A stretch of 21,881 nt of DNA from positions 1 to 21,881 of the forward strand of contig JBDRBK010000198.1 of NCBI GenBank assembly GCA_043822705.1. The letters are read 5' to 3'. Source of the DNA: Fidelibacterota bacterium (GTDB taxonomy: Bacteria; Fidelibacterota; Marinisomatia; Marinisomatales; TCS56). The position numbers were made by a program, and so were the translations under genes. Below the pieces are notes generated by a model, which saw nothing but the letters and a program-made list of their open reading frames with translations, did no database searches and was not told the DNA's origin. Every line of letters starts with the position of its first letter. Positions within the stretch are counted from its first letter, which is position 1. Shown here one piece after another: positions 1 to 21,881 of the stretch.

Positions 1-23
1 CAGTACCCAAATCGTTACCCAAT

Positions 24-1091
24 TCATTCGACATTACCTAATTGCCAACGATCAGTTTTCTGCCAGCGGGCGTTCTGTCCGCGCCCCAGACATTCGACAT
101 GCTCCTGCGCCCGCAGGTTTTTCAATATCTTCCGGATCATATCGATACCGACATTCGGACACTTGTTTAGTAGTTCGGCGACGCTGAAAGAACCTGACGT
201 TTTGTCAATCGCTTGCAGCACCAGGTTGGTTTTCTCACCTTTCGGGCTTTGAAGCTGTCCGAGGCGCTGTTCGAACTCGCAGTAGGCTGTCTTAATAGTG
301 TAAAGAACATAGTTGATATATGGCCAGGGATCGTGGTCGCCGGAATGCCAATTTTGAGAACTCTGCTCCAGAGTTTCATAATACCGTTCTTTATTTTCCT
401 CAATCAGGCGTTCCAGACTGATATAGCGACCAACCTCGAGACCAAAATGGTAACATTGTAAGAGTAGCAGGAGCCTGGAAACCCGCCCATTTCCATCGCG
501 GAATGGATGTATGCAAAGAAAATCCAGATTAAAAGCAGCCAGGAGTACCAATGGCGGTATTATACGTTCCCTGATTGCTTCATTATAGGTTTCCACAAGT
601 TCTTGCATACTGGCTGGTGTATCGGCGGCAGGTACGGTCTTGAAACGAATTCTTGAGCGGCCATCAGGGAAGCATTCGATAATGTCACCATCCTTTTCCT
701 TATATTTTCCAGCTTCCCAATTCTCACCACGTGTCAGACGATGGAGCTTTTGAATCATCGCTTCCGAAACCGGGAGTTTTGTACTTTGCTCGTGTATCAT
801 AGTCAGAGCATTACGATAGCCTCGGACTTCTTCTTCATCCCGATCCCGCAGGAGCGATTTGCCGAAGACAACAGTGGCAATCCTGGTTTGATCGACTGCG
901 ATGCCCTCGATTCGGTTGGAGGACACGGCGCTTTCAATGAGAGCGTGCTCACGAAGCATTTTAAGACGTTGTGGTGATTGCCGGGTAAATAAATCCTGCT
1001 TACCGAGTGCCTCTGCCAAATCCGAAAGATACCAAGCTGTGGTAGTTGGTATGGTTTCGAATTTCCTGGAAAAAAGTCGCAGTGTCATCAT
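24..1091 (-). CDS. Fic family protein (putative AMP transferase) with C-terminal winged-HTH-like extension
   Basis: Fic motif HPFRDGNGRVSR; N-terminal SNRIEG matches the (S/T)xxxE(G/N) autoinhibitory motif of class II Fic proteins. Confidence 0.93.
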   Translation of the reverse strand: MMTLRLFSRKFETIPTTTAWYLSDLAEALGKQDLFTRQSPQRLKMLREHALIESAVSSNRIEGIAVDQTRIATVVFGKSLLRDRDEEEVRGYRNALTMIHEQSTKLPVSEAMIQKLHRLTRGENWEAGKYKEKDGDIIECFPDGRSRIRFKTVPAADTPASMQELVETYNEAIRERIIPPLVLLAAFNLDFLCIHPFRDGNGRVSRLLLLLQCYHFGLEVGRYISLERLIEENKERYYETLEQSSQNWHSGDHDPWPYINYVLYTIKTAYCEFEQRLGQLQSPKGEKTNLVLQAIDKTSGSFSVAELLNKCPNVGIDMIRKILKNLRAQEHVECLGRGQNARWQKTDRWQLGNVE

Positions 1092-1252
1092 GATTTTTTC
1101 CCTCCGTATTGTGGGCGTTCTTCTTTCACTGACATGGGTTTCGGCGTAGCATTGATATCCAGTCGGTAGAGGGCTACCTCAACAACTTCATGCCAGGAAA
1201 AGCGGGCTGAATCTTTGATCGGCTCTTGCATGGTTGGAATTGTAGCACAGTT
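1088..1252 (-). pseudogene. Probable C-terminal remnant of a larger gene (resembles the tail of DUF3883-containing SNF2-type helicases), or a 47-aa ORF starting at 1231
   Basis: Reads NCATIPTMQEPIKDSARFSWHEVVEVALYRLDINATPKPMSVKEERPQYGGKKS*; its TGA overlaps the Fic ATG (ATGA coupling). The family resemblance is from memory and unverified. Confidence 0.4.
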
Positions 1253-1429
1253 AATGTGATCTTGCAATAAAAAAATGGACAGTATGCGAAGTCATACAGC
1301 CTGTTTGTAGTTAATTGCTCATATGGTCTGGGGATTTCTACCCTAGGGCCAAGTACTTCCTGTAAACTCGACGAAGCGATGGATTTCTTAGGAAGAATTG
1401 CAGACGCTTTAAGAGCATTATTATAATGT

Positions 1430-1798
1430 TTATGAAGCAGGATTATTCATACCCAGTATCCGCTTGGCGATTTTACATGCCTCCGCCGCCTTTTCACTGG
1501 CAGCCAACGAATAATAGATATTAGAACCATCGCGCTGCGTTTTCACCAGTTTACGATCGCGCAGATAGCGCAGATGATTGGAAAGAGCCGCCGCGCTCAT
1601 GTCCATCACTTCAGCCAATTGATTTACGCTACAATGATCAATTTCGAATAAAATATAAAGAATCCGCAAGCGCGATAAATTGCCTAACATTTCGAAGGTC
1701 GCGGCCGTCATTTCCAATTCTGGAAAGTTATTCAACTTGACTTTCAAATGGTCCATAACGGCCTGATCCAGGTGCTCACAATGCTGAATTTCCGCCAT
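1430..1798 (-). CDS. ArsR/SmtB family transcriptional regulator
   Basis: FEMLGNLSRLRIL...SVNQLAEVMDMSAAALSNHLRYLRDRKLVKTQRDGSNIYYSL fits the ArsR winged-HTH pattern. Confidence 0.9.
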   Translation of the reverse strand: MAEIQHCEHLDQAVMDHLKVKLNNFPELEMTAATFEMLGNLSRLRILYILFEIDHCSVNQLAEVMDMSAAALSNHLRYLRDRKLVKTQRDGSNIYYSLAASEKAAEACKIAKRILGMNNPAS

Positions 1799-1960
1799 CC
1801 TAATAGTCCCTTTTTAAGACCAGTATGTTTTCCATTGTGCGCAATGTTGTTTATACTGTCTTAAAGTTTACAAATATTTATGCCCTGATTAAATCTTTTC
1901 CGGTTAAACACAATAAAGTATCTTTTATGTTATTTAACGTCTATATGTGAATTTTTAATA

Positions 1961-1990
1961 TTGACAACCACTTTTTACCCTGCATATGCT
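1961..1990 (+). promoter_or_regulatory. Putative sigma70 promoter for the rightward (PolX) gene cluster
   Basis: TTGACA (1961-1966), 18-bp spacer, TATGCT (1985-1990) in the AT-rich divergent intergenic region. Confidence 0.45.
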
Positions 1991-2221
1991 TTTACTACAC
2001 ACAGTTTCTCAAATCGGGAAACAGGAAGAAAAAGTAGTATGAGCTTAATGTCGGATGTGTCATGGGTGAAATGTTTCGTGATTGGGAAAAAGTGCTTGAT
2101 CGTAATTTGATCCTCAGCACCATGAAATAGCCAACACGGTAGGGGCGTCGAATTTCTTTTTATTTGCAACGAAGATAATGTGTAAACACAGCAAAGTAGG
2201 AATAATAAGGAGTGTTGTAAT

Positions 2222-2779
2222 ATGAAAAAATCAATGTCGAGTGATGAAGCCCTTGGTATTGGATTAATAGTGTGGAAGGGGCTGGTGTTAGCTTCGGAGA
2301 AAATGTGCGGATCGCTACTATGGTCGGCGATGAATTTCTTAGGCAGTCTTCGCCGGATGAAGGGGACAGTAGGCGATTTGGACATGGTATTCTTCTTCGC
2401 AGGAATAGATCAGATGGCCAAGATGCCAGAGTTAGTATGCCAGTTCGCATCGACAAGTGCAGATTTTAATTTGGAAATGTGCGGGAATCGAAAAGCGCGG
2501 ATGATGGTTCTCGGTAAACAGGTGGATTTAAGTTTTCACCTGACTAAAGAGACTGGTGCTGCGTTGATTCATCATACTGGCCCCGCAGAGCATAATATCG
2601 CATTGAGACAATTAGCCCAGGATCTGGGAATGTCGTTGAATGATAAGTGCATAACGATAGATGGTGAGGTGCGATACTTCGATCTGGAAATCGACGTGTA
2701 TATGCAGCTTGGGTTAGAATACATCCCGCCGCAAGACCGAACCGGCAATTTGTCCTTGGCTGGTCGCGGGCAATCGTAA
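2222..2779 (+). CDS. Minimal family X DNA polymerase (catalytic and C-terminal subdomains only; ASFV Pol X-like architecture)
   Basis: GSLRRxKxTVGDLD (D52, D54), QVDL (D102), AALIHHTGPAEHNIALRQLA, ExDVYxxLGLEYIPPQDR. RBS AAGGAG upstream; in-frame TAA at 2183-2185 limits the N-terminus. Confidence 0.88.
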   Translation: MKKSMSSDEALGIGLIVWKGLVLASEKMCGSLLWSAMNFLGSLRRMKGTVGDLDMVFFFAGIDQMAKMPELVCQFASTSADFNLEMCGNRKARMMVLGKQVDLSFHLTKETGAALIHHTGPAEHNIALRQLAQDLGMSLNDKCITIDGEVRYFDLEIDVYMQLGLEYIPPQDRTGNLSLAGRGQS

Positions 2780-2886
2780 AAAAATAAAATCTACTTGTGA
2801 ATTATTATACTTGACACGGCGAATTTGGTCTGAAGAATTTATCACAGGTTCAATAACAACCACACACGATAAAGGAATCAGTAGTT

Positions 2887-3030
2887 ATGGGAATCAGATT
2901 GAAGAAGAAGTATAGAGATCGAGTTCAAATCTTTTTCATCATGAATCCGTGGCAAGCAATAACACTAAAAATATTGATAGCGGTGGCGTTGATGTGGTCG
3001 TTTGTTGGCGGTTTTAACATCACACATTGA
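2887..3030 (+). CDS. Small single-pass membrane protein, 47 aa (not in ORF track)
   Basis: MGIRLKKKYRDRVQIFFIMNPWQAITLKILIAVALMWSFVGGFNITH*; AAAGGA upstream; basic N-terminus then hydrophobic stretch; stops 7 nt before the next ATG. Confidence 0.55.
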   Translation: MGIRLKKKYRDRVQIFFIMNPWQAITLKILIAVALMWSFVGGFNITH

Positions 3031-3037
3031 GGGTAGG

Positions 3038-3592
3038 ATGAGCAAACTGGACTTGAGAATAATCAATACAGTCGAAGTCAGATTAGAGGTAACTGGCCTG
3101 AAGGAAAACGAACTTGCAAAAATGGTTTTCCCGATATACGGCGGCGACAGAAAATTAGTTGAGGATCTTGGCCTTGAAGTATACGATTACCTTCCAGGGT
3201 ATCAGGTTATCATTGGCGATGAAGCTTTATGGACGGCTATGTATCAAGAATTGAAGGTATTTCCAGAGACGTTTGCTTTCTGGGATGTCAAGTCCAAATG
3301 GAAGATCGATGAGAATTGTGGTAAATGCCCTTTCGTTGATGAATGTAAGCATAAACAGTGGAAGCAGGTTATGCTGGGTACTAAGCCGGAATGGATAGCC
3401 AAGAAAGAGAAGAAAACGGAAAGTTATAAGACCGAATTAAGTTTAACGAAGTGGGGCGAAGTTGATTACGTTCCAAACCCAACGGGGATGAAGCCGTCAT
3501 TTGAAAGGCATTTGATGGAGTACCGGCTGGAACGTGAAACACGGTTCGATAGCCCATACTATGGTAAAAACGATGGTGGGGCCAGAAGTTAG
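3038..3592 (+). CDS. Hypothetical protein with Cys cluster (CGKCPFVDEC)
   Basis: Long ORF in the co-oriented cluster; ATG at 3038 preceded by GAGGGTAGG. Confidence 0.7.
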   Translation: MSKLDLRIINTVEVRLEVTGLKENELAKMVFPIYGGDRKLVEDLGLEVYDYLPGYQVIIGDEALWTAMYQELKVFPETFAFWDVKSKWKIDENCGKCPFVDECKHKQWKQVMLGTKPEWIAKKEKKTESYKTELSLTKWGEVDYVPNPTGMKPSFERHLMEYRLERETRFDSPYYGKNDGGARS

Positions 3593-3904
3593 GCGGTTAT
3601 ATCATCCCAGGGTGAAGGTGCTGAACGATCGCAACCTGGTTATTCGTGGAATGCGGATTATGTCTGGGATTTACATGGAGTATTAGGGAAAATTTAATTC
3701 TGCTCTCCAGCAGCAGTGCGCCTGTTCAGATAATTCCCGACTGTTTAAGCGGGCGATTTTAAAAGGGGTGAGATGGTGAGGCAAAACATGATGCAAAACG
3801 AGACTTATCCGCAGAATTGTGAAGGAGCCTTACTCTTACATCAAAAACTATCGACAATGAATATCTCGAAGATAATAGAAGTATTAAAATTTGGAGATGT
3901 GTTT

Positions 3905-4555
3905 ATGTACAAAGTACATCAAAATTTTCCCATCCCTGACAAGTACTATGGGGAGCATTCGCCAATACTATCAAAGACGACAGGTAATCGACCTGGTATA
4001 AGTGTTTATACCGAAGGTAGATATGTCACTTACTCAATGGATTTGTTAGTACCGGAAGCGTGGAAATTCGCAAAGGGCTTTAAGATTGGCAATGTGGATA
4101 TTGAGAAAAGGATGTTCACGGCATCATACGATACGCGGGAGCCGGAGGCCGATCGCGCACACAATTTAATTCATCCGATAGAGGTTTTACCTTTTTTAAA
4201 GCCGGATAGGTTTTACGCCAATACGGAGATGAAGGATTTGGCGGATTTGAATATCTATGTGAAGTTTTTTACACCGTGGACTCACTGGACATGGTACGCA
4301 TACGAGTACAATCCGGAGGATAGAATTTTCTTTGGTTTAGTCGATGGATTTGAAATGGAGTTTGGTTCATTCAGCTTAGATGAGCTGGATGAAGTGGTTG
4401 GCCCTGTGGGACTGCGGATTGAGCGCGATTTGCACTTTGGGCCAAAAAAACTTCGGGACATTGCACCGGATCGGTTCTCTAGATATCCAAAGAAGATCAG
4501 CGATGTGACTGAGCCTGAATTGATGGATTTCATAGGTGGTTTGGTAACTATTTAG
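3905..4555 (+). CDS. DUF2958-like domain protein with uncharacterised N-terminal domain
   Basis: C-terminal VKFFTPWTHWTWYAYEY...FFGLVDGFEMEFGSFSLDEL...GLRIERDLHF fits the DUF2958 pattern. Start placed at ATG 3905 after GGAG; the ORF is open from 3773. Confidence 0.8.
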   Translation: MYKVHQNFPIPDKYYGEHSPILSKTTGNRPGISVYTEGRYVTYSMDLLVPEAWKFAKGFKIGNVDIEKRMFTASYDTREPEADRAHNLIHPIEVLPFLKPDRFYANTEMKDLADLNIYVKFFTPWTHWTWYAYEYNPEDRIFFGLVDGFEMEFGSFSLDELDEVVGPVGLRIERDLHFGPKKLRDIAPDRFSRYPKKISDVTEPELMDFIGGLVTI

Positions 4556-4556
4556 C

Positions 4557-4588
4557 CCTTGGCGAACAATTCACATTGTTTGCCGAGG
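4557..4588 (+). other. 14-bp RNA hairpin between the DUF2958-like gene and radC
   Basis: CCTTGGCGAACAAT-TCAC-ATTGTTTGCCGAGG; both non-Watson-Crick positions are G-U pairs on the + strand; no U-tract follows. Confidence 0.65.
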
Positions 4589-4636
4589 TTGCCCGTAGTG
4601 TGTGAATAAAACAGGATTTATCAAGGAGGTTAATGA

Positions 4637-5095
4637 ATGGCAGCTTTGAAGTTGGATACGGTGTCTGATCAATTAATTGAAGCTGAATATCACCGGCGTT
4701 TTTCCATCCAGCCTGGAACTGAAGTCAACAATTCTGATATCGCTGCTCGGCATTTTACGGGGATGCTATCAGGTAATACTGGGAAAGAATGTTTTGCAGT
4801 GATCTTTTTAAATGGTTGCAACAAGTTTATTGCCGGTGAGATCATGTTCAAGGGAACGTTAACAAAAGCCGGCGTATTCCCCAGAGAAATAGCTAAGAGA
4901 TCGCTGGAGATGAATGCTGCAGCGATAATTTGCGCCCACAACCATCCGTCCGGCAACCTTCGACCAAGCCGTGAGGATATTGACGTTACAGCCAGGATAA
5001 AAGCCGCACTTAAAACGGTAGACGTTGCCCTTCACGATCATCTGATAATTGCTGGGGCAGGGAAGTGTAGCTTTGCCGACGATGGGTTATTGTAA
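4637..5095 (+). CDS. radC: RadC-like JAB/MPN domain protein (short mobile-element type)
   Basis: E-x-F-x-VIFLN, GTLTKAGVFPREI, AHNHPSG-x4-S-x2-D, LHDHLII; strong RBS AAGGAGG. Confidence 0.92.
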   Translation: MAALKLDTVSDQLIEAEYHRRFSIQPGTEVNNSDIAARHFTGMLSGNTGKECFAVIFLNGCNKFIAGEIMFKGTLTKAGVFPREIAKRSLEMNAAAIICAHNHPSGNLRPSREDIDVTARIKAALKTVDVALHDHLIIAGAGKCSFADDGLL

Positions 5096-5116
5096 ACAAA
5101 TATTTGATTGAGGTCA

Positions 5117-5602
5117 ATGATGGAAGATGAAAAAGCGATTATAGAAAAGAGTACAGATTATAATTCAATTGTTGACAACTGTGTTGGCAATGTAATTTCT
5201 GAGACAGCAGTTATGCCAAAGAAATATACCCAGCAGGAAATTGATATAATCGCCGAGGCGTTGCGAACGAAGGAAGAATTCACGATCGCAGAAATCCAGA
5301 CGATTGCCAGAGTGTCCCGCCAAACGGTGTATAACTGGATGGACAAGGGGTTGAAGTCGTTCAAGAAGAGCGGAATGCTGTTTTTCAAAAAGGAACATAT
5401 TACTGCATATTTCGATGATTTATTGCAAGTCACGAACTTAGAGAACGAGCCAAGAAGGACAGTGAATGTCCGCCTTGCGTTTTACAATATTATTTCCGGC
5501 GAAGCCAAAAAGAGAAGATGGTCAATGACGAAGATGGTAGATCATATTGTTAGTGCCGGACTGAGAATTTTGGACAATAATGAATCGAAGGAGAAAGAAT
5601 GA
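5117..5602 (+). CDS. DNA-binding protein: excisionase/MerR-like HTH plus possible C-terminal ribbon-helix-helix
   Basis: FTIAEIQTIARVSRQTVYNWMDKGL is HTH_17-like; RRTVNVRLAFYNIISGEAKKRRWSMTKMVDHIVSAGL is RHH-like. Confidence 0.7.
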   Translation: MMEDEKAIIEKSTDYNSIVDNCVGNVISETAVMPKKYTQQEIDIIAEALRTKEEFTIAEIQTIARVSRQTVYNWMDKGLKSFKKSGMLFFKKEHITAYFDDLLQVTNLENEPRRTVNVRLAFYNIISGEAKKRRWSMTKMVDHIVSAGLRILDNNESKEKE

Positions 5603-5967
5603 AATACACAGTAGTGGCGGCGATATTGTCGAAAGCCGGTAGTGGAAAGTACACAGCATTAAATTCCTTCCCAGTTCATAATGTGCGAAAAAACGGGAAA
5701 GGGTTTGTCGCAGATATTCAGCACGGTAGCGGTGAGATAGCAGAAGTTCTGTTAAATCGTGTTAATGAAAGCGGCGGCGGTTATTTTTTGTGCGAGGTGC
5801 TTGAAAGCAATTACCGCTCTATCACCGACGAAGCAATATCAGCGACAGCGGATTTGACTCAATTCCATACTGCCCAGGGTGTAATTGAAGAACCAGCAGG
5901 AGAATTAGGCTTTCTGGACGGTCTTAATGATCTGGATAATTTTTCACTGGAATTAGATGACATTTAG
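5599..5967 (+). CDS. Hypothetical protein with acidic C-terminus
   Basis: ATGA overlap with the preceding gene; RBS AAGGAG. Confidence 0.7.
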   Translation: MKYTVVAAILSKAGSGKYTALNSFPVHNVRKNGKGFVADIQHGSGEIAEVLLNRVNESGGGYFLCEVLESNYRSITDEAISATADLTQFHTAQGVIEEPAGELGFLDGLNDLDNFSLELDDI

Positions 5968-6006
5968 TTTGCCCTAAAAGTTGAATAAAATGAACAGTAG
6001 GACTAA

Positions 6007-6219
6007 ATGAGTGCAATATCATGTTGGGAATGTGTCGGATTATTAATTACCGGGGATCGGTTTGTCGATGACTCTGAGTGCCGGAGCCCCGAAGTGAAGA
6101 AAATTTTGGAAGGGAAAGGTCAGAAATATTTAAGGGCTGAAGGCTTAGACAGAGGATGCCGCTTTGCTGTTGCAAAAGAATCCCCTGAAGCCTTCAGCGC
6201 CATGTTGGATATAATCTAA
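6007..6219 (+). CDS. Small hypothetical protein with four Cys (CWEC...C...C)
   Basis: RBS TAGGA; fills the gap up to the convergent repressor gene. Confidence 0.55.
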   Translation: MSAISCWECVGLLITGDRFVDDSECRSPEVKKILEGKGQKYLRAEGLDRGCRFAVAKESPEAFSAMLDII

Positions 6220-6638
6220 GCGTTTGACGCTATTTCGCTGTCAAGAAATCCTCTGATAAGATCATGTAGTTTTGGATTATGTTTGTGCAATATTACGTGA
6301 TGATGGATTGCCTGGTTTAGGAGGCCATTCTTATATAGATAGTCCATGTCGTTAATAAGCGTTGGACATTGATCTATGTATTTCGATAGGGATTTGTCTC
6401 TGTTATCTTCAGTACCGAAGAGTAAGTAATCCGTCGTGATTTTGAATGTGTTGCATATGCTGATGATTTTATCACCAGACAGTTCGACTTTTCCGCGTTC
6501 TACAAGACTCAGTGTGGACTTTGAGCAGTTGGTCTTTTTTGAGAGATCCCCCAATGATAGGTTGTTCGCCGCGCGAACCCTCTGCAATCGCTTCCCACGT
6601 TGAATGAGTGCAGGATTTGTACTTACAGATTGCTCCAT
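6216..6638 (-). CDS. XRE/cI-like HTH repressor
   Basis: GKRLQRVRAANNLSLGDLSKKTNCSKSTLSLVERGK...ICNTFKITTDYLLFG is a typical HTH_3. Start placed at ATG 6638; the ORF is open to 6770. Confidence 0.88.
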   Translation of the reverse strand: MEQSVSTNPALIQRGKRLQRVRAANNLSLGDLSKKTNCSKSTLSLVERGKVELSGDKIISICNTFKITTDYLLFGTEDNRDKSLSKYIDQCPTLINDMDYLYKNGLLNQAIHHHVILHKHNPKLHDLIRGFLDSEIASNA

Positions 6639-6749
6639 TGATTTAATGATCCCTGTTATGCTGTTAGGAATTCTACCCGTGCTTGCTGCCGTTGTTGCTT
6701 CCGAAGCTGCGGCCGGTGATGGTCCGACATAAGCACAGTGGAAATTATA

Positions 6750-6777
6750 CAATATATTGGACGAAATCAATATATTG
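6750..6777. promoter_or_regulatory. Twin palindromic operator candidates
   Basis: CAATATATTG occurs at 6750-6759 and 6768-6777, between the divergent repressor gene and the rightward operon. Confidence 0.55.
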
Positions 6778-6900
6778 TTTAATGAAAACTGTGTATTAAA
6801 TTGTGGTGTCGACTTTCATGTTCATTATTAACGTTTGCGGACAATGGGAGATAAATTGACACACACACAATTAACAACAACGTTGAAGGAATTGCATATT

Positions 6901-7191
6901 ATGAGTGACTTGGACGGTAGAACATTTGAACAAATTTTCGATGTCATGTTTGGGGGAAATAATTGTGAGTACCCATTATTGAAGAAATTACTGAGAAATG
7001 ATACGTATTATGGCGAGATAGTTTCTTTGATGGCACAGATGCAAGTGATTGGGGTTAGAACAAATCTTTATGAAACTGCTCGAAGTGCAATTATCATGCA
7101 GGTTAACACAGCAGTTAGTCTTGAGCTGCCGGAAGGAAGTATCAGCAGTCCTTCAGTTGCAGTAGTACAATTGAATTCCGAAGCACAGTAA
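6901..7191 (+). CDS. Hypothetical protein divergent from the XRE repressor
   Basis: ATG at 6901 with upstream GAAGGA (alternative start 6844); followed by a terminator. Confidence 0.65.
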   Translation: MSDLDGRTFEQIFDVMFGGNNCEYPLLKKLLRNDTYYGEIVSLMAQMQVIGVRTNLYETARSAIIMQVNTAVSLELPEGSISSPSVAVVQLNSEAQ

Positions 7192-7207
7192 ACATAAAAA
7201 CTGTGAG

Positions 7208-7234
7208 AAACCCGCCCAAGACGGGTTTGTTTTT
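7208..7234 (+). terminator. Rho-independent terminator
   Basis: AAACCCG-CCCAAGA-CGGGTTT followed by GTTTTT. Confidence 0.65.
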
Positions 7235-7299
7235 GTCCGAATAGTGCAACATATTCAACGATTTGTAGAGATAGTTGAATCTTAACAAAGGATAAGGAT

Positions 7300-8250
7300 A
7301 TGCCAATATACCGAACATATTCCGAACTTAGAACGGCTCAAGGTTGCACCCTCGCGCATCACTTGAGGTACGAGAAGAAATTGAGAACCAAGGATTCCGA
7401 CTTTCATTTCTTTCGTGTTGGTGGCGCTGTACATGAGTTTATCGACCAGATGTATAAGTATCACTTTAAGCAGGATGAGATTATCCGGAAGGTACGAGAA
7501 CACTTAAAGCCAGAGCATGAATTCGCCATGCAGTTAGACCCGAACTTTACGCCTGAAGTAGCAAAAATCGAGATGGCGACTGTTGAAGGGCTTCTCAGGT
7601 TATATTACAGAGAATGCTACCTTAAAGAGAATATCCAGATGGTTGAGACGGAAGCTGAATTCCAGCTTGATTTCCATGAGTTTATTTTGACTGGAAAAAT
7701 TGATGGCCGGCTGAAAAACGAAACCGGAGAACATCATTATATCCACGAAATCAAGACTCGTGCTAATGGCTGGTGGGGGCCGAGACAGGTTGCTGATCTC
7801 CCCTTGGATGAGCAGATTAAAATATATGTATTTGCAGCGAACAACGTTTGGAGGGACTCAATTACAAGGGGCGCTCTTTATACGGTATTAATAAAACCCG
7901 GCATCAGACAGAGGGTGAAAGATACCGTGCAGGATTATTGCGACAGGATTATCGAAGAATATACCGATATGGATGGGAAGGATCCCGGGTATTCGGCGGC
8001 CAAGTATCTATCGCGCCACTATGTATATCATTCTACACTGACTATGCAGGAAGTCTACAATAAGGTTATCCAGATGAACCGGGCAATTGTGAACAGGGTA
8101 GAACCGTTCCCCTGGTCGGGGGATCACTGCGGGATTTGCGATTTCAAAGATTATTGCAAAACCGTCGATGGGGCTTCAAGGTCATTGATCCTGGCTAATA
8201 ATTTTGTCATGGGTCAAAGTAAACACACTGAATTAGCATTTGCGATATAA
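7300..8250 (+). CDS. PD-(D/E)XK nuclease, Cas4/AddB/RecB-like, probable 4Fe-4S cluster
   Basis: TYSEL...C near the N-terminus, GGAVHEFI, ETEAEF, LTGKIDG, IHEIKT, QIKIY, and C-terminal CGICDFKDYC. Confidence 0.88.
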   Translation: MPIYRTYSELRTAQGCTLAHHLRYEKKLRTKDSDFHFFRVGGAVHEFIDQMYKYHFKQDEIIRKVREHLKPEHEFAMQLDPNFTPEVAKIEMATVEGLLRLYYRECYLKENIQMVETEAEFQLDFHEFILTGKIDGRLKNETGEHHYIHEIKTRANGWWGPRQVADLPLDEQIKIYVFAANNVWRDSITRGALYTVLIKPGIRQRVKDTVQDYCDRIIEEYTDMDGKDPGYSAAKYLSRHYVYHSTLTMQEVYNKVIQMNRAIVNRVEPFPWSGDHCGICDFKDYCKTVDGASRSLILANNFVMGQSKHTELAFAI

Positions 8251-8260
8251 GGTGAGGAAG

Positions 8261-8512
8261 ATGGATCATTCAAAACTTGATTTGCTTTCGATAGAGGAAG
8301 CAGCGAAGCAATATCCAGTCAGTACATCGAAATTGTATAAGTTGGTTAGACTGAAGAAAATTCGGCACCGGAAATGTGGTAGGTTGGTATTTTTCGACCG
8401 CTGCGACATTGAGACATTGTTTGTCTTGGTCAACCCGATCGTGGATGGTGTTCCGATTACCAGGGAACAGGAAATGGTCAGTAGTCAGGTGGAAAGGATA
8501 TTGGCCGGTTAA
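8261..8512 (+). CDS. Excisionase-like HTH_17 DNA-binding protein
   Basis: LLSIEEAAKQYPVSTSKLYKLVRLKKIRHRKCGRLVFFDRCDI; RBS GAGG; about 100 bp from the att site. Confidence 0.85.
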   Translation: MDHSKLDLLSIEEAAKQYPVSTSKLYKLVRLKKIRHRKCGRLVFFDRCDIETLFVLVNPIVDGVPITREQEMVSSQVERILAG

Positions 8513-8617
8513 TGCTTGCACGTCTGACACCTGCTGGCATTATATGCGTTCAAAAAGAGGCAAAATCAGGACTAATTTGCAGCAGCGATAACGGTTTATC
8601 GTCGGTGAGGTGCATTG

Positions 8618-8660
8618 CTCCGGAGCATGAGGTCGCAGGTTCGAATCCTGCTGGGCGTAC
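8618..8660 (+). other. att site: displaced 3' half of tRNA-Arg(CCG)
   Basis: Anticodon loop CTCCGGA, 3' stem GCATG, variable loop AGGTC, T-arm GCAGG-TTCGAAT-CCTGC, acceptor 3' strand TGGGCGT-A. No D-arm or complementary 5' acceptor strand upstream. Confidence 0.88.
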
Positions 8661-8662
8661 GT

Positions 8663-8686
8663 AAACCCCTGAAAAGGGGTTTTTTT
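8663..8686 (+). terminator. Rho-independent terminator (probably the original tRNA terminator)
   Basis: AAACCCCT-GAAA-AGGGGTTT followed by a T-run. Confidence 0.85.
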
Positions 8687-8762
8687 GTAGACTTACAATA
8701 ATTGCCAATTTAAGAATATGATTATTTTGCAATTGTAAAATGTCTGTAAGTAAAATCAGACG

Positions 8763-9092
8763 ATGCGGAATACAGCAAAACAGGCCATTATTGTCTTGAC
8801 CAATGCTGCGTCGGAGACGGCAGCGGAAACGATCGCCCTGGAATTACTGGAGCAGCGACTGGCAGCCTGTGTCAATATTTTACCCGCTGTAAAATCATTT
8901 TTCCGTTGGGAGGGAAGCATCCAACAGGAAAATGAAGTCGTATTGTTAATCAAAACGACCGCAGAACGGCAAGAGCACGTTTTTGCCCGGATCCGGCAGC
9001 TTCACGCCTATGCCGTTCCGGAAATAATTGCCGTCAAGATCGACTCGATCAATCAACAATATCGGGAATGGTTGGAAAATGTTGTTCAATAG
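8763..9092 (+). CDS. cutA: Divalent-cation tolerance protein CutA
   Basis: LLEQRLAACVNI, SFFRWEG, E-x-LLIKT, HAYAVPEII. Confidence 0.95.
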   Translation: MRNTAKQAIIVLTNAASETAAETIALELLEQRLAACVNILPAVKSFFRWEGSIQQENEVVLLIKTTAERQEHVFARIRQLHAYAVPEIIAVKIDSINQQYREWLENVVQ

Positions 9093-10122
9093 CCAACGTT
9101 TTTGGCCACAATCCGGATTTAGACGTGTTTTAGTCTATCTGCTGGCGTTGGTAATCGGTGGCAGTTTGGGTTTTTATTTTTTAGGTGGTGAGAACTGGAC
9201 GCTGCTGGACAGTCTATACATGACGATTATTACTTTATCGACGGTCGGCTACGGTGAAATTCATGAATTAAATACACTTACGCGTCTGTGGACGATAATC
9301 GTCATCATCTTTGGTGTCAGCGGAATTACCTTCATAGCAACTCAGTTTATCCAGGAAATGGTTGATATGAAGAGTTACCGGAGGAAACGTATGGAAAATC
9401 GGATTGCGAAAATGAAAGAGCATTACATTGTCTGCGGATTTGGCCGCATGGGCGAAGTCATCTGCGACGAACTGCATCATAAACGCCGGGACTTCGTAGT
9501 GATTGAGCAACGCAACATGAACATCGAAATGTTGAATGAAAAAGGCTATACGCATATTGCCGGTGACGCAACCAATGAGGATATTCTGGTCAGTGCCGGC
9601 GTCGAGCATGCCAAAGGTGTGGTGATCACGCTGGGTTCCGACCCGGATAATTTATTTGTCACTATGACAGTAAAGACGCTGAATCCCAAAGTGTTTATTT
9701 TGACTCGCTGCAGCACGATCGGCTCGGATAAGAAATTCCGTCGGGCCGGAGCCAATAAAGTCGTTAATCCCTATGTGACCGGCGGTCATAAAATGACCGA
9801 ACTATTGCTGGCGCCGGATTTGAATGATATCGTCGAAATAAAAACCGATATTGAAAAAGATCGCTCCCTGGAATTCGGTATCGATCAGATTACGCTGGGC
9901 ATTGCACCATATCTCGACGGTCTGCAATTGCGGAATTCCCGATTACGTGAGGATTATAATCTGATGGTACTCGGTATAATCGAAAAGAATGGGAAAGTAG
10001 AGATCAACCCGCCACCGGATTATTTACTTGACCAGACCCAGAAAGCGATAATTATCGGTGCCAAAGAAGACCTGGAGCGATTCAAGGTTGCATTGGATAC
10101 AAATAATCTCGTAGGCGTATAA
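9079..10122 (+). CDS. Two-TM potassium channel with RCK (TrkA-N/TrkA-C) domains, MthK-like
   Basis: Selectivity filter TVGYG; HYIVCGFGRMG Rossmann motif; GDAT; AGANKVVNP. Start placed at ATG 9079, overlapping cutA. Confidence 0.93.
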   Translation: MLFNSQRFWPQSGFRRVLVYLLALVIGGSLGFYFLGGENWTLLDSLYMTIITLSTVGYGEIHELNTLTRLWTIIVIIFGVSGITFIATQFIQEMVDMKSYRRKRMENRIAKMKEHYIVCGFGRMGEVICDELHHKRRDFVVIEQRNMNIEMLNEKGYTHIAGDATNEDILVSAGVEHAKGVVITLGSDPDNLFVTMTVKTLNPKVFILTRCSTIGSDKKFRRAGANKVVNPYVTGGHKMTELLLAPDLNDIVEIKTDIEKDRSLEFGIDQITLGIAPYLDGLQLRNSRLREDYNLMVLGIIEKNGKVEINPPPDYLLDQTQKAIIIGAKEDLERFKVALDTNNLVGV

Positions 10123-10139
10123 TATATATTATGTATAAT
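10112..10139 (+). other. dif-like XerC/XerD chromosome dimer resolution site
   Basis: TAGGCGTATAA-TATATA-TTATGTATAAT versus E. coli dif GGTGCGCATAA-TGTATA-TTATGTTAAAT: 21/28 identical with 11-6-11 layout, between convergent genes. Confidence 0.75.
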
Positions 10140-10157
10140 ATGCTTTAATTGTATCGG

Positions 10158-12593
10158 TTATTGCACTACCAGGTTTACCAGCCGACCCGGCACATAAATT
10201 TCCTTGGCGATGGACTGCCCTTCCAGAAAACGTTTAACGTTACTTTCATTTTTTGCGCGTTCCAGCACGATGTCTTTATCTTCCGTTGCGATGATTTCGA
10301 TTTCGCCGCGCCGTTTGCCATTTACTTGGACTGCGATCGTTATTTTATCTTCGCGGGCTAGTTCAGGATCGAAATCCGGCCAGCGGTAAAAAGTCAACGT
10401 TTCTGTTTTTCCCAGCCGCTGCCACAACTCTTCGCACAGATGCGGCGTATACGGACTTAGCAACTGCACCAGCGCTTTTATTGAATCCGTGCGAACCCTT
10501 TTAACGGCATACAGATGATTGACGAAAATCATCATCTGGGATATGGCCGTGTTGAAATGCAGTCCTTCGATATCTTCCGTGACTTTGCGGATCGTCTGGT
10601 GCAACAGCCGCTGTGTTTCCGGTAGTTCCGGTGCATCGCTGAATATTTTTATGTTTTCTTCATCGAAAATATTCCAGACCCGATTCACAAACCGGAAACA
10701 GCCCTGCAGACCTTTGGTGCTCCACGGTTTTGATTTGTCCAGTGGTCCCATGAACATTTCGTACATGCGCATCGAATCAGCGCCGTATTTTTCGACGACT
10801 TCATCGGGATTCACTACATTACCCCGGGATTTGCTCATCTTGGAGCCGTCTTCACCAAGCAGCATGCCCTGATTGAACAGCTTTTTGAATGGTTCCCGTG
10901 TCGATACCAGCCCCAGATCATGCAGTACATGATGCCAGAATCGGGCGTACAGCAGATGCAGCACGGCATGTTCCTGGCCGCCGATGTAAAGATCGACCGG
11001 CATCCAGTATTTTTCCTTATCCAAGTTCCAGGCGGCGGTTGTATTCCGCGGGTCGATAAACCGCAGATAATACCAGCAGGATCCGGCCCATTGCGGCATT
11101 GTATTTGTCTCCCGCAGACCTTTTTCTCCGGTTATCGGATCGGTAACACTTAGCCATTCCCGGGCATTGGCCAGCGGTGGTTCGCCATTGCCGCTCGGTT
11201 TATAATCCTGCAACTCTGGCAGCACGACCGGCAAATCCGCTTCATCCACTAATTCCCGGCGATCAGCATAATGAATAACCGGGAACGGCTCACCCCAGTA
11301 TCTTTGCCGTGAAAACAGCCAGTCACGTAATTTATAGTTGACCGCTTTCCGCCCTTTTCCGGTTGCGTCCATCCACTCGGTAATTTTTATTATAGCTTCC
11401 TTCACCGGTAAACCATCGATACTGAAATCACCATCGGGTGTGCTGGAATTGATCATCCGGCCTTCGGCGATATCGGTATATGCCGCCTGCGAAATATCGC
11501 CTCCGGCTACCACCATCCGGATCGGCAGATCGAACTTCCGGGCGAATTCCCAGTCGCGCTGGTCATGAGCCGGTACCGCCATAATCGCACCGGTACCATA
11601 GGACATCAAAACATAATCGGAAATCCAGATTGGTAGTTCCTCGCCATTAACCGGGTTGATGGCATAAGTACCCAGGAAAACACCGGTTTTGTCCTTCGCC
11701 AGCTCGGTTCGGTCCAATTCCGATTTCCGCGAAGCATCTTCAATATATACTTTAACTTCCTTTGATTTTTCCGGAGCTGCAAGTCTTTCGACCAGCGGAT
11801 GCTCCGGCGAAAGCACCATGTAAGTGGCGCCAAACAGAGTATCGGGTCGCGTCGTATATACAGTAATATGTTCGTTTATGGCAGGTAAACCAAATATTAC
11901 TTCAGCACCTTCGGAACGACCGATCCAGTTACGCTGTAAGTCCTTGATATTTTCCGGCCAATCGACTTCCTCCAGTCCTTTAAGCAGGCTTTCGGCATAA
12001 TCGGTTATCCGCAGCATCCACTGTTTCAGTGGTATCCGCTGGACCGGGTATCCGCCCCGCTCCGATTTACCATCGATAACTTCCTCATTGGCCAGCACGG
12101 TGCCCAATTCCGCGCACCAGTTCACCGGAACCTCGGCCTGATAGGCCAGACCTTTCTTGTACAATTGAATGAAAATCCACTGCGTCCAGCGATAATAATC
12201 CGGATCGGCGGTAGCTACTTCACGGTCCCAATCGTAGGAAAAACCCAGTGTTTTAATCTGACGGCGAAAATTATCAATATTCTTGTGCGTGGTGACGGCC
12301 GGATGGGTACCGGTCTGGATGGCATGCTGCTCGGCCGGCAGGCCGAATGCGTCCCAGCCCATCGGATGCAGCACGTTAAATCCGCGCATTCTCTTATAGC
12401 GCGCCAGAATATCGGTGGCCGTGTACCCTAACGGATGCCCCACGTGCAGACCGGCCCCCGATGGATAGGGAAACATGTCCAGGATATAATATTTCGGCTT
12501 GGAATAATCTTCCGTGGCTTTGAATAATCCGGTTTTTTCCCAGAAATCCTGCCACTTTTTTTCGATTGCTTTATGGTTGTACGGTTCTTGCAT
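10158..12593 (-). CDS. leuS: Leucine--tRNA ligase
   Basis: [50 protein letters not shown]. Confidence 0.99.
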
Positions 12594-12795
12594 AATTCAA
12601 TTATTTTGGAGTGCCTGTTCTGTCAATAAATCGCCTTTCGCCGGTCGATATCGGCGAAAAGTTTACGAACATAATCAGGCACGGCACTATCAAATATTTA
12701 CTGGACGGGATTTGTCGATTCAACCGGTTAAGTCTTGCTATCATCGGTCCCTGATTCTACATTTATGGTAATTAACCGCCGGTACTGTCATTATC

Positions 12796-13878
12796 ATGAT
12801 CACAAGATTACCAAGCGTAGCAGCGCCCAGGGAATTCAACATTTTCCGATGGGGAATTGTGCCTCAAATCGTATCCTGCTTTATGCTGATATTTCTATCC
12901 TCCTGCGCCCGTAATATTTACGAAGTTACCTACCCTACCCTCGGCGACGGGAAATACGATTCCGAGTTCCCCTACCGTAGCAGTTCCCGGCAATTGGAGG
13001 AAATCGCCGCCACGGTCAAGATGATCAATGTTATCGGCTTCTACAAAAGCTTTGTTTTCGACCAGGCGCTTGGCCTCACCGATGACCGGATTGACCGTAC
13101 AACGCTACCGAGCCAGGCCAGCGAAATAATTCATTACAACAGTACGGCTTCGGGAACAGCGACGGTGATTCAGTTCCGTAACAACCGGATCGCACTGATA
13201 ACCTGCGCCCACGTGGTTAGTCTGCCCGACACGCTGGTCAATTATTACGATGATAATAAGACAATAATTCAGAGTATCGCCATCAAGGACCGGCAGATCA
13301 ATTATATCAATGACCTGCCCGGCGATGGCGATATTGAAATTCTGTTTGTGGATAAGAAACTCGATATGGCCATTGTCGGCAAGAAATTGACCAGCACCCC
13401 GGTGCCGCCGATCCCGGTTTTCAATTATCCGTTCGGCCGGGCGCGGGAACTGGAATGGGGCAGTTTTGTCTATCTGTTCGGCTACCCGGTCGGCAATAAA
13501 ATGATTACGAAAGGGATTGTCAGCAGCCCGCATCTGGACAATGACCGGGGCTTCCTGATCGATGCCCCCTTCAACCGCGGCAGCAGCGGCGGTATCGTCC
13601 TGGCCATTCGTGACGGTATTCCCAATTTCGAACTGGTCGGATTAGCCAGTTCCGTGTCTGCGAATATCGATTACGTACTGGCACCCGGTAAAACCACCGA
13701 TGCCGACAAAATTGACACCCACCTGCCCTATCATGGTGAAATATTCCTACGCCAGCAGGAAACTATACGTTACGGAATCACCCATATCATCGCCATCGAG
13801 GCGATTGTCAAATCCCTGCGCGCCAACCGGCACAATTTCCAGGCCCAGGGTTATGATTTCAGCGATTTGTTCGATTAA
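12796..13878 (+). CDS. Trypsin-like (S1) serine protease, probable lipoprotein
   Basis: Catalytic triad motifs ITCAHVV, LDMAIV, NRGSSGG; hydrophobic segment ending in lipobox LSSC. The true start may be a little downstream. Confidence 0.8.
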   Translation: MITRLPSVAAPREFNIFRWGIVPQIVSCFMLIFLSSCARNIYEVTYPTLGDGKYDSEFPYRSSSRQLEEIAATVKMINVIGFYKSFVFDQALGLTDDRIDRTTLPSQASEIIHYNSTASGTATVIQFRNNRIALITCAHVVSLPDTLVNYYDDNKTIIQSIAIKDRQINYINDLPGDGDIEILFVDKKLDMAIVGKKLTSTPVPPIPVFNYPFGRARELEWGSFVYLFGYPVGNKMITKGIVSSPHLDNDRGFLIDAPFNRGSSGGIVLAIRDGIPNFELVGLASSVSANIDYVLAPGKTTDADKIDTHLPYHGEIFLRQQETIRYGITHIIAIEAIVKSLRANRHNFQAQGYDFSDLFD

Positions 13879-14543
13879 ACAGCAATTAATTCGGCCGGAG
13901 TCTTTTGGCCGGTATTCATCTTCAGTACAATTGCTGATATAGTAAATTCCCGATCCAAAGCCAGTTTGATATCAATATTTGTTGAGCGATACCCTTCTGC
14001 GGCCAGCGACGTGACAAACGTGGAGTGATTCCGTCCCCGGCGGTAATCCGGCTCGCGCTGCGGATGGCGCAGGTAGCGACTGATGACTTCAGTGGACTCG
14101 CTCACGTTCAGTACCGCATGATAAAACAACCTCCGGCGACTGTGATACAGTGCCGAACCAAGAATTTTCCGGTCCCCGATAGCAATATCGGAAATTCCGC
14201 TGTGACGTAAATCCCGGACGCCCAGACTTTTCAGGGCGCGGATTATCCGATCATTGAACAGGTGAAAATTCTTTTTGACACCGGGCAGTTCCACGGGAAA
14301 AAGCACGCCGGCAATCACCAGCATTCGCGGGGACAACACCACCGCTTCACCTCCGGAGGGACGCTGGTAAACCGGAATCTGGTCGCTCAGGATATGATCG
14401 AGGTGAAGCGCCTCCTCCAGCTTATTACTGACTCCCAGGATAACACTGACCTCCGGCGGTTGCCAGACCAGATGGCCGGCGACGGCATCGACCGTCAGTA
14501 ACCGGCGATCGGGAAAATCATATTCGCGCAGCGTTACCGTCAT
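13875..14543 (-). CDS. Lipoate-protein ligase family protein (LplA/LipB catalytic domain only)
   Basis: RPSGGEAV, SDIAIGDRKILGSA; last gene of a 2-oxoacid dehydrogenase operon. Confidence 0.85.
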   Translation of the reverse strand: MTVTLREYDFPDRRLLTVDAVAGHLVWQPPEVSVILGVSNKLEEALHLDHILSDQIPVYQRPSGGEAVVLSPRMLVIAGVLFPVELPGVKKNFHLFNDRIIRALKSLGVRDLRHSGISDIAIGDRKILGSALYHSRRRLFYHAVLNVSESTEVISRYLRHPQREPDYRRGRNHSTFVTSLAAEGYRSTNIDIKLALDREFTISAIVLKMNTGQKTPAELIAV

Positions 14544-14546
14544 GAT

Positions 14547-15890
14547 TTATTTATGAATCGGTTGGTCGAAGGCCGCGAAACCGGACTCCTGATAAATTTC
14601 GGAAACGGTGGGATGGGCATGGACTACCTTCGACAAGTCGAAAACGGTACTTTCCAGCTGCATCAGGACGGCCGCTTCGGAGATCATATCGGTGGCGTGG
14701 GTGGCGATGATCTGCACCCCCAACACTTCACCATACTGCTTTTCCGACAGCAGCCTGATCAGTCCTTCACGCTGGCCTTCGGTCAACGCTTTTCCGTTGG
14801 CCGCCAGCGGGAATTCCGATACCTTGTACTCGATCCCTTCCACTTTAAGCTCCGGTTCGGTCATGCCGATCTGGGCCATCTCCGGTTTGGTGTAAATATT
14901 AATCGGGTAATTACGGCCGCGATACTGCTGCCGGACCCCGCCGATCACATTGACGGCATGCAGACCCTGGGCCGAGGCGGTATGCGCGTAACGCGAGCGA
15001 CCGTTAACATCGCCGACAGCGTAGATATTTTCCCTGCTGGTCTGCAGATAGTCATTCACTATAATGAAACCGTTATACAATTCCAGGCCAATCTCGAGCT
15101 CCGGCAGCACCGCCTGTCGCTGGGTCGCGTTGATGACGGCATCGCAGTCGAATGCTTCACCGTTAACCGCCAGGCGCCCGTCTTTGCAGGTGACTTTTTT
15201 CGGTTCCACATAGACCGCGATCTTGGACTTGCGAAAGGCATTGTGAATAAAATTGGTCAGATACGGGTCAACGTCAGGCAGTAAATTCTGATCCGGGACC
15301 AGCAGTACCACCGGTTTGCCGATCATGCTGAAGAACTGGGTCAATTCGACGGCATGGGCATTCGATCCCACGATTACCAGGTTTTGCGGCAATTGGTCTA
15401 ATTTGAACAGCGCGGGTATTTCCAGCACCTTTTCCTTTGGTATTTTATAGGGCATTGGCGCCGGTTTCGAACCGCTGGCAATTAAAATATTTTTGGTCTG
15501 CAATCTGCGTTTTCCGACCGTTACGGTAGTCGGACCGGAGACAGTTGCCGAACCTTTGATGACCGTAACGCCATTCTTAGCCAGCAGGTACTCGATTCCC
15601 TGGGCCAGCCGGCGGACAATTCCGTCGGACCGTTTCAAGGCACCGGACCAGTTAAAGCTGACCTTGTTCAGATCGATTCCATCGATCCCGAATGCGGCCA
15701 GATCCGCCAGCGACTGGAAGCGCTTGGCGCTTTCGATAACCGCCTTGGATGGAATACAACCCCAGTTAAGGCACATTCCGCCGATCCTGGACTGCTCAAT
15801 CAGGGCCGTTTTCAGGCCGATCTGCCCGGCGCGAATTCCGGCCACGTAGCCGGCCGGTCCGGAACCAATGATTATCAGATCATAATCCAT
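14547..15890 (-). CDS. lpdA: Dihydrolipoamide dehydrogenase (E3) with atypical NAD-binding domain
   Basis: IIGSGPAG, GGMCLNWGCIPSK, IYAVGD, HAHPTVSE; RBS GGAGG before ATG 15890. Confidence 0.92.
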   Translation of the reverse strand: MDYDLIIIGSGPAGYVAGIRAGQIGLKTALIEQSRIGGMCLNWGCIPSKAVIESAKRFQSLADLAAFGIDGIDLNKVSFNWSGALKRSDGIVRRLAQGIEYLLAKNGVTVIKGSATVSGPTTVTVGKRRLQTKNILIASGSKPAPMPYKIPKEKVLEIPALFKLDQLPQNLVIVGSNAHAVELTQFFSMIGKPVVLLVPDQNLLPDVDPYLTNFIHNAFRKSKIAVYVEPKKVTCKDGRLAVNGEAFDCDAVINATQRQAVLPELEIGLELYNGFIIVNDYLQTSRENIYAVGDVNGRSRYAHTASAQGLHAVNVIGGVRQQYRGRNYPINIYTKPEMAQIGMTEPELKVEGIEYKVSEFPLAANGKALTEGQREGLIRLLSEKQYGEVLGVQIIATHATDMISEAAVLMQLESTVFDLSKVVHAHPTVSEIYQESGFAAFDQPIHK

Positions 15891-15908
15891 GTTACCTCCA
15901 GTCAAAGT

Positions 15909-17192
15909 TCAGATTAACAGCAATGCCACCGGATCCGCCAGAAATCCGATAACGCGGTTCATAAAACGGGTCGCCTCGCCACCGTCGACAATCCGGTGGT
16001 CGACCGACAATGACAGCGGCAGGATATTGCCCGCTACGATTTCACCGTCGCGCACCACCGGCGTGGCCTTGATCCGGCCGACACCCAGAATGGCCGCCTG
16101 GGGATAGTTGATGACCGGAACGCCGAATGTGCCGCCGATTGAACCGTAATTCGTCACGGAAAACGTACCGTCGCGGAAATCAGCCAGCGTCAGTTTGCGC
16201 TCCCGCGCCTTTTCGGCGATGCCGCCAAGTTCCGTCGCCAGTTCCAGGATCGATTTCTTGTTGGCATTGCGGATCACCGGTACCACCAGTCCGTCTTCGG
16301 TATCTACGGCGATGCCCAGATTGAAGTAATCCTTGTAAATCATCCGCTCATTTTCCAGATCAAGTTCCGCATTCAAGACCGGATATTCCATTAACGACCG
16401 GGCCACGGCCTTAAGCACGAACGGCAGATAGGTCAAATTCTGGCCCAACTCGGCGAATTGCGCCTTATGCTCGCGGCGCAGTTCCACAAGGCGGCTTACC
16501 TCCACCTCATCCATGATGGTCATGTGGGCGGCGGTCTGCTTGGAAGTAGCCATTTTCCGGGCAATCGCCTTGCGCATCTGGGAGAGCGCCTCATAACGCA
16601 CCTGTGGTGCGGCAGTTACCGTCGTCGCCAGGCCCGGCGCTACCTCATGGAAAGTCTTAATGTCGGCCTTTAATACCCTGCCATTGGGTCCGGTACCCTT
16701 TACGCGGTCAATGTCGATACCCAGGTCTTTGGCGACCGCCCTAGCCACCGGCGTCGCCAGCGTCTTGCGGGTCACGGGTGCTTCACCACGGTCAGTCGTA
16801 ATTTCCAGACCTTCATTGCTGGCCGGCAAAAAGGCGCCGTCGCCGGCGACTTCGATCGTCCCGACCACGCCGAAGCCCTTTTCCGCCACCGGTTTTTCAC
16901 CGGCGGCCGCCGGTTTCTCCCGGGCGATCGCCTGCGCGGCCTCACCTTCCACCCCGGCGATTTCGATCTCGATCAGGGAATCATCAACATTGATCACGTC
17001 GCCTTCGGAACCGTAGACGGCGCTTATGACCCCGGCCCTGGGCGAGGGAATATCGGTAACCACCTTGTCGGTCTCCATTTTGACCACCGGATCGCCGGAA
17101 TTAATTTCCTGGCCCTTTTTCACGTACCATTCGACAATCTTGCCTTCGGTAATACCTTCCCCGATGTCGGGAAAGCGGAAAATGAATCGCAT
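15909..17192 (-). CDS. pdhC: Dihydrolipoamide acyltransferase (E2), single lipoyl domain
   Basis: PDIGEGITEG, ETDK lipoyl-lysine, GTGPNGRV subunit-binding domain, DHRIVDG. Confidence 0.93.
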   Translation of the reverse strand: MRFIFRFPDIGEGITEGKIVEWYVKKGQEINSGDPVVKMETDKVVTDIPSPRAGVISAVYGSEGDVINVDDSLIEIEIAGVEGEAAQAIAREKPAAAGEKPVAEKGFGVVGTIEVAGDGAFLPASNEGLEITTDRGEAPVTRKTLATPVARAVAKDLGIDIDRVKGTGPNGRVLKADIKTFHEVAPGLATTVTAAPQVRYEALSQMRKAIARKMATSKQTAAHMTIMDEVEVSRLVELRREHKAQFAELGQNLTYLPFVLKAVARSLMEYPVLNAELDLENERMIYKDYFNLGIAVDTEDGLVVPVIRNANKKSILELATELGGIAEKARERKLTLADFRDGTFSVTNYGSIGGTFGVPVINYPQAAILGVGRIKATPVVRDGEIVAGNILPLSLSVDHRIVDGGEATRFMNRVIGFLADPVALLLI

Positions 17193-17211
17193 CCTGTGCT
17201 CCTATCCTTGC

Positions 17212-18189
17212 TCAGTACTCGGCAATTTTTTTCAATTCGTAAAAAATCCGCTCCGGCCGCTGAAAATACCAGTGCTCGCCTTTCGGCAGCGGCGGGATCG
17301 TGTCGAAACCGCCCAGCCGGGTCGGCGGTGCCTCCAGGTTCAAAAAAGCTTCTTCGTTGGCAATCGCCATGATCTCGGCGCCGACGCCGTAGGTGACGTG
17401 GTCTTCGGTAACCACCAGCAACCGCCCGGTCTTGCGCACCGAATCACGGATGGCGGCGCGGTCCAGCGGATAAATCGAGCGCAGGTCCAGCAGTTCCACC
17501 GAAATCCCGGCCTTCTTGGCTGCCGGCAGGGCCCGCTGCACTTCGCGGACCATCGCGCCGTAGGTCACGACCGTAACACCCGTGCCTTCCTGCAGGATTT
17601 TGGCCTTGCCGATCGGAATCGAAAATTTCTCTTCCGGCACTTCCTGCTTGATGGCGCGGTAAATCCGTTTCGGCTCCATGAAAATCACCGGGTCATCGGA
17701 TTCGATCGCCGCGATCAGCAGGCCTTTGGCGTCATAGGGCGTGGAGGGAATGACCACCTGCAACCCCGGGACATGACCGAACATGGCTTCCATGCTTTCG
17801 GAATGGTGTTCCAGCGCCTTGATACTGCCGCCGTAGGGCATGCGGATCACCAGCGGCGCGGCGTATTTCCCGCGGGAGCGGTTGCGGATTCGCGCCACAT
17901 GCGAGATGATCTGGTTGATCGCCGGGTAAACAAACCCGGAAAACTGGATTTCGACCACCGGCCGCAGACCGGCGACGCCCATTCCGACGGCGGCGCCCAC
18001 AATGCCCGACTCGGCCAGCGGCGAATCGAACACCCGCTGCTCGCCGAATTCCTTCTGCAAACCCTGGGTGACCCGGAAAACGCCCCCTTCCACCCCCACA
18101 TCCTCGCCGAACACCACGATGCCGGCATCCTCGCGCAATTTGATCGCCAGCGCGTCGTTGATCGACTGGACCATGTTCATTACTTTCAT
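17212..18189 (-). CDS. pdhB: 2-oxoacid dehydrogenase E1 beta subunit
   Basis: GEDVGVEGGVFRVT, DSPLAES, EIQF, EHHSES. Pyruvate versus branched-chain specificity cannot be resolved. Confidence 0.92.
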   Translation of the reverse strand: MKVMNMVQSINDALAIKLREDAGIVVFGEDVGVEGGVFRVTQGLQKEFGEQRVFDSPLAESGIVGAAVGMGVAGLRPVVEIQFSGFVYPAINQIISHVARIRNRSRGKYAAPLVIRMPYGGSIKALEHHSESMEAMFGHVPGLQVVIPSTPYDAKGLLIAAIESDDPVIFMEPKRIYRAIKQEVPEEKFSIPIGKAKILQEGTGVTVVTYGAMVREVQRALPAAKKAGISVELLDLRSIYPLDRAAIRDSVRKTGRLLVVTEDHVTYGVGAEIMAIANEEAFLNLEAPPTRLGGFDTIPPLPKGEHWYFQRPERIFYELKKIAEY

Positions 18190-19298
18190 GACTGCGCCCT
18201 TTCCCAGTTCAGGAAGCGTTCCATCTCGGCCTGTTGCCGCTTCAAATCGTCGGGCAGGTCCCGATAGTGATACTTGAACACGTCCTCCAGTTTGTATTCC
18301 GGTGATTTCTCATATTCGCTGAAGGCCTGGTCGATTTCCTGCTTGTAGCGGTTCACCAGTTCTTCGTCCTGTCCCGGCTCCCACAGTTTGCGGCCGATCA
18401 GGTGTTTGCCCAGCCGCAGCAGCGGATCACGCAGCCGCCATTTTTCCTCTTCTTCCGCCGTGCGGTACAGGCTGGGGTCATCGGAAGTGGTGTGGGCGCC
18501 GCTGCGGAAGGTGACCGCTTCCACCAGCACCGGACCCTGGCCGGAACGGGCGTGCTCGGCTGCTTCCGTCAAGGTACGGTACATGGCGAAATAGTCGTTG
18601 CCATCGACCTGGATGCCATCGATCCCATAGGCCGTGGCCTTGATCGCCAGCGATTTGGCCGCCGTCTGCTTGGCAACGGGCACAGAAATCGCGTACTGGT
18701 TATTCTGGATGATAAACACCACCGGCGATTTCCAGACCCCGCCCAGGTTCAGGGCTTCATGAAAATCGCCCTGGGAGGTGCCGCCGTCACCGACAAAAGC
18801 GAAAGCGACGCCGGTTTTTTTCAGGTAGTTCATGGCATAGCCGATGCCCACCGCATGAATCAGCTGCGAGGCGATCGGCACCGATGACGGTAAAAAGTTC
18901 GGCGCGCCGGAGAACAGCGAACCTTCCTCGTTGCCGCCCCAGTACAGGAAAATATCGTTGAGCGTGGCCCCTTTCAGCAGCCAGGCCGACAATTCCCGGA
19001 ATGCCGGCACCAGCCAGTCTTCCGGCCGCATCACGAACCCGGCGGCGGTGCCGATCGCTTCCTGGCCCAGGTTCGGCGGATAGGTGTACATGCGGCCCTG
19101 ACGCTGGTAGGATACCGCCTGCAGATCGACCGTGCGGGCATAATGCATGAATTTATAGGCATCCAGCAGCTGCTCGTCCGACAGATCCGGCAGCCAGTCG
19201 GGATTGACAATCCGGCCTTCGTCGTCCATAATCTGGAATTGTTTGAATTTCAGCGGACTGTATTCACTGAACAGTGATTTCTTCCTGGTTCCACTCAT
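18186..19298 (-). CDS. pdhA: 2-oxoacid dehydrogenase E1 alpha subunit
   Basis: ThDP motif GDGGTSQGDFHEALN...QNNQYAIS; HTTSDDP; ATGA overlap with the beta subunit gene. Confidence 0.92.
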   Translation of the reverse strand: MSGTRKKSLFSEYSPLKFKQFQIMDDEGRIVNPDWLPDLSDEQLLDAYKFMHYARTVDLQAVSYQRQGRMYTYPPNLGQEAIGTAAGFVMRPEDWLVPAFRELSAWLLKGATLNDIFLYWGGNEEGSLFSGAPNFLPSSVPIASQLIHAVGIGYAMNYLKKTGVAFAFVGDGGTSQGDFHEALNLGGVWKSPVVFIIQNNQYAISVPVAKQTAAKSLAIKATAYGIDGIQVDGNDYFAMYRTLTEAAEHARSGQGPVLVEAVTFRSGAHTTSDDPSLYRTAEEEEKWRLRDPLLRLGKHLIGRKLWEPGQDEELVNRYKQEIDQAFSEYEKSPEYKLEDVFKYHYRDLPDDLKRQQAEMERFLNWERAQS

Positions 19299-19770
19299 AG
19301 CTGTCCTTTGTAAAAGTATTTAATTATTAGATAGCTAAATCTTTGAATTGTTACAAACAGCGCTGTAAATAGCCTGATTTAATTCCGCCTTAATTGGTAC
19401 TAGATGAGAATGCCAGGCAATTGTCGACGTTAATAAATCAGATACTTTCTCAATTATGAAAATGAATGAATCAACCGGCAGGATTTGAAAAAGTGGTTTT
19501 ACGGTGGGTCTCATCCTTCCCTCACACTAAATTGTTGATTCCCCCCGATGGTATCATAAAGCAGCTGACGCCGACTCCGGCCAAACATCCGCCGGCTGGC
19601 GTAAAGGGTACTGTTAACTCAAGCTGGCACAGTTAGTTCCAAATTCAATTACATTCGGAATGATACCACAATAATCCTATTCAATAATTTTGATAATTGC
19701 AAGGATTGATCCTGCTATTCAATCCTCCCGGAATAAGCGACCGCTGCAGTGATTATGAAGTAAAGCCAAG

Positions 19771-20115
19771 CTAATTAATTATCAGTAATGCCTTCAATTT
19801 CAGCGAACACTCTTTTGTAACCGATTCAGGTACTCGATCAACAAATTGCGCTGTCCGGGCTTTCCAGTCCAGACTCTTAATTTGATCTGACAATATGACA
19901 CCGGAAATTTTCAATTTTTCCGGTATGACGACTTCAAACGGGTATCCCTTTTTATTACTTGTTATAGGACAAAATATCGCCAGACCAGTTTTGGAATTGT
20001 ACTGTTTTGGTGATAATACGATAGCTGGTCTATTTCCCATTTGTTCGTGCCCCGACTGTGGCGTAAAGTTCAACCAGACAATATCTCCTCGATCTGGTAT
20101 ATATGGCTGAACCAT
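19771..20115 (-). CDS. mazF: MazF/PemK endoribonuclease toxin
   Basis: YIPDRGDIVWLNFTPQSGHEQMGNRPAIVLSP, KGYPFEV, DQIKSLDW. Confidence 0.96.
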   Translation of the reverse strand: MVQPYIPDRGDIVWLNFTPQSGHEQMGNRPAIVLSPKQYNSKTGLAIFCPITSNKKGYPFEVVIPEKLKISGVILSDQIKSLDWKARTAQFVDRVPESVTKECSLKLKALLIIN

Positions 20116-20360
20116 TATAATGCTTCCTTACCTGCCGGTAATCCAAAATCTACTGCTTCATGCAAATTGTCTTCACATATTTCCGCCAGCAGCGCCGACA
20201 AACTGTATTCTTCTGATTCACTAATTGGTGATATTATCAAATGGTCGTTATCTAAAGTAAGATCGACAATACTATTATTTTCGATATGGGTTTCTTTGGC
20301 AAAGGCACCGGGGATCCTCAGAGCTAAACTATTGCCCCATTTTTGAATTTGAACTCTCAT
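20115..20360 (-). CDS. mazE: MazE (AbrB-fold) antitoxin
   Basis: IQKWGNSLALRIP; TAATG coupling to mazF. Confidence 0.95.
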   Translation of the reverse strand: MRVQIQKWGNSLALRIPGAFAKETHIENNSIVDLTLDNDHLIISPISESEEYSLSALLAEICEDNLHEAVDFGLPAGKEAL

Positions 20361-20375
20361 TTCATTATCTCCAAT

Positions 20376-20396
20376 TGTATATACATCGAAGATACA
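20376..20396. promoter_or_regulatory. Putative MazE autorepression operator (alternating palindrome)
   Basis: TGTAT-ATACA-TCGAAG-ATACA just upstream of the mazE RBS; one half-site can pair with either of two ATACA copies. Confidence 0.55.
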
Positions 20397-20561
20397 TTAT
20401 TACTTCATCAGTTCAAAGAGAATTTCGCTTTCCGATTTAACTCAACGGCCATTACTGCTACATCTCAGAAATCATTAAGGCCTGTTTCAGCGGTCTGAAA
20501 GTGATCGGATCTTTTGAATACGCCGTGTATTTTGCCTACGTCTTCCTCTGAAAACCCTGGC

Positions 20562-20910
20562 TTTTTTACCACAGAGTCGCAGAGACCGCTGAGGAATAAT
20601 TATAGTCATTCATAGTCATTGATGGTCATTGATTGTTGTGAAACCCTTCAACCCTTCAACCCATCAACCCTTCAACATTCCAGTTCTCCCATGCTCCCCA
20701 GCTCCTCATCACCTCCGCACGCCTGCCCCTCATCACCGCCGCTCTTCGTCTTTTCACCGCAGAGTGCGCAAAGAACGCAAAGAAGAATTGAAAATTGGAT
20801 AATGGAAATTGGAAATTGTAGATTGGAAATTATACAACTGCTCCTCATCTCCCATGCTCCCCTGCCCCTCATCACCTCAGCACCCCTGCACCTCATCACC
20901 GCCGCTCTTC
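20562..20910. repeat. Composite periodic repeat block 1 (9-, 10-, 8- and 7-nt unit arrays)
   Basis: 3x CGCAGAGAC-like (20569-20595), 3x NATRGTCATT (20601-20630), 4x AACCCWTC (20642-20673), 8x C-rich 8-mer (20681-20744), TTTTCACCGC core (20751), 7x AAATTGG-like (20785-20833), 9x C-rich 8-mer (20836-20907). Confidence 0.9.
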
Positions 20911-20916
20911 GCTCAT

Positions 20917-21093
20917 TCATTTCCGGTACATTCCGGCCAGGTAGGTCCGGCCGTAGCAGGCAGTCTCATCTTTGTTGATCACCCAGATGGCTTCACTGCC
21001 GCAATGGGGACAGGTCACGATCCCCTTGAACGGGTTGGGCAAGCCTTTCAGACGGTGATTGCAGTACTGGCAGCGGTTGATTTTCTTCTTCAC
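20917..21093 (-). CDS. Small zinc-ribbon protein, 58 aa (not in ORF track)
   Basis: MKKKINRCQYCNHRLKGLPNPFKGIVTCPHCGSEAIWVINKDETACYGRTYLAGMYRK*; two CxxC motifs; GTG start overlaps the upstream TGA; AAGGA upstream; GC-rich third codon positions. Confidence 0.7.
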   Translation of the reverse strand: MKKKINRCQYCNHRLKGLPNPFKGIVTCPHCGSEAIWVINKDETACYGRTYLAGMYRK

Positions 21094-21203
21094 AGCGGTT
21101 CCTTCAAATAGGCCTGTATACGGGGATAGCGTTTTCGGACAAGCTGTTGCAGGGCGGTGATGATTCCCAGCACCGACAGCAGCGTCAGCAATAATTCCAG
21201 CAT
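21090..21203 (-). CDS. Small membrane peptide, 37 aa
   Basis: MLELLLTLLSVLGIITALQQLVRKRYPRIQAYLKEPL*; TAAGG before ATG; translationally coupled to the zinc-ribbon gene. Confidence 0.5.
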   Translation of the reverse strand: MLELLLTLLSVLGIITALQQLVRKRYPRIQAYLKEPL

Positions 21204-21613
21204 CGCCTTAAGCCGATCCGGCCGGGGATAAAGTCCGGGATTGGTTGGACAGAATTTTCCGGCCGGCAGTCGTTGTCGCCGCGCCGGACCCACGACCGGC
21301 AGCCAGCAGACCCGCCGGTAAGATTCGGTAGCCGGTCCGCTGTGAAAGGCTGATTAAGATTTTCAGGATTTCCATCGTCTATCCGTTTCATTTGCATTCG
21401 TCAAATCCCGCTCGACTATAAATGTACAAACTCCGTACCAAATTCAGCGGCAGCGGAACCGGCTCAATCGGACTAAGCGTATGTTAATAATTATAAGTGT
21501 GATTGATCCACAGGCATTATTTACGGAATCCGTTCGCAGGGAATACGATCAGACAATATTTAAGCAGCTTTGGCAGGCCGTGTTGCAGGAATTGCCGCTG
21601 GTTGGTACTATAT

Positions 21614-21881
21614 TTTTCACCGCCGAGGGCGAAAAGAACGCAAAGAAGAATTGGAAATTGGTAATTGCCCCCCTGCTCCTCGGCTCCCCAGCACCTCATC
21701 TCCTCAGCACCTCCGCTCTTGGCATTTTCACCGCCGATGACGCAAAGAACGCGAAGAATTGGAGATTGGAGATTACACCCAAGCCCCTCTGCTCCTCATC
21801 TCCCCGGCTCCCCTGCTCCCCAGCACCTCATCACCCCCGCACCTCCGCTCTTCACCTTTTCACCGCAAAGTGCGCAAAGAA
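21614..21881. repeat. Composite periodic repeat block 2 (runs off the window end)
   Basis: TTTTCACCGC cores at 21614, 21725 and 21857, each followed by GCAAAGAA-type 9-mers; the first two continue into ARATTGG 7-mers and then 6 and 8 C-rich 8-mers ending CTCCGCTCTT. Confidence 0.9.

Follow-up and report, generated by a model that had tools for sequence, protein, structure and literature searches.

A predicted minimal family X DNA polymerase on a bacterial element inserted in tRNA-Arg(CCG)

We describe polX, a short gene on an integrated element in a groundwater-associated bacterial genome. With a probability of roughly 0.6, we consider it an intact family X DNA polymerase of naturally minimal form that is accessory cargo of a tRNA-Arg(CCG) element and carries out template-directed, distributive short-gap filling or patch repair. 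By analogy with family X at large, the product would use two metals to add one or a few dNTPs at the 3'-OH of a short gap, template-directed and distributively, and would have no lyase, exonuclease (proofreading) or AP endonuclease activity of its own. Its anatomy (no 8-kDa domain, no 5'-phosphate pocket like that of African swine fever virus (ASFV) Pol X, an acidic surface) suggests that it binds DNA weakly; the gap would be made by host or element enzymes and sealed by a host ligase. The likely role would be patch repair of element DNA that has undergone base excision, nicking or recombination, and the host lineage is one in which we found no PolX.

The polX gene and its genomic setting

The window, 21,881 nucleotides long, is a whole contig of a 3.3-Mb genome (G000) that is 93% complete. 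The original prediction described a 185-residue open reading frame with its own ribosome-binding site, an in-frame stop just upstream and the catalytic aspartates D52, D54 and D102; all of these were seen (Table 1), and their alignment to ASFV D49, D51 and D100 holds. From stop to stop the open frame spans 197 codons, and the upstream TAA rules out an N-terminal extension. Mononucleotide shuffling of the 6.7-kb region gave a frame of at least 185 residues in only 1 of 200 trials. Sigma-70-like consensus matches numbered 6, against 3.8 +/- 1.9 in shuffles. Besides the aspartates, the motifs C87-G-N-R-K91, H117-H-T-G-P121 and L139-N-D-K-C-I144 are present. The protein matched the Pfam thumb domain PF14791 (E 2e-15; 56.8 bits, cut-off 25). 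Its best PDB sequence match was Thermus thermophilus PolX (E about 9e-10 to 1.8e-10), with ASFV Pol X behind it (E 6e-5 to 1e-4). PHROG gave no match, and the homologue search returned no relative above about 43% identity.

Table 1. Features in and around the polX element, by position in the window
Feature	Position	Strand	Remarks
Fic-domain gene	24..1091	-	cargo of same insertion as polX
108-bp stretch	1257..1362		84% identity to sites on C156, on C29 and in relatives; possible insertion-sequence end remnant
ArsR regulator gene	1430..1798	-	divergent from polX
arsR plus upstream DNA	1479..1918		~80% identical to host arsR locus present twice, C1 and C105
Sigma-70-like site TTGACA-18-TATGCT	1961..1990	+	in the AT-rich stretch separating arsR from polX; match to consensus only
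In-frame TAA	2183..2185	+	12 codons 5' of polX start
Shine-Dalgarno AAGGAG	2207..2212	+	9 nt 5' of polX ATG
polX, minimal family X DNA polymerase gene	2222..2779	+	palm plus thumb only; 185 aa, 20.4 kDa, pI 5.8
polX catalytic triad codons	2375..2527	+	D52 2375-2377, D54 2381-2383, D102 2525-2527; aligned to ASFV D49/D51/D100
polX dNTP-pocket motif H117-H-T-G-P-A122..N125..R129	2570..2608	+	pol beta Y271-F-T-G-S-D276..N279..R283 positions
184-aa ORF	3038..3592	+	CxxC cluster; no usable family match
DUF2958-containing gene	3773..4555	+	E 3e-15
Solo RadC-like JAB domain gene	4637..5095	+	
HTH_17 DNA-binding protein gene	5108..5602	+	
Phage-type HTH_3 repressor gene	6216..6770	-	
26-nt imperfect inverted repeat	6734..6793		at start of HTH_3 repressor gene; candidate operator
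PD-(D/E)XK (Cas4-like) exonuclease gene	7300..8250	+	
Excisionase-family HTH protein gene	8240..8512	+	TIGR01764 above cut-off
tRNA-Arg(CCG) 3' remnant	8608..8661	+	right attachment site of element
MazE/MazF-type toxin-antitoxin pair	19771..20360		

We compared the locus with contigs from two public runs of one study, which possibly include the source sample. Across 1707-2347 they show 2 differences and no gaps; across 2419-3189 there are 28 differences, with gaps solely at 2783/2786, 3' of the polX stop (2348-2418 lies outside the pieces listed). A 96%-identical strain contig among them carries indels only after the stop codon. We conclude that polX is a complete, real gene and not a decayed fragment.

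Could polX nevertheless be a recent, non-functional piece of a bacterial PolX-PHP gene? Full-length PolX proteins are among its best sequence matches, and a placement with PolX-PHP is not rejected by the AU test described below. However, when window 1-9000 was searched, reading through stops, with profiles of the N-terminal parts of 47 and the C-terminal parts of 45 full-length PolX proteins, no HhH, 8-kDa or PHP remnant was found (best E 3-6); the sole PHP gene met in the remnant search of the source genome is an unrelated one on C41. Moreover, polX has its own ribosome-binding site and upstream stop, it starts and stops where members of the minimal class do, and it shares only about 35% identity with any PolX-PHP core. 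This reading is largely refuted, and we give it scarcely any credence. The earlier view of an intact stand-alone gene is borne out by the palm-plus-thumb fold, by flanks empty of HhH and PHP sequence, and by complete minimal homologues of the same length, so that close homologues are not all full-length PolX-PHP proteins.

The gene had also been placed on a mobile element. In the same-family genomes G002 and G004 an intact tRNA-Arg(CCG) lies between folD and cutA/trkA, and in the window cutA/trkA are the genes right of the tRNA remnant. Hence, all DNA left of position 8608 lies in an insertion, and we conclude, in agreement with the original prediction, that polX belongs to a mobile element, here one integrated into tRNA-Arg(CCG). 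Neither a CCG tRNA, among 42 called tRNAs, nor folD was found in the 93% complete G000. The contig begins inside the element, which may be a prophage, an ICE or a satellite, and the left end, the integrase, folD and the intact tRNA are unassembled. G000 encodes three tyrosine recombinases, none of them on the polX contig. ARAGORN called no tRNA in the window, and Rfam gave no match in 1-9200. As far as it is assembled, the element encodes neither a ligase nor a repair partner; no ATP-dependent ligase was found in G000 at 93% completeness. A viral locus for the element's PD-(D/E)XK exonuclease was sought and none was found; for the 184-aa ORF, the ESM Atlas gave no usable match.

Two further observations concern insertion sites. 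In G002, an intact tRNA-Arg(CCG) is followed by a 30-nt copy of the tRNA 3' end (L127:811-937), which suggests that elements in the same family reuse this site. G000 holds a second island at tRNA-Lys (C30:29902-36592), with an integrase and a small excisionase-like gene.

We found PolX of no kind in the 40 relatives of the source genome. Across 300 genomes of the phylum we obtained 35 PolX matches in 32 genomes; one of the matches is a complete minimal gene, of 181 aa. In a Mu-like prophage (L117:5342-8599; G133:C32), it is flanked by the transposase and the AAA ATPase, a place that fits the filling of transposition gaps.

Predicted fold, active site and DNA contacts

An AlphaFold2 model of the polX product, built from a 14-sequence alignment, reached pLDDT 94.3 and pTM 0.88. 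Compared with 48,161 solved chains, it gave ten matches at Z of at least 8, all of them family X polymerases (Z 14.9-20.0); the next match had Z 7.8. ASFV Pol X (5hr9) aligned with Z 18.9 and rmsd 2.7 over 169 residues, model 2-174 to chain -1 to 174. This end-to-end alignment means that polX begins and stops where the ASFV protein does. The ASFV score is tied with those of pol lambda, TdT, pol beta and T. thermophilus PolX. The model thus predicts a palm-plus-thumb fold of the pol beta type.

In the alignment, D52/D54/D102 and GSxRR are intact. Set against the family X pocket, (Y/H)FTGS(D/K)xxN...R, polX keeps H117, T119, G120, N125 and R129 and departs at H118, P121 and A122. A His at the steric-gate position is found in 40% of canonical bacterial PolX (PMC9226535), and H117 is this common variant. 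The altered residue is instead the following Phe, which is present in 53 of 58 canonical PolX-PHP proteins, is His in polX and varies freely across the minimal class. Similarly, the Lys at the D276 position (52 of 58) is Ala in polX. The original prediction had pointed to the resulting HH pair and to LNDKCI. Both are present, but HH is a recurring trait of the minimal class and no peculiarity of polX: it occurs in 6 of 16 DNA-confirmed and 16 of 55 protein-only minimal members, in none of 58 canonical PolX-PHP proteins, and also in two PHP-bearing loci with altered triads. LNxxC recurs in P0013 and P0135.

The Phe-to-His and Lys-to-Ala replacements bear on the reading that polX is a relaxed nucleotidyltransferase, which would tail DNA independently of a template or use NTPs and might, for instance, block, tag or join DNA ends in a host-defence conflict. 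Palm plus thumb alone allows template-independent addition in engineered FvPolX (PMC13252658), and polX has as a neighbour a solo RadC, a domain discussed in the available text of PMC5512222 for conjugative-element conflict proteins. However, the steric-gate His is the one common in canonical bacterial PolX, polX retains N125 and R129, the residues that check a nascent base pair, and wild-type truncated FvPolX is weak (PMC13252658). We regard such a transferase as unlikely, and low fidelity or sugar tolerance of the polX product as unsupported.

Across the minimal class 28 columns are conserved, and polX keeps 24 of them (class range 19-28); three of its four changes are conservative. C143 sits where Gly stands in 16 of 16 DNA-confirmed and 53 of 55 protein-only members. 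The net charge of the polX core is -4, with a class range of -9 to +18. Perhaps polX was once a functional minimal gene that has since weakened or begun to decay on an island that is immobile? The departures at D141 and C143, the position at the acidic end of the class and a long terminal branch would be consistent with this, as would the fact that the integrase and left end were not assembled. Decay is quite improbable, however, given that the catalytic and pocket residues are all intact, the class-conserved columns are kept to the extent just described, LNxxC is shared with P0013 and P0135, and indels in the strain contig lie only past the stop.

In ASFV Pol X, a 5'-phosphate pocket formed by R125, T166 and R168 is needed for detectable DNA binding. 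Its dG:dGTP misinsertion has been tied to this pocket, to V120 and L123, which contact dGTP, to the stack of F102 and F116, and to an H115-R127 platform (PMC5330486). By sequence alignment, V120, L123, R125, T166 and R168 correspond to A122, N125, A127, E166 and I168 in polX, and F102 and F116 to S104 and H118; the platform is kept as H117-R129. These replacements speak against ASFV-type low fidelity; low fidelity had been put forward as a possibility. The ASFV motifs named at that stage were correct (81-CGERK-85 and 115-HFTGP-119). At the template-site patches, CGNRK of polX matches 4 of 5 residues of CGERK and MSLNDK 2 of 6 of YKLNQY, with ASFV K136 and Y140 replaced by S138 and K142; ASFV contacts at CGERK are made chiefly via the backbone (PMC5330486).

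The minimal class and kinship with ASFV Pol X

In a search with polX, 29 of the best 149 non-self matches at 50% clustering were of 215 aa or fewer. We hand-picked 13 apparently complete short homologues to seed a minimal-class profile. Loci were sought with minimal-class patterns, and the counts of minimal genes are therefore not a frequency. The 117 fetched loci contained 96 distinct PolX ORFs; for 18 of these, the boundaries on both sides left a palm plus thumb and nothing else. Apart from polX and one frameshifted piece, DNA thus confirmed a further 16 complete minimal genes: 11 on viral contigs, one in a phage of 462 kb, three on contigs from metagenomes and one in the Mu-like prophage. 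Together with protein-only records there are 78 minimal sequences in 50 groups at 60% identity. Length was constant in two 90% clusters (172-173 aa in 14 of 15 listed members; 158 aa in 14 of 15 listed). The Asp-Asp-Asp triad is present in 10 of 16 DNA-confirmed and 48 of 55 protein-only members. The ESM Atlas clusters nearest to polX hold proteins of 163-197 aa, mostly from tailed phages (score 0.96-0.97). Several minimal members already bear the database labels DNA polymerase family X or 10. When the genome collection was scanned twice with the minimal-class patterns, no locus was confirmed; the patterns are narrow, and this null result is no evidence of absence.

Same-length homologues and dN/dS had been named at the outset as checks on an intact gene. 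The homologues exist; the dN/dS values come from another, soil HH-type minimal subfamily and were 0.10-0.22 in all 6 pairs of four loci. Seven loci of this subfamily were fetched, and we left out two that were apparently frameshifted and one cut by a contig end. Seven locus pairs with identical proteins had no nucleotide differences and were uninformative on selection.

A ligase lies within 5 kb of minimal PolX in 3 of 14 other loci and is lacking in 11, and the 141 neighbours of these 14 loci include no fixed partner. One phage repair cluster (L042:1435-7047) combines a pyrimidine-dimer glycosylase, minimal PolX, an adjacent ATP-dependent ligase and a PNKP phosphatase.

Some members depart from the plain form. 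A short CxC...C-H module, which we take to be like a SWIM zinc finger, is fused to minimal PolX in L046:5992-6852, L052:5923-6663, L057:5923-6762, P0176, P0183 and L050:5731-6396. It is C-terminal in most and N-terminal in L050, and is possibly a substitute DNA-binding device. On an 82-kb contig, a minimal HH-type PolX carries a C-terminal domain that opens with a DxD motif and is presumably HAD-like (L073:5866-6903). In phages of 429-462 kb, minimal PolX bears Asp-x-Asn instead of Asp-x-Asp (L006:3884-4396, L038:5884-6396). Phage proteins of 870-900 aa have a PolX core followed by 550-600 further residues (L008:4350-7067, L009:4656-7277), and a 666-aa giant-virus protein joins an N-terminal domain that by eye resembles an AP endonuclease to a full PolX core (L131:6537-8537).

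We then considered descent. polX shares 23% identity with ASFV Pol X and up to 35% with PolX-PHP cores or other minimal members, and by phmmer score to ASFV Pol X it ranks 235 of 312. The resemblance to ASFV Pol X that had first drawn attention to polX is one of architecture, and special kinship is not supported; the sequence is nearer bacterial PolX. ASFV Pol X itself falls among other minimal proteins from the environment, 153-205 aa long, with SH-aLRT 98 in a 112-row quick tree and 88/93 in a careful 66-row tree from which 46 rows (long branches and near-duplicates) had been dropped. In both trees polX is outside this group. In the 66-row tree it is also outside the PolX-PHP clade (99/87) and is sister to P0013 (99/95), a pairing absent from the quick tree. 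Its terminal branch is long (1.4-1.6). AU tests rejected neither a clade of polX with PolX-PHP (p-AU 0.53; log-likelihood 2.5 above the free tree) nor one with ASFV Pol X (p-AU 0.35), leaving either origin of polX compatible with the trees. ASFV Pol X finds its closest matches in the environmental minimal proteins P0168 and P0200-P0216, of 153-205 aa, some on 131-334 kb contigs and several shorter than ASFV Pol X.

Is polX then an ASFV-type error-prone polymerase, a dG:dGTP-misinserting mutator related to the viral enzyme by descent? The two proteins have the same domain ends, the H117-R129 platform, TGP and CGxRK in common, and, as noted, the AU test does not reject an ASFV clade. In addition, a profile of seven HH-type minimal proteins puts ASFV first in the PDB (103.7 versus 97.9 bits). 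However, V120, L123, F102, F116 and the 5'-phosphate pocket are all absent from polX, its rank to ASFV is low, and ASFV groups with other environmental proteins. We find this very unlikely.

We prefer the gap-filling reading, for which we counted the fold match, the 24 of 28 columns, the 16 other minimal genes, the phage Atlas clusters and the subfamily dN/dS, together with the ligase near 3 of 14 loci, the Mu-like prophage member, gap filling by YerA41 pol beta and the lack of PolX in 40 relatives. Against it we counted the missing 5'-phosphate pocket, S138/K142, C143 and the weak FvPolX truncations. We also counted against it that the element as assembled has no ligase or other repair partner, that 11 of 14 loci lack a ligase within 5 kb, that the evidence of selection comes from another subfamily, 2 of whose 7 loci look frameshifted, and that no relative exceeds about 43% identity.

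A survey of prokaryotic PolX gives a mean length of 573 aa, in line with the earlier statement that bacterial PolX is about three times longer, and only 10 sequences under 400 aa (PMC9226535); its dataset may include some short members. ASFV Pol X is called the smallest known DNA polymerase and a minimal PolX in papers up to 2026 (PMC13252658, PMC11646218). In the largely open-access literature that we searched, nothing describes a PolX of palm and thumb alone from a bacterium, phage or integrated element, and the available text of PMC7354516, PMC7824862, PMC8775771 and PMC6266253 makes no mention of minimal phage PolX. We tentatively suggest, as a speculation more than a conclusion, that palm-plus-thumb PolX is an old, widespread class of 153-190 residues in phages and integrated elements, some members being shorter than ASFV Pol X. 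Members like polX, whose nucleotide pocket is freed (HH) and for which no device that binds the 5' end is known, would then engage DNA in another mode or follow relaxed template or sugar rules, and ASFV Pol X would represent a single specialised branch of this pool.

Judged by sequence, the interest of polX may lie in its membership of this predicted class and less in the ASFV link; it is a harmless member that should be easy to express, and is unusual chiefly for its acidity and its location on a bacterial island. Dozens of divergent natural minimal enzymes would permit a direct test of what gap binding and filling need without an 8-kDa domain. The class also supplies candidates from which ASFV Pol X may have arisen, and natural 18-21 kDa scaffolds for enzymatic DNA synthesis, where artificial truncations are now used.

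Comparison with known systems

ASFV Pol X (174 aa; PDB 1JAJ, 5HR9; PMC5330486) shares with polX a palm plus thumb only, a size of about 20 kDa, the triad, the His-Arg platform, TGP and CGxRK. In contrast to the viral enzyme, whose pI is 10.0, polX has a pI of 5.8, lacks the R125/T166/R168 pocket and V120/L123, and has His for F116. It lies on a bacterial integrated element, and a linked ligase or AP endonuclease was not found there.

Bacterial PolX-PHP (T. thermophilus PolX, PDB 3AU2; NF006375; PMC9226535) shares the canonical triad, GSxRR and the N279 and R283 equivalents. polX is one third as long, has no 8-kDa, HhH or PHP domains, and scores 52.6 bits against NF006375, whose cut-off is 426. 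It has HH, TGP and Ala where PolX-PHP has YF/HF, TGS and Lys. Noncanonical, exonuclease-only PolX combines an altered triad with an intact PHP domain, whereas polX has an intact triad and no PHP domain.

YerA41 pol beta and similar phage PolX of 250-320 aa are likewise family X proteins of bacterial mobile elements that lack PHP (PMC13697223). They have 90-160 extra N-terminal residues relative to polX (the YerA41 protein is 38.9 kDa with its tag), and YerA41-type phages encode a ligase and a UDG-fused replicase besides pol beta (PMC13697223). YerA41 pol beta fills a 1-nt gap in vitro and inserted dTTP or dCTP opposite dA (PMC13697223). Though larger, it is the nearest assayed phage precedent for polX.

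Finally, engineered s149FvPolX shares with polX the palm-plus-thumb scaffold of about 20 kDa (PMC13252658). In a template-independent assay with dATP, palm-thumb truncations of Faustovirus PolX gave yields below 6%, against about 100% for the full-length enzyme (PMC13252658). s149FvPolX is an artificial truncation that was weak until mutated, whereas polX is a natural gene.
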